From contig OZ219753.1 in NCBI GenBank assembly GCA_964291315.2, positions 288,001 to 352,000 on the forward strand: a stretch of DNA of 64,000 nt. The letters are read 5' to 3'. Positions 1 through 64,000 of this stretch are shown piece after piece. The position numbers and the translations under genes are program-made. Numbering within the stretch: the first letter of the stretch is position 1; every line of letters begins with the position of its first letter. The stretch comes from Candidatus Poribacteria bacterium. Its GTDB lineage: Bacteria; Poribacteria; WGA-4E; WGA-3G. The notes below the pieces were generated by a model. The model was not told the DNA's origin. It did no database searches and saw nothing but the letters and a program-made list of their open reading frames with translations.

Positions 1-453
1 GTCTCCGTAGGAGAACACGATGTCGTCAAAAACGTTTTAGAAAAGCTAGGTGAAATTAATTTTTGGCGTGTTGCCATGAAGCCTGGAAAACCACAAGCTT
101 ACGGCATCGCCGATGGAAAACCGATTTTTGGGTTACCCGGCAATCCAGTCTCTTCGCTTGTCGTATTTGAGCTCTTTGTACGACCAGCCCTTTTGAAAAT
201 GGCAGGACATACAGATATACTGCGGCCAACCTTCAAAGCTGTCCTGTCAGAAAGCGTCAGTAACAAAGACGCCCGTGTTAACTATATACGAGCAATTCTC
301 AAGCCTGCCGATGATGGATACACCGCTCAAACAACCGGACCGCAAGGATCCGGTATTTTGCTTTCACTTGTCTTAGCGAATGGTTTGATCATAATTCCAG
401 CAGGTGTGACGTTAGAGGCAGGAGAAACAGTGGATGCCCAATTCATGTTCTAA
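1..453 (+). CDS. moeA: Molybdopterin molybdenumtransferase MoeA, C-terminal part (5' truncated by window)
   Basis: Frame open from base 1 (VSVGEHDVVK...FWRVAMKPGKP); motifs MKPGKP, GLPGNPVS, QGSGIL..L..ANGLI. Confidence 0.95.
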   Translation, partial: VSVGEHDVVKNVLEKLGEINFWRVAMKPGKPQAYGIADGKPIFGLPGNPVSSLVVFELFVRPALLKMAGHTDILRPTFKAVLSESVSNKDARVNYIRAILKPADDGYTAQTTGPQGSGILLSLVLANGLIIIPAGVTLEAGETVDAQFMF

Positions 454-573
454 ATTTAATAGTGAGGGAACCTCTGTGGTTGTCGACACGCTTGTTTATG
501 TCTAGGGAATCGCCGCATCGAAACCTACCACGCGAATGTCCAGCTGAAATCATCAAACTAACACAGGCATTTC

Positions 574-1422
574 CTATGATCTAACCTTTGTCTCTGGAAT
601 TTCGACCGGCAAATCCAGCCGGTCACCCCACTCTTTCCAGGAACCTATGTAGTTGCTCACCTTTGGATACCCCAAAAGTCGCAATGCCAAATAGGCTTGG
701 GAAGAGCGGTATCCGCCCTGTCAGTAGCACATGACCTGTTTGTGCGGTGTAATACCGGCCGCTTCATACATCTGCCGGAGTTCATCAGCAGGTTTGAAGG
801 CACCTGTTTCGTCAAGATTGTGTAGCCATTCGATGTGAATAGAACCGGGAATCGCTCCTGCGCGCTTTGCACGGGCGATCCTGCCGTAGTGTTCATCATC
901 GGTTCGAGTATCTAGGCGGATAAAGTTATCCCGGCTGAGCAAAAGACGGATCGCATCGGCATCCATATGTGTATCCTGTTGAGGGTTTATTGGGAAGGGT
1001 GGTACTGCTGGAGGTTCAGTACCGGTTGTGCTGATAGGACCCCCCGCTGCGATCCAGGCCTTGAAACCACCATCCAGCAAACGGGTTTCCGGGTGTCCTA
1101 AGTACTCACAAAACCAAAAACCGCGTGAGGCCCGTGTTCCAGAGATGTCCTCATACCATATGATTTGTTTCCGCGGATCGAGTCCGCGCTGCTGAAACAG
1201 ATATGCTATCATCCACATAAAGGTGTCGAAAGTATCTTTGCTGGTATCAATGAGGCTTAAACCGAACAGATCTAAATGAAGAGCACCGGGTATATGCCCG
1301 CGCATATATTCATAAACTGGTCGTGTGTCAAGGATGCAGTGTGTTTCATCGTTTATTGTGCCCTTTAATTCATCAGCAGAGATAACCAAGTGTGGATTCT
1401 TATAACCTTTGTAGTCTTCCAT
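574..1422 (-). CDS. Two-domain rhodanese (thiosulfate/3-mercaptopyruvate sulfurtransferase) with in-frame TGA at the catalytic position; probable selenoprotein
   Basis: GHIPGA and GAIPGS rhodanese motifs; after the TGA at 721-723 the frame continues [32 protein letters not shown]...RS to TAG at 574-576; ATG 1422 preceded by AAGGAG. Confidence 0.9.
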
Positions 1423-1468
1423 TTTAACTCCTTTTGCAGTCATTTAAGATGCTGTTGCTGTGTTTCGG

Positions 1469-2851
1469 TTAGCGTGGACTTCTCTTGGCACCGTTTGTAT
1501 TAACAAGTTTCCTAGTTTTCCATTTTCCTGTGCGATACCAAAGCCACATGACGACACCTTGCACAACGTTTGATAGGGCAATTCCCAACCAAACGCCATT
1601 GAGACCCATCAGATGTGATAGTAGAATCACAAGTCCTAAACCGACTCCGACTTGTGAGACGAGTGTAATTACCATCGGAGAGAGCGTATCCCCTGCACCG
1701 TTAAGTGCTCTGCCTGAAATAAGTGAAAAGGCAATAAATCCAAATGTTGGAGACAAAAACTGCAGGTAAACAGCCCCGATCTCAATAACTGTTAGGTTGG
1801 CGGTGAAGATCTGAACGAAGGTCTGTGGAAAAATAAGAAAAACTGCGCCAATTCCTGACATAAGCGCAGCCCCTAAGAGATTTGCTGTCCGTGTTGATTT
1901 TTCGGCGCGTTCTGTCTGATTCGCGCCTAAATTTTGACCAACTAATGGCGAGACTGAATTTGCGATACCGAAGCCCGGATTCATTACCAAAATTCGAAGC
2001 CGCATGCAAATTGTATATGCGGCAACAATGTTTTTCCCGTAGGGTCCGATGATCCATAAGAAACCGAGTCTTGAGAAATGCCGGCAGAATCCTTGCATAG
2101 AACTATAAACCCCCAGTCGTAAAATGTCAAGTATCTCTATCATATCTACTCGGTATTGCACCCGCCGCAGTGAAACTGGGCCCCGGTTTGTCCAGCAGAG
2201 ATAAAGCAGCACAATCACCCCGGCTCCACGTCCGATGAGGGTTGCGTACGCTGAACCGGCTACGCCCAGTTTTGGAAATCCCCACAGCCCGAAAATCAGC
2301 AACGGATCAAGTACAATGTTAATTAATGTTGAGAAAACCAACACGACCATTGGTGTGAAAGAATCGCCGCCAGATCGGAAGATGGAGCCGAGAACCATCG
2401 ACACAAACATTGTGCTGATACCGGCAAGTGTGATATGCATGTAAGTTGTCCCGAGACTTAACACCTCTGGATCAACCATTCGAACGGCGAGTAATCCTGG
2501 CTTCGCTAGTGGGTAACCGGCAAGCGTAACTGCGATAGAGAAAAAAACAGCTAGTAGGAGTGCCTGCATCGCGATGTGCTCAGCTTTATTGAGGTTACGA
2601 GCCCCGAGATGCTGCGCGACCATAATCCCCGCACCTGTTGAGACGCCGAGTGAGAATACTCCGATTAGTCGGAGCAAATTTCCACTTACGCCGACGGCAG
2701 CGATTGCCCCCGGGCCAAGTCTGCCAACGAAAATCATATCAACAATGTTAAAGGCATCTTGGAGAATGTAGCTAAATATTATCGGTACAGAGAGTCGTAG
2801 AAGGTGTTTAAAAAGACTTCCCTGAGTCAAATCTCCATGTCTTTTTCTCAT
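1469..2851 (-). CDS. MATE family efflux transporter
   Basis: DLTQGSLFKHLLRLSVP, VDMIFVGRLG, NIVLDPLLIFG, GQNLGA; about 12 hydrophobic segments. Confidence 0.93.
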   Translation of the reverse strand: MRKRHGDLTQGSLFKHLLRLSVPIIFSYILQDAFNIVDMIFVGRLGPGAIAAVGVSGNLLRLIGVFSLGVSTGAGIMVAQHLGARNLNKAEHIAMQALLLAVFFSIAVTLAGYPLAKPGLLAVRMVDPEVLSLGTTYMHITLAGISTMFVSMVLGSIFRSGGDSFTPMVVLVFSTLINIVLDPLLIFGLWGFPKLGVAGSAYATLIGRGAGVIVLLYLCWTNRGPVSLRRVQYRVDMIEILDILRLGVYSSMQGFCRHFSRLGFLWIIGPYGKNIVAAYTICMRLRILVMNPGFGIANSVSPLVGQNLGANQTERAEKSTRTANLLGAALMSGIGAVFLIFPQTFVQIFTANLTVIEIGAVYLQFLSPTFGFIAFSLISGRALNGAGDTLSPMVITLVSQVGVGLGLVILLSHLMGLNGVWLGIALSNVVQGVVMWLWYRTGKWKTRKLVNTNGAKRSPR

Positions 2852-2961
2852 ATTTTCGTGCTTTGGTTTCTACATTGAACTGCTTGGTTACTCCACCGGA
2901 CTTCTATGTCTAATAAAAATGTTCTATTATCAAGCTTATAAATTTTGTGCAGGTTTTGTTC

Positions 2962-2990
2962 ATATTAGCAAAATTCTGTTCAGCCGTCAA
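2962..2990 (-). promoter_or_regulatory. Sigma70-type promoter for the MATE gene
   Basis: TTGACG-17 nt-TAATAT on minus strand with TG before the -10. Confidence 0.5.
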
Positions 2991-3076
2991 GACGAAAAAC
3001 AGGTTTTAGGCATATCAAGTGTTTCTCTGAATCTGAAGGTGCCTTAAGTAAGGTGTTACTACTACAGTGTTTTTCT

Positions 3077-3106
3077 TTGACAGTGTTATTAAAAAATTGT
3101 TATAAT
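3077..3106 (+). promoter_or_regulatory. Sigma70-type promoter (extended -10)
   Basis: TTGACA 3077-3082, 18 nt, TATAAT 3101-3106 preceded by TGn. Confidence 0.7.
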
Positions 3107-3149
3107 TATTTTGTGTGCTTTTAAGGTGGAAACCGCCGTAACATTGAAA

Positions 3150-3440
3150 TCTCTAATCCGGTTTGGGTTGATGACAAATTTGGGAAAGCATTTCAGTTTG
3201 GTGGTGAAGGCAGCGACGCATACACCATGGCGAGGGTACGGGTGCATTGAATGTGAACGAGTGTCCATTTACGGTGTGGATTCATGCCGATCATTGGGAC
3301 GGCACGCGCCAAATTGTTGGCAAATCTGTTCATGGTGGGTGTGCAGGCAGAACATCGTGCTGCCTGTTCAGTGAAGCCTGCGTTTTCAAACTCCGTTTTG
3401 AGACCGAAGGTGGCAGGGCCGACGTGACAACTGATTTTCT
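3150..3440 (+). pseudogene. Decayed fragment of a LamG-domain gene, paralogous to 5482..6261
   Basis: Translates with frameshifts to NPVWVDDKFGKAFQFGGEGSD... and LNVNECPFTVWIHADHWDGTRQIVGKSVHGGCAGRT...FKLRFETEGGRADVTTD, matching the intact gene. Confidence 0.88.
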
Positions 3441-3542
3441 GGGAAACAGTGTAGGCGTACTTACCGATCTCACTCGCTTCCCCCGTGTACTCACCTGTCT
3501 CACACCTATCAGAGAAAAATCAATATCCTCACGGAGATTAGC

Positions 3543-5357
3543 ATGTTTTGGGAACAGGTAAAAAGATACTATAGTGCAGGTTCTGCCCATGAATTCCTGC
3601 TCCATTTTAACGTACAGGACCTTCTATACGACGATGTTTACGGTTACCTGCCTGCCTTCGACTACCTGATGGAGCAACTTAATGTATTAGGTTGTGATCT
3701 TGTCCTCGGATATAATACGTCACACGGAATTATTTGGCCAAATATTTGGCGATGGTTGAACACACAGCGGATGTTAAAACTCATTCCTGTGGATCAAGAG
3801 CCCCCCCCGGAGAACGAACGCCCCAGAATCAACGCCAGTTTGGCGGTCTATAAACTTCATGAAGACCCGTTTATAAATGTGAATCCTGAGCCATCAGGTG
3901 AGTTACAAGAACAGCTCAACAATCTCTTGGGGCAAGGTCGGGCAAAAGTTGGGTTAATTATCAATTTTTTGGAGCATTTAGCACCGAACGATCTTTCTTT
4001 GGGGGGCGACAGCAGCTACGATTCATACCGCTTTTTTAGTAGGATCCAAAATTGGGCCTCTGACTTAGATATCCGGAGGCGCGGGCATATCATACTCCTC
4101 CTCACTCAAAATACATTTGATATTCATCCGAGTCTTACCGTCAATCCAGAGATTCCAGTGGTAGAGATTCCATTTCCGGATTACAATCAACGGCATCATT
4201 TTATTGAACATCTGCATACCATCTCAGACGATTTATCGCAGATGCGTAAAACTCTCGGTGACGAGCACGATAGAGAAGTCTTAGCGCGTGAGACGACAGG
4301 GCTCAACCTTTTCGGCATACACGATGTTGTGCGGCAGGCAGAATCCGCAGAGGAGCAAGCCGGCGGTGAACCGCTCGTTCGCTACCGGCGTGAGAGCATC
4401 AGGACCTTCAGCCAAGGTGTCCTTGGACTTGGTGAAACGCATACAAGTGGTTCTGCGGATGGCTGGTATGTCATGCGGGCAATTAGGCACATTGCCGACG
4501 GTATGAAAGATGGAGATCTCCGCCGCGTACCACGCGGAGTCCTTTTCCTCGGACCGCCAGGCACTAGCAAGAGTTACGCTGCACAATTGCTTGCTGGTGA
4601 GGCGGGAATGATCTTTGTGCAACTCCGCTACGCTAGTCAAGTGGGCGAGGTAGTTGTCAACGTCAACGAAAACATGAACGCGTACGAGCGAAATTTGAAC
4701 GCTGCTATCAGCTTTATCCGTGGTATCTCACCTGTGGTCGTTTTTATTGATGAAATAGAGCATGCATCGCCGCATACCAGTATGTATCTAGAAGAACAGC
4801 AGCCGTTCCCACAAAGCCTTATGAATGTAATTAGTGACGAGTCTTTACACGGCAGAGTAATATGGGCAGCGGCGGCGCACCGTCCGGATCTGATGCCGCA
4901 GATATTCCGGCGGCATGGCATCTTCGACACTAAATTCGTCATGCTACCCCGGATCGCTGAGGGCAGAATCGAGGTTTTGAAGGTATTTTGTCGCAGGAAA
5001 ACTGAAAATGATATTAACTTCCGAGCCCTCGTCGGTACTCCAGATACGGACGGGTTAACCGATCGAGACCTGTTTCTGATTGTTCAGCGTGCAAATAATA
5101 TCGCTAGGCATAACCGACGCGACCGTCTTACTGAGACCGATCTCCGTCAATCTTTAGAAGACTTCATACCGACATATTCACCGGAGATGCAGCTTTTCAT
5201 GGGGTTGCTGGCATTGCGAGAAGCAAATTCCCGTATCATGATCCCGGATACACTGTTACCCGCCTACCAAGAATTTATGGATGGGAATCGCATCGACAAA
5301 ACACGGATTAATAGCCGCTTGTTGGAACTGAGCAATCAACTCAACTTAAATGTTTGA
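3543..5357 (+). CDS. AAA+ family ATPase (degenerate N-terminal module plus C-terminal AAA domain)
   Basis: PRGVLFLGPPGTSKS (Walker A), VVFIDE (Walker B); GGAG RBS upstream. Confidence 0.85.
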   Translation: MFWEQVKRYYSAGSAHEFLLHFNVQDLLYDDVYGYLPAFDYLMEQLNVLGCDLVLGYNTSHGIIWPNIWRWLNTQRMLKLIPVDQEPPPENERPRINASLAVYKLHEDPFINVNPEPSGELQEQLNNLLGQGRAKVGLIINFLEHLAPNDLSLGGDSSYDSYRFFSRIQNWASDLDIRRRGHIILLLTQNTFDIHPSLTVNPEIPVVEIPFPDYNQRHHFIEHLHTISDDLSQMRKTLGDEHDREVLARETTGLNLFGIHDVVRQAESAEEQAGGEPLVRYRRESIRTFSQGVLGLGETHTSGSADGWYVMRAIRHIADGMKDGDLRRVPRGVLFLGPPGTSKSYAAQLLAGEAGMIFVQLRYASQVGEVVVNVNENMNAYERNLNAAISFIRGISPVVVFIDEIEHASPHTSMYLEEQQPFPQSLMNVISDESLHGRVIWAAAAHRPDLMPQIFRRHGIFDTKFVMLPRIAEGRIEVLKVFCRRKTENDINFRALVGTPDTDGLTDRDLFLIVQRANNIARHNRRDRLTETDLRQSLEDFIPTYSPEMQLFMGLLALREANSRIMIPDTLLPAYQEFMDGNRIDKTRINSRLLELSNQLNLNV

Positions 5358-5418
5358 TGTAGGCCAGACAAATACGAGAGTGCGAAGATAATCTTTCTAT
5401 TTTTCGCCCCGATTTTTC

Positions 5419-5448
5419 TTGACAGATATCCTTACTGTTTGTTATAAT
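5419..5448 (+). promoter_or_regulatory. Sigma70-type promoter (extended -10) of the LamG gene
   Basis: TTGACA 5419-5424, 18 nt, TATAAT 5443-5448 preceded by TGn. Confidence 0.7.
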
Positions 5449-5481
5449 AACGCATCTTTATCTATAAGGGGGAAATTGGTA

Positions 5482-6261
5482 ATGAAATTAGGTATTTGTT
5501 TATGTTTTGGATTCCTTTTTGGGTTGACACCTTTGACTATGTCCATCGGTCCGGAGGAATTTAAGGACGGTTTGGTATTATATCACGCTTACGACGAAGG
5601 AAAAGGTGAAAAAGCCGCAGACCTTAGCGAAAATGGACATGAAGGTGTGATTGACAACCCAACATGGGTCGATGGAAAATTTGGAAAAGCATTGGAATTT
5701 GGCGGCGAAGGGAGCGACACGTTCGTCACCGTCGAAAGCACTGCCGCACTAAATGTGGACGCATGTACGTTTATGGCATGGATTAACGCTGAACATTGGG
5801 ACGGCGTACGCCAAATCGTCGGTAAATCTGTCCACGGCGGGTGTGGCGGTCGAACTCAATACGGACTCTTTAGTGAAAACGGCGTTTTTAAACTTCGCTT
5901 TGAAACTGAAGGCGGACGCGCTGATATTACAACTGATCTGCCTGACACAGGAAAGTTCGTACATGTTGCTTTCCCCAACGATACCAAGAAGGCAAAAATT
6001 TACATAGACGGCGATGAAGTAGTCGAACAGGATACGCCCGGAAAACTCAATGTTAACGATGATCCCTGGCGCATTGCCCAAGACTGTGACCGGCCTGCTT
6101 ATGTTTTTGCGGGTATTATTGACGAAGTCCGCCTCTGGGATCGCGCTTTGAATGAAGATGAGATCAACACGTTTATGGAGCAAGGGGCGAAAGAAGCTCT
6201 CGCTGTTGAAGCTGGCGGGAAACTCCCCATTACCTGGAGCTACCTTAAACAAAGTCGTTAA
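5482..6261 (+). CDS. Secreted LamG/concanavalin-A-like domain protein
   Basis: Signal-peptide-like MKLGICLCFGFLFGL; WVDGKFGKALEF, HVAF, IYIDG, FAGIIDEVRLWDRAL; C-terminal AVEAGGKLPITWSYLK; start moved to ATG 5482 because the TTG at 5419 is the -35 box. Confidence 0.88.
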   Translation: MKLGICLCFGFLFGLTPLTMSIGPEEFKDGLVLYHAYDEGKGEKAADLSENGHEGVIDNPTWVDGKFGKALEFGGEGSDTFVTVESTAALNVDACTFMAWINAEHWDGVRQIVGKSVHGGCGGRTQYGLFSENGVFKLRFETEGGRADITTDLPDTGKFVHVAFPNDTKKAKIYIDGDEVVEQDTPGKLNVNDDPWRIAQDCDRPAYVFAGIIDEVRLWDRALNEDEINTFMEQGAKEALAVEAGGKLPITWSYLKQSR

Positions 6262-6447
6262 AATGGACTTAAAACCTAAATCTGTAAGGTAATTTATTTT
6301 GCTGGGCGAGGCTAAAAAGTCTCGCCTCTATTCAAATGGCGAGATCTTTGCGAACGCCCTGGTTCCATTTTTTGGCGGCGGTTCTCCTCACCTCTATTTA
6401 TTTTTCCCTTGGTGCGTGTTGTAAAACTGCTTTGCCAATTAAAAGAG

Positions 6448-7221
6448 ATGTTTGAAACTTCAACAACAATTTCATGTAGAAACTGCGATACGCAGATTGT
6501 AGTAGATGCGTTTGTTAAAAACTTCAAGGTGTGCCCATATTGTGATTACCATCATTATATGAATGCACATGAACGGCTCAACCTCATCGTAGATGCAGCC
6601 AGTTTTGAGGAATACGATGCGAACCTCTACTCCATTGATTCATTGGAATTCCCGGGGTATCCGCAAAAGCTGGAGAGAGATACTGCGAAAACGGGACTCA
6701 GATCCGAGATGCTCTCTGGTATAGCAAAGATTGGGGGCCATCCGACCGCTATCGCGATCGGTGATGTTGGTTTTATTGGTGGAACATGCGGTTCGGTGAT
6801 TGGTGAAAAAGTCACCCGATGCATTGAGCGGGCTCTTGAACGGGATCTGCCGTTAGTGATCGTCTCTGTCAGTGGCGGAATGCGTATGCAGGAAGGCACA
6901 CTCGCCTTAATGCAGATGGCGAAAACCGCTGCGGCCTGTGTTGAATACACAAAAGCAGGTGTTTTTTATATCTCCGTTGTTACAGATCCGACTTTTGGCG
7001 GTGCTACTGCTAGCTACACCTCACTCGGGGATGTGATTATTGCGGAGCCTAGGGCACGTATTGGATTTGCAGGCCCGTTGGCCGTTTCGAGTCTTCGTGA
7101 GGAACTTCCTGAAAACTTCCAAAAAGCAGAATCATTACTCGAACATGGGTTCATTGACTCCATCGTCCCCCGTTCAGACATGCGCCAGAAGCTTACCGAT
7201 TTGATTGCTTTTGTGTCGTAA
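6448..7221 (+). CDS. accD: Acetyl-CoA carboxylase carboxyltransferase beta subunit
   Basis: CRNC...CPYC zinc finger, SGGMRMQEG, DPTFGG, IGFAGP, FQKAESLLEHGFID. Confidence 0.93.
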   Translation: MFETSTTISCRNCDTQIVVDAFVKNFKVCPYCDYHHYMNAHERLNLIVDAASFEEYDANLYSIDSLEFPGYPQKLERDTAKTGLRSEMLSGIAKIGGHPTAIAIGDVGFIGGTCGSVIGEKVTRCIERALERDLPLVIVSVSGGMRMQEGTLALMQMAKTAAACVEYTKAGVFYISVVTDPTFGGATASYTSLGDVIIAEPRARIGFAGPLAVSSLREELPENFQKAESLLEHGFIDSIVPRSDMRQKLTDLIAFVS

Positions 7222-7509
7222 TGTGGCGAATCACTCCGTCTTTTTTTTGTAACCGGAAATGAAGTTTGTGCTTTATACTTTTGTACCGTGCGCTGGTTGA
7301 TTAATGGAACATGAAACTATTATCAACCTTGAACGTTAACAGAAGTGCGTAGCTATGAAATAATTACGTATTGTTAGTAGTGTCTTTGCCGACATATTGT
7401 TTTTGGATATTTCGTCGTTGACAGAAAATCTCCGAACTTGTATCTGAAGACTGATGCCTACTAGATCAGGGGATCTGTCGTTTCAAAGGCGGGAACATAG
7501 GAATAATAC

Positions 7510-9792
7510 ATGTCTAAGTCACTGGTCGTCGTTGAATCACCGGCGAAAGCGAGAACCATCAAAAAGATCTTAGGTCCGGATTATGTTGTTGAATCGTCCG
7601 TTGGGCATATTCGCGATTTACCGAAAAAAGAACTCGGAGTGGATATCGAAAACGCCTTCGCGCCGAAATACGTTCTCATTCATGGGAAAGGTAAGGTTGT
7701 GAAAGCCCTCCAGAGCGAGGCGCGGAAAGTAGACAATATTTATCTTGCTGCTGATCGCGACCGCGAGGGTGAAGCTATTTGTTGGCATCTCGCTGAAGAA
7801 TTGAAGAAATCTCAGAAACCGATCTACCGGATAATCTACAACGAGATCACGAGAAGCGCTATTTTAAATGCGATCAAACATCCGGGCGAGATTGATATGT
7901 CACTTGTTGACGCGCAACAAGCACGGCGCGTTCTGGATCGGCTCGTGGGATACCAAATTAGTCCTATTTTATGGCGCAGTGTTAGGCCCGGACTCAGTGC
8001 AGGCAGGGTCCAGTCAGTTGCGGTTCGACTTATTTGCGAACGCGAGGTAGAAATTGAGAAGTTTAAACCTGAAGAATACTGGACGCTCACGGCTACGTTG
8101 ACTGCTATTGACGTTGAGCACCTGTTCCCCGCGAAATTACATAAGATTGGTAGCAAGAAAGGTGAAATTAATAACTACGGATTCCGTATAGAGGAAGCAC
8201 GGGCAAAGGAGCTCGCTGCAGATGCCAAGACAAAAACTTATGTTGTCGAAAAGGTCGAAAAACGAGAACGAAAGCAGAGACCTGTTCCTCCGTTTATCAC
8301 GAGTACTTTACAACAGGAGGCATCCCGAAAACTCCGGTTTACTGCAAAAAAGACGATGTTTATTGCACAACAACTCTATGAGGGGTTAGAAATTGGGAGT
8401 GAAGGTTCGGTGGGACTCATCACATATATGCGTACGGATTCGACACGCGTGGCCCAAGAAGCGGTTCAAGCAGCAAGAGGCTTCATTAAAGACACATATG
8501 GTACGGAATATTTACCTGCAAGGGCGGTTGCTTACCGGAGCAAGAGAGGGGCACAAGATGCACATGAAGCCATTCGTCCGACTGTTCCGTTGCGACCTCC
8601 AGAAGGATTGAAAACTCATTTGAGCAGTGAGCAGTATCGCCTGTACGACTTGATTTGGAAGCGGTTCATAGCGAGTCAAATGCAGCCTGCTATCTTGGAT
8701 GCCACAACAGTTGACATTAAGGCGGGGGATTACCTCTTCCGTGCCACGGGGTCGGTTATCAAGTTTAGCGGGTTCAGGCGTATCTATATCGAAGGGAAAG
8801 ACGATGTTGCTGCTGATGAAAATGGCACTGGTAGAGAGAATATTAATTTACCGATAGTCAAAGCTGGCGACAAACTGGATCTGCGCAAGTTAGAACCAAA
8901 GCAACACTTCACACAGCCGCCACCGCGTTACAACGAAGCCACGCTCGTTAAGATGTTAGAGAAGAAAGATATCGGGCGTCCGAGCACTTATGCTTCTATT
9001 CTGTCGACTATTCAGGACCGCGGTTATGTGACGAAAGAAAGCAGGCAGCTGCTGCCTACCGATGTCGGCAGGCTCGTTAATCATCTTCTTATTCACGGTT
9101 TCCCGAACATTGTCGATGTAGAATTCACAGCGAAAATGGAGGAACAACTGGATACTATTGCGGAAGGGAACGTCAAATGGGCAGAAACCTTAAAAGCGTT
9201 TTATCCGGACTTCCAAACCGCATTGCAAGAAGCACCCGATAAGATGTATGAAGCCCGGAAATCAATAGAAGAAGAATCAGATCAGAAATGTGATAAGTGT
9301 GGCAGTCATATGATTATCAAGTGGGGCAGATACGGACGGTTCCTCGGATGTGCTAGCTATCCGGAATGTGCAAACATCAAACCATTGAACACGGATAATA
9401 CCCCGCATCCGGAACCTGAACCAACCGACACCGTTTGCGACAAATGCGGCAAACCGATGCTCATCAAAACGAACCGGATGGGCGGGAAGTTTTTGGCATG
9501 TAGCGGATATCCTACCTGCAAAAACGCTAAGCCGCTCCCAATCGGAATCGACTGTCCCGAACCCAACTGCGCCGGCTACCTGGGGGAACGCCGCACCCGA
9601 CGTGGGAAGGTCTTTTATGGGTGTAGCAACTATCCGAAGTGTGAATTCTCAACATGGGATAAACCTATTTCTGAACCCTGTCCGGAATGCAATGCTCCAT
9701 TTTTAGTTGAGAAAACGAAAAAGGTGAGAGGTAGTGAAACAGAGCGTATTTCTATTGCTTGTCTCTCATGTAAATATACAAAGACCAAGTAA
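7510..9792 (+). CDS. topA: DNA topoisomerase I with C-terminal zinc ribbons
   Basis: VESPAKA, DREGEAI, SAGRVQS, LITYMRTDS, AHEAIRPT, GRPSTY; several C4 motifs. Confidence 0.98.
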   Translation: MSKSLVVVESPAKARTIKKILGPDYVVESSVGHIRDLPKKELGVDIENAFAPKYVLIHGKGKVVKALQSEARKVDNIYLAADRDREGEAICWHLAEELKKSQKPIYRIIYNEITRSAILNAIKHPGEIDMSLVDAQQARRVLDRLVGYQISPILWRSVRPGLSAGRVQSVAVRLICEREVEIEKFKPEEYWTLTATLTAIDVEHLFPAKLHKIGSKKGEINNYGFRIEEARAKELAADAKTKTYVVEKVEKRERKQRPVPPFITSTLQQEASRKLRFTAKKTMFIAQQLYEGLEIGSEGSVGLITYMRTDSTRVAQEAVQAARGFIKDTYGTEYLPARAVAYRSKRGAQDAHEAIRPTVPLRPPEGLKTHLSSEQYRLYDLIWKRFIASQMQPAILDATTVDIKAGDYLFRATGSVIKFSGFRRIYIEGKDDVAADENGTGRENINLPIVKAGDKLDLRKLEPKQHFTQPPPRYNEATLVKMLEKKDIGRPSTYASILSTIQDRGYVTKESRQLLPTDVGRLVNHLLIHGFPNIVDVEFTAKMEEQLDTIAEGNVKWAETLKAFYPDFQTALQEAPDKMYEARKSIEEESDQKCDKCGSHMIIKWGRYGRFLGCASYPECANIKPLNTDNTPHPEPEPTDTVCDKCGKPMLIKTNRMGGKFLACSGYPTCKNAKPLPIGIDCPEPNCAGYLGERRTRRGKVFYGCSNYPKCEFSTWDKPISEPCPECNAPFLVEKTKKVRGSETERISIACLSCKYTKTK

Positions 9793-9860
9793 CGAGACGT
9801 GTTAGGTTACATTGTGGGTACAGTTTCAAATAACATCCTAACCTCTCGGGAATTTGTTAA

Positions 9861-10532
9861 ATGATACAGGTACATCAGGTCAGCTTTAGTTACGATGAAC
9901 TTAGCGTGCTTGAGAAAGTGAGTTTTCGTGTTGAGCGTGGTGAGTTTGTGTTTCTTGTCGGTCCCAGTGGTTCAGGAAAGACAACGCTATTACGGCTATT
10001 ATATGCTGATTTATTTCCGGTAGGAGGCGAGCTGAGTGTAGTTGGGCAACAGCTTTCTGAATTGAACAAGGTTAACCTTCCTTACTTTCGTCAGAAAATA
10101 GGCATTGTTTTTCAAGATTTCAAGTTATTAGGGAATAAAACATTAAAAGAAAATTTGGCACTCCCTCAGAAACTGATAGGTACAGTGCCACGGTTGCTGA
10201 AGGATAACGTCAATGCGTACCTGCATCAAATGGGGTTGAGCCATCATCAGAACGCGCTGCCAGCCGAAATATCTAGCAACGAACGCCGTAAACTTGCTAT
10301 AGCGCGAGCGATTATCAATAAACCTTTATTATTGATTGCCGATGCTCCGACAGAAGGCTTTGATTTGCGCCTTTCACTTGAAGTAATGGAATTCCTTGAT
10401 GCCCTTAACTTTCAGGGCATGACCATCCTTATTGCAACGGCTGATCGGAGACTCGCGGAGAAATGCAACAAACGGATTATTGAACTGCGGGATGGTGCTA
10501 TACATTGGGATCCCTCGTCTCTGCCTATCTGA
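9861..10532 (+). CDS. ftsE: FtsE-like ABC ATP-binding protein with degenerate catalytic motifs
   Basis: GPSGSGKTT, LPYFRQKIGIVFQDFKLL; upstream of ftsX-like gene; signature ISSNE, Walker B DAPT, H-loop ATAD. Confidence 0.8.
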   Translation: MIQVHQVSFSYDELSVLEKVSFRVERGEFVFLVGPSGSGKTTLLRLLYADLFPVGGELSVVGQQLSELNKVNLPYFRQKIGIVFQDFKLLGNKTLKENLALPQKLIGTVPRLLKDNVNAYLHQMGLSHHQNALPAEISSNERRKLAIARAIINKPLLLIADAPTEGFDLRLSLEVMEFLDALNFQGMTILIATADRRLAEKCNKRIIELRDGAIHWDPSSLPI

Positions 10533-10604
10533 GATGTAGCGTTACTTCTGTACGGATCTCGCTGTTTGGTCTCATTTTCGTTCTAAGAAAAAAATATAGA
10601 AAAC

Positions 10605-11462
10605 ATGCGTTACCGCTTTCAAAATGCTATATCCCATATATCGAGTGCTGGTAGCTCAAACATTATGAGTATCGCGGGGATTGCGTTCATTGCAACCTTG
10701 CTCGCCTCTTTGTTGTTAAATCACTTGTCTATATTAGAAGAGTTTGAGTTTAAGAGCCATGACCCGACGCTTATAGTCTTTCTAAAGGATAGCGTAGATG
10801 AGTCAAAAGGACGCAAGCTTCTCAGTCAAATAGAAAAAAGCGGGCATATTCTCGCTGCAAATTATACTTCAAAGTCAGAGAACCTCGCTCGCGGGGAGGC
10901 TGAGTTTAGGGATTTAGGCATTTTGATTAAGGAGGCCTTTGCAGAATCTAAAGGTGTAAACCCTTTCCCGGCCTCCCTAAGTATTTATGTAGACGAAGAA
11001 TTGATCACCCGTCAAACATTAGAGCAGATTGCCTTAGATATGAAAACCTATGATGAAATCGAGGATATTTCACTAACCGGACAGGGGCAACTCAATGAGC
11101 GGTTACGCAATTCAGAGCGCACAACTTTGATTGGTATCGGAGTAGCAGTTGTCGTCATTTGGTTCATGGTTGGTTCTCTTATTAAAAAGACAGCAGCAGC
11201 TCGTGCTAAAGAGATTAACCTCATGAAGTTACTCGGCATGCCGCGGCACTACCTCCTCGTTCCATTTGTCGTCCACGGAAGTTTTCTTGGAGGGTTTGGA
11301 ACGCTATGTGGACTTGCCTGTTTTTATGGGATGTTTCATATATTCAGATATCAATTAGGTGTAATTAATTTTCTCAATATTTATCAACTCCTCTTGGTTA
11401 TTATAGGTGGTATGGTCATCGGATTTTTCGTTGGCCTCATTACACAACGGCAATATGCGTAG
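10605..11462 (+). CDS. ftsX: FtsX-like cell division permease
   Basis: One TM, extracytoplasmic domain (YTSKSENL, NPFPAS), then three TM with EINLMKLLG. Confidence 0.8.
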   Translation: MRYRFQNAISHISSAGSSNIMSIAGIAFIATLLASLLLNHLSILEEFEFKSHDPTLIVFLKDSVDESKGRKLLSQIEKSGHILAANYTSKSENLARGEAEFRDLGILIKEAFAESKGVNPFPASLSIYVDEELITRQTLEQIALDMKTYDEIEDISLTGQGQLNERLRNSERTTLIGIGVAVVVIWFMVGSLIKKTAAARAKEINLMKLLGMPRHYLLVPFVVHGSFLGGFGTLCGLACFYGMFHIFRYQLGVINFLNIYQLLLVIIGGMVIGFFVGLITQRQYA

Positions 11463-11491
11463 CATTGTGCATCTATCGGAGAACAGCATCG

Positions 11492-13426
11492 ATGACAAAT
11501 CGCGACATTAGTGATGTATTCAGAGCTATTGGGTATCTCTTGCAAATCCGCGGGGGCGACACATTTCGCGCTCGTATATATGAACGCGCAGCCGATATCA
11601 TTGAGGAATTTCCATACGTCTTCCTTTCCGCGCCCCTCCAACAGGACACATTGGAATATAATAAAGAAGCATTAGAAGAACTGCGCGCTACACCCGGGAT
11701 CGGAAAAGCTATCCAAGGTAAGACCGTTGAACTGTTGGAAACCGGACACTGCAGATTCTATGATGAACTTGTAGCGGAAATGGGGGTGGGTGTTCTTGAA
11801 TTGCTGAAACTCCGAGGCATCGGGATTAAGACAGCTAGTAGGCTTTACCACGGATTTGGTGTCAGGACTCTTGAGGATTTTCAGGAATTGCTGGATAGCG
11901 GAAAGATGCGCGGCTTGAAAGGAATCGGTCACAAAATGCTCCAAATGATAAGCGAGAGTTTGGCATTTTACAAAGAGCAGAAAAATAAGCGCCCCTTATG
12001 GAGAGTTTTACCCATCGCTCAGCAGATTGCTGAACGTTTGGTACAATTTGTGGAGGCAGGTTGGATAAAACGGGAACCTGAATTCACAGGAGATTTACGT
12101 AGACATGAAGAAATATGTCAAAGTATAGAACTCATCGTTGAGTGTGTGGATGAAACAGTATTTCAACCTGAAAATGGAATCCCCTCTCCTCAGCTGCAAT
12201 TGTTACTTGAACTCTTTTCACAATCACGATTTACTCGATCGCCTTTAATTGCAGGTTCGGAACACACATCTGAAAATCTACGTTCGTCGTTACTTCTAAA
12301 AACTGATTTTTGTGGAGCTGGGCGGATTCAATACATATACGACGCGGAAAGTAAGGTTCTCATCCGGAAAGAACGGGTCGAAGCGACTGGTGATATCCGA
12401 GACACACTGCCTGCGATTCAATTCTGTATTGATGGTAATTTTCCAGTGTCTATCTATTTATCGGTCGCTGCTGCCTACGCCTCGACCCTTTTCTTAACAA
12501 CAGCGACTGCGGAACACCTCGCTGCACTTAGCGATACAAAGACATTAGAACCAGAGATTGAATTCAACGCAATGCGCAATCTAACGGAGACAGAAATTTA
12601 CAAAAGGTTCGGAGCCTCCTATATTCCTGCGGAGTTACGACAGGATGAAACATCATTTGTAGCGGCTAAAGATAACGTCCTCCCGAATCTCGTTGAATTT
12701 AAAGACTTACGCGGTGACCTACATGCCCACACCAATTGGAGCGACGGACGGCATACACTTGAAGATATGGTAGCAGCAGCGAAGGCAGAAGGTATGGAAT
12801 ACTTTGCTATCACCGATCACTCTGTCTCGTCGGTAGTCGCGAATGGGTTAGATCAGAAGCGACTCCTAGCGCAAGTGGCACAAGTCCGTGAATTAGATGC
12901 CAAAACCGAAGATATTACAATTCTTGCTGGTTCTGAGGTAGATATCCGGCGATACGGTAAGCTAGATTTTCCTGATGAGATTCTAGCTCAACTCGATGTT
13001 GTTGTTGCAAGTGTTCATAGCGCCTTTACGCTCCCTGAAGCGGAGATGACAAAGCGGATCATTCGTGCAATTGAGAATCCGTTTGTTAACATCATTGGTC
13101 ACCCGACCGGTAGGCTGCTTGAACGTAGACCTATGTATCCGCTGCATATGGAAGAAATCATTGCTGCTGCTGCGGAAAACCGTACAGTTTTAGAAATTAA
13201 CGGATCCCCGAATCGATTAGACTTGTCCCCTCAATTCGTACGGATGGCCAAAAGTGCAGGCGTGTTATTGGCAGTTAACACAGATGCTCACGCTATCCGA
13301 CAACTCGCGCATCGTAGATCCGGGTTAAATGTTGCACGGCGCGGATGGTTGACGAAATCTGAGGTTATTAATACACACAGTTTAGAGAAATTGCGCGAAA
13401 CGTGTAATATCGGTGTGCGTGTGTAG
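11492..13426 (+). CDS. polX: PolX-PHP protein (non-canonical polymerase active site, intact PHP domain)
   Basis: FRARIYERAA, HhH motifs PGIGKAI and RGIGIKTA, YIPAELR, DLHAHTNWSDG, TDHS, GHPTGR, NTDAH. Confidence 0.9.
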   Translation: MTNRDISDVFRAIGYLLQIRGGDTFRARIYERAADIIEEFPYVFLSAPLQQDTLEYNKEALEELRATPGIGKAIQGKTVELLETGHCRFYDELVAEMGVGVLELLKLRGIGIKTASRLYHGFGVRTLEDFQELLDSGKMRGLKGIGHKMLQMISESLAFYKEQKNKRPLWRVLPIAQQIAERLVQFVEAGWIKREPEFTGDLRRHEEICQSIELIVECVDETVFQPENGIPSPQLQLLLELFSQSRFTRSPLIAGSEHTSENLRSSLLLKTDFCGAGRIQYIYDAESKVLIRKERVEATGDIRDTLPAIQFCIDGNFPVSIYLSVAAAYASTLFLTTATAEHLAALSDTKTLEPEIEFNAMRNLTETEIYKRFGASYIPAELRQDETSFVAAKDNVLPNLVEFKDLRGDLHAHTNWSDGRHTLEDMVAAAKAEGMEYFAITDHSVSSVVANGLDQKRLLAQVAQVRELDAKTEDITILAGSEVDIRRYGKLDFPDEILAQLDVVVASVHSAFTLPEAEMTKRIIRAIENPFVNIIGHPTGRLLERRPMYPLHMEEIIAAAAENRTVLEINGSPNRLDLSPQFVRMAKSAGVLLAVNTDAHAIRQLAHRRSGLNVARRGWLTKSEVINTHSLEKLRETCNIGVRV

Positions 13427-13446
13427 GACAAGCACCGATTGTGTGG

Positions 13447-15405
13447 TTATTCTAACGCAGCTAGCCGAGTCAAATGCCAATTTGGGTCCTCTAACGCTTC
13501 ATAAACAACACCGCCCTCTACCGTGTCAGGCATCGGAAGTCCGAGTAAATAACAGAGCGTTGGCACGACATCAACAACGCGGACCTGTCTTTGTAAAGCG
13601 ACCCCTTGTCGGACACCAGATCCCGATAAGATAAAAGTAGAGTGTTGTCCACCGATGCCGAAACTCACAGAAGGGAGCTGTTTCCCGTGGGCACCGTCGA
13701 ATTCCGGTCGGAGCGCGTAGACGACATCTCCTACCAAATCCCCATGTAAGTTAAACATTTCCGCATCTGCACGAGTGACAGCCAATGTAAACGGATGTCG
13801 TCCAGTTTCTGCGTCTTTATAAGTGTGGAGTGCAGCGATAATCTCACGTTGTGTTGCCTCATAGTCCTCAGGTGCCACGATTCCATTGGGGTCACGTCCG
13901 GCTAAGTTAATGAAGATATGTACCAAACCGACGTTGACAGCTCGTGTTTTCGTCCAATCTATCGCCCGCTTTGTGTCTCTAACGATGAATCCTGTCTCTT
14001 CGAGCACATGTTCAATGTCTATAGCCTGAAATTGGTTAGGTGTGCCGCCATGATCAGAGCATACCAGAATAACGGTGTCATCATCTGCTTGCTCTATCAC
14101 ACTTCCAACCATACGATCTACAGATTCGTAGGTTCTGCGCAATCCTTCGAGACACCTGTGCGTTGTTTCAGGGGCTGCTCCGCTGATTTCATCAGCTTGA
14201 CTAAGGAAGAAATGACTAGCGTAGTCGGGGGCATGAGTCTCTACCATCAGCACGTTCCAATCGTCGTTTGCAGCGAGATATGTTGAGATTTCTGCAAGAC
14301 GTTGGTGATGGTAGTCTAAGAGTTCAAAATAGGTGTCGTCGTCTATGTGTCCGAGGGCATCACGAGCGGGATTCTGAAGGAACGAACCGATCTCCTTGTC
14401 AATTGCAGTAGCTACTGTGTCTGGGACGGTATATCCTGTTCTGGGCCAGATTTGTGGCACAAAAAGTTCGAACGCATCTGCTGTCGGCGTGAGCGTCACA
14501 AGTTTCATCCGGACGTAACCTTCTGGCTTGTTATCGCCAATTTCAAATTTCTCCAGCCACCAATTGCTCCACTCGCCGACCCTGAGATCTGCAACGGTAT
14601 CTGCGCCAGATCGGCTCTTGCAAATCCGCACTCGGTCATAGCCGCTGTCTCCGGAGGCGTAGATCAGTCCATAAAACTGTTTCGGCACTAGCGTTTCGTG
14701 GGAGGTTTCGTTTTGAGAATAAACTGAGGGCATGATATCTTCTCTGCCGCGCGCTAAAGGCCGGAGAGTAAGTTGAACTTCCTGCACCGGTTTTGTGGAA
14801 TATGGCAAAGTATCCCAATCGTTACTTTTTATAGGTTTGATGCTCACCGGATCAACGTGGCGAACATCTTGTAATGCGCTCGGGTCTAGTGTTTCCGGAT
14901 CGCGCTGTCCCCCGATAGGGCGCGGTGTCCATTCTCCGGCAACAAAGAGATGGTAACCTGCAATTTGGTGGTGATTCGAGACCCCCGGGCCCGTTCCCTC
15001 CACCTGAATTCCGTTTTTGACGGTGGGGGGCCATGACATTTCCCATTTCACCAAAATTGGTTTCCCTCCTGCGCGCTCCACTAGATTCCAGAGATATTCG
15101 GATTGGCACAAGCCGGTGTTAATACCCCAGGTGGTTTTGTCGAGACGCTCTCCTAGGGCGCGAATGTTAAAATCCATTACTCGATGTGTGCCAGGCCATG
15201 AGCCTGTAGAAAGTGCTGTCCACCCGGGGGGTGTCAGGGTCGGAAACACACCAAGCATCGGTCGGTAAACTCCATTCTCAAGGAGGGTCGCCATATTTGG
15301 GGTATGTCCCCAATCTATCATATTTTTGACTAATTCCATGCTCGCCCCATCCATTCCGATAATAATTGCCCTTTTCGCTGGTGCGAGTCGTGTGCGTTTT
15401 GTCAT
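13447..15405 (-). CDS. Alkaline phosphatase superfamily protein (type I phosphodiesterase/nucleotide pyrophosphatase-like)
   Basis: IIIGMDG, PTLTPPGW (Thr nucleophile), CSDHG, GAHG, VDVVPT. Confidence 0.85.
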   Translation of the reverse strand: MTKRTRLAPAKRAIIIGMDGASMELVKNMIDWGHTPNMATLLENGVYRPMLGVFPTLTPPGWTALSTGSWPGTHRVMDFNIRALGERLDKTTWGINTGLCQSEYLWNLVERAGGKPILVKWEMSWPPTVKNGIQVEGTGPGVSNHHQIAGYHLFVAGEWTPRPIGGQRDPETLDPSALQDVRHVDPVSIKPIKSNDWDTLPYSTKPVQEVQLTLRPLARGREDIMPSVYSQNETSHETLVPKQFYGLIYASGDSGYDRVRICKSRSGADTVADLRVGEWSNWWLEKFEIGDNKPEGYVRMKLVTLTPTADAFELFVPQIWPRTGYTVPDTVATAIDKEIGSFLQNPARDALGHIDDDTYFELLDYHHQRLAEISTYLAANDDWNVLMVETHAPDYASHFFLSQADEISGAAPETTHRCLEGLRRTYESVDRMVGSVIEQADDDTVILVCSDHGGTPNQFQAIDIEHVLEETGFIVRDTKRAIDWTKTRAVNVGLVHIFINLAGRDPNGIVAPEDYEATQREIIAALHTYKDAETGRHPFTLAVTRADAEMFNLHGDLVGDVVYALRPEFDGAHGKQLPSVSFGIGGQHSTFILSGSGVRQGVALQRQVRVVDVVPTLCYLLGLPMPDTVEGGVVYEALEDPNWHLTRLAALE

Positions 15406-15424
15406 GAAGATTTCTCCTTATCAG

Positions 15425-16915
15425 CTAGGGAACGCGTTGAATATAAATATCATAATCTGGGCCGCGAGCATCGCTCCAGACGACAATCGCTGCATTGGGG
15501 CCTGTAGATATGGCTTGTGGACTGATTTGCTCCTTTGGGGCGCTACAGACGGGAACACCATCAATTTCCCATAGCGGGTTGCCGTCTGCATCAAGTCGTT
15601 GGGCATAGATTGCGTCCTCGGTTGAATCACCGAAGTCCTCTCTATAGTCGAGCCAGTAAACGATAGCCCCATCCACCGTAGGAACAAGTTGCGGGAGTCG
15701 CTGCACACCCGCTTCTGTGCATATGGGTACACCCTTTTGGAAGTCAAAACTTTTATCAGCCCATAACGCTTGTCCGCTTGCATCAATGCGTTGTGCGTAG
15801 AGGTCAGCGAAGATATTTCGTTCATCCCACCAAGCAACTATGAATCCTCCACTTCCATCAGGGATACAGTCCGGTTGCTGCTGATTGACGTGCAGATCAC
15901 AGACAGGAATACCATCCATTTTCCATGATACCTCTCCTTGATCGGTGATGTGTTGCGCGTATAACTGGGCTCTCGTATAAAAATTTGGGTCATTGCGGTA
16001 ATCCGACCAGACAAAGAATGCCCCGCCATTTTCATCACTAATAGCAATAGGCGCGCCTTGGTTTCCGACTGCTGTACAGACGGGTACAGGAGCGTTTTCG
16101 ACAGTAGTGCTGGAATTCCACATAGGTGTTCCCTCTGCAGAGAGGTGTTGCGCGAAAATATTCCAATCCGGTGTGCTGATATCCCACCACGCGACAATAG
16201 CTCCGCCTTCTCCATCAGCGATGAGTACCGGATCGTACTGATCTCCGTCACCCATATAGACGGGAACACCATCTGTTTTCCATAAAGGTTTCCCTGTGCT
16301 GTCGATTCTTTGGGCATAAATGTCTTGATTTCCGTTTCGCCAATCTTCCCATACAACAATTACTCCCCCTTTTCCGTCTGCAATAGCGTTGACATCATCT
16401 TGCAGTGTTGGGTGTGTACAGACCGGAATCCCTTTAGAGCGCCAGAGGGTGTTGCCGTCAGCATCGATTCGTTGTGCGTAACTGTCCTGATTTCCGTGTC
16501 GAGTATCCCCCCAAACGAGGATAGCACCTTCCTTGGTGTCACTGACAATTAGTGGCCAGCTCTGCGATGAAGGCAAATCACAGATTGGAATACCGTCGGG
16601 TTTCCAGAGGGCGGTCCCCGTATCAGTGACTCGCTGCGCAAAGATATCACGGTTCGCGTTACGAGCATCGCTCCACGCCACAATAGCTCCGTCTTTTCCA
16701 TCGGTGACGAGGACAGGGAAATGTTGCTCGTTCTGTGCTGTGCATAACGGGAGGTTTTGTATTGAAGAAAGGGACCATTCGGCAGACACTACATTTATTG
16801 AAGTAAATAAGGAAAGAATGGTTAGGGTCAGATATATTCGGCGGAACTGTCCACCGGAATCGCGGTGTGCAGGCGGCACGCTAGAATCATATATAGATTG
16901 AGGAAGATAATTCAT
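15425..16915 (-). CDS. Secreted repeat protein, 8 repeats of ~55 aa (probable beta-propeller)
   Basis: Hydrophobic N-terminal segment; repeats VPVC..Q..P....DG.GG.IVVW.D.R...DIYAQR.D..G..LW...G. Confidence 0.75.
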   Translation of the reverse strand: MNYLPQSIYDSSVPPAHRDSGGQFRRIYLTLTILSLFTSINVVSAEWSLSSIQNLPLCTAQNEQHFPVLVTDGKDGAIVAWSDARNANRDIFAQRVTDTGTALWKPDGIPICDLPSSQSWPLIVSDTKEGAILVWGDTRHGNQDSYAQRIDADGNTLWRSKGIPVCTHPTLQDDVNAIADGKGGVIVVWEDWRNGNQDIYAQRIDSTGKPLWKTDGVPVYMGDGDQYDPVLIADGEGGAIVAWWDISTPDWNIFAQHLSAEGTPMWNSSTTVENAPVPVCTAVGNQGAPIAISDENGGAFFVWSDYRNDPNFYTRAQLYAQHITDQGEVSWKMDGIPVCDLHVNQQQPDCIPDGSGGFIVAWWDERNIFADLYAQRIDASGQALWADKSFDFQKGVPICTEAGVQRLPQLVPTVDGAIVYWLDYREDFGDSTEDAIYAQRLDADGNPLWEIDGVPVCSAPKEQISPQAISTGPNAAIVVWSDARGPDYDIYIQRVP

Positions 16916-17057
16916 TTATTTATTATAACGGTTATCAGTTATAGATTTCAGTTGTAAAAACTTGTTCGCAAGGACTTTCCGAAACTTGGCACATTCTAGG
17001 AAGTGGTGCGTTGTTAAATGGAGTTCTCTGAACCTACGTCTGACGAGGGCCCCTATT

Positions 17058-18683
17058 TCAGATCAGCAATTCATCTCTGATTGGAAAGAATTGGTCTGCG
17101 ATTTGTTGTAGGTCCATGGAGGTATTATGCTCAAAAGCGACTACCTCCACCCGTTTATCCTGCTGTTTGATGAGTTCTGCGAGTGGACAAAAATCGCCAT
17201 CGCCGCTTGCTAAGATGACGACATCTAGTGATCCAAGTATTGAGACTACATCCACAGCAATGCCGACATCCCAATCACCTTTTGCGGATCCATCGCCACG
17301 TAAACGCAGGTCTTTGCTCTTAATAGTGTATCCATTGTGTTCAAGGAGTGTAAGAAAGCTGGATTGATTGATTTCAGGTATCTGGACGACATAGGCGTAG
17401 GCAACCATTAGGAATCGAGGCCCGACGATGAGATCCAATAGTTTGATATAATCGACTCTGCGTCCAAACCGGTCTTTAGCGGCGTAAAACATATTTTGAA
17501 CATCCACAAAAACACCGACACGCGGTTGCTGGGGTGTTAGCCCGTAAGGTGTTGCGTTTTTGTCTATCTTTTGTGTATCCAAATAAGTAAGTGTTTGACG
17601 AATCTGGTTCAATCCGCCCCGTGCCGTTTGATGATAATTCTCCACTGTATCAAAAAGGTCATCTAAACTTCTTTGAAAATTTTCGAGTTCTTGATGTTCT
17701 TTGTAAATCGCCTCTTCAACCAACTTGAGGTCGGCAATAAGAGTCTTTTTTCCTGTTTTAACATGTTCATATTCCTTTAATTTTTTCGTCAATTGCTTCT
17801 TTTCTATGATGAGGTGTGCCTGCTCGTCGGTGAGTTTCTGAATTTCCTCCGTTTCTTCCACATAGTGTGCTACTTGCTCCCGGAGAACACGATTTTCATC
17901 CTCAAGAACTTTCAGTCGTCTGTTGTTTTCGTGATAGGCATCTGTCTCACTTTTCAAGCGCTTGTTTTCTTGTAACAGAAAGGTGTGCTGTAGATCTAGC
18001 TGTTGGTGCCTTTTCTCAAGTGAGGTATAATCCGCTTTGGAATTTGCCAACTGTTGTTCAAGCAGCTTGATTTCAGAAGTGGGTACCTCCTTGTGTTGCT
18101 GTATATCTTCTGAATCATAGATAGGCTGCTCCTGAATTTTTGTTAACTGTTCCGTGTTTGGAAACGTTTTTTGCCCATTTAGGTGTGGGCTTTCTAGCGA
18201 TTCATATGTTCTGTTAAGTAATTTGTAACCGTGTTCAACGACTCTCCGGCGCTTGTCAATCAGAAGTGCCCAGACAATCTCAGCGAAATCACCGGCTTCA
18301 ATGAGCACTTCAGATGTTTTAAAGAAGGTTTCGATTTCAGAGACTTCCATGTAACCGACACGTGAGATTGCCTCTTGCGCCTTTTGGGTAAAGAATTGGC
18401 TTGCGATTTTTTCGACTGAAGTCTCCTGATTTTGCGAATGAGATTCTTCGCGGTAAGTCCGTTCACTTTCAACAGCAATTTTGGTTTCGCCAGTTCCATC
18501 CAAAAAAGCATTTGTTAGATTTGTCAATAACTCCTGCTTCGATAATGCGTACAACCGGTCGAGATCCGGAATGATACTAGCAGAAGCACTCAATTCGAAG
18601 ACCTCTCTTTCATTTAAGAGTAGATCCAAAAACCATGTGAGCTGATCTCGCCGTATCTTTAATTTTAGATATGGGTCTGCCAT
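17058..18683 (-). CDS. Coiled-coil protein with C-terminal NYN (LabA/DUF88, PIN-like) domain
   Basis: VFVDVQN, KGDWDVGIAVD, LASGDGDF, ADQF; long heptad E/K/Q-rich middle. Confidence 0.88.
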   Translation of the reverse strand: MADPYLKLKIRRDQLTWFLDLLLNEREVFELSASASIIPDLDRLYALSKQELLTNLTNAFLDGTGETKIAVESERTYREESHSQNQETSVEKIASQFFTQKAQEAISRVGYMEVSEIETFFKTSEVLIEAGDFAEIVWALLIDKRRRVVEHGYKLLNRTYESLESPHLNGQKTFPNTEQLTKIQEQPIYDSEDIQQHKEVPTSEIKLLEQQLANSKADYTSLEKRHQQLDLQHTFLLQENKRLKSETDAYHENNRRLKVLEDENRVLREQVAHYVEETEEIQKLTDEQAHLIIEKKQLTKKLKEYEHVKTGKKTLIADLKLVEEAIYKEHQELENFQRSLDDLFDTVENYHQTARGGLNQIRQTLTYLDTQKIDKNATPYGLTPQQPRVGVFVDVQNMFYAAKDRFGRRVDYIKLLDLIVGPRFLMVAYAYVVQIPEINQSSFLTLLEHNGYTIKSKDLRLRGDGSAKGDWDVGIAVDVVSILGSLDVVILASGDGDFCPLAELIKQQDKRVEVVAFEHNTSMDLQQIADQFFPIRDELLI

Positions 18684-18712
18684 AGGAATTGGACTCCAAA
18701 GGGTGTCGTGAG

Positions 18713-20038
18713 TTAAATTCTGATAATTTTCTCTCGTCCCGCTTGTACAGCGTGTGCAGCGTTGCGCGTGTCAACAACTAATTGGGCGTGTTCAACAAGC
18801 CACTTATAATCTATGTTGCTATGATCTGTCAAAATGACGACACAATCCGCATTTTGGACCAGGTCCGCTGTCAACGGTTCTGAACAATAGGTTTTCTGTT
18901 TATCAAGAGATAAAGTCTCTACATAGGGGTCATGATACAGAAACTTTGCTTTTTTGTCAAGAATTAAACGGATTACTGCCAATGCTGGAGATTCTCGAGT
19001 GTCGCCTAGGTCTTTTTTGTAAGCGACACCGAGAATTAATAATTGTGCATCCTCAAGGGATTTTCGTTTTGGTTTGAGAGCATGAACAATTTTATCTACC
19101 ACGTATTTGGGCATCTCGTTGTTAATTTCGCTGGCAAGTTCAATAAAACGGGCGTGGTATTCATACATATGGGCTTTCCAAGAGAGGTAGTGCGGATCGA
19201 TAGGGATGCAGTGTCCTCCTAATCCCGGCCCCGGATAGAACGGCATAAATCCGAACGGTTTTGTTGCAGCAGCATCTACGACCTCCCAAACGTCCAAATC
19301 CATGCGGTCACAGATAAGTGCTACTTCATTGATTAGGCCGATATTGACGCTTCTAAACGTGTTTTCTAGTAATTTGACCATCTCGGCTGTCCGGGGTGAC
19401 GAGACGGTATGTGTCTTGTTAATAAACTGTGCGTAGAATGTTTTAGCGATGTGGGTGCATCGCCGGGTAACACCGCCGATAATTTTAGGAATGTTCGTCA
19501 CAAAGTGGGTGCTATTTCCGGGTTCAATGCGCTCGGGGGAAAAAGCGAGATAGAAATCGCGTCCTACTTGTCCGGGGCGAGAATCTCCTGTTTTCGTAAA
19601 TTGAGCAGTGAGCCTTGGGAGGACAATTTCTTCGGTTGCCCCGGGGTAGGTGGTACTTTCGAGGATAACCAATTGTTGGGTATGCAGATGCTGTGCGACT
19701 TGTTCGACTGCGGCGGTGATGAACTGCATATCAGGTGTTTGGTTCTCACCCAAAAGGGTCGGTACACAGATGTTAACTGTATCTAATTCACGCAGCACCT
19801 CATAGTTGGTCGTGACTTGTATGTGTCCAGAAGCGACGAGCGGTTTAAGCACTGCGTTGGTGACATCCGGCACGTAAGAGATGCCTCGTTTTAGCTGTGC
19901 TATTTTGTTTGGGCAAATATCGATACCTGTGACTCGGAACCCCGCGCTTGCAATCGCGACCATAAGGGGTAAGCCAACATAACCTAGTCCGATAACACCG
20001 GCATGAGCACTCCGGTTCTCTATTTTTTCAAGAATCAT
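18713..20038 (-). CDS. Nucleotide-sugar dehydrogenase (UDP-N-acetyl-hexosamine 6-dehydrogenase family)
   Basis: GLGYVG, ESTTYPG, FSPERIEPG, KLLENTFR, GGHCIP, DTRESP. Confidence 0.93.
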   Translation of the reverse strand: MILEKIENRSAHAGVIGLGYVGLPLMVAIASAGFRVTGIDICPNKIAQLKRGISYVPDVTNAVLKPLVASGHIQVTTNYEVLRELDTVNICVPTLLGENQTPDMQFITAAVEQVAQHLHTQQLVILESTTYPGATEEIVLPRLTAQFTKTGDSRPGQVGRDFYLAFSPERIEPGNSTHFVTNIPKIIGGVTRRCTHIAKTFYAQFINKTHTVSSPRTAEMVKLLENTFRSVNIGLINEVALICDRMDLDVWEVVDAAATKPFGFMPFYPGPGLGGHCIPIDPHYLSWKAHMYEYHARFIELASEINNEMPKYVVDKIVHALKPKRKSLEDAQLLILGVAYKKDLGDTRESPALAVIRLILDKKAKFLYHDPYVETLSLDKQKTYCSEPLTADLVQNADCVVILTDHSNIDYKWLVEHAQLVVDTRNAAHAVQAGREKIIRI

Positions 20039-20606
20039 TTTTTAATAGCCAGCGCGTTGCTGCGTAAAGGTTTGTGAATATCTTGTCTGGACAGTCTTGT
20101 TCACCATCTGCACGTTGATAATTAGCATCAATGTAATTATGGTAACTCTCCCGTCCAAGTCCTGTCAAGACGAGAAACGTTGTGGTCTTAGCACGCTTAC
20201 CGGCTTGAATATCAGTAGTAGTATCGCCAATGAAGTAGGCACTTGAGAGATCGATATTGTGTTCTTGTGCAGCACGTTTTAGCATACCGGCTTTTGGTTT
20301 CCGGCACTCGCAACCCGTCTTTGGATGATGCGGGCAGTAATAGACAGCGTTAATTCTTCCACCTACTTTTTCGATTTCAATAGTCATTCGAGAATGGATA
20401 TCTCTCAGATCTTCTTCCGAATAAAGTCCTCTTCTAATGCCGGATTGGTTGGTTACTACGAAGAGGCGGTACCCCTTTTGTGTCAGTTTTTGAATTGCTC
20501 TACGGGCATTTGGAATGAAGGAGAACTCTGTCCATTTTCGGACATAACCCATATTTGGTGGATTCCGATTAATAACCCCATCCCGATCAAGAAAGACAGT
20601 TTTCAT
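20028..20606 (-). CDS. gmhB: D-glycero-D-manno-heptose 1,7-bisphosphate phosphatase
   Basis: FLDRDGVIN, VTNQSG, CPHHP..GCECRKP, FIGD. Confidence 0.92.
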   Translation of the reverse strand: MKTVFLDRDGVINRNPPNMGYVRKWTEFSFIPNARRAIQKLTQKGYRLFVVTNQSGIRRGLYSEEDLRDIHSRMTIEIEKVGGRINAVYYCPHHPKTGCECRKPKAGMLKRAAQEHNIDLSSAYFIGDTTTDIQAGKRAKTTTFLVLTGLGRESYHNYIDANYQRADGEQDCPDKIFTNLYAATRWLLKNDS

Positions 20607-20675
20607 TTTTGTTAATCGCTCTCGATTTCAGTCGCCTGCATTTAGACAGAAACCGTCTGCGGCTCTTGCTAACTA

Positions 20676-21704
20676 TTAGGGTTGTGCTGTTTCAATTGCC
20701 TGTCGGAGTTCCTGTGATGTGACAGTTGCACACCCCATCTTCCCAACAACGATTCCGCCAGCAAGGTTGGACAATACCGCGGCCTGATGGAATTCGGATC
20801 CTGCAGCAAGGGCAAGGGCGAAAACTGCAACAACTGTGTCCCCCGCACCTGTCACATCTGTTACGATGCTGGAATAGGACGGTAGATGTTTGACTTGTAG
20901 ATTTCCGTGTGATCCGCGCTGGAACAGAGACATCCCGCTTGCATCACGCGTAATTAGCAACGCTTCAAGCGATAAGCGGTTTAAAATTTTCTCTCCGGCA
21001 GCAACAAGATGTGCTACATCGGTAATTTCTTCACGAACAGCGGCACCGGCTTCCTTATGATTCGGCGTGACAGCTGTTACGCCCTCGTAATGCCAGAAAT
21101 TGTCGAGTTTTGGATCTACGATGACCGGGATATGGTAAGATTGTGCTCGCTTGACGAGTTTCTTGATAAGTTCAGCATTCACAACTCCTTTGTCGTAGTC
21201 AGCAAAGATAACTGCGTTACTTGCAGGCAGTTGAGAGACCGCTTCGGCTAGCAGGCGTTCCGACAGCCGAGCAGGAATTTTTTGTTTAGACTCCCGGTCG
21301 ATGCGAAGCAGATGGTGCCCTAGTTCAGGTGCTCTCTCTGCAGACTTTCCGACAGCGGCGTGGGCAATTATACGCGTTTTCGTGCTTGTCGGGCGTTTGG
21401 GATCTATACAGACCCCGGCAATGCCTAAGTTCATACCGGTAGCCATCTGCCGTAATTTTTCACCAGTTCTGTCCGCTCCGATTACGCCTAGAAGTGCTGC
21501 GTTACCTCCGAGGCTTGCAACATTCTGAGCGACATTCGCTGCACCACCGCAACCGATGGTTTCGGTAGACGTTTCAAAAACTGGAATAGGGGCCTCGGGC
21601 GAGATTCGGTTCACATTGCCCCATATATACTCGTCTACGATGATATCGCCGATAACCATCACCCGTTTGCCTTGCAGTTGTGTAAGAATAGTTTTTAGAT
21701 TCAC
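20676..21704 (-). CDS. rfaE1: D-glycero-D-manno-heptose-7-phosphate kinase (kinase domain only)
   Basis: RISPEAPIPV, GGAANVA, DYDKG, VDPK, TPN, DVTGAGDT. Confidence 0.9.
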   Translation of the reverse strand: MNLKTILTQLQGKRVMVIGDIIVDEYIWGNVNRISPEAPIPVFETSTETIGCGGAANVAQNVASLGGNAALLGVIGADRTGEKLRQMATGMNLGIAGVCIDPKRPTSTKTRIIAHAAVGKSAERAPELGHHLLRIDRESKQKIPARLSERLLAEAVSQLPASNAVIFADYDKGVVNAELIKKLVKRAQSYHIPVIVDPKLDNFWHYEGVTAVTPNHKEAGAAVREEITDVAHLVAAGEKILNRLSLEALLITRDASGMSLFQRGSHGNLQVKHLPSYSSIVTDVTGAGDTVVAVFALALAAGSEFHQAAVLSNLAGGIVVGKMGCATVTSQELRQAIETAQP

Positions 21705-22259
21705 GAGAGCATGTTAGCATAAATCTATAGGTTAAAGCAATAGGATAATCTCAGTGTATCCATATTTCGTCGGAAGTTTGGTATGGCGGGGCGGAAAGGA
21801 TGCCCGACTACCGAGTAAAGACACTAGTATAACGCGAATTAAGAGATAGCGACATCTTGCTTGTGACAGGTTCTAGTCAACTGTCTCCATGAAACCTCTG
21901 TGAAAACCTTTGTTAAAATAAATATGTTCATGCTTCCGATCTACTTAACCGTGCAATCTTGCAAATCCTTGCATCCCATAAGTCGCGCGCAGCTCATCCA
22001 ACCAATACCCAACTGCTAAAGTTTGAAGAAGATCCAACCTATTTCCTACTAAAAGTAAGACATGAAGCATTTATACCTCTATCTTTACAGTTCCTCATGA
22101 AAAATTGTTGTCTGCAATTGACAACTAATCCATTTTTTCCACTTCACAAAAATTTGAATTTGTGGTGAATCTGTGTTACAATTTAATTTCTATAAACCTC
22201 ATACCGTTGTCAGTGTCGTATCATTTTACATTTTAATGAATTGCAAGCGGTGAACACCA

Positions 22260-23522
22260 ATGAACACGTTAGAATCCAAATTAGGTAAAGTCGACCCGCA
22301 GGTCGTGGAAATTGCTTCCAAAGACTTAGCACGCCAGCGGAATACACTCATACTAATCCCTTCAGAGAACTACGCTAGTCGCGCTGTTATGGAAGCGCAG
22401 AGTACCATTCTCGCTAACAAATACGCCGAGGGCTATCCTGGTGAGCGTTACTATAACGGGTGCAAGTATATGGACGAAGTTGAATCATTGGCAATTGAAC
22501 GCGCTAAGGCACTCTTCGGTGTTGAGCACGTTAACGTCCAACCTCACGCTGGCAGCCAAGCGAACATGGCGGTCTACCATGCTCTCCTCGAACCCAACGA
22601 TACGATTCTTGGCATGTCTCTCAGTCACGGTGGACATTTAACCCACGGCGATGCTGTTAACTTTTCCGGACGCTACTACAACACCGCCGTTTATGGTGTG
22701 GACAGTGAGACCGAACGGATTGATATGGAGCAGATCGCACGGATCGCCCAAAAGCATCGCCCGAAACTCATCGTTGTTGGCGCCACAGCTTATCCCCGAC
22801 ACTTTGACTTCGCCCTATGGCGGGAAGTCGCTGATTCCGTAGGAGCATATCTGCTTGCTGATATAGCGCATATTGCAGGCCTTATCGCAGGCGGTGCCCA
22901 TCCAGATCCTGTTCCGTATAGTGATGTGATTACGACAACAACCCACAAAACACTACGGGGCCCCCGTGGAGCAATGATTATGTGTAAATCTGAATATGCA
23001 GATAAGATTGACCGCGCAGTGTTTCCCGGCTTACAAGGAGGCCCTTTCCTCCATACAATCGCGGCGAGAGCCGTCGCTTTCAAGGAAGCAAACCAACCTG
23101 ATTTTAAGAGGTATCAAGCGCAGATTGTTAAAAATGCTAAAGCCCTATCTGCACGGTTGATCGAAAACGGATTCCGGTTGGTGAGCGGTGGGACAGATAA
23201 CCATCTGATGCTGATAGATCTCACCTCTAAATACGAGAAACTCAGTGGACGGCAAGCCGCTGATCATCTGGAAGAGGCTGGAATTATCGTAAATAAAAAT
23301 ACAATACCGTTCGACAAAAGAAAGCCGAGAACGACGAGTGGTTTACGCATCGGGACTCCGATGGTTACCACGCGCGGCATGAAAGAAGATGATATGATCC
23401 AAATTGCCGATTTTATCGCAGAGACTCTCGAAAATAGACAGAAAGCCTCAATCAAACGCCGAATTCGAGAGAAAGTCAAGGAATTCTGCGCGCAATTCCC
23501 AATTTATGAATATTTAAAATAG
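22260..23522 (+). CDS. glyA: Serine hydroxymethyltransferase
   Basis: [35 protein letters not shown]. Confidence 0.98.
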
Positions 23523-23638
23523 GTGGGTTCTGCTTTAGCCAATGATATGATGTCCTTCTTGTGATGTTAACTGGAGGCTGTCAGCGAATTGAGTACCAAT
23601 TTCGCGAAATCATTATTAAATAGTTATTGGATTCGGCT

Positions 23639-25045
23639 ATGGATTACAAAGCAGCGCTTGCTTATATTGAAGCGTTCATAGATTATGAAAGAAGTGCGGA
23701 CTTTGCCCGACAGCAAAGATACCACAACCTGAATCGAATCTCGTTGTTGTTGGATTTGCTTGGCAACCCGCAAGAGAAGTTGCGTGTCATCCATATTGCA
23801 GGAAGTAAAGGGAAAGGCTCTACCGCTGCACTTATAGCATCAGTGCTGACCCATGCAGGCTATAAGACTGGTTTGTTTACATCACCGCATCTCATTACAC
23901 CGCGCGAGAGGTGCCGGATTGATGATAAATTCATTTCGGAATCAGACGTTGCTTTTTATATTGACAAGCTCAGACCCGCAATCGACACCGTTTCCGCTGC
24001 TGAATTCGGGCGTGTTTCGTTTTTTGAAATATATACAGCACTCGCCTTTTCTTACTTTGCTGACAAAGCAACAGATTTTGCTGTTATAGAAGTTGGTTTA
24101 GGAGGCAGACTGGACGCGACAAATGTCGTTACGCCAGTCACAACGGTTATCACGTCTATCGGGCTAGAGCATACGGCGATATTAGGTGATACCTACGGCG
24201 AAATCGCAACCGAGAAAGCAGAGATCATTAAACACGGATGTCCACTTTCACTTGCACCCCAACCCTCAGAAGCGCGAGCAGTTTTTGAAAAGGTCGCCAG
24301 GGCGCGGAACGCGCCTATCATTGAGGCCAAACATTTGGTCCAGGGCAATTTCGATACTTCACGGACTCGAACGGTCTACGACACCGAGGGGTTGCCAGTA
24401 GGACAGCATTTTGATGTGAAGACCGCCTCGGAGTGTTATTCGCAGTTGACTGTCCCTCTTCTGGGACACCATCAATTTGTGAATGCCATAATAGCTCTTG
24501 CTGCGGTTAAGAGTTTGAAACAGCAAGGTTATGTGATTCCGAAAGCCAGCGTTTATGCAGGATTTGAAAACGTGCAGTGGAATGGACGAGTTCAACGAAT
24601 TAAATCCTCACCGATTGTTGTGCTTGATGGTGCACACTCTCCGTTTTCGATGGAAGCCTTGTGTCGGACACTCCGCGAGAGTTTTTGCTGCTCTCATACG
24701 ATTTTTGTCGTTAGTTTAATGCGTGATAAAGATCTTACAGCAATTGGCGACATTGTTTCGAAGAACGCAGATTCTGTGATAGCTACAGAGGTTGCGGATA
24801 ACCCGCGTGTTATGCCCGCTGAGGTAATACAAGACGCCTGGGGTCAGACATGTCCGAAGATCACTGCATGTCCAAATCCAGAAAGTGCGATCGCGAAGGC
24901 ACTGTCAGAAGCGTCATCGACAGATTTGATCTGCATCACCGGTTCGCTTTATCTCGTCGGTCAGGCCCTAAAGTGGTTCTCGGTTCTCGATAGTCAGCAC
25001 GAAGATTCTATTCTCTGTGCATCCGGCTCTGGTGTTAAGCGCTAA
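23639..25045 (+). CDS. folC: Folylpolyglutamate synthase/dihydrofolate synthase
   Basis: HIAGSKGKGS, FTSPHL, EVGLGGRLDATN, LDGAHS, TGSLYLVG. Confidence 0.95.
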   Translation: MDYKAALAYIEAFIDYERSADFARQQRYHNLNRISLLLDLLGNPQEKLRVIHIAGSKGKGSTAALIASVLTHAGYKTGLFTSPHLITPRERCRIDDKFISESDVAFYIDKLRPAIDTVSAAEFGRVSFFEIYTALAFSYFADKATDFAVIEVGLGGRLDATNVVTPVTTVITSIGLEHTAILGDTYGEIATEKAEIIKHGCPLSLAPQPSEARAVFEKVARARNAPIIEAKHLVQGNFDTSRTRTVYDTEGLPVGQHFDVKTASECYSQLTVPLLGHHQFVNAIIALAAVKSLKQQGYVIPKASVYAGFENVQWNGRVQRIKSSPIVVLDGAHSPFSMEALCRTLRESFCCSHTIFVVSLMRDKDLTAIGDIVSKNADSVIATEVADNPRVMPAEVIQDAWGQTCPKITACPNPESAIAKALSEASSTDLICITGSLYLVGQALKWFSVLDSQHEDSILCASGSGVKR

Positions 25046-25187
25046 AGAATATAATGGATTAAGAGGATAAAAAACCTGAAAAAAAACGGTTTTGAATGGA
25101 AACCCAATCGTGTCAGAAAGGAAACAGACAAAACCGATCAGAACGCTAACCTTTAAAGTCAAAGGAAGAAAAAAGAGAGGTCTTTTA

Positions 25188-27548
25188 ATGTGTGAAATCA
25201 AATGCAAAAGACGGTGGCTAAGTTGGAAAGTATTTCTGACATCTTTCCTCACTCTGAATTTAGTCACTGTGGCTTTTGCTCAAACAGAACATTATCCAAC
25301 TATTCCAACAGCTTGGTGGATTGCCCCTATCGGTGCCCTCGTCGCTTTGGGGTTTGCGTACTACTTTTACCGTGCAGTGATGCGACAGGATGAGGGTAAC
25401 GAAACAATGCGTGCTATCGCGCAATCTGTCCGAGAAGGTGCCATGGCGTATCTCAGGCAACAATACAAAGTGGTAGGGATAGTTTTTGTTGTCCTTTGCC
25501 TCATATTTCTCTTCATGGCATTCGTTCTTAATGCCCAAAATAAGGTGATTCCGTTTGCATTTCTTACAGGTGGTTTCTTCTCAGGGCTCTGTGGTTTCCT
25601 CGGCATGAAAACGGCGACCAATGCCTCCGCACGTACCACGAGTGCAGCGATGAACGGACTCAACGCCGGATTGAAGGTAGCCTTTCGTGCTGGAGCGGTT
25701 ATGGGTTTGGTCGTTGTCGGGTTTGCACTCCTTGACATTACAGGATGGTTTCTAATACTCTACTACCTTTTTCCAAAAATATTTCCTGGGTTTTTATCTG
25801 AGGCGAATCCGCTGCCGCAGATTACTGTGATTATGCTGAGTTTCGGAATGGGGGCTTCTACACAAGCCTTGTTTGCTCGTGTCGGTGGGGGTATCTACAC
25901 AAAGGCAGCCGATGTCGGAGCGGACCTCGTCGGAAAGGTCGAAGCCGGAATTCCAGAAGATGATCCGCGTAATCCGGCTGTCATCGCAGATAATGTTGGT
26001 GATAATGTCGGCGATGTTGCAGGCATGGGCGCGGACCTGTACGAGTCTTATGCAGGCTCTATCTTAGCAACCGCTGCACTCGGTGTCGCTGCTGTTGCTG
26101 CAAACGATTACAACAATCTCGCTCTCCAGCTGAAGTATCTCGCAGCCCCTATGGTTATTGCTGGCGTTGGAGTGATCCTTTCCATCCTAGGTATATTTCT
26201 AGTACGAACGAAAGAGGGAGCATCAATGAGCCAATTGATGGGATCTCTTAACTTTGGTATTAACGGGAGTGCTGTAGGCATCGCAGTTATATCACTTCCT
26301 GTCCTTATCTATCTCGATCTTCCGAATAAATGGCAGATTTGGGGAGCGATCGTCGCGGGGCTCATCGGAGGATTGGTTATTGGAAAAGTCACTGAAATTT
26401 TCACGTCCCATGACTATGCTCCGACGCGTGCTATTGCTAAGCAGGCGCGAACAGGGCCCGCAACGGTAATTATTGAAGGGGTTGCTGTCGGCATGGAATC
26501 GACTGCGATTCCTGTTATTACGATCGTCGCCGCAGTCGCTATCAGTTACTATCTCCCTGGCGGCATGCAGGAACCATTGATGGGACTTTACGGGGTCGGT
26601 ATTGCTGCCGTCGGTATGCTTGCGACCCTCGGTATCACTCTTGCCACGGACGCATACGGACCTATCGCAGATAATGCCGGTGGCAATGCTGAAATGGCAG
26701 AACTTGATAAAAGTGTCCGGAATCGCACGGATCAGTTGGATGCCCTCGGAAACACGACCGCAGCAACAGGGAAAGGATTCGCTATCGGGTCAGCAGCACT
26801 GACTGCCCTGGCGTTGTTAGCCGCCTATATTGAAGAAATTCGACACGGGCTCATCGACTTAGCGGGGCAGAAGATGCTGAACATACCCGGTGAAGGCCCG
26901 GTGGCCACGGCGAAGGTTTCAATTAATCAATTCATGGACTACTACAATGTTAACCTCATGAATCCGCAAGTTCTTATCGGACTGTTCATCGGTGCAGTGA
27001 TGGCGTTCTATTTTTGTGCTTTGACGATGAAGGCGGTCGGACGGGCTGCGGGGGCTATGGTGGAAGAGGTACGCCGTCAATTTCGAGCGAAACCGGGGAT
27101 TATGAAAGGTGAGGAGAAACCAGATTATGCCCGGTGTGTTGAGATTTCAACAGCTGGTGCACAACGAGAGATGATTTTTCCATCGCTTATCGCTATTGCT
27201 GTTCCTGTCGTCGTTGGCTTAGTTTTTGATGTTGGCGGGGTGCTTGGTTTACTCACTGGAGGGTTGGCAACCGGTTTTGTTCTTGCAATCATGATGGCAA
27301 ACGCGGGCGGGGCATGGGACAACGCCAAAAAATTCATTGAAGAAGGCAGGCATAAAGATGAATATGGCGACAAAGGTTCAGAACCTCACAAAGCCACTGT
27401 TGTCGGTGATACCGTCGGAGACCCGTTCAAGGACACCTCTGGACCCTCACTTAATATTTTAATTAAGTTGATGTCCATGGTATCTGTTGTTTTTGCCGGA
27501 CTCATTGCCAAATACGGCGGTGCCCTTAACAGCTGGCTGGGTATGTAA
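25188..27548 (+). CDS. hppA: K+-dependent membrane pyrophosphatase, Na+ or dual Na+,H+-pumping type
   Basis: [55 protein letters not shown]; ATG 25188 follows GAGAGG. Confidence 0.95.
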
Positions 27549-27613
27549 ACAGAATTAAGATTTCTCGCTTCCCTTTCTCTTTTCTTTATCAATTTGTAGG
27601 AGAAAACAGACAG

Positions 27614-29293
27614 ATGTCCAATAAACTGAAACCTCGAAGTTACGCGATTACTGATGGCCCCGACCGTGCTGCTGCACGCACGATGCTCATGTTCGGCGAC
27701 GGTGGTCTCTCACCGGAGGACCTTGACAAGCCAATTGTCGGGGTTGCTAATACATGGATCGAGATCGGCCCTTGTAACTTTCATCTCAGACAGCTCGCCG
27801 CCAAGGTCAAAGAGGGGATCCGCTACGCAGGCGGTACACCTCTTGAATTCAATACTGTCAGTATTTCCGATGGGATTACGATGGGCACCGAAGGCATGAA
27901 AACCTCGCTCATTAGTCGAGAAGTCATCGCTGATTCGATTGAATTGGTTTCTATCGGTAACATGTTTGATGCTGTTGTTGCACTCTGTGGATGCGACAAA
28001 ACGGTCCCTGGCACCGTCATGGCATTGGCGCGGTTAGATATTCCCTCGCTCACGCTGTATGGTGGTTCAATCATGCCTGGTAAATTTCAGGGACGTGATG
28101 TCACGATTCAGGACGTGTTTGAAGCTGTCGGGGAGCATGCAGAAGGTACAATAACCGTCGAGGAACTCGATGACCTAATCCGTAAAGGATGTCCCGGCCC
28201 TGGGGCGTGTGGAGGGCAATTTACTGCTAATACGATGGCCACAGCCGTCGAAATGTTGGGTATTGCTCCGATGGGAAGCGGAAGTGTACCCGCTGTGGTA
28301 GAAGGTAAGGCTGATGAGGCATACAAAGCCGGCCAGCTCATTATAGACATGCTCGCTGCTGATAGGTGCCCGAGCCGAATTATCACCCGTAAATCGATTG
28401 AGAATGCTATTACCTCTGTCGCCGCGACCGGTGGGTCTACCAACGGCATTTTGCATCTCCTCGCCATCGCTCATGAAGCACAGGTTCCGATAACGCTTGA
28501 GGATTTCCACACCATTAGCCAAAGAACTCCGGTGTTAGCTGATCTGAAACCGGGCGGTCAATTTGTCGCTAACGATCTTTATGAGGCAGGAGGCATTCCC
28601 TTCTTGGCGAAACGTCTCCTAGAAGCAGAATTGCTGCATGCCGATGAACTGACTGTCACCGGCAAAACCATCGGCCAAGAAGCGAACGCAGCCACTGAAA
28701 CCGAGGGGCAGCAAGTCGTCAGACCCGTGGAGGCACCCCTCAAACTGACGGGCGGATTCGCTATTTTAAGGGGTAACCTTGCACCCGATGGATGTGTTAT
28801 CAAATTAGCTGGACAGGACAAAACCCTCCACCGGGGGCCAGCACGCATCTTTGACCGAGAGGAGGACTCTTTTGCTGCTATTAAAGGAGGCTCGATTAAA
28901 CCCGGTGATGTCGTTGTTATTCGTTATGAAGGCCCTACCGGGGGACCAGGAATGCGCGAGATGTTGGGGGTAACGGCAGCAATTGTCGGCGCAGGTTTGA
29001 GCGAGGAGGTCGCCCTTTTAACCGATGGCAGATTCTCCGGTGCCACACACGGTTTCATGATCTGCCACATCGCACCTGAAGCCGCAAAAGGTGGCCCTCT
29101 TGCTATTCTACAAGAAGGAGACCAGATCGTTATTGATGCCAAAAAACGACGACTAGATGTTGAACTCTCCAACGCAGAAATTCAGGCGCGTTTTGAACAG
29201 TGGACCCCGCCCGAACCGCTTTACACCCGCGGAGTTATGGCAAAATATGCAAACACAGTATCTTCTGCTTCCGAAGGTGCTGTAACAGGATAA
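27614..29293 (+). CDS. ilvD: Dihydroxy-acid dehydratase
   Basis: [49 protein letters not shown]. Confidence 0.97.
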
Positions 29294-29628
29294 CACACAG
29301 TTGGTTTTCTACGTTTCTATCTATTAGGGGCAGGCCTTCGGAGTGGCCTCTTTTACTTACTTTCCCTGTCTACATGCCCCTTGTCTGAAACCGCCTTGCA
29401 GACGCCCCCTAACGCCTGCAAGTGCTGTCGCTCTTTTCACTATTGTCCTGATTCCCACGTTCGGAAGCGTTCGCAGTCGCCCCGCAACCTCTCATTTACA
29501 TCGTCTAAATATTTTGCCAGATCTATCTGTTATCATTTTCCGTTCCACTCTGTCGTGAGGTATAGAATTAATTGTCCGCATTGGTATTCCTTTCCAGCAA
29601 CAGGTGACCCTATTATAAAAAAACTTCT

Positions 29629-32424
29629 CTAGCGCTTACCTGATTCAAGAACTTCTCTTATTATCTCTTGGCTGCGAATGAGTTGTTGGGCGGACTCTTT
29701 TAGTAGGTTAAACGATTCTGTTACACTTTGGTGAATGTTTTCTTGCTCCTTCGTGGATAGCAATGGAATGGGGAAATCTAAAATATACCGTTCATTCAAG
29801 GTTGGATAGGAAGTCCAAATTGCACCTTTTAACGACCATTTCAGGAAATGTTTAGAGCGCAGAATAGACAGGAGCGACTCTTTATTGATCTGTCCTTTTT
29901 CTTTTAAAATACAGAAGGCACTTGTCCCGATCATATCATCTTCTTGAACAATAGTAATAGCACCTCTGTATGTTCTGACCTTAGAAATGATTAGATCCCC
30001 TTTCATCAAAATACGCTTTCCACCACCGGGCAAGTTTTTGCCCAACATTTCTTGTGGTATTATATTCCCAGTGTGAATATCAACACTCCCTATTTCTACG
30101 TAGCGGTAGAACTTTTCCGGATCTATCTTGAGGCTTTCTTTAGAAAGGTTAAATTCGTCTCCGATACGCGTATGTCCACCTGAGTAACTTTTCATCAGAT
30201 TTTCTATTTCCGTGTGTTTAGGGTGAAAGTAATATGCGTCTATACGTCTTGCTTTTTTGACATCCAAATAATTTTTCTCATAAGTATTGGGCAACGGTTT
30301 CCAATCTTCCACATTTGCGTCTGCAAAAGAAAGGTTAACTTTTCTCGCCCATTCAGCAAACGATTCAGCTATGCCTTTATCTAAATATCCATTATGGCTA
30401 TGCAAATCATGGTCAATAATTGTATGTCCGTTACTGTCTAGTATATTAACCCCACTACTGTCTTTGATATATTTATAGTTGCCTGAGCTATCTTTACCAC
30501 TTTTCTCACTTGATCCAAAAAATATCGGATAATCATATTCTTTCGGACAATAATCAGAGGCATTCTCGTCCTCATTCCATTTTTGAAGCAATAGAACGCC
30601 AGTTTTCGTGTCAGTGTGAGGCTTAAAGGTTTGTTCGTGTAAACTTATTACTGCCACAATACGAGCATGCTCGGTTATAAATTCTCGAATATTTTCGTAT
30701 GTAGGAGCCCCCAGTTTACCTTGTGGTAAAACAATTGCCATTCGGCCCCCAGGCTTTAAGAAATCCAAATTACGCTCAATGAATAAAATTTCACGTCCAA
30801 CCTGGTTTTTGATTTCCCCTTTTTTGTTAGTTGCAAGATCGTATAATTGAAGGATATGATTTTCTTTGATAGCTCCTGCAAACGGAGGATTCGCCATTAC
30901 TAAATCAAATTTGAATCGCCTATTGTCGTTTTTGTCAACACGCAAACGTTCTAGTCGCTTAAAACCTTCATTGTAGGTGTCTATCCAGTTTTTATTACTT
31001 ATGCGTTCATTCCAACGCTTGTAGTCCAATGTGTTAAGTTCCAATACGTTTGTTTCACCGTCACCAGCAATTAGGTTAAGGGTTCTAGCAACTCTAACCG
31101 TTTTTTCATCGAAATCAATGCCGAATACTTTTAGGACATGTTCCTTATCTTCATCCGAAATTTGGGCATCACTGAAGAGGCTACCGGTTAATTTGAAAAT
31201 GGTATGGATGGGGAACCCACAACTGCCTGCGGCGGTATCAATCATATATTCTCCCTGCTTCGGATTTAACATCTGGACACACATATCAATAACATGTCGA
31301 GGAGTAAAATATTGCCCTTTTTCACCCTTCGCTGACTTGTTGACGAGATACTCAAATGCCTCGTCTAAAACAATTAGATTTGAATTAAATAACTTGACAT
31401 CTTGTAAACTGGCGACACATATTGCTAAATGGCTATCGGTTAGTTCAATCTTAGAGCCTTCGGAGAAAACGCCCTGCCATTTCTCTTTGCTTTTCTCGAA
31501 CAGTTCTGAAATTTTTTCTTTCAGTTCGTGTTCGCTTTGTCCAGTATTTCTGAATGCCATCTCTCTAAAATGCTCATTCGAGATCTCATGTATATCAACG
31601 TTTTGTCGCTGGCGCCGCGCTATAAATTCTTTGTCCTTGCGACTTTCATATTCGTCATAGAGTTTGGTAAAGATCAGTTTAAATGCTTCTTCAAAGACAT
31701 CTATGCCCGCGTTTGCAAGCACCTCATCTTCAAGTTCCAGGATTACTTCTTTCAAGGTTCTCCTTTCCTGAACAAGTTTATCCCTTATAATGAGTTCTTT
31801 AAGAGTAAAGCGTTCCTTAAAAATATCTTCTAACCTTTGTTGCGAATTAGGAATATCAGGGATCTCCTCAAAATGGTTGGGAGGCTTGCGATGGTAATGA
31901 GATATGTCTTTCCCGTTTGTCCATACCCCTATCGGTGCCCCTGTTGTATTGCAGTACGAACGCAATTGATCCTTGCCTTCTTTCAACTTCGGTTGTTTCA
32001 CTTCAATGATAATATCTTCGGAATCAGGCCGCTTTTCGTTTAGGACAACAATATCAGCTTTTAGATTGGTACGTCCTCTTTTAATAGCATATTCAACCCG
32101 TAACCGATTTTTAGGATAGCCGTATTGATTTTCAAGTTTCCTCACATAAAGTTGGCGTATAAGTTCCTCGGGTAGCAGGACAAATCTCTTATTTCTGATA
32201 GGGCAGTAAATCAAATACTTTCTTTTTTTTGTTTCATAATTAGTTTCAGGTTCCGTGAATAAATCTATTTGACTAACAGCTGCTATATTTGTTCCTTTTT
32301 GAAGAAAAACATCCTTACTCAAAGATTGAATTTCAAAATCGGTGAACAAAGAACAGCTATGATTGCTATCTTTCAATATGTCTGCAATAACTTGATTGAT
32401 ATTTAATCTGGCTTTTTTACTCAC
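29629..32424 (-). CDS. Fused restriction-modification enzyme: HsdR_N-type endonuclease + N6-adenine methyltransferase + one specificity (TRD) domain
   Basis: PEELIRQ...ADIVV...IIIEVK; GQYFTPR, DTAAGSCGF, NPPF; C-terminal HsdS-like segment; AT-rich; GTG 32424 follows AGAGGA. Confidence 0.88.
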   Translation of the reverse strand: MSKKARLNINQVIADILKDSNHSCSLFTDFEIQSLSKDVFLQKGTNIAAVSQIDLFTEPETNYETKKRKYLIYCPIRNKRFVLLPEELIRQLYVRKLENQYGYPKNRLRVEYAIKRGRTNLKADIVVLNEKRPDSEDIIIEVKQPKLKEGKDQLRSYCNTTGAPIGVWTNGKDISHYHRKPPNHFEEIPDIPNSQQRLEDIFKERFTLKELIIRDKLVQERRTLKEVILELEDEVLANAGIDVFEEAFKLIFTKLYDEYESRKDKEFIARRQRQNVDIHEISNEHFREMAFRNTGQSEHELKEKISELFEKSKEKWQGVFSEGSKIELTDSHLAICVASLQDVKLFNSNLIVLDEAFEYLVNKSAKGEKGQYFTPRHVIDMCVQMLNPKQGEYMIDTAAGSCGFPIHTIFKLTGSLFSDAQISDEDKEHVLKVFGIDFDEKTVRVARTLNLIAGDGETNVLELNTLDYKRWNERISNKNWIDTYNEGFKRLERLRVDKNDNRRFKFDLVMANPPFAGAIKENHILQLYDLATNKKGEIKNQVGREILFIERNLDFLKPGGRMAIVLPQGKLGAPTYENIREFITEHARIVAVISLHEQTFKPHTDTKTGVLLLQKWNEDENASDYCPKEYDYPIFFGSSEKSGKDSSGNYKYIKDSSGVNILDSNGHTIIDHDLHSHNGYLDKGIAESFAEWARKVNLSFADANVEDWKPLPNTYEKNYLDVKKARRIDAYYFHPKHTEIENLMKSYSGGHTRIGDEFNLSKESLKIDPEKFYRYVEIGSVDIHTGNIIPQEMLGKNLPGGGKRILMKGDLIISKVRTYRGAITIVQEDDMIGTSAFCILKEKGQINKESLLSILRSKHFLKWSLKGAIWTSYPTLNERYILDFPIPLLSTKEQENIHQSVTESFNLLKESAQQLIRSQEIIREVLESGKR

Positions 32425-32509
32425 TATGATTTCCTCTTTTAATTTTATTAAGCACGTATAGATTATCGCCAAAGTCTTGTTGATTGCTCCAGAGAAAGTC
32501 TGATCTCAT
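32417..32509 (-). CDS. 30-aa upstream ORF overlapping the RM gene start
   Basis: AGAAAGG RBS, then MRSDFLWSNQQDFGDNLYVLNKIKRGNHSE*; stop overlaps the RM GTG; TTGAAC-17-TATTAT upstream. Confidence 0.4.
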   Translation of the reverse strand: MRSDFLWSNQQDFGDNLYVLNKIKRGNHSE

Positions 32510-32855
32510 AAAATTACCTTTCTTTCCCATTTCGGAGTATGTGTGTTATAATATACTAATCCATCTTTTGGTTCAAGTCTAAATCCTATTCTAATGCACA
32601 GGTAGATAGATATTGCTTAGTATTCAATCTTAGACCAATTGCAAGAAACCATTTTTGGAGTAGAATTTTCGTGCCGCGAAACACTGTGCTGAATGTCATT
32701 TTGAAATTTGCTTTTCAAAACAAGTTGTAATTTCTCGTTTTTTTTGCTAAACTATTTGAACCAGTCTGGGTAAGACGGTGAAGCGTAACGCACACTCCGC
32801 CCCTACTCTCCCACCTGTCTAGGGGATAAATAGATTGGAGATATGGAATGCCGAG

Positions 32856-33116
32856 ATGGATATATCGGAAGAACTTAAAGCACGGGACGAGCGCATCGAA
32901 AGATTGGAACGCGCCCTTTTATTAATTCTGAGTCTAAACATCGGGAATCATCTTGATAAGTCTTCTAAGAATTGTTTCAGCCACATCCAGTCTTTTGCTG
33001 TAGAACAGTTAGAAGCCCTGGTTGCAGAGGCCGGTTGCACAGAAAAAGTGATCGAAGACTTGCTTGCTGCGTGTGAGAAACGTTTCCGTATTGAATTGGA
33101 TGTATTACGTCACTAA
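32856..33116 (+). CDS. Small hypothetical helical protein
   Basis: MDISEELKARDERIERLERALL...; no recognisable family. Confidence 0.55.
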   Translation: MDISEELKARDERIERLERALLLILSLNIGNHLDKSSKNCFSHIQSFAVEQLEALVAEAGCTEKVIEDLLAACEKRFRIELDVLRH

Positions 33117-33217
33117 CCTAATAAATTTGAGGGTTTTCGATTAGGATTCGAGTATAAATCTTTAAGCGACTTCAGCCTTTAAATTCGAACTTACGTCAAT
33201 TTTTAAGAGGAAAAATA

Positions 33218-34102
33218 ATGTTTAGATATTTTTTAGTCGCACTTGTTTTAGTGTTAGTTGTAGGTGCATTGACGATTGATGCGTCGATAGAAAAAGCAAT
33301 TTTACTGAAGGCACACGGTTTAAATGATGATGCAAAGCGCGAACTCATCAACTTTATTTTTTACAAGGATTCGGAAAGAAGAGACAAGCCTCGCGCGTAT
33401 TATTTACTTGGATCAATTGCCCTTGATGAGAATAAGATCCGAGCTGCTACAAAGACTTGGAGTTATATCATTGAAAAGTATCCAGATTCCGACGAGGCAC
33501 TGATAGTAAAAGAGAGAATAGACGAGTTATCCAAGGGGACTTTATCCGTTTATACAGAAAGCGTTGAAACAGCTGATTATTCCGTTGCCAAATTGTATTT
33601 GAAAAACGCAGATTTCTGGTCGAAAGATAAAGATGACAGTTGGATGATTGATTCAAGTTGGATCCCTAAAGTCGAATTCGCCTTAAAGTGGTATGATAAG
33701 GTTATCTCCGAATTTCCAAAAAGTGAAGAAGCACGCGTCGCCTATATAGGGAAGGTACGTACCTTACTGGGTTGGAAAGAATATGACGGTGACACTTACG
33801 GTATAGAGGCAAATTTTTCCAAATATATCGGAAAACTTGTCGACACTTTTCGTGATTTTGAGAGAGATTTTCCAAACGATGTTACCCTTCAGAATTGTAG
33901 GTTTCAGATCGGACAAGCCTATTTTGTTCGATCGATCATAATAGGGATAAAAAAACGTTCAGAGTCGAAAAAGTATCTTGAACAAGCAAGGCAGTGGTTT
34001 GACGAAGTTATAGCGAATTCTATAGAGAATGATTCCTTCTATCGTCAGATCTCTGAAGAGAGAAATAAGTATATCAATACTCGGATTGGTACAATGAAGT
34101 AA
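33218..34102 (+). CDS. Secreted TPR-like protein
   Basis: Signal peptide MFRYFLVALVLVLVVGA; helical repeats AYYLLG..., IIEKYPDSDEA, VISEFPKSEEA. Confidence 0.75.
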   Translation: MFRYFLVALVLVLVVGALTIDASIEKAILLKAHGLNDDAKRELINFIFYKDSERRDKPRAYYLLGSIALDENKIRAATKTWSYIIEKYPDSDEALIVKERIDELSKGTLSVYTESVETADYSVAKLYLKNADFWSKDKDDSWMIDSSWIPKVEFALKWYDKVISEFPKSEEARVAYIGKVRTLLGWKEYDGDTYGIEANFSKYIGKLVDTFRDFERDFPNDVTLQNCRFQIGQAYFVRSIIIGIKKRSESKKYLEQARQWFDEVIANSIENDSFYRQISEERNKYINTRIGTMK

Positions 34103-34232
34103 AATTTTTCAGCCCACGGAGTTACCGATGTTTTTTTACTCTAAATCTTTTTTCAAACTCACGTTATCAATTAGCCAGATTACTTTACTACTCTTCAATA
34201 ACGAGATTTCCGCAGAGATCCAATATAAAAAC

Positions 34233-35246
34233 ATGCAAACTCACGTCTATCTCTCTATAGCTGGAGAAAACAGAATCGCCATTTACGCATTCGACGCTTC
34301 CAACGGTAGCATCGAATTTCAAGAAAATATTACCGTTAGCGGTTCTCCCGGACCTCTAACTCTTTCACCGTGCCGCAACTATCTCTATGCCGGGCTTCGG
34401 TCAAGTCGAGAAATCGCGAGCTTCCGTGTTCATAAAGAGACGAAACACCTGATACACCTCCGAACAATCCAACTCGATGCAGATACATGCTATATTGCAA
34501 CCGACAAGACTGGGAATTTCCTGCTCTCTGCCTATTACGCCGCCGGCAAAGTCACCGTTCATACCATCGGTGACGATGGAACTGTGCAGGGTGAACCGCT
34601 TCAAACTGTTGAAACCGACATACATGCACACGCTATCGAAACAGATGCTTCAAACCGATACGCCTTCGTCCCGCATACTGTCCCGCGAAATGCTATCTAT
34701 CAATTTCATTTCGACGAACAGACAGGCACGCTCACCGAGAATCTAATGGGCAATCTCAATCCGGATGCTCCTATCGGCCCACGACATTTCTGTTTTCATC
34801 CGAGTGAGCCGATCTGCTACTTCTCAAATGAGCAAGGTTCTAGTGTTTCTAGCTATATGCTCGATGAAAAAGAACATCCAGGAAACTTAATGATTTTGCA
34901 ACGAGACCTCTTTACCCTTCCCGAAGATTTTGTGGAAGATAATACTTGTGCCCAAATCCACATCGATCCACAAGGGATGTTTCTCTATGTTTCCAACCGC
35001 GGGCATGACAGCATCGCAGCATTCACAATTGACGCGGATAGCGGGAAATTAAGCGCTATTGGACATCAGACCACCGAACCTACACCGCGCGTCTTCAATA
35101 TTGACGCAACAGGAAATTTCCTCTTTGTCGGCGGACAAGGTTCAGGGAGACTCGCCACCTATCGCATCAACCGAGAAACCGGGGAATTATCGCCACTCGT
35201 TGCCTACGAGGTCGGCAAAAACCCCATGTGGATACTTTTTATCTAA
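34233..35246 (+). CDS. pgl: Lactonase family beta-propeller (6-phosphogluconolactonase-like)
   Basis: HAHAI, GPRHFCFHP, FLYVSNRGHDSIA, PRVFNID. Confidence 0.85.
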   Translation: MQTHVYLSIAGENRIAIYAFDASNGSIEFQENITVSGSPGPLTLSPCRNYLYAGLRSSREIASFRVHKETKHLIHLRTIQLDADTCYIATDKTGNFLLSAYYAAGKVTVHTIGDDGTVQGEPLQTVETDIHAHAIETDASNRYAFVPHTVPRNAIYQFHFDEQTGTLTENLMGNLNPDAPIGPRHFCFHPSEPICYFSNEQGSSVSSYMLDEKEHPGNLMILQRDLFTLPEDFVEDNTCAQIHIDPQGMFLYVSNRGHDSIAAFTIDADSGKLSAIGHQTTEPTPRVFNIDATGNFLFVGGQGSGRLATYRINRETGELSPLVAYEVGKNPMWILFI

Positions 35247-35893
35247 TGGAACAGCACGGAATTTTCATTACATTCGAAGGGGTGGAAGGTTCAGGCAAAA
35301 CAACACAAGCGGAGCGACTTGCAGATGCCTTGGGACCAAACGTTTTACTCACCCGGGAACCCGGCGGCACGTCTATTGCCGAACGCATACGCGACCTCTT
35401 CCTAACCTCCGACGGCATCATACCGATGACAGAAGTGTTGATGATCGCAGCTGCACGCGCACAACATGTGGCCGAACGCATACGCCCTGCATTAGAAGCA
35501 CATCAAATTGTCATCTGCGACAGGTTTATTGATGCAACGCTCGCTTATCAAGGTTACCGCGGCGGCATCGCCCTTGATTTTATCTATCAACTCAATCGAA
35601 CCGTTATAGGCGATGTGTTTCCTGACCTCACCTTCCTACTTGATCTATCACCAGAGATCGGTTTACAGCGTCAACAGAAAGATAGAGCACACTGTGACCG
35701 ACTCCACAGAGAACCCGTGGAATCTCATCAGAAAGTTCGCGAGGGGTACTTGCTCACCGCAAAAACAGACCCGCACCGTGTCAAAATCATAGATGCAACA
35801 CTATCTCCAGATGCCGTTCACACCGCCATCTTGACGGAATATCGAAAATACTGCTTAAAGAAAGAAGAACTGCCTATTCACAAAGAAAAATGA
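35246..35893 (+). CDS. tmk: Thymidylate kinase
   Basis: FITFEGVEGSGKTTQ, TREPGG, CDRFIDATLAYQG; ATG overlaps the pgl stop. Confidence 0.96.
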   Translation: MEQHGIFITFEGVEGSGKTTQAERLADALGPNVLLTREPGGTSIAERIRDLFLTSDGIIPMTEVLMIAAARAQHVAERIRPALEAHQIVICDRFIDATLAYQGYRGGIALDFIYQLNRTVIGDVFPDLTFLLDLSPEIGLQRQQKDRAHCDRLHREPVESHQKVREGYLLTAKTDPHRVKIIDATLSPDAVHTAILTEYRKYCLKKEELPIHKEK

Positions 35894-36849
35894 AAAATTC
35901 AATCTTTGGAAATCAACAAATTCTCGACCAGCTCCAGCGAACTGTCGAATCAGAACGCATCGCCGGAGCGTACCTTTTCGTTGGGCCAAAAGGGGTCGGC
36001 AAGGAGACAGTCGCGAGCTATTTCACAAAACTGATCTTCTGCCAGAAAAACGCGCACCCACCTACAGTCTGTGGAACATGTCTCGCCTGTCGCAAGGTGG
36101 ATTCCGGAAACCATCCAGATCTCGAGTACATCCGACCTGAAGGAAGCATATTAAAAATAGGGCAAATTCGGGAGCTCCAAAAACGGATCATCTATGAACC
36201 ACTTGAAGCACGTCGAAAGGTCTACATCTTGACCGATGTGGATCGGATGAATGCCGAGGCAGAAAATTGCCTGCTCAAGACACTTGAGGAACCGCCTGCC
36301 TCTTCTGTTTTGATTCTGATTACATTCAATATCCAAGCTCTGCTTCCAACAACGCGTTCTCGATGCCAAATTCTCCAATTTCACCCGATGCCGACGCAGG
36401 AATTAGCAGCAGTTTTAATGGATAGTTTTTCAGTTACACCGGAGCAGGCGACAACACTTGCAGTCGCCGCGGGCGGTGCAATCGGAAAAGCTATCAATCA
36501 GCTTGAAAAGGGAAGCGCGCTTACCGAAGAAGTCCCTGAAATTCTCAAGGAGGCGGACTTATTAGCTGCTTTCAGAATCGCTGAGAATTTCAGAGATAAC
36601 CCTGAAACCTTAGATAGTCTGGTCACATGGTATCGCGATCTACTCTTTTTGCAACAAGGGGCCCCAATTGAATTAATAACACACGTTCATTCCCTTGAAG
36701 AACTCCAAATCCTTGCTCCCCGATATTCTCGTCTATCTATTCAACAAGCCATTCAAACCGTCTTTAACACCAAATTCCTCCTTGAAAATACGAATACGAA
36801 CGCCACTTTGGCGCTGGAGGTGATGTGTTTGAAATTACTCAAACTGTAG
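35890..36849 (+). CDS. holB: DNA polymerase III delta' subunit
   Basis: AYLFVGPKGVGK, CGTCLAC, HPD, NCLLKTLEEPP, SRC; tmk-holB synteny. Confidence 0.95.
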   Translation: MKNSIFGNQQILDQLQRTVESERIAGAYLFVGPKGVGKETVASYFTKLIFCQKNAHPPTVCGTCLACRKVDSGNHPDLEYIRPEGSILKIGQIRELQKRIIYEPLEARRKVYILTDVDRMNAEAENCLLKTLEEPPASSVLILITFNIQALLPTTRSRCQILQFHPMPTQELAAVLMDSFSVTPEQATTLAVAAGGAIGKAINQLEKGSALTEEVPEILKEADLLAAFRIAENFRDNPETLDSLVTWYRDLLFLQQGAPIELITHVHSLEELQILAPRYSRLSIQQAIQTVFNTKFLLENTNTNATLALEVMCLKLLKL

Positions 36850-36884
36850 AAAGAACTAAATAGCTTTGTACCCGTGAGATCATA

Positions 36885-36913
36885 TTGACAAGCCTGCTTT
36901 CTTATGATATAAT
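36885..36913 (+). promoter_or_regulatory. Consensus sigma70 promoter of metG
   Basis: TTGACA-17 nt-TATAAT with TG extension. Confidence 0.8.
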
Positions 36914-36966
36914 TTTCCGGTAAATTAATTCAATGCAGCCTAAACGGAACCCTAAAAAGGAACACA

Positions 36967-38862
36967 ATGAGTGCATTTTACGTCACCACTCCTATCTACT
37001 ATGTAAACGGCCGACCGCATGCTGGACACGCCTATACCAACATCGCTTCTGATGTTTTGGCGCGTTATCACCGTCTCAAAGGTAATAAAGTTTTTTTTCT
37101 CACCGGCATTGATGAGCACGGGTCAAATGTACATAAAGCCGCTGAGGATGCAGGTCTTGATCCGCAAGCTTATTGTGATAAGATAGCTCCTACATTTGTG
37201 AAGCTTTGGGATCGACTAAATATCTCACACGATATTTTCCTACGCACGACGAGCGGTCTGCACAAACGGGGCGTGGCGAAATTTTTCTCAGCACTCCATG
37301 CAAGCGGTGATATCTATAAAGGTGCTTACGAGGGGCACTACTGTGTCTCATGTGAGCAGTTTTTCCCAGAAAAAGAACTTACAGACGAAAAAATCTGTCC
37401 GATACATAAGTTACCGCTCCAATGGTTAGAAGAAGAGAACTACTTTTTCCGACTTTCCAAGTACCAAGGACGTTTGCTTGCCCATTTCCACGCAAATCCG
37501 GATTTCGTCTACCCTATAGCTCGACGCAATGAACTCTTGAACTTTATGGAATCCGGATTAGAAGATATAAGCATATCACGCGCCTCTGTCTCCTGGGGTA
37601 TTTCTTTACCGTTTGATCCCGGGCACGTCATCTATGTCTGGGTTGAAGCGTTGACGAACTATATAACGGCGCTCGATTATGAAAACGAAAGCGATCGGTA
37701 CCATGCCTTTTGGCCCGCCGATGTTCACATGATGGCGAAGGACATTACCCGTTTTCACGCCATCCTTTGGCCCGCAATGCTCATGGCTGCTGATCTGCCT
37801 CTTCCGAAGCAGATTGTTGCACACGGTTGGCTGACAAAGGACGGTGAGGCCCTGAGCAAAACGCGGGGGATCGTCATTGATATGGAGGGCGACATTGTGA
37901 CTTATGGGGTTGATGCCTTCCGTTATTATCTTCTACGCGAGTTTAGTTTCGGAAACGACGGCGACTACCGTCCTGCTCGCTTACATGCACGCTACAACTC
38001 CGATCTTGCCAACGATCTCGGAAATCTACTTAACCGCGTCCTCGGGCTACTGAACAAAAACTTTGAAGGAGTCCCTGCACCGACAACGCCAGGTGAGTTT
38101 GACGAGGACATCAAAGCAATGGCACCGACTACGAGTGCCCGGTTAGATGAACACATAAAGAGGTTCGCATTTGATGCAGCCTTGGAGACCATCTGGGAAT
38201 TTGTCCGCCGCATTAACCGGTATGTCCAGCAGACTCAAGTTTGGACGCTCGTGAAGCCTGAAACGAAGCCGAGAATGGGAACTATCCTTTACAATAGTTT
38301 AGAGGCACTTCGGATCATTTCTGCCCTGATTTCACCCTTTATTCCCGAAACGGCTGAGAAAATTCAGAAGCAGATCGGTTTAACTGAATTGGATACTGCC
38401 ACGGCGTGGGGAGGTTTACTGGTCGGAAGAAAGGTCAGCATAGGGCAGCCTATCTTCCCGCGCATCCATACCAAAGATCAGAAACCTCCACAACTGCAAA
38501 CCGAGACGAAACCACAGGAGAAGCCGAAAGGGCGAGCTGCCAATTCAGTTTCTTTTGCTGATTTCCAGAAGCTTGATCTGCGAATTGCCCGTATCCTTGC
38601 TGCTGAACCGATTGACGGGGCGGATCGACTCCTCAAGCTGCAAGTTGACCTCGGCACTGAAAAACGACAGATCGTTGCTGGAATTGCTGAGCATTACACT
38701 ACAGAAGCATTGGTCGGAAAACAGGTAATAATTGTTGCAAATTTAGAACCCGCAACCATTCGAGGTGTCGAATCGCAAGGTATGGTTCTAGCAGGAAGTG
38801 GCGACTCCATAGTTCTAGCAACCCTTGAAAAAGAGATGTCTCTCGGTACGCAAGTAAGGTAG
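36967..38862 (+). CDS. metG: Methionyl-tRNA synthetase with C-terminal tRNA-binding domain
   Basis: YVTTPIYYVN, HAGH, TGIDEHG, YVWVEAL, KDITRFH, ALSKT, C-terminal RGVESQGM. Confidence 0.97.
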   Translation: MSAFYVTTPIYYVNGRPHAGHAYTNIASDVLARYHRLKGNKVFFLTGIDEHGSNVHKAAEDAGLDPQAYCDKIAPTFVKLWDRLNISHDIFLRTTSGLHKRGVAKFFSALHASGDIYKGAYEGHYCVSCEQFFPEKELTDEKICPIHKLPLQWLEEENYFFRLSKYQGRLLAHFHANPDFVYPIARRNELLNFMESGLEDISISRASVSWGISLPFDPGHVIYVWVEALTNYITALDYENESDRYHAFWPADVHMMAKDITRFHAILWPAMLMAADLPLPKQIVAHGWLTKDGEALSKTRGIVIDMEGDIVTYGVDAFRYYLLREFSFGNDGDYRPARLHARYNSDLANDLGNLLNRVLGLLNKNFEGVPAPTTPGEFDEDIKAMAPTTSARLDEHIKRFAFDAALETIWEFVRRINRYVQQTQVWTLVKPETKPRMGTILYNSLEALRIISALISPFIPETAEKIQKQIGLTELDTATAWGGLLVGRKVSIGQPIFPRIHTKDQKPPQLQTETKPQEKPKGRAANSVSFADFQKLDLRIARILAAEPIDGADRLLKLQVDLGTEKRQIVAGIAEHYTTEALVGKQVIIVANLEPATIRGVESQGMVLAGSGDSIVLATLEKEMSLGTQVR

Positions 38863-38888
38863 GAGCGCACATTGTTTGCCTGGATAAG

Positions 38889-41800
38889 ATGCGAAATATA
38901 GAAAATACCCTTAAAATCCGTATCGAAGAAGATGCGACAAGCACTTTTATTGTTATTGTGCCCACCGATTCTGTGCGTTTGCATCGTCAACGTGAGTTAG
39001 TTGATTATCACCCCAATCAAGCAGTTGCCAATCTACGCGTCTATACACTTGCTAGTTTCATTCAAAGACTATATGACCAGGTCCAACCACCAAGACTGAA
39101 CATTTCCCAAGGAATCCAAAACCTTTGGCTGCATGAAATTGCAAATCCTCCGGCGAACACCCTTGATTCTCACCGCCATGATACGTTCCAGCCCAACCAG
39201 AACATCCCCGTCCCGGATAGCACCATCTCGCTCGTCGCAGATACAATTAACCGTCTTAAGGAGTACGGCGAGGACACATTAAATAGTGGAAACGGTGAGT
39301 CACAGAATCCAACTGAGGATGGTTTTATTCGTATTTATAAGGATTATGAGACTAAACTCAAAGACCGTTGGATCGATGAACAAGGCAAGCGTCTTTACCT
39401 CGCTAATGCTAAAAATTTTGGGTCGCTTATGATCGGCGCGTTTCCAAGAGCTGATCTTGTTGTTGTTGAAGGGTTTACTACGCTTTCTAAAGCCGATACC
39501 AAAATCTTGACTCACGTTGCCGAGATGTCGCAGATAGAGATGTGGTTCCGTACCGACTGGCTTGAAGGAAATGAGGGGCTATATAAAAATATCACCGATC
39601 TCATCTCTCAATTTAAGAACGCAGGTGCCTATATTGATCCAGACTACCAGCGCGAACCTGACCGACATCAACACTATGCCAATAACCTGTTCCGAATGGA
39701 TAATTCTTGCGTAACCCCGATTGAGGCTCCTCACATTCAAGTATTGAAACCGGCTGATCGTTCTGAAGAAGTGATGCAGATTGCTCATCTGATCCAAAAA
39801 CACGTCTCAGATGGGAGCAGCAAGTTAAGTAAGATTTGTGTTGCCTGTTACAATATAGGGTTGTACCAAGACCGGATCGCTGAGATTTTCCCTGCTTATA
39901 GGATTCCTTATTCGCTTGGATCAGGTACTCCGTTAACAAAGTCAGAGGTTGTCAAATCAATCTTTTTATGCATTTCGTCGGATCAGCCTCTACTGAACGA
40001 CATATATTTCCCTGAGGTGAAGCCTGCATCAAACACACGTCAGTTTCACCCAGTAGAGTTTCAAGAATACATTGAGGGCCTGGTGAAAAGCGCGGAAGTT
40101 ATCCAGCGTATCCTAAACCCGATGTTTGGCAGGGACCTTGAAGTCGTTGAAGCTGAGGTCGAGGCATATTGCCAATTCAACAGGATTCTTAGAGAGCTGT
40201 GCAGTGTTTTGATGTCAGAAGGCGTTAGGTCAGATTTCTTGCGTAATTATATTGATAAACTCCGTCGTGTTGCCAAACATACAAGCTATCGAAACACTAC
40301 TAGAAAAAAAGGGGAAACCGTCAGGATCGTCCAACTCAGTGACCTGGGAAGCCAGAAATTTGATATCGTTTTCTTAGGGGACTTTGTAGAAGGCAATTTT
40401 CCTGAAAATTATCGTCCCGACCCGCTGCTTCCAAACCACTCTTATCGAACCGAGGATGTGCATCTATACAACAACAGATTTATGTTCTATGGAGCACTCA
40501 AAGCTTTTCGAAAGCGCTTGTACCTCTTGGCACCACAGCGTGAACGCGAAGCCGAACTAATTCCGTCACCATTTCTCCAACAACTGAGGGCAGTCGCTGA
40601 TGTTAAGACGTTGGAACTCAAGCAGCCTGAACAAGGAAGTGTTCCAGGTTTTCTTAGCGCCTACGGTAGGCATATATGGACAGCAGATACCCCCGCCGAT
40701 ACCCAATTCTCCGATGGATTAAACCACATGCAACCCCTAATAGCACACGTCGTTAACGTCGAAAAAAGCCGCGAGGAAACACATCAGCATTTGGCTTATG
40801 AAGGCGTATTGGCAGAAGGCTCACTTTCTACCGAAAGCCGAGAACGTCTAAAAAAACGGCAACACGATAAATATTCTATCACAGATTTGGAAACTTACGC
40901 CAAGTGCCCGTTTCAGTACTTTACTCGTACAGTGTTGAATCTTCATATAGAAGATGACGAGGAAGGAGATGAATTATCCAGTATTGAAAAAGGACTGCTA
41001 CTTCACAAGGTCCTTTTTATATTCTACAACAACCTTCGCCATCAAGAAGCTCTACCCCTTCCACAATATGCGGAGGATGAGTTTGAAAAAGCGAAGCTGC
41101 AATTATATGAAGTTCTATTGAGCATCTCTGGAGAAGAAAAAGATCATAAAAGGCTGACTGAAAATCCTATAGGCGAGGATAACCTTTTTTGGCTGACAGA
41201 TATAGCCAAACTGCAGGTCGCCCTGCGCAAATGGATTGAAGCGGAACGGGCCTGTGAGTTGCCGCTTACCCCAAGTTACTTTGAAGTCAACTTCGGGCAG
41301 TCAGGCGATCCAAAAGACTCGCTAATCAGTCAAGTCGAACCCATTCGAATCGGCAATGTAGGCATGCGGGGCAAAATTGACCGAATTGATGCCAACAACC
41401 GCACCTTTAATGTTATTGACTATAAAACTGGGCGCTCCACGATTAGAATGTCAGAAATTCTTAACGGGCGAAGCCTTCAACTCCCCATTTACCTTCAAGC
41501 AGCCGAAAAGCTGCTAAAAAAACTGAACAAAACTGAACTAAAACCAGCAGCCGGCCTGTATCATAAAATTAGATTAGACCAATGCGCCGTCGAACTTGGT
41601 ATCGGTAAGAAGTCCTTGAACGAAGTCGCCTTTGAAGGATACAAAAATAAAGAATGGAAAAAAATTCGTTCTAACAACGGGCAGTTGTTAGAAGACCTCT
41701 CCTTCGCCCAAATACTGGAACGCGTCAAAGGCTACGTCCAACAATATGTTAATAATATTTCCGAAGGCAACTTTCCACTCATCACCCGCGTGAAAACCTT

Positions 41801-41978
41801 TCCACCACCTGAGGAAGGCGGCAGCGTAGACATTGATGAATACGGGTTCGTTGATTCTGAAGAACACGGCGATAAACCGTTGACCCCACACAACAAAACA
41901 CAACCCTGTAATTATTGTAACTACAAGCGGATTTGCCGCGTCGGGGCAATATCTGAAAGCAATCAATTAAACGATTAA
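38889..41978 (+). CDS. AddB/RexB-like PD-(D/E)XK nuclease
   Basis: YSITDLETYAKCPF, GLLLHKVL, RGKIDRID, IDYKTG, LQLPIY, CNYCNYKRIC (Fe-S cysteines). Confidence 0.85.
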   Translation: MRNIENTLKIRIEEDATSTFIVIVPTDSVRLHRQRELVDYHPNQAVANLRVYTLASFIQRLYDQVQPPRLNISQGIQNLWLHEIANPPANTLDSHRHDTFQPNQNIPVPDSTISLVADTINRLKEYGEDTLNSGNGESQNPTEDGFIRIYKDYETKLKDRWIDEQGKRLYLANAKNFGSLMIGAFPRADLVVVEGFTTLSKADTKILTHVAEMSQIEMWFRTDWLEGNEGLYKNITDLISQFKNAGAYIDPDYQREPDRHQHYANNLFRMDNSCVTPIEAPHIQVLKPADRSEEVMQIAHLIQKHVSDGSSKLSKICVACYNIGLYQDRIAEIFPAYRIPYSLGSGTPLTKSEVVKSIFLCISSDQPLLNDIYFPEVKPASNTRQFHPVEFQEYIEGLVKSAEVIQRILNPMFGRDLEVVEAEVEAYCQFNRILRELCSVLMSEGVRSDFLRNYIDKLRRVAKHTSYRNTTRKKGETVRIVQLSDLGSQKFDIVFLGDFVEGNFPENYRPDPLLPNHSYRTEDVHLYNNRFMFYGALKAFRKRLYLLAPQREREAELIPSPFLQQLRAVADVKTLELKQPEQGSVPGFLSAYGRHIWTADTPADTQFSDGLNHMQPLIAHVVNVEKSREETHQHLAYEGVLAEGSLSTESRERLKKRQHDKYSITDLETYAKCPFQYFTRTVLNLHIEDDEEGDELSSIEKGLLLHKVLFIFYNNLRHQEALPLPQYAEDEFEKAKLQLYEVLLSISGEEKDHKRLTENPIGEDNLFWLTDIAKLQVALRKWIEAERACELPLTPSYFEVNFGQSGDPKDSLISQVEPIRIGNVGMRGKIDRIDANNRTFNVIDYKTGRSTIRMSEILNGRSLQLPIYLQAAEKLLKKLNKTELKPAAGLYHKIRLDQCAVELGIGKKSLNEVAFEGYKNKEWKKIRSNNGQLLEDLSFAQILERVKGYVQQYVNNISEGNFPLITRVKTFPPPEEGGSVDIDEYGFVDSEEHGDKPLTPHNKTQPCNYCNYKRICRVGAISESNQLND

Positions 41979-42030
41979 CTTCCTGCTATTCACTCCCGAC
42001 TAGTAAGTGTGACATCATTTTCATTTTAAC

Positions 42031-42059
42031 TTGACAAACTCGATATTTTATTATATACT
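42031..42059 (+). promoter_or_regulatory. Sigma70 promoter for the leader ORF and FGE-repeat gene
   Basis: TTGACA 42031-42036, 17 nt, TATACT 42054-42059. Confidence 0.7.
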
Positions 42060-42109
42060 ATTAATCAATACTATTAATAAAGTATGAAAATGAGGGAAGG
42101 AAGTAATCC

Positions 42110-42244
42110 ATGAAAGTTTTAGACACTTATACTTCTGTTGGGATGTCGAGAGGATTTAGCGGAACTTACCTACCGCGTTGCCCTGCGTATCGGCTAAGTC
42201 CTGTTGTCGGGTTATTTTTTAATAAGCATCACCCCCCCCTTTAA
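42110..42244 (+). CDS. 44-aa leader ORF ending just after a C8 tract
   Basis: GAGGGAAGGA upstream; MKVLDTYTSVGMSRGFSGTYLPRCPAYRLSPVVGLFFNKHHPPL*; C8 at 42232-42239. Confidence 0.55.
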   Translation: MKVLDTYTSVGMSRGFSGTYLPRCPAYRLSPVVGLFFNKHHPPL

Positions 42245-42306
42245 CTTCACAAACAATAAGTAATAAACATACGTCTGTGTATCTTCACAGAGAAAGGAAG
42301 AGTAAA

Positions 42307-45300
42307 ATGAAACGGACTGTGTTGGCTCTGTCTACACTCGCCGCATTCCTGTTTGCGAGCGTCTCGTTCGCAGCGGCAGAATGGCAGACGAACCTTGTAA
42401 CAAATAAGACACAAGAAGAAATATATGTAATCAGTGCCACGTGGAAGGCGGCGGATACCAAGAAAGGCATCCCCGCAGGTTTCTGGACGCGTGGCTCCTA
42501 TCGTATCAAGCCCGGGAAAGCCAAAGTATTTTATTCGTGGTCAACGAACAACATTTATTTTCGTATTTCAAACGCTGCGGGTGCGCTAAAATCGAATAGG
42601 AACGCGACGACGTTCCCGTTTTGGGTGCATCCGGATCGCTCTTTCCGTGTTGTCTCGGAGAGCGTTGATTCGTCAGTGACGTTGGATCAACTGCTGTATT
42701 CGGATCGCTCGGGCAATCAGTTGGTGCACTCGGATGGGTTTACAAGCTATTTGGGTGGCAGTTCCGTGGTAGTGACATCTGATTGGGTATCGCTGGATGC
42801 GGTTCCGACGGCTCCAGCTAATGATGAGCTGGGCGATGGAGAGAGTGGAAACGCTGGTGAGACCGATGCTGTTCCTGAATGGATAGCGAGCTCGATAACA
42901 AATGCGACGGAAGCAGACCTGTATGTGGTCTCCTCCACGTGGAAGCTGGAGAAATCGAAGAAGGGGTGGCCTGAAGGGTTTCGGACGCGCGGGACGTATC
43001 GTATCAAGCCTGGTAAGTCGAGAAAGTTTTATTCGTGGTCAGATAACGCTATCTATTTTCGTATTTCAAACGCTGCGGGAGCGCTAAAATCGGAGGTGAG
43101 CACGGAGACGTTTGGGTTCTGGTTGCATCCGCGTCGTTCGTTTCGTTTGGTGTCGGATGCGATAGGTGCGGCAGTAGAGCAGTCGGATTTGATCTACTCG
43201 AATCGTTCGGTGTCGAATTTAGAGCGTTCGGATGGTTTCATGACATATGAGAGCGGTTCTGAAGTGGTAGTGACATCTGATTGGGTGTCAGTATCTGCTG
43301 TAGATGCTGTGAATGCTGGAGAGGATGGCACTCCAACGTCTCTCGAAACGCCAGCGGCTCCTGCGGGCATGGTATTAATCCCTGCTGGCACCTTCCAGAT
43401 GGGCAGTCCCGGCAACATGGGCGATATGAATGAACGCCCTATGCACACAGTGTCCTTAGATGGGTTTTATATGGATGCACACGAAGTGACAAACGCAGAA
43501 TATGCTGCGTTCCTCAATGCTATCGGCAAACACGCAGATGCTGGCCATACCTATATGGCTATCGGTACCAGTTATGACAACTATGGATGCATTGCGTTAG
43601 TAGATGGCTCGTATCGTGTGAAGTCGGGGTATGAGAATTATCCTGTCAGTTATGTGACTTGGTATGGTGCGATGGCATATGCTGTTTGGGCGGGCAAGCG
43701 TTTGCCGACCGAGGCGGAGTGGGAATATGCTGCGCGCGGCGGGTTATCTGGCAAGCTATACCCCTGGGGCGACACGATTGATAGCACGCAGGCGAACTAC
43801 AACTATGATGGAAGACGCATCAATAATGTCGGTAGTCTGACAGCCGTTGGCAGTTATGCGGCGAATGGTTATGGTCTGTATGATATGGCGGGTAATGTCT
43901 GGGAGTGGTGTCTGGATGAGTATGATATTGGGTTCTATGCGGAATCTGCTGCCCGGAACCCGTTGTCGGGTGGGTCTAGTATTCAGGGGCTAGTAGCTAA
44001 CTATACAGAAACTAGTTCTGATGAGTTCAACGTCTTGCGTGGCGGCTCTTTGATCAATACACGTCTGGGCGTGCGGGTCGCGACGCGCGGCTTCAGTAGG
44101 GTATCGGACCCTTACTTCTACAATGGTTTCCGTTGTGTGCGTTCTGTCTCTACGGTTCCTGCGAATACTGAGACTCCGACGCCTCCACCGCCTCCGAAAC
44201 CTGCAACGCCGCCGAAAACCTCTGGCGTTCCTGCGGGCATGGCGCTGATCCCCGCCGGTACCTTCCAGATGGGCAGCACCACCGGCGATGCGGATGAAAG
44301 CCCGGTTCACGCTGTGTCTTTAGATGCATTTTACATGGATACCCACGAAGTGACAAACGCAGAATATGCGGCATTCCTCAATGCGAAGGGCAAACACGCT
44401 GAGGCAGGCAAGAATTGGGTGAATCTCGCAGATACTCTCATAGGCATCGCGTTAGTAGACGGCGCGTATCGTGCGAAGTCGGGGTATGCGAATCTTCCTG
44501 TCGTTAAGGTCTCTTGGTATGGTGCGATGGCTTATGCTGCGTGGGCGGGCAAACGGTTACCAAGCGAGGCGGAGTGGGAATACGCTGCACGCGGTGGGCT
44601 AGCAGGCAAGCAATATCCGTGGGGCGACACTATAGACGCAACCCAGGCGAACTATGGTAGGAACACTGGCGGTCTGACAGCCGTTGGCAGTTATGCTGCG
44701 AACGGATATGGTCTGTATGACATGACTGGGAATGTATTTGAGTGGTGTCTGGATGGCTATAACGAGGGTTTCTATGCGATTTCGCCTGTGCATAACCCTT
44801 TGACGGGTGCTGATAGTGAGACGATAGATGCATATGTGGACGTCAGCTCTGCTCGTGTGTTGCGCGGCGGCTCGTATCTGTATTCGGCGCAGCTTGCCCG
44901 TGTATCGAATCGTGACTATAGTTTCCCGATGAGTATGGGCAATGATCTCGGTTTCCGTTGTGTGCGTTCTGTGTCTACGCCCTCTGCAAATGCTGAGATA
45001 CCGACGCCGCTGAAACCTGCAACGCCGCCGAAAACCTCCGTTGTTCCTGCGGGCATGGCGCTGATTCCTGCTGGCACCTTCCAGATGGGCAGCACCACCG
45101 GCCGTCTAGATGAACGCCCGATTCACACAGTGTCTTTAGATGCGTTTTATATGGACACACATGAAGTGACAAACGCAGAATATGCGGCGTTCCTCAATGC
45201 GAAGGGCAAACACACCGATGCTGGCCAGACCTATTTGGATATCGGGAGCAATGGTGTGCGCATTGCGTTAGTAGATGGCTCGTATCGTGTGAAGTCGGGG

Positions 45301-45810
45301 TATGAGAATCACCCTGTTGTTCAGGTCTTTTGGTATGGTGCGATGGCGTATGCGGAGTGGGCAGGTAAGCGGCTCCCCACCGAGGCGGAGTGGGAGTATG
45401 CTGCGCGCGGTGGGCTCTCCGGTAAGAAATATCCGTGGGGCGACACGATAGACAGCACGCGTGCGAACTACACTTGGAATGTTAGAAGCACAACAAAGGT
45501 AGGAATCTATGCGGCGAACGGTTATGGTCTGTATGATATGGCGGGGAATGTCCAGGAGTGGTGTCTGGATGTGTATGATCCGGACTTCTATGCGAAATCT
45601 GCAGCTCAGAACCCGTTGTCGGGTGCGTCCAGTATTCAGTGGTTGTTAGATAACTATACAACAGAAACTGGGGATTCTGCCCGCGTCTTGCGTGGCGGCG
45701 ACTGGCTCAGTCCAGCGGAGTGGGTGCGGGTCGCCTTGCGCACCTACATTAGGGCACCGTTCACTGACAACATCGTCGGTTTCCGTTGTGTGAAGCCTGT
45801 TTCTCCTTGA
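42307..45810 (+). CDS. Secreted protein: 2 copies of an unknown ~140-aa domain + 3 FGE-sulfatase (C-type lectin fold) domains; candidate DGR target
   Basis: Signal peptide MKRTVLALSTLAAFLFASVSFA; three units IPAGTFQMGS...EVTNAEY...RLP(T/S)EAEWEYAARGG...YGLYDMxGNVxEW...VLRGG...GFRCV; Pro/Thr-rich linkers. Confidence 0.92.
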   Translation: MKRTVLALSTLAAFLFASVSFAAAEWQTNLVTNKTQEEIYVISATWKAADTKKGIPAGFWTRGSYRIKPGKAKVFYSWSTNNIYFRISNAAGALKSNRNATTFPFWVHPDRSFRVVSESVDSSVTLDQLLYSDRSGNQLVHSDGFTSYLGGSSVVVTSDWVSLDAVPTAPANDELGDGESGNAGETDAVPEWIASSITNATEADLYVVSSTWKLEKSKKGWPEGFRTRGTYRIKPGKSRKFYSWSDNAIYFRISNAAGALKSEVSTETFGFWLHPRRSFRLVSDAIGAAVEQSDLIYSNRSVSNLERSDGFMTYESGSEVVVTSDWVSVSAVDAVNAGEDGTPTSLETPAAPAGMVLIPAGTFQMGSPGNMGDMNERPMHTVSLDGFYMDAHEVTNAEYAAFLNAIGKHADAGHTYMAIGTSYDNYGCIALVDGSYRVKSGYENYPVSYVTWYGAMAYAVWAGKRLPTEAEWEYAARGGLSGKLYPWGDTIDSTQANYNYDGRRINNVGSLTAVGSYAANGYGLYDMAGNVWEWCLDEYDIGFYAESAARNPLSGGSSIQGLVANYTETSSDEFNVLRGGSLINTRLGVRVATRGFSRVSDPYFYNGFRCVRSVSTVPANTETPTPPPPPKPATPPKTSGVPAGMALIPAGTFQMGSTTGDADESPVHAVSLDAFYMDTHEVTNAEYAAFLNAKGKHAEAGKNWVNLADTLIGIALVDGAYRAKSGYANLPVVKVSWYGAMAYAAWAGKRLPSEAEWEYAARGGLAGKQYPWGDTIDATQANYGRNTGGLTAVGSYAANGYGLYDMTGNVFEWCLDGYNEGFYAISPVHNPLTGADSETIDAYVDVSSARVLRGGSYLYSAQLARVSNRDYSFPMSMGNDLGFRCVRSVSTPSANAEIPTPLKPATPPKTSVVPAGMALIPAGTFQMGSTTGRLDERPIHTVSLDAFYMDTHEVTNAEYAAFLNAKGKHTDAGQTYLDIGSNGVRIALVDGSYRVKSGYENHPVVQVFWYGAMAYAEWAGKRLPTEAEWEYAARGGLSGKKYPWGDTIDSTRANYTWNVRSTTKVGIYAANGYGLYDMAGNVQEWCLDVYDPDFYAKSAAQNPLSGASSIQWLLDNYTTETGDSARVLRGGDWLSPAEWVRVALRTYIRAPFTDNIVGFRCVKPVSP
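43354..45792 (+). repeat. Three direct repeats of ~0.8 kb (FGE/CLec domain units)
   Basis: Near-identical DNA blocks such as gaagtgacaaacgcagaatatgc and ggtttccgttgtgtg occur three times. Confidence 0.92.
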
Positions 45811-45875
45811 AACTTTATTGCCGAATGCGTTTTATCTTGAGATAAATCGCTGAAAGGCGTTGAAGATACAAATTA

Positions 45876-45924
45876 GGGCGTGATAGCGGTTAGGCTTTTG
45901 CTGACAGCTTTCACGCCCATTTTT
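45876..45924 (+). terminator. Probable intrinsic terminator after the FGE-repeat gene
   Basis: GGGCGTGA...TCACGCCC stem followed by ATTTTT. Confidence 0.65.
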
Positions 45925-46352
45925 ATTTATTGCTGACTCGTTCTCTGTAGGGCAGAAACGTTGATTTCCGACGATCTCATAGATGCGAAGTGTGCTATAA
46001 TAGGCATCTAGGCGAAAAGACTGAATGCGTATGCATGCCTATCAAAAAAACTTGCACACTTCCAGGAAATCTGCTATACTTTCTTATATCTGAAGCATGT
46101 TGTTCGCACACTCTTAGCGCCCAACTTGCAAGCACATCTAAAATAACGTGAGTTTGAAAAAGATTGAGCAGACTCTTTTGTCGCAGAACGTGTTCGCTTC
46201 CTCTGCAAGAGACTTGTAGCATAGACTGTCAGTCTGTGCCTCTGCAACATGTGCAGCAAAAACGGTTTGGTTTTGCGAGGCCCTCTTTGTCCTAAAGATG
46301 AACTCAATAATTATCAAGCTCGCGTTAAAATAACAGAGGAGATTACTTTTAA

Positions 46353-46958
46353 ATGGCACACACATTACCCGCGCTCCCTTATGCTCATGATGCCCTGGAG
46401 CCTTATATCGACGCACAAACAATGGAAATCCATCACGGCAAGCACCATCAGGCTTATATCAATAACTTGAATGCCGCGTTGGAAGGACTCGGAGCGGTTG
46501 CTGATATGGATGTTAACGAGTTGCTCGCTAACCTCGATCAGGTACCCGAAGATAAACGGCAGGCCGTCATCAACAACGGCGGCGGACACGCCAATCATTC
46601 GCTCTTTTGGTCCATTATGACCCCTAACGGCGGTGAACCCGGCGGAGAAATCTCAGCTGCAATCACCTCAGCTTTCGGATCAATGGAAGCCGCAAAAGAA
46701 CAATTTGTTACCGCAGCAACCACACGTTTCGGTTCCGGATGGGCATGGCTCGCCCTCGCTGAAAACGGCTTAACTATCTACTCCACGGCGAATCAGGACA
46801 GTCCTATCATGCAAGGACACATACCGTTGCTGGGCATCGATGTCTGGGAACACGCGTACTATCTGAATTATCAAAACCGACGTCCCGATTATATTGAGGC
46901 ATGGATAAACGTTATTAACTGGACACGAGTTAATGAACTCTATGTGGCAAACGCCTAG
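46353..46958 (+). CDS. sodA: Fe/Mn superoxide dismutase (Mn-type features)
   Basis: [31 protein letters not shown]. Confidence 0.95.
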
Positions 46959-46984
46959 TTGGTGTAGCCGATTTCGTTTTTCAG

Positions 46985-47021
46985 TCGTGGTAGGAGTGAA
47001 GATCTTTCACCCCTACTACGA
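46985..47021. terminator. Hairpin after sod (terminator or REP-like)
   Basis: TCGTGGTAGG-AGTGAA...TTCAC-CCCTACTACGA inverted repeat. Confidence 0.45.
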
Positions 47022-47166
47022 ACTAACTCAATCTGTTATGATATCCAAGGAGAACGCCTCTCGAAATAAGTTTAATCGGATACATTAGGAGACTACAGTC
47101 GTTCTCCACTACACAGATATCTTCATTTTTTAAATTACGATCACGTAAAATAAGGAGATCTCAACA

Positions 47167-47958
47167 ATGATACGGCTATTTTCTTGCATCGCGCTTATCT
47201 GTTTGACCTTCACTGTTCATGCACTTGCACAAGACGTTGCTGTCTTTTATGACGAAGCCGTCGAAAATGGAGGCGGCCTAGCTGTACCGAACCCGCAACA
47301 ATTGGCAGAAATGATGGTTGAAGAACTTGAGGCGAAAAAAATTACCGCCGAAATTGTTGATAGCGACGGGTTGGTAGAATATATGGAGGCCAACCCGAAA
47401 GGTATCTATATCATTACGCAAGGGAATACACCCGGTACAATATTTAAGCAAGATGGAAAGAAGGACCTCGTTTATACATGGTTAAGAGATGGAGGTATCG
47501 GTGGATTCATTGGCGATTATCCTTTCTACTATTATTGGGATAAAGGCGCACGTGTTACGGCTGCCGGCGCAGGACAACAGAGCGTCTTCGGCGCCACTGT
47601 TACAAATGCTACAGTCACCGCTGTTACACCCACTGACCTCGGCAAAGAGTATATCCCTTCTCTCAAAAAATGGAATTCAAATCGACCCTCGGGACTCGCT
47701 GTTTTGGAGGCAAACGACTTCGAATATGAAAGCTACGCCGACGACGGAACCAATGCCGACCCGATTGCATACCGCACAGAAGACATGGAGGGGTGGTTTA
47801 TCAACTTCCATACCTCATGTTGCGGCACAGCTATACCGCCCAATGACCAAATCGCCACGGAATACGCTGAACTCATTTCAAACCGATTTGCAACGGCACA
47901 AGCTGTCGACCCAACCGGGAAAATTAGCGTCGTATGGGGTAAACTGAAAACCCGGTGA
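47167..47958 (+). CDS. Secreted hypothetical protein with conserved C-terminal motif
   Basis: Signal peptide ending ALA; C-terminus AVDPTGKISVVWGKLKTR; TAAGGAG RBS. Confidence 0.85.
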   Translation: MIRLFSCIALICLTFTVHALAQDVAVFYDEAVENGGGLAVPNPQQLAEMMVEELEAKKITAEIVDSDGLVEYMEANPKGIYIITQGNTPGTIFKQDGKKDLVYTWLRDGGIGGFIGDYPFYYYWDKGARVTAAGAGQQSVFGATVTNATVTAVTPTDLGKEYIPSLKKWNSNRPSGLAVLEANDFEYESYADDGTNADPIAYRTEDMEGWFINFHTSCCGTAIPPNDQIATEYAELISNRFATAQAVDPTGKISVVWGKLKTR

Positions 47959-48027
47959 TAGCTTCTACGCTGTCCATACTCTCAACCTTTATGTGGAGGT
48001 TATAGCACATTTCGCTCTCAGTTTTAT

Positions 48028-48063
48028 TTATGTAAGTCCTAAAAATTTTTAGGGCTTACATAA
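48028..48063. repeat. 36-bp near-perfect palindrome (REP/MITE-like)
   Basis: TTATGTAAGTCCTAAAAA-TTTTTAGGGCTTACATAA, one mismatch. Confidence 0.7.
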
Positions 48064-48227
48064 TTTTGATAGAAATAGAAGGCTCTGGATCTAATCAGAG
48101 AGCAAACTCTGTTTGAGTTCATGTACTCCTAAATCTCGTCATATCCACACCTGCTCCCGCTTTCATCGAAAATATCTATAGGGCGAAGCCCCTGTTTCCC
48201 AAATTTATAGTCAACCTCAATTTCTGT

Positions 48228-48256
48228 TTGACATTTTCCTTTAAATGTGTTATAAT
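48228..48256 (+). promoter_or_regulatory. Consensus sigma70 promoter of the T-box/ilv operon
   Basis: TTGACA-17 nt-TATAAT with TG extension. Confidence 0.8.
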
Positions 48257-48317
48257 TAAAATGTATAGTATAAAGATAACTCTTTTTACATAATCAAACA
48301 ATAGATAGATTAACCCA

Positions 48318-48634
48318 AAAGCGTTGAAGGGGAAGAGTAAGTCGTCAAAACTTGCGAGAGAAGGAGATTCACAGGCTGAAAGGTCTCCCCAAGTTCCTAC
48401 GGTTGAAAGTCACCCCGGAGCTGCTCGTCTGAACGGTCTATGCATTGCGTTGGCTCAGTAGGATTAGCCGGTATGATGCCCGTTATCGCGTCCCAAAGAG
48501 TGCTCTTTCTCATTCTGAGCCGGCTTTACAAGCCTCTCATACTTTGAATTAAAATGAGAAAGAGAATTGGAGTGGTACCACGGTAAGGTCAGTGTCCTTC
48601 TCGTCTCCAAAGTTGGAACGAGAGGGTTTTTTTT
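48318..48634 (+). ncRNA. T-box riboswitch (transcriptional), probable Val specifier GUC
   Basis: Stem I with AGTA, GAGAG, GGCTGAAAG and GAAA-GTC-A (48405-48412); CCGTTA; stem III CTCTTTCTCATT/AATGAGAAAGAG; T-box AATTGGAGTGGTACCACG 48565-48582; antiterminator partner CGTCTCC; terminator stem plus U-run 48596-48633. Confidence 0.92.
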
Positions 48635-48701
48635 AATTTTAATGGCCTCTGTAGGCCCGCGGTTACGATCCTCAACACTACAACTTATAAGGAAAATTGG
48701 C

Positions 48702-50378
48702 GTGGAACTTTCAGGAGCACGAATCCTTGTTGACAGTCTCAAACGAGAAGGTGTCGAATATATTTTTGGGGTGAACGGTGGTGCGGCGATGCCGATTTTC
48801 GATGCCTTATACGGTGAGACAGAAATCGAATTAATTCCGATGCGGCATGAACAAGGCGCATCACACGCCGCTGATGGCTATGCCCGCGCCACCGGAGATG
48901 TGGGTGTTGTACTCGCAACCTCCGGCCCCGGGGCAACCAACCTTGTCACTGGCATCGCAACAGCCTATATGGATTCAATCCCTATGGTTGCGATCACTGG
49001 ACAAGTGTTCACCCACTATATCGGCAGCGATGCTTTCCAGGAATGCGACGTTATCGGGGTGACCCGACCTATTTGTAAGCACAGTTACCTCATTAAAAGC
49101 AGCGATGAAGTTGCAGATGTTGTCGCCGAGGCGTTTCACCTTGCGAAGACCGGAAAACCGGGACCAGTCGTCATTGACATCGCCAAAGATGCACAGATAC
49201 ATGAAACCCTGTTTCAGTATCCGAAAACAGTTGACATCCGAGGCTACAAGCCACAAGTGGATGGTGATCCGGCGCAAATCGCAAAAGCGGCGGATCTGAT
49301 TAAAAAAGCTAAGCGTCCCATTCTTTATGCCGGGGGCGGTGTAGTTCTTGCCAACGCTTGTGAGGAATTGCGAAGGTTCACCCTTCACACACAGATTCCC
49401 ATTACGGTTACGCTGATGGGACTTGGGGCATTTCCTGAGACGCATCCATTGGCGATGGAGATGCCTGGAATGCACGGTTCTTGTTGTGCAAATTACGCCT
49501 TCACCGATGCTGACCTTGTTGTGGCTATTGGTGCTAGGTTTGACGACCGTGTTACCGGTGATCTCAGTAAATTCGCACCGAACGCCAAGAAAATTCACAT
49601 TGATATAGACCCTTCATGTATCGGGAAAAATGTACCAGTGGATGTCCCGATCGTTGGGGATGCGAAGAGCGTCCTAACTGAACTGGATAAACAGGTTGCT
49701 CCGACAGATATAGACCCATGGCGCGCGCAAATTCAAGAATGGAAGCAGAAGTATCCATTTGAATACGAACAAAAAAGTAATAAAGTGATGCCGCAATACG
49801 TCATTGAGCAAATCTATAAACATTATAGCGATGCAATTGTTGTTGCCGATGTTGGGCAACACCAGATGTGGGCAGCGCAATACTTCAAGTTCACCGAACC
49901 TCGGCAGTGGCTCAATTCCGGTGGACTCGGGACGATGGGATTTAGTCTTCCTGCTGCTATCGGTGCGCAACTCGGTTGTCCGGACAAAACCGTCGTCAAT
50001 ATCAACGGTGACGGATCTTATATCATGACAATCCAAGAATTGGTCCCGGCGGTTACCATGGAACTCCCGATTAAAGTATTTATCATCAACAATATGTATC
50101 TCGGAATGGTCCGGCAGTGGCAGGAACTGTTCTATGCTAAGCGTTACTCCGCTGTCGATTATCACGATAACCCTGATTTTGCTTTGCTTGCGGAATCGTT
50201 TGGCGCTACGGGACTTCGTGTTGAATACCCCGAAGATGTGGAACCCGCGTTACAAAAAGCAAAGGGCATCAACACTGGTCCTGTCGTGATTGATTTCATC
50301 GTTGACGAAGAGGAAAATGTCTTTCCTATGGTACCAGCAGGTGCGGGGCTAGGGGACGTTATCCGTGGATTATCTTAG
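48702..50378 (+). CDS. ilvB: Acetolactate synthase large subunit
   Basis: RHEQGASH, TSGPGATN, GARFDDRVTG, DVGQHQMW, GDGS...NN TPP motif; GTG 48702 follows TAAGGA. Confidence 0.97.
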   Translation: MELSGARILVDSLKREGVEYIFGVNGGAAMPIFDALYGETEIELIPMRHEQGASHAADGYARATGDVGVVLATSGPGATNLVTGIATAYMDSIPMVAITGQVFTHYIGSDAFQECDVIGVTRPICKHSYLIKSSDEVADVVAEAFHLAKTGKPGPVVIDIAKDAQIHETLFQYPKTVDIRGYKPQVDGDPAQIAKAADLIKKAKRPILYAGGGVVLANACEELRRFTLHTQIPITVTLMGLGAFPETHPLAMEMPGMHGSCCANYAFTDADLVVAIGARFDDRVTGDLSKFAPNAKKIHIDIDPSCIGKNVPVDVPIVGDAKSVLTELDKQVAPTDIDPWRAQIQEWKQKYPFEYEQKSNKVMPQYVIEQIYKHYSDAIVVADVGQHQMWAAQYFKFTEPRQWLNSGGLGTMGFSLPAAIGAQLGCPDKTVVNINGDGSYIMTIQELVPAVTMELPIKVFIINNMYLGMVRQWQELFYAKRYSAVDYHDNPDFALLAESFGATGLRVEYPEDVEPALQKAKGINTGPVVIDFIVDEEENVFPMVPAGAGLGDVIRGLS

Positions 50379-50578
50379 TTTTCGTCGATTTGGGCATGGT
50401 CTTTCTGCAAGTTGCTCATGACGGTCTAAAATAGCTAAAAACCTACGTTAGGGTTACGGCAATTTTTAACGATGAGAATATTGCAAGGGCACTGTTGATC
50501 GTCACCAAACGCTACACGCGCATTTGGCATTGATCGTTGGCACTACGAGGACAACAGATCAGAAACATATAGAAGAAA

Positions 50579-51076
50579 ATGAATTCAGAAGAACGACACA
50601 TTTTTTCCGTCTTGGTCGAAAACCGATTTGGGGTCCTAGCGCGGGTTGCGGGGCTTTTCAGTGGACGTGGTTTTAATATTGATAGTCTCAATGTCGCCGA
50701 AACACATGACAAGGGTGTTTCTCACATAACCCTTGTCACGCATGGAGATGCCCAAATTATTGATCAGATTTACCAGCATTTAAACAGACTCATTGACGTT
50801 ATCGAGGTTACCGACATTTCCACCGGCACCCATGTTGAGAGAGAACTTGTTCTTATTAAGGTTGCCACCGATGATCCTCAAAAACGCTCCGAGATTTTAC
50901 AAGTTGCGGAGGTTTTTCGAGGACGTGTTATAGATATGAACCCTGCCTCACTTGTTCTTGAAATTACCGGTGATGAAGGTAAATTGAAAGCAGCAATTGA
51001 TATTTTCAATACGTACGGTATTCTCGAATTATCGCGCACCGGCAAGATAGCGATGCTACGCGGACCTGAAAAATAG
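50579..51076 (+). CDS. ilvN: Acetolactate synthase small subunit
   Basis: VENRFGVLARVAGLFSGRGFNIDSL, ERELVLIKV, ELSRTG. Confidence 0.96.
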   Translation: MNSEERHIFSVLVENRFGVLARVAGLFSGRGFNIDSLNVAETHDKGVSHITLVTHGDAQIIDQIYQHLNRLIDVIEVTDISTGTHVERELVLIKVATDDPQKRSEILQVAEVFRGRVIDMNPASLVLEITGDEGKLKAAIDIFNTYGILELSRTGKIAMLRGPEK

Positions 51077-51208
51077 TTTAATCGATGTCAGTGGTCAGTT
51101 ACCGGTTAAGCGAGTTATGTAATAGTCTATCCTACTTGGGATGTTCCAAAAATGTTGTTTTGTTACGAATAACTCTTAACTGATAACCATCAAAAAGGAA
51201 CGGATTTT

Positions 51209-52201
51209 ATGGCAACAATTTATTACGATAGTGATGCCAATTTTGATTTACTAAGAGAGCGCACCGTCGCTGTTGTCGGTTACGGTGCACAAGGACGTGC
51301 GCAATCGCTAAATCTCAAAGACAGCGGTGCAAACGTCGTTGTTGGCCTATATGAGGGCAGTCGTTCAAAAGCACGTGCAGAAGCGGAAGGGTTAAACGTC
51401 AAAACTGTTGGAGAGGCCGCAGCACTAGCTGACATCGTTCAGGTACTTATACCGGACGAACGCCACGCTGCTGTCTACCGTGACCAGATTGCCCCGAATA
51501 TGCAGGCTGGGAATATGCTTCTTGTCTCACATGGGTTCAGTGTGCATTTTGGACAAATTGTTCCTGCAAGTGATATTGATGTCGCAATGATCGCCCCAAA
51601 GGGCCCCGGTTCTCTTGTTCGTGAGGTCTTTGAGGGGGGAGGCGGTGTACCTTGTCTAATTGCTATCCATCAAGACACGACGGGGCTTGCACGCGATCTT
51701 GCACTCGCTTATGCAAGAGGGATTGGTGGCACGCGCGCAGGTGTTATTGAAACGACTTTCCGCGAAGAAACCGAAACCGATCTTTTCGGTGAGCAAGCTG
51801 TCCTCTGTGGCGGCACTGCGGCACTCATCAAAGCCGCTTTTGATACCCTTGTCGAGGCCGGTTACCAACCAGAAATGGCTTACTTTGAGTGTCTTCACGA
51901 ACTCAAGCTGATCGTCGATCTCATCTATACCGGCGGATTAAGCAAAATGCGTAAGGATGTTAGCAATACCGCCGAATATGGGGACCTCACGCGTGGCCCA
52001 CGACTTATCGACGACGATGTCCGTGACACTATGCGTCAAATCTTGAAGGACGTGCAACAAGGCGTTTTCGCGCGTGAGTGGGTATTGGAGAATGAGGCGA
52101 ACCAACCCGTCCTCGGTGCACTTCGTCGACAAGAAGAGGAATCGCAAATCGAAGATGTTGGCAAAAATCTGCGCAGTATGATGAGTTGGCTTGACAAATA
52201 G
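51209..52201 (+). CDS. ilvC: Ketol-acid reductoisomerase
   Basis: [43 protein letters not shown]. Confidence 0.98.
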
Positions 52202-52239
52202 GAAATCTTTTCTTCGATCAGGCGGAGGCGATTGAATTA

Positions 52240-52385
52240 GGACGCAAAACTGATGTACATCTCGGATGTGAACGGAGACGCCAGGTTGGATTTCGTCGCT
52301 AGCGGTCTTAGAACAGACAAGTAAAATGGTATGGCGACTAATTCTAACGGGGCTTTAGACGAACAGCGTGTTATATCAGGGCAGT
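52240..52385 (+). pseudogene. Remnant of an FG-GAP/VCBS repeat
   Basis: Translates to MYISDVNGDARLDFVASGLRTDK, then with frameshifts VKWY...NSNGALDEQRVIS; no start or length of a real gene. Confidence 0.5.
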
Positions 52386-52520
52386 GTACTACTTTCTTTA
52401 TAAGTTAAGAGAGTCTTTTCAATTGTTCAGTCTCCTTGTAACTGCGGACTGCTATATCGGTGAGATTCAGTTATCAATTTTCACGAAGAGCCTCCGGTAT
52501 GCTCAACAGATAGCTATCAG

Positions 52521-53651
52521 TTATTCTTCGATCGCTTCTACATTAGCGCGAGGCAAAGTCGTCTCTTGGCCATCTTCAAGCTCTACCCGTAACACTCGCA
52601 CCAGTGCTTCTGTCTCCAAGTTCTGGAGTTCTACTGGCAGTTCCGTGACGCGTCCCAATCGCCCGAAATATGGTTCTCGAATGATACGTACTGAGCTTCC
52701 AATCTTTAGAATTCCACCAGCAGCATCGGTGTTTGTATCGGAGATTGAGCCTGCCGCCTCTGACGCAAACGGGATTAGGATCTCTGGCCGGACAACGCCA
52801 GCACGAATCTGTGTTGCTCCATTGATAGAGGTCTTCATACCTTCTCGAGCTTTTAAGAGTGTGAATGTCTGTTCTGTCATCGCAACGCGCCCGAATCCCT
52901 CCGTGATAACCACTGTAATTCCAATATCCTCTGATCCGGTGATCGCAACACCGAGTTCATAACCGAGAAGTTCTCGGAGATCCGCGTCATCAATTCCACC
53001 AGCGATGATACCTCTCACGCCCTGCTGGATTGCGTTCTGAACCGCCTCCGTTGTGACAAGTGAACCCCCAACCAGAATATTATCTCGATGTTCTCGAAGG
53101 ATCTGTTCACTAGTCAATTCGTCGTTTGGCGATGTAGCAACAACAACCAATTTTCCTACCGTCTCGCCACCAATTCCGAAGATGCCTTGGATGTACGTAC
53201 CGTACGTCTCTACAATGACTCCTTCAGTCGGTACGGTCTCTGTTACCGTGCCATCCGTGTATGCTTTGACTTCAACGGGGATAGGTGGTTCACGAAGGAG
53301 AACCTGTCCTGTGACCTCAGAGACGGATTCGATTGTCCCGTCAATCGGTGAGCGCACCTGCGATTTGAACAATCCAAATAGCCCTTTAGTTGTAGCAATA
53401 ATCTCGTCTTTTGAAACTGTGTCGCCTACCGGTTTAAGCATGGATTCGGTGATTTCGTTTGGCGGGATGCTGAGTAGGTTGGCAACGTTTAGCAATTGAA
53501 CATTACCTGGCAGATCCGCCTTTGCAACGACATCTTCTGCTTTGACTGTTAACCCGGCCTTGACAAGTACCTCGCCTTCGAGTGGGAGCCTGCGTTCTTT
53601 TTGAATCCTTATTCCTTCAGTTACTTTCAGACCGGGGGTGTATGCATGCAC
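52521..53651 (-). CDS. Conserved hypothetical protein (biotinyl/lipoyl-like repeats, C-terminal KOW-like motif)
   Basis: 376-aa ORF; GEVLVKAG..V....VVA, VRSPIDGTI, VRIIREPYFGRLGRV...PRANVE. Confidence 0.75.
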   Translation of the reverse strand: MHAYTPGLKVTEGIRIQKERRLPLEGEVLVKAGLTVKAEDVVAKADLPGNVQLLNVANLLSIPPNEITESMLKPVGDTVSKDEIIATTKGLFGLFKSQVRSPIDGTIESVSEVTGQVLLREPPIPVEVKAYTDGTVTETVPTEGVIVETYGTYIQGIFGIGGETVGKLVVVATSPNDELTSEQILREHRDNILVGGSLVTTEAVQNAIQQGVRGIIAGGIDDADLRELLGYELGVAITGSEDIGITVVITEGFGRVAMTEQTFTLLKAREGMKTSINGATQIRAGVVRPEILIPFASEAAGSISDTNTDAAGGILKIGSSVRIIREPYFGRLGRVTELPVELQNLETEALVRVLRVELEDGQETTLPRANVEAIEE

Positions 53652-53754
53652 TATGAATTACCTCAATTTCTGACCGGAATCTATTGCTGTGAATATGCCT
53701 CCGCGTTGATGTCGCGGCATTGAACATTCAACGATCGTAACGTGTCCACTTTCA

Positions 53755-53783
53755 ATTATACTTATCTTTCTATCTGTTGTCAA
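53755..53783 (-). promoter_or_regulatory. Consensus sigma70 promoter for 52521..53651
   Basis: TTGACA-17 nt-TATAAT on minus strand. Confidence 0.75.
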
Positions 53784-53929
53784 CTTTCTTCGTATACGTC
53801 TCTTCCTCCGAAAAGCCTACAGCTCCGCTGCAGGTTTTAGTCTCAAGATTTATTTTCATTGACAGATTTCTGTAAATGTGTTAATCTTTAACGAAATCGC
53901 GCGGGAAACTATTTTTATGCCGGTTTTTC

Positions 53930-53958
53930 TTGACAAATAATGTACATTTGTGTATAAT
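53930..53958 (+). promoter_or_regulatory. Consensus sigma70 promoter with no convincing CDS close downstream
   Basis: TTGACA 53930-53935, 17 nt, TATAAT 53953-53958; second TTGACA-17-TAATCT at 53859-53887. Confidence 0.7.
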
Positions 53959-54736
53959 AATAATAGTATAAAGAAAGAGGTTTTGGAATTAGCAGCCTCT
54001 CAAAGATTTTCAGAAGCGCCGAAGGTAACGGAGTGGTTAAAATGAAGAAAGGAAAAGGTCATTTTCTTTTTGACCCTTTTTTAAATATGGAAAGTCACGC
54101 GAACAACACATCGATCCAAATAGGTGCCTCTGAAACATCTAGGTCCTTGTGCCTGAGGGTGCGTAAAGATAAGCCTCTTTGCGTGCCTATGCCGGATTAC
54201 ATCCCCCCGCTTTATTTAAGTTAAGCGTTTCAGTTTATATATCTCTCCCTAAAACTGCGGTCGCGGTTTTTTTGCGCCTGCATGCGCCTTGCGCGTTGCG
54301 GGCTATTTTGTTGTCGCGTCGGGATAATAACTGTGATGGCGTTAACCCTGAAAATAAGGAGCGTGAAATGAATAATGTACTACCGGATCCCGGGCATGGT
54401 TTGGACATGGTCTTCTCACTCCCGTTGATTGCCGGTAGATCCGGACGACATAAAGTGAACACCTTCAAGAAAATCTATTTTTCTTGAAGGTTTTTCTAAG
54501 CTTGATAGACTATTTTTTTATAGAAGAATAAATCATGAAGCCATTCTTTAGAAAGCAAGCCTTTCATAATTCCTATTACTATAGCAGGATGCACTTAATG
54601 AAGACGGCTTTTGTGAAGGTATTTCCATCAGGAGTGATATATTCTCCGCAGGTCGCCATGAAATGCGAAAATCAGGTCTTTTGGGGTTTCACCGGGAGGG
54701 CATTGCTCTCTTTTAGGTAGTTTTGGAGCGTTTTTG

Positions 54737-56158
54737 ATGTTAGGTGTGTTAATACAAAAGGAGATTCTGCTGCATCTGCTGAGCGTGCGTTTTTTATCCC
54801 TTCTTCTGATGTGTGCGTTGCTGATACCGCTCGGCTTCCATGTGAATTACCGGCGTTATCTCCAACGCCAAGTCGACTATCAAGAAGCCGTCAAAAACGC
54901 AGACAGTGATAACCCGGCAGAGAACCAGTGGGAATGGCGGCTCATAAACCCGAATCTTGAGGTTGAGCGGTTGATTTTACAGCCGTCTCCTTTAAGTGTG
55001 TTTGCTCGGGGTTTAGAGTCGGTGTTGCCGAGTTCTCTTGGGATGACGCGCAACGGGATGCGCTGGAACGCAGCGTCGCTCTCAACTGCGCCGATTGCGT
55101 TTCTCTTCGGTCATCTCGACTATCTCTTTGTTGTGAGCACGGTTTTTAGCCTGCTGGCACTCTTATTCACCTTTGATGCGGTTGCGGGTGAGCGTGAAGC
55201 GGGGACGCTCCGTATCACGCTCGCAAACGCACTGCCGCGTGCTATTTTTTTATGGAGTAAGATCCTGGGCGGCTACGTTGTGTTCAGCGTGCCCTTCCTC
55301 CTCTCCATTTTGATCGGGTGGCTCTTGTTGGTCTGGCAGGGTTTCCCTTTGGGTCAGCCGGATGTCTTCCTCCGATGCCTCTGCCTGGTTGGGGTGTCGC
55401 TGCTTTACACGTTTGTTTTTTTTGCGATGGGCACCTGGCTCTCTATCTATTTTGAGAGTTCGAAGACCGCGCTCATTGTTGTGTTTACGGTCTGGGTTTT
55501 CACAGTTCTGATCCTACCGCGTGCGGGGTTTCTGGCGGCTCGCATTGTTTCCCCTGCTGCGACAGCGGAGCAGGTTTACCGGCAAAAGGCTCATCTCCGA
55601 GCAGAATTGCGCGCCGACCTCGACGTAGAAGAAAATAAAATTATGTCTAAAGTCATTGAGGAAGAGCGTCTTGGAACATCAGGGGCGATTATTATATCTG
55701 GGCAGTTAGCCGAGAAAATAGATGAGCGAATGGCCCCCTTAGAAGAGTCTTTGCGTTTAGTCTTCCGTGATCGTGCGGCAGAGATAGACGGGCGGTATCA
55801 ACGTGACATCAAACGCCAAGAGGCGATCGGTATGCACATGTCGCGGATCACCCCGATCGCCTCCTTCATTTATCTGTCAACCGGTCTGGCGCAGACGGGA
55901 CAGGTCAAACGAGATCGCTACTTTCAAACGGGGGATCGCTACTATAAAGCCCTGGATGCGGAAACATTCAGCAAAATGTCTGAGACACGTGTCTCGAAAA
56001 CAGAAAACATTCCGCCGCCGTTGCCGCCGCCGCGGCTTGTGGATCCGCCGGTGGCGGAGGCACTCCAAGCCGCCCTCGTCGATCTGATTTTGCTCTGTCT
56101 CTTTGCCTGCGGATTGACAACCGCGGCTTTCGTCGCATTCTTCAAATCCGAGATTTGA
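54737..56158 (+). CDS. ABC-2 type transporter permease
   Basis: LIQKEILLHL, SLLALLFTFDAVAGEREAGTLRITLAN, multiple TMs with a large loop. Confidence 0.85.
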   Translation: MLGVLIQKEILLHLLSVRFLSLLLMCALLIPLGFHVNYRRYLQRQVDYQEAVKNADSDNPAENQWEWRLINPNLEVERLILQPSPLSVFARGLESVLPSSLGMTRNGMRWNAASLSTAPIAFLFGHLDYLFVVSTVFSLLALLFTFDAVAGEREAGTLRITLANALPRAIFLWSKILGGYVVFSVPFLLSILIGWLLLVWQGFPLGQPDVFLRCLCLVGVSLLYTFVFFAMGTWLSIYFESSKTALIVVFTVWVFTVLILPRAGFLAARIVSPAATAEQVYRQKAHLRAELRADLDVEENKIMSKVIEEERLGTSGAIIISGQLAEKIDERMAPLEESLRLVFRDRAAEIDGRYQRDIKRQEAIGMHMSRITPIASFIYLSTGLAQTGQVKRDRYFQTGDRYYKALDAETFSKMSETRVSKTENIPPPLPPPRLVDPPVAEALQAALVDLILLCLFACGLTTAAFVAFFKSEI

Positions 56159-56247
56159 AAAATGAGTGTACTCTATTGTATGTAAATCGTTTTTCTGTAA
56201 GTGATAGACAGAAGCATCCTGCGCCTGCCATTTTTTTTGCGTTCACT

Positions 56248-57029
56248 CTACTCTGCGTTCTTGGCACATCGAAAGCCATAGGTGGCGAGCCGGTGATGTG
56301 GCTTATCGTAGTAGAGGTAATCCGATTCAAAGTGTTTTCGCAGCGACATCCATCCGCCGCCGCGGAGGATTCTCTGGGGTCCGGGGCGTGTGCCTGTCGG
56401 AGAGACGCTGCGTCGGACGTCTGCTCCTTCGTAAGCATCATCACACCATTGCCACACGTTTCCGACGAGGTCAAACACACCGGAGGGGGACACATTCTGC
56501 TCCCGGCTCCCAATCGGGTAGGGGACTAAGCGGGTGCGGTAGTCTACCGCTTCAAAGTCAAACGCGTTTCCCCACGGGTAACGTTGGTTCTGTTCCCCTT
56601 TGCAGACGAGTGCCCACTCGGCGGCCGTCGGCAAACGGACCCCCGCCACTTCGCATAAGCCGATGCTTCATACCAACTCACCCCTGTCACAGGCAAGTTG
56701 CTTTTATTGAGATATTTCTCGTAATAGGTAGATGGCACTGTAAACGCATAAGTGTTTAGGAATGCTATACCTTCGGACGACCAATATCGCGGCTCTACAT
56801 AGCCACCGGCTTCGATAAACTGCTGATATTGTTGGTAAGTGACGAGGTTTTTGTCTATAGAGAAGGCTTTAACGCTGCGGATGTCTCCGTTGCCGAACGG
56901 GTCTACGGTGCCGGCGGGTATCTGTATCATCTCGGGGTGACTCATCTGTTGTTCCTCCGGTGTTTGTGGATATTGCTGACAAGCGAGGGCGACGCTCATC
57001 AGTAAAAGTAGTGCCGCTATTGTTTTCAC
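56248..57029 (-). pseudogene. FGE-sulfatase domain lipoprotein, frameshifted near 56640
   Basis: Lipobox VALAC; IPAG...VTYQQY...PVTGVSWYEASAYAKW | GVRLPTAAEW...DLVGNVWQW...RGGGW...GFRCA; one extra base restores the frame. Confidence 0.8.
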
Positions 57030-58042
57030 TTTACCACTCCTTTGACCGGGACCTCAATGGTGCTTGCATCTGGATGGTCGGTCTCAAGGGTGATCGTCCC
57101 TTCGATGAGTCCTTCCGGGGCACCGGGGGCGGAAACCGTGAATAAGAGATCATGAGACAGCCGCTTTTCCGAGGCGGGTTCAGCGAATACCTCAACGTTG
57201 TCAGCCGTGATACCCAAGACCGAAAATGAGCGTGTGCCATCGGTTTTGAGTTTTAGGGTGCGCTCGACAGACTCGTTCGAAGACAGAGCGCCCAGGAACA
57301 GGTTGGCAGGCAACGCTACAATACCCCCTAATACCCTTCCTTGGAACTCAATAGACAGTTCCAAGGTATCTGAATCGGTGCCAGGGATCACTGCGGGTGC
57401 TTTAATGGTAAGTGTTAACGTCACTCGGTAAAACCCGACCTGCCGCAAAGAGAATTCCGCTTGAAACGCCCGACTCCCGCCGGGAGAAATCACCCCTTCC
57501 GGGATTCTAACAGCGAGGCTCGTGTCGCTCACCGTGTGTGCGGTTATTTCCACCGGATGCGGAAGGTTATTGGTGAGCGCTACCGTTTTGATAACGTTCT
57601 GCCCCCTTTGAAGTTCTCCAACCTGAATGTGCTTCGGAAACGTAATCGGAGGTTTAATAATCCCAGAGACTTGCAGCGGGATCATCGGTTTGTCTGGATC
57701 ATTCGTGTAGACAAAGACTTGATCAACAAAGGCGCCGGCATCTCGATGAATCTCAACCTGAATGCCCCCTGTACCCCCCGGGGGAACCGGGGCTGATGAA
57801 GCCGTTGTAGCAACGCAACCACAATTGCTCTGAATGTCCTGTATCTCTAAAGGGGCATTCCCTTTATTAGTGAAGTCAAACCGTTTGATAATCTGTGAAC
57901 CGACAATGAAAACGTTAGGGAATTCATAGGAGATACTTTCAAAAGCAATCTCCGGTTTTCTGTGAGTGTCACATCCTGCCATGAGAAGCCCCCCCATGCT
58001 GCAGCAGGCAGCAAGAAAAACTGTTAAGACCTTGAACATCAT
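57026..58042 (-). CDS. DUF1573-domain (Ig-like repeat) exported protein
   Basis: FDFTNKGNAPLEIQDIQSNCGC..., VYTNDP, LETDHP; N-terminal signal/lipobox LMAGC; ATG 58042 overlaps the upstream TGA. Confidence 0.82.
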   Translation of the reverse strand: MMFKVLTVFLAACCSMGGLLMAGCDTHRKPEIAFESISYEFPNVFIVGSQIIKRFDFTNKGNAPLEIQDIQSNCGCVATTASSAPVPPGGTGGIQVEIHRDAGAFVDQVFVYTNDPDKPMIPLQVSGIIKPPITFPKHIQVGELQRGQNVIKTVALTNNLPHPVEITAHTVSDTSLAVRIPEGVISPGGSRAFQAEFSLRQVGFYRVTLTLTIKAPAVIPGTDSDTLELSIEFQGRVLGGIVALPANLFLGALSSNESVERTLKLKTDGTRSFSVLGITADNVEVFAEPASEKRLSHDLLFTVSAPGAPEGLIEGTITLETDHPDASTIEVPVKGVVK

Positions 58043-58698
58043 TTTTTGACTCCTGACGCTATAATTCCAGCCCGTTCCGCCAAAAACCGAGCTGCCTCGG
58101 TTCCGTCTACGTCTTCCATCCACGCGACAAACCCTATAACGTCCCCGCCTGGCCAGGCACAATCCATACAGGCCCACTCATTCGCCTCGCCTGTCCGGAT
58201 ATTTTCCAACAGGTAAAAATCGTATCCATCACATTTGGGGCAGTGCGCCCTGTTCCTTTCGTTCACATAGATACCGTACTCGTTGAGAACCTCTTCCATG
58301 TCATAGACAGCTGTCACCATTTTACTCAGTTTCTAGTATGGGATTTCTGTGGGGATATCAGAGGCAGTATCGGCTGCTCCGTCCAGTTCCTCATTGAGCG
58401 TTTCCGTTGCCAGTTCGGCTTCCAATGCGTCGAACCCTTCCGAGAAAGCCGGATCCTCTTCAGGAGATGTGTGCGCCGCGGCGAGGTGCTCGGTGTCGGC
58501 AACCGCTGATGTTTCAGACCTGTCTGAAACATCAGCGGGTTGAGCGGCCGCTCTCTTCGTGTTTTGAACCTGCTTGGGTTGATAAGGAACGGTTTTATAG
58601 ATCGTTATCACCTCGGGGGGCTTTTGTTGGGTGCGCCAAAGTGCTATCAGCCCTCCGATACACATAAGAGCGATGATGGAAATAAAGAGGGATTTCAC
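58039..58698 (-). pseudogene. Membrane-anchored protein with C-terminal primase-type zinc finger, interrupted by an in-frame TAG at 58333-58335
   Basis: TM VKSLFISIIALMCIGGLIALW, acidic linker, ...EIPY*KLSKMVTAVYDMEEVLNEYGI...CPKC...CMDC..GGDVIGFVAWMEDVDGTEAARFLAERAGI in one frame. Confidence 0.75.
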
Positions 58699-59705
58699 TG
58701 TTTTTCTGACTCCTTGGGACCAAGATACTCGCGTATATTCCAATCAAAGAAATTCGCAGGCAGCCCCTGATTAAATGCCATGTCTAAAATGGTGATACGG
58801 GTTGTGCGGCGCATAAAACCGTCTGCCCGGTACTCTTTTGCCTCAAAAACTTTCGGATGCGCAATCCCGAGGCTTTCAAGAGAGACAAAGTCCCGATGTT
58901 CCTCAACTAACCGCAGCCAGTATCCCTCTTCATTGGCGTTGGGAGACTCACTTTTGAAAAAGTGTTCTTCCTTAAAAATCTCGGGGATGTCTGTGGGACG
59001 CACATAGGTCTTCGTCAGAACTTTCTCAAAGGGGGAATAGGTGAGGATCAAGACCGCCTCTCCATCAATGTGAGTAGACTCTATTTGCACATCGGTTTTT
59101 TCAATGTTCACCGGTGGCAGGCGGATCGGAAAACGGCTCACCAAAGGGGCCTCGCCTTCAAAAGTGTCTGTGTGCATGCCCCCGATATGCTTGGCGTTGC
59201 AATTTTGATGCGGTAGCGTATTGACAAGCTTTTGATCGGCGTTGACGACTAGATATTCTTGCCGTCCACCATCATAGTAGCGCGCAAAATCGACGGCGGG
59301 GAATAGTGCATCACTGGCAGAAGGATAGCTGTCAAAACGGCAGATTTTTTTGATCCGAAAGTTGCATTGCGGGGACTCCCGTGGCTCCCCCAGGAACCGC
59401 TGGAAAACAAGATTCTCTTCGTGAAAAAAGAAGAACGCGTCAGTATCCCTGAAAGGCCCATAAGTTTTGTATCCCTCAATGTCCTCTAAAATCAGTTTTC
59501 GCAGCCGCTGCAGTGCTTCGGGCGTGGATGTCTTCTGTGGTGCGTCGCGGTATTCCTGTCGGCTGTATTCTATGCCTTGCCTCACAAAGCTGCCTCTCTT
59601 CTCCGGAGGGGTGGGGTAAAGTTCGTACCAGAGCATCCTGATTTCAGCGTCTTCAATGAGTTTTTTAGAAAAACTGAGGATAGAAATCAACGCTTGGGCA
59701 TCCAT
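58695..59705 (-). CDS. Hypothetical protein; C-terminus resembles LolA-like/lipoprotein-sorting beta-fold proteins
   Basis: AAGGAG RBS before ATG 59705; C-terminal ...RITILDMAFNQGLPANFFDW; family call is tentative. Confidence 0.7.
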   Translation of the reverse strand: MDAQALISILSFSKKLIEDAEIRMLWYELYPTPPEKRGSFVRQGIEYSRQEYRDAPQKTSTPEALQRLRKLILEDIEGYKTYGPFRDTDAFFFFHEENLVFQRFLGEPRESPQCNFRIKKICRFDSYPSASDALFPAVDFARYYDGGRQEYLVVNADQKLVNTLPHQNCNAKHIGGMHTDTFEGEAPLVSRFPIRLPPVNIEKTDVQIESTHIDGEAVLILTYSPFEKVLTKTYVRPTDIPEIFKEEHFFKSESPNANEEGYWLRLVEEHRDFVSLESLGIAHPKVFEAKEYRADGFMRRTTRITILDMAFNQGLPANFFDWNIREYLGPKESEKQ

Positions 59706-60137
59706 CTGTATGGTCTCCTTTTGCTGCTCTATAAAGAATCTAACGCAACACATTTCGTGTTCTGCTCTCCCTTTGAAGCTCTGAAAGCTCAGAAAAGGCA
59801 GAATAACCCTTACATACTATTCGACATCAGCTCATCTCAAGGACATCATTAACGATACTACATAGATAACGCTTATTCAAGAGAAAATTGTTTTTTCAAA
59901 AGTCTTGCCTGTTTCTCCTCATCCGAGAATTTTTTCTACGCACCCTCTTCCGTGTTATTTAATTATATACATCTCACCGAAAAAAGTTTAGCTTTTTTTT
60001 ACCTTGCAGTTCGGGTACTGTCTTTAGGTTGGGAACAGGCAGGCGACGGGGAGCAAAGCAGAAATCGGGTCCGACGGACGATTGTTTTGTCTTTGTTGCA
60101 ACCGATATGTTGGTGTTTGGCTGTGGCTTTTCGACTT

Positions 60138-61163
60138 TTAGCGTGCTAACTTCTGCTGTAGTTTGGGGCTATCTATAACATCTCGATTAACAACATGCGA
60201 AGGGATTTGCCCGGAAGCTACACTGATGATACTCCCGCACGCGCTCTTAGCATTACCGTCAAAGCATTCATTTGTCCAACAGATACTGTGTGGTGTAACA
60301 ATGACGTTTTCCAAGGTCAGGAGCGGATCGTCGTTATTAATTGGCTCTTGTTCAAAGACATCAAGCCCGGCTCCTTGGATCCGCCGACTTTGTAGTGCTT
60401 CTGTTAGTGCTTTCTGATCAACAATAGGGCCTCGGGCGGTGTTAATCAGGTAAGCTGTCGGTTTCATCAGTCCGATAAGTCGTGCATCTACGAGTCCGCG
60501 CGTCTCTTCGTTTAGGGGGCAGCAGACACACACGAAATCCGCAGTCCGCATCAAGGTTTCCAGATCAACGACTTCTGCACCGACTTCTGCCGCTTCGGCA
60601 GCTGTAACGTATGGATCATAGGCGATGTGGTGCATCTCGAAAGGCTTTGCCAGTTTGAACACTTCTTTTCCGATGTTACCTATACCGACGAGTCCCAACG
60701 TCCTGCCGACTAATCCGGTTCCTCTGTAGTTTTGCGTATTTCTCCATCCACCGGCGCGGATAAGTCGATCTTTTATCAACAACATGTGGCTCAGCGATAA
60801 GACAAAAGCCATAATAGAGGTGGCAACGGGACGGCGAACCCCGTCTGGAGCAATTGTTAGCAGTACACCATTTTCGGTACAGGCTTCTACATCTACCTTA
60901 TCATATCCGACGCCGAATCGAGCGATAACAGCTAACCTGTCAGCGCTTGTAAACGTCTCTGCTGTGATAGCAGCTCCTAATACCAAGAGTGCATCATAAT
61001 CCTTCACTTGTGTGTCTTGTAATACTGGTGTGTCCTCAGCAATGTATTCCCACTGCAGGTTAGCTTTGCCGAAAAGCTGACCTGCGACAGCGTCTAAATC
61101 GCTTGTGCCGTCAGGCCCCAAAAAGTCACGTGTGATACCTATTCGAAACACAGTTTTGTTCAT
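60138..61163 (-). CDS. D-isomer-specific 2-hydroxyacid dehydrogenase (SerA-like)
   Basis: ARFGVGYDKVD, GIGNIG, LINTARG, LDVFEQEP, TPH. Confidence 0.92.
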   Translation of the reverse strand: MNKTVFRIGITRDFLGPDGTSDLDAVAGQLFGKANLQWEYIAEDTPVLQDTQVKDYDALLVLGAAITAETFTSADRLAVIARFGVGYDKVDVEACTENGVLLTIAPDGVRRPVATSIMAFVLSLSHMLLIKDRLIRAGGWRNTQNYRGTGLVGRTLGLVGIGNIGKEVFKLAKPFEMHHIAYDPYVTAAEAAEVGAEVVDLETLMRTADFVCVCCPLNEETRGLVDARLIGLMKPTAYLINTARGPIVDQKALTEALQSRRIQGAGLDVFEQEPINNDDPLLTLENVIVTPHSICWTNECFDGNAKSACGSIISVASGQIPSHVVNRDVIDSPKLQQKLAR

Positions 61164-61247
61164 TTGCTATCCTTACTGTTTGTCATGGTGGGGCTATAAA
61201 CCGATAAACATTTCCCCGAGGGTATTTCGTGTCAAAGGTGTTTTTAA

Positions 61248-62840
61248 TTATCTTTCAATCCAAATTTGGCGGAAGTACTTCCACGTTAGGGGATGGAGTT
61301 TAAGGTTTTTCACCTTTTTGTTAACGGCCAGAATCTGTTGCGCGTGTGCTAAGGGTACCCATGGCATATCCTTGTGAAAAATACGTTGTGCTTCCTTGTA
61401 GAGCGAAACGCGCGTTTCTTGGTCAGTGTTTACCCTTGCCTGCTCAAGTACATCTTGCATTGCTTCGCTTCGATAGAACGCTATATTCCCAGCGGGCTTT
61501 TCGGCTGCTGACTTGCTCAAAAGATAATAGAAAAAGTTATCTGGATCACCTAAATCGGCGCTCCAACCTAACATTGCTATGTCGTGCTCTCCGTTTTTTG
61601 TTTTCTCCAGATAGGTTCCCCAGTCATAAGTTACGATTTTTGCCTCAATGCCGATGTTTCGGAGGTCAGATTGCAGTACTTCAGCAAGTGCCCGTCCATC
61701 TGGGATGTAGGGCCGCGGGACCGGGAGTGCCCAGAGGGTGGTCTCGAACCCGTCAGGATAACCTGCCTCAGCAAGAAGCTGCTTCGCTATTTCAGGATCA
61801 TAAACGTAATCTTTAATTGTGTCGTCATAGCTCCAGAGGGTGGGCGGGATCGGGTTTTTTGCCTGAATCCCCATCCCTTGGTATAGGTGTTCAATAATGG
61901 CCGTTTTGTTTATGGCGTGATTTATTGCAAGCCTTACTTTTAGGTTATCGAATGGTGGTTTGTCCATGTTCATCGCTAGATAGCCAATGCTCATACCCGG
62001 CTGCATCAGTAATTCGAGCGTTGGATCTTCTTGAATCTGCTGAAAGTCATCTGGATTTGGGAATTCCATTGCATGTAGACTTCCCTCTTGGAGCTTAATA
62101 AGTCGTACTGAATTATCAGGAATAGACTGGAAGATAATTCTATCCAACGGAGGTCTACCTGCCCAATATGAGTCATTTGCTTCAAGTACGATCTTATCGT
62201 TCCGATCCCAGCGAACGAACTTAAAAGGGCCGGTACCAACGGGATAATTCGTGAAATCCTCACCCCATTTCTTCAATGCTGTTGGACTCACAATCGAGAA
62301 TGCTGGGATTGTAAGTGTTGAGAGGAAGGGGGCATACGGCGTTTTAAGACCGATTTGAACAGTCCTTTCATTAACAGCAGCAATTGTATCTACAATTTCC
62401 GCTAGGCCGGTCTCTATCCAATAGTTGTAGGCACCGCCGACTTTGTGGAAGGGGTGTGTATTATCGTGTTGTCGGTTAAGAGAGAAGAGGACTGCTTCAG
62501 CGTTGAAAGCAGTTCCGTCATGGAAGGTCACGCCTTGGCGTAGGTGGAATGTCCATGTTAAACCATCTTCTGAGCTTTTCCAACTCGTAGCGAGTGCGGG
62601 TTCAAGTTCCGTGCTTCCGTCTTTGTATTGGACGAGTGTATCGTAAATATTTTGGCAAACCTTAAAGGATTCACCGTCTATCTCGTGTGCCGGATCAAGC
62701 CCGATAGAATCACCGCCACGTCCGAAGATTAGAGTGCCGCCTCGCTCTATATGTGAGTCAGCGAATGCTGACGCGAACACTATAAATGGTAATATTAAAA
62801 GGGTTAATAAGAAAAAATGTACAGAAAACCTGCTTTTCAT
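61248..62840 (-). CDS. dppA: ABC transporter peptide-binding protein (family 5, DppA-like)
   Basis: Signal peptide; LDPA, PALATSW, LRQGVTFHDG, PVGTGPF, VRLAINHAIN, GWSAD.GDPDNF. Confidence 0.9.
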   Translation of the reverse strand: MKSRFSVHFFLLTLLILPFIVFASAFADSHIERGGTLIFGRGGDSIGLDPAHEIDGESFKVCQNIYDTLVQYKDGSTELEPALATSWKSSEDGLTWTFHLRQGVTFHDGTAFNAEAVLFSLNRQHDNTHPFHKVGGAYNYWIETGLAEIVDTIAAVNERTVQIGLKTPYAPFLSTLTIPAFSIVSPTALKKWGEDFTNYPVGTGPFKFVRWDRNDKIVLEANDSYWAGRPPLDRIIFQSIPDNSVRLIKLQEGSLHAMEFPNPDDFQQIQEDPTLELLMQPGMSIGYLAMNMDKPPFDNLKVRLAINHAINKTAIIEHLYQGMGIQAKNPIPPTLWSYDDTIKDYVYDPEIAKQLLAEAGYPDGFETTLWALPVPRPYIPDGRALAEVLQSDLRNIGIEAKIVTYDWGTYLEKTKNGEHDIAMLGWSADLGDPDNFFYYLLSKSAAEKPAGNIAFYRSEAMQDVLEQARVNTDQETRVSLYKEAQRIFHKDMPWVPLAHAQQILAVNKKVKNLKLHPLTWKYFRQIWIER

Positions 62841-63109
62841 AGATGCCTCCGCTATTCTTAAAATGATGTATTTATCATACAAGGTTCTTCAGGAAAAGTC
62901 AAGTGTCCTTTTCTGGTCTTTTCTTATAGGAGCGATCTGCGGATAATTGCAGGTCCATTCGATTTGCGATTTGTCTAGTAAATCATAACCTAATGAAGTC
63001 CGTGTATCTTTTTTCTTAAAAAGCCGTTTTATTAATGGGTATTTTGTCTTAATACCGTAATGCAGTTGTGAATCTGACTAATTTATTAGGTGGTTTTCAT
63101 CAGGAGATT

Positions 63110-64000
63110 ATGTTGTCCGTTGATCAACTCATTCAAAATTTAACAGACACAACGCAACCGAGCGTCGTGCGTAGTAGTGCTATTGAAGGGCTTGTGACTC
63201 AAGGTGGTGCAAGAGGCGTGAAGTTCCTAATTGAGGTACTGACTGACTCTGATTCAATGGTCCGCCGAGAAGCGGCGAAAGCACTTCGGAATCTTGAGGC
63301 AACCGAGGCAATAGAGCCGCTCCTTAAAGCGTTGCAGGCAGAACCTAAAGATTTAACTGCTTGGGCGATGCTTGAAGCGATCGGTGAGTTAGGGAGTCCA
63401 AGTGTTATCCCGACCTTAGAATCGCTAAGTAGCGCTGACTCTATGCTCACGCGGATAGAGGTGAAGAAAAGTATTCGTAGGATCCGGGATCAGTATGGCA
63501 TCGAAAACATATCTAGTGTGCCGAGGGAAGAAGAAACTACTGCACGGCAAGCACACCCTACGCGCCCCTCTGAATTAAGACCGTCTCAGGATACCCCTAT
63601 TTCTGATTCGGGCTCCGTGGAAACCGAAGAAATACAAGGCGATCACAAATCACTCCTGCCCTATCCGATTAATAAGGCTAACTCACGAGCTTCTATCGCT
63701 ACCGAAGAAACAGATAAACCCGGCCGGGAACAGACAGCTGTTTCTACAGAGGACACCTTTGAAGCACCTCCGGTGGAAACAGACCAAATAACAACTGCCT
63801 TGCCCGAAGATGGAACGGAGCAGGAGAACCATACACCATTTTCTGAGGCAACAGAGGAGATTCTAAGTAATCCTGAATTTATAGAGGAGGTAGGAACAGA
63901 TACGGAGCACCCGGGATTCGATGAAGAGACTGAGATAAGTGACACAGAGCCTTTGGAACCTGATGAAGAAATAGACATACCCATCGTGAAATCCAGAGAT
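63110..64000 (+). CDS. HEAT-repeat protein with long acidic low-complexity region (3' truncated by window)
   Basis: CAGGAG RBS; LIEVLTDSDSMVRREAAKALRNLEATEAIEPLLKAL; frame open to the window end. Confidence 0.85.
   Translation, partial: MLSVDQLIQNLTDTTQPSVVRSSAIEGLVTQGGARGVKFLIEVLTDSDSMVRREAAKALRNLEATEAIEPLLKALQAEPKDLTAWAMLEAIGELGSPSVIPTLESLSSADSMLTRIEVKKSIRRIRDQYGIENISSVPREEETTARQAHPTRPSELRPSQDTPISDSGSVETEEIQGDHKSLLPYPINKANSRASIATEETDKPGREQTAVSTEDTFEAPPVETDQITTALPEDGTEQENHTPFSEATEEILSNPEFIEEVGTDTEHPGFDEETEISDTEPLEPDEEIDIPIVKSRD

Follow-up and report, generated by a model that had tools for sequence, protein, structure and literature searches.

Among described DGRs, one of the closest to the locus analysed here is the Treponema denticola system with its target TvpA (PDB 2y3c), in which, according to the accessible text of two reports (PMC4891356, PMC5758913), a chromosomal DGR is accompanied by scattered FGE/CLec genes. 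Some of its remote and 'suspicious' FGE-sulfatase targets are described there as carrying excess non-adenine changes or as leftovers of another type of template (TR). Three tandem FGE/CLec domains with variable regions (VRs) in one protein were presented by Wu et al. in the available part of PMC5758913, and three-CLec targets of the same layout, for which diversification in trans was inferred, appear in the accessible account of DGRs 4 and 5 of Thiohalocapsa PB-PSB1 (PMC10907252). In cyanobacteria, the accessible part of PMC7517822 describes remote variable proteins and their homologues as dispersed paralogues with remnant TR/VR homology, and proposes that the machinery is removed after variant selection. 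Remote, triple-FGE and aged DGR targets are each already in print.

Here, we describe a gene with three FGE/CLec domains in a 64,000-nucleotide stretch (the window) of a Candidatus Poribacteria genome. It is probably a mosaic member of an expanded FGE/CLec family in a lineage with a chromosomal DGR, the tips of domains 1 and 3 having been written by the DGR and then aged, and the tip of domain 2 being a fixed module. Compared with T. denticola as portrayed in the accessible text, the three tandem heads have different histories and the family is much bigger, with 67 PF03781 matches and 44 full-length blocks in the genome. The VRs of the published three-domain targets, so far as the available text of PMC5758913 and PMC10907252 goes, agree with their TR at every non-adenine site and vary in reads, whereas the blocks described here mismatch the TR; the footprint is confined to two of the three heads, and an uncharacterised beta-repeat takes the place of vWA at the N-terminal end. 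The cyanobacterial remote matches, in the accessible part of PMC7517822, lie at gene 3' ends only and are mostly kinase fusions, whereas one footprint here is internal and the protein is apparently exported.

The gene (42307..45810, on the forward strand like all window features given below) encodes a predicted exported protein of 1167 aa, with a signal peptide, two N-terminal beta-rich repeats and three FGE/CLec domains, the domains being separated by Pro/Thr linkers. Its reading frame is open from a GTG at 42277 (1177 codons), and the start used in the protein collection is the ATG at 42307. The probable signal peptide (42307..42378) has a basic start, a hydrophobic core and an Ala-rich cleavage site. 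Repeat 1 (42379..42801) is an all-beta domain of 141 aa that matches no Pfam family, and repeat 2 (42877..43299) shares 59% amino acid identity with it. The alignment-based structure model of repeat 1 reached a pLDDT of 95.4 (single-sequence folding of the N-terminal part gave only 29), and Foldseek found no match to the repeat model in the PDB at E ≤ 0.001. An Atlas match to DUF1036 (0.90) is a lead only. Upstream of the gene, a candidate sigma-70-like promoter (42031..42059) agrees with the consensus at 11/12 positions; it is a consensus match, of which 10 were found and 4.6 are expected in shuffled sequence.

Three stretches of the protein match PF03781 (623 bits in all), corresponding to domain 1 (43363..44142), domain 2 (44236..44967) and domain 3 (45052..45795), and the variable block sits at the C-terminal end of the domain, the arrangement of a putative FGE-type CLec variable protein. 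The cysteine pair of formylglycine-generating enzymes is catalytic and occupies a position within the variable block; no such pair follows the RGG motif in any of blocks 1-3, including that of domain 3. The enzymes themselves belong to the same Pfam family and give the best PDB sequence matches (6muj and 2q17, E ~1e-38); domain 3 also matches the TvpA structure 2y3c at E=5.6e-14. We predict that the gene belongs to an expanded group of FGE/CLec proteins that are exported and have no enzymatic function, and that its product is a multivalent binder, secreted or on the surface, whose three specificities are fixed.

The first-pass annotation had drawn attention to three equal-length blocks with a DGR-like pattern of change, and its description is accurate in most particulars. 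The blocks are 108 nt long (44032..44139, 44857..44964 and 45685..45792), in frame, bounded by VLRGG and GFRCV, and free of indels. Between blocks 1 and 3, the residue changes in 20 of the 26 internal codons and the third base is retained in 16 of those 20; a run of 13 codons keeps every third base while 11 residues change. Mismatches between these two blocks number 15, 14 and 5 at codon positions 1, 2 and 3, and block 2 differs from both at 18-19 of 26 third bases. The surrounding scaffold is less uniform than the 'near-identical' of that description, since 161 of 210 residues (77%) are common to domains 1 and 3. As a signal against drift, the codon pattern does rise above background, but only modestly, because the scaffold itself keeps the third base in 26 of 49 changed codons (Fisher p=0.033). 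The decisive signal is not this codon statistic but the template found in the genome.

As had been noted, the window contains no RT: the genome's only two RVT_1 matches (C3:32128-32769 and C4:495366-496007) both fall outside it. An intact DGR lies on contig C3 in the order target (33431-34822), avd (32976-33323), RT (31921-32979) and TR (31843-31736), and a second copy is located 161 kb from the gene. The avd matches NF033474 with 112 bits (cut-off 80); no DGR-specific RT model was matched in the NCBIfam search, and the locus is recognized by an RT gene beside avd and a TR, together with an adjacent VR at C3:33556 that differs from the TR at 23/32 adenine and 2/76 non-adenine sites. The corresponding figures for C4:494582 are 15/32 and 1/76. 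Copying of the cassette has occurred no fewer than three times, with avd, RT and TR lost from one copy and the TR half overwritten in another. Trans writing also apparently happens in this genome: at C1:562168, on a contig without an RT, the block differs from the TR at 1/32 third positions, whereas its scaffold differs from that of a cassette target at 44/109 (p=1.4e-5 for the contrast).

Against the C3 TR, block 1 (44032..44139) differs at 18/32 template-adenine and 14/76 other sites (Fisher p=1.4e-4), and block 3 (45685..45792) at 19/32 and 11/76 (p=5e-6). In an exhaustive, adenine-tolerant ungapped scan of the genome, the C3 TR was the first-ranked template for both, with 14 non-adenine mismatches for block 1 (runner-up 22) and 11 for block 3 (runner-up 19). 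A genome-wide search for a template had been proposed in the expectation of differences almost only at adenines; a TR beside RT and avd does exist, but the 14 and 11 non-adenine mismatches depart from that expectation. Of the 12 AAY codons in the TR, blocks 1 and 3 each retain the third base of 10. Compared directly, the two blocks differ at 23/32 template-adenine sites and at 11/76 others (p=1.3e-8).

Could such a pattern arise without retrohoming, by descent from old paralogues whose tips, as parts of a binding surface, diverged through gene conversion and positive selection? Protein constraint does confound adenine-site enrichment taken alone, as a distant paralogue (C4:2811589) reaches p ~0.004, and the reading is in keeping with the mosaic nature of the family and with block 2. 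For blocks 1 and 3, it is largely refuted by a codon null in which amino acids were held and codons resampled by codon usage: both blocks keep more TR-like synonymous choices than the null allows (p=0.0002 each), the mark of putative aged DGR-derived regions when joined to adenine enrichment. In addition, template-adenine sites at codon positions 1-2 differ at 22/29, as against 34/147 (23%) of synonymous third positions in the scaffold of domains 1 and 3. The best match to a tile over block 1 is just 76/120 nt, a score that the TR shares with two other blocks, which leaves no evident donor for conversion. We consider this explanation very improbable for blocks 1 and 3.

Block 2 (44857..44964), in contrast, has no detectable DGR footprint. 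It differs from the TR at 24/76 non-adenine sites and keeps 5/12 AAY third bases; its codon null gave p=0.37, and its best template in the genome scan is a paralogue rather than the C3 TR. The proposal of three DGR cassettes is therefore unsupported for this tip, while a DGR origin stands for the other two on the strength of RT, avd, a colinear TR and the adenine footprint. Block 2 belongs to a conserved subfamily and, as sequence comparison suggests, came from a sister gene as a conserved module: the module is ~90% identical to a paralogue, 194/206 aa of domain 2 are the same in an internal domain of the paralogue at C4:1412542, and domain 2 tiles match C4:1412xxx at 107-117/120 nt while the flanks match other genes. 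The mosaic placement of domain 2 has a tree support of 99/100; domains 1 and 3 are sisters with weak support (SH-aLRT 82, UFBoot 67). The 48-domain tree excludes seven segments without the start motif.

A mosaic of this kind could also be an assembly chimera of paralogues, an explanation we regard as scarcely credible. The assembly is of metagenome type with many paralogues at 75-90% identity, none of the contigs listed covers the whole gene, and its protein cluster has 1 member. Yet the frame is open over all 1177 codons, zero-difference unitigs span the junction of block 1, linker and domain 2 in runs X1 and X2 and that of linker and domain 3 in X2, and the identity of domain 2 to its paralogue is ~90% and not 100%. 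X1 and X2 come from one study, possibly the one from which the assembly was made, and these comparisons are based on 23 of ~1770 pieces listed.

The gene had further been taken for a current remote target, which is not borne out: blocks 3 and 1 have 11 and 14 non-adenine mismatches where template-matched blocks have 0-4, the cassette hairpin is missing, and no abundant variants appear in assembled contigs. The published definition of a remote target, as given in the accessible text of PMC5758913, admits only A-to-N differences from the TR with minor exceptions, and blocks 1, 2 and 3 mismatch at 14, 24 and 11 of 76 non-adenine sites. Counting inner sites only, block 1 has 11 such mismatches and block 3 has 8, within a gradient of 0 to 30 over the 44 full-length blocks, 7 of which have 0-1. 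The 108-nt tests exclude ten real blocks with indels; pattern extraction yielded 56 block segments, of which C1:460138 is false, and did not recover all 67 Pfam matches (C4:776299, for instance, is absent).

One way to keep the blocks as current remote targets of the C3 DGR would be to suppose that non-adenine mismatches are tolerated and left behind by short-patch integration. For blocks 1 and 3, the C3 TR outranks every other template in the genome scan, its cassette looks intact, and the C1 block shows template matching at a distance. However, the mismatches are interleaved with adenine-site changes over the whole block, and in a reconstituted DGR non-adenine markers were co-transferred at 100%, according to the available part of PMC12875486, so that new retrohoming from the present TR would be expected to remove them. 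Abundant variants are not seen in the contigs compared: blocks 1 and 3 each fall within one zero-difference unitig in X1 and X2, two of the three runs, with the proviso that contigs drop rare variants. We judge this explanation improbable.

A requirement for the IMH side and its hairpin is described for BPP-1 in the accessible text of PMC3240598. The longest perfect stems after blocks 1, 2 and 3 are 3, 3 and 6 bp, compared with 11, 11 and 8 bp for targets in cassette position; block 1 is followed by a linker of the domain-2 type, without the cognate IMH-side sequence, and the 6-bp perfect inverted repeat (45831..45846) begins 38 nt past block 3 and is unlike the 8-11-bp hairpin of cassette-adjacent targets. 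The hairpin is also missing after three template-matched blocks (C4:500495, C4:501341 and C1:562168), so its absence is no proof of retirement. A 10-bp version of the repeat after block 3 occurs downstream of the paralogue C4:2771774.

The 23/32 adenine-site differences between blocks 1 and 3 are close to the 22.0 expected under independence and within the range of template-matched pairs (18-26), so each would have been written separately. Simple duplication of an already diversified head, one of the routes suggested in the first-pass annotation, is disfavoured for these two blocks because of this independence. They nevertheless share four inner non-adenine departures from the TR (44085/45738, 44099/45752, 44101/45754 and 44112/45765), with P=0.002 if the null is uniform and 0.003 if it is weighted by site, in a test chosen after the data were seen. 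These states hint at a lost sister template; all four occur together in none of the other 42 blocks. The present TR leaves them unexplained.

In its strongest form, this would mean that a sister template, a few non-adenine sites away from the C3 TR and residing in the unassembled genome or in other cells, still targets blocks 1 and 3 or did so very recently. With 4 contigs, an estimated completeness of 95.2% and a cassette copied repeatedly, the assembly leaves room for one, and a 213-nt piece of run X3 (45616..45828) crosses block 3 with 13 unplaced differences. Still, neither the genome scan nor a set of 42 TR-like segments of 108 nt, drawn from 215 loci (Poribacteria loci included), yielded a better template; block 1 has seven private non-adenine differences and block 3 has four, all of which would call for a further explanation; 1 other pair among 73 comparable pairs also shares four states, at 14 mismatches each; and the unitigs are unbroken in X1 and X2. 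Live targeting by a sister template is unlikely in our view, if less so than the other alternatives.

Writing followed by ageing remains our preferred explanation. An RT-Avd complex would have copied the template RNA, making errors at its adenines. In two distinct rounds, the resulting cDNA would have supplanted the existing tips of domain 1 and domain 3, whether this gene was written in trans or the domains still belonged to precursor genes and had yet to be joined. The template may have been an ancestor of the present TR or a slightly different sister copy, and retrohoming from the present TR would have ceased afterwards. Recombination among paralogues, mostly in the conserved domain ends, would then have joined heads 1, 2 and 3 behind a common N-terminal module. 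Against the nearest template-matched scaffold, blocks 1 and 3 are not significantly younger than their own scaffolds at third positions (5/32 vs 38/134, p=0.1; 7/32 vs 44/132, p=0.15), which leaves writing in place at this gene without support.

On this explanation, DGR output could outlast targeting, separately written tips persisting as fixed modules that are recombined into multivalent exported proteins. More speculatively, and with some doubt on our part, the DGR of this lineage may act as a hit-and-run head factory, in which variant cassettes write tips in cis and in trans and vanish, and the frozen heads are shuffled into a fixed library. If so, the genome would hold a fixed library of >50 binding domains that share one kind of export module, with internal tips written too; blocks 1 and 3 would record the missing sister template, and block 2 would be an older head, fixed and spread between genes. 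The genome offers a dated series of blocks, from exact template match to no trace, so the fate of DGR targets after diversification is testable.

Beyond this genome, no orthologue with more than ~70% identity over one whole domain was found in 60 relatives (best 4 candidates per genome), no non-self protein exceeded 72% identity among the 120 matches listed, and an exact 35-nt pattern search of metagenome contigs gave 0 matches. No paper on DGRs or FGE expansion in Poribacteria was found in a literature search that left most subscription papers and DGR-survey supplements outside its scope. At E ≤ 1e-40, this genome has at least 55 PF03781 matches, compared with 10-28 in 24 congeners with fragmented assemblies. 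DGR carriage was considered as the explanation for FGE expansion across the genus and set aside, as the RT-bearing congeners G011, G021 and G022 have just 15, 21 and 17. The best metagenome match to the RT has 62% identity.

Blocks 1 and 3, the 108-nt tips of the first and third FGE/CLec domains of the three-headed gene (44032-44139 and 45685-45792), differ in 20 of their 26 internal codons, with the third base kept in 16, and include a run of 13 matching third bases with 11 altered residues. These counts reproduce exactly those of the first-pass annotation. In the scaffold, i.e. the FGE domain outside the block, domains 1 and 3 keep the third base in 26 of 49 changed codons; since the excess of the blocks over the scaffold reaches only p=0.033, a template was needed to support a DGR origin.

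The DGR machinery was sought in the genome (GCA_964291315.2), and an RT, an avd and a colinear template repeat (TR) were found on contig C3, in the order FGE target, avd, RT, TR. The TR is a 108-nt AAC-rich repeat (C3:31843-31736), colinear with the blocks, and the Avd exceeds its NCBIfam cut-off. The genome has two RVT_1 matches. A second DGR copy, 98% identical to the first, lies on contig C4, whose positions 288001-352000 are the window, at 161 kb from the three-headed gene. Its TR position (C4:496292-496399; L001:2427-2534) is changed at 13/32 adenines, all within the 3' half, and at 0/76 other sites, and is fused in frame to a headless downstream FGE array. The mirror case, a TR with a VR-like 5' half, occurs in the congener G022 (L027:2715-2819). 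A third DGR island (C3:224128-227375) retains the same upstream neighbours, a template-matched target (few non-A mismatches to the TR), a hairpin and the first avd codons; the rest of avd, the RT and the TR are gone. The seven closest RT relatives among GTDB genomes are all labelled Poribacteria (78-83% identity), and the RT was found in 4 of 36 congeners and in none of the 24 genomes searched from the rest of the order. Among the papers listed by literature searches, none deals with Poribacteria DGRs.

Compared with the TR, blocks 1, 2 (44857-44964) and 3 differ at 18, 19 and 19 of the 32 adenine (A) sites and at 14, 24 and 11 of the 76 non-A sites, respectively. Enrichment at A sites is also seen in distant paralogues, and template adenines fall at exposed residues. 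To remove this confounding, amino acids were fixed and codons resampled according to the codon usage pooled over 48 scaffolds, with mismatches at non-A sites in the internal part of the block as the statistic. Block 1 has 11 such mismatches against 24.1 expected and block 3 has 8 against 20.7 (p=0.0002 each); block 2 has 21 against 22.2 (p=0.37), i.e. no trace of the TR under this null. In an exhaustive A-tolerant scan of both genome strands, the best template was the C3 TR in the case of blocks 1 and 3, and a paralogue in that of block 2. Blocks 1 and 3 are thus very probably of DGR origin, and the earlier proposal of three DGR cassettes is supported for these two and not supported for block 2. 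Block 2 belongs to a subfamily common to several genes; domain 2 is identical to C4:1412542 at 194/206 positions, and the tips differ at only 5 A sites.

Blocks 1 and 3 differ from each other at 23/32 A sites (permutation 22.0 +/- 2.5; template-matched pairs 18-26), and no closer relative of either, below 18 A-site differences, was found among the genome's blocks. Given this independence, neither block was copied from a head that still exists in the genome, and the scaffolds of domains 1 and 3, which are weakly supported sisters, had already separated when at least one complete rewriting took place. Writing in trans is evidenced elsewhere in the genome, at the best remote target (C1:562168-562275; L213), which lies on a contig without RT, has no hairpin and differs from the TR at 13/32 A and 4/76 non-A sites; 31/32 third positions match the TR, and 40% of synonymous sites differ between the scaffold of this remote target and that of a cassette target. 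C4:500495, which is internal and has zero inner non-A mismatches, suggests that internal blocks are written as well; it and C4:1233682 have a read-through junction in common and differ at 25 A sites and at 37/155 synonymous sites of the scaffold. The 3' flank of block 1 is of the linker type of domain 2, which would be consistent with domain 1 having been joined to this flank later, through recombination at its conserved end.

Blocks 1 and 3 have in common four departures from the TR at inner non-A sites, of which three are C-to-G, against 0.6-0.8 expected (P=0.002-0.003, post hoc test); the full set of four is absent from each of the 42 other blocks. Sharing at non-A sites together with independence at A sites is the trace expected of one template, common to both blocks and slightly different from the TR. 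No such sister template was found in the genome or among 42 TR-like segments from 215 loci; it may have belonged to a cassette copy that was lost, or may lie in the 5% of the genome that the assembly misses. Should it be real, distance from the C3 TR overstates the age of blocks 1 and 3.

We consider it likely that blocks 1 and 3 are aged and fixed, not live. Among 44 full-length blocks, inner non-A mismatches number 0-1 in 7, 2-4 in 6, 5-11 in 8 and at least 12 in 23, and both blocks fall in the 5-11 class. In a reconstituted BPP-1 DGR, non-A markers were incorporated at 100% (PMC12875486); fresh retrohoming from the present TR would thus be expected to erase the block mismatches. An 8-11-bp hairpin lies 3' of the three cassette-position targets, and similar hairpins follow several targets in other Poribacteria; the best stems after blocks 1, 2 and 3 are 3, 3 and 6 bp, and three template-matched blocks also lack a hairpin. 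Single zero-difference unitigs from sequencing runs X1 and X2 span block 1 (43942-44289 and 43894-44298) and block 3 (45523-45812/13) with depths of about 3500 and 1000, these being contigs of one study and possibly the source of the assembly. Record 22 of run X3 (45616-45828) covers block 3 with 213 nt, 13 differences and lower depth (748), and comes from a related strain or a paralogue.

The pattern is real, and the kind of system is already known. T. denticola has remote FGE targets, some with excess mutations or left from another TR type (PMC4891356), and there are a triple-FGE target (PMC5758913), three-CLec targets diversified in trans (PMC10907252) and scattered paralogues that keep remnants of TR homology (PMC7517822); the three-headed gene resembles all of these. 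By the A-only criterion of PMC5758913, however, the window blocks place the gene outside the class 'current remote target'.

The gene (ORF 42277-45810, probable start ATG 42307) holds all three blocks and encodes 1167 aa: a probable signal peptide, two 141-aa repeats and three heads, with three PF03781 stretches (Pfam). From reading translations, we take its neighbours to be an AddB-like nuclease gene and sodA. The cysteine pair of FGE is missing from the heads, from which we infer binding rather than catalysis. The repeats (42379-42801 and 42877-43299) are all-beta, uncharacterised domains without a Pfam family; the all-beta model (pLDDT 95.4) has no significant PDB fold match in Foldseek, and there is a weak DUF1036 lead. 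The repeat has 47 matches in this genome (tblastn) and 85 representatives in others, and in the 33 of these 85 scanned it is followed by FGE, LRR, WD40, dockerin, cohesin, Ig-like or FlgD domains, which suggests an N-terminal module of general use in exported modular proteins. Tile painting indicates that the nearest paralogue changes along the gene. An imperfect palindrome 3' of the gene (45876-45918), possibly REP-like or terminator-like, is seen again behind several FGE genes and next to the DGR loci.

The genome's FGE family has at least 55 matches at E<=1e-40 against 10-28 in 24 congeners, an expansion absent from three RT-bearing congeners. A larger version of the three-headed pattern is a 1612-aa protein (C4:2729179-2733267) with five FGE heads and 8-12 non-A mismatches in each. 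In-frame indels of 3-9 nt occur in the near-TR blocks C3:29441, C3:30579, C4:497786, C4:497027, C4:1234522 and C4:2076353, so the variable region also alters in length.
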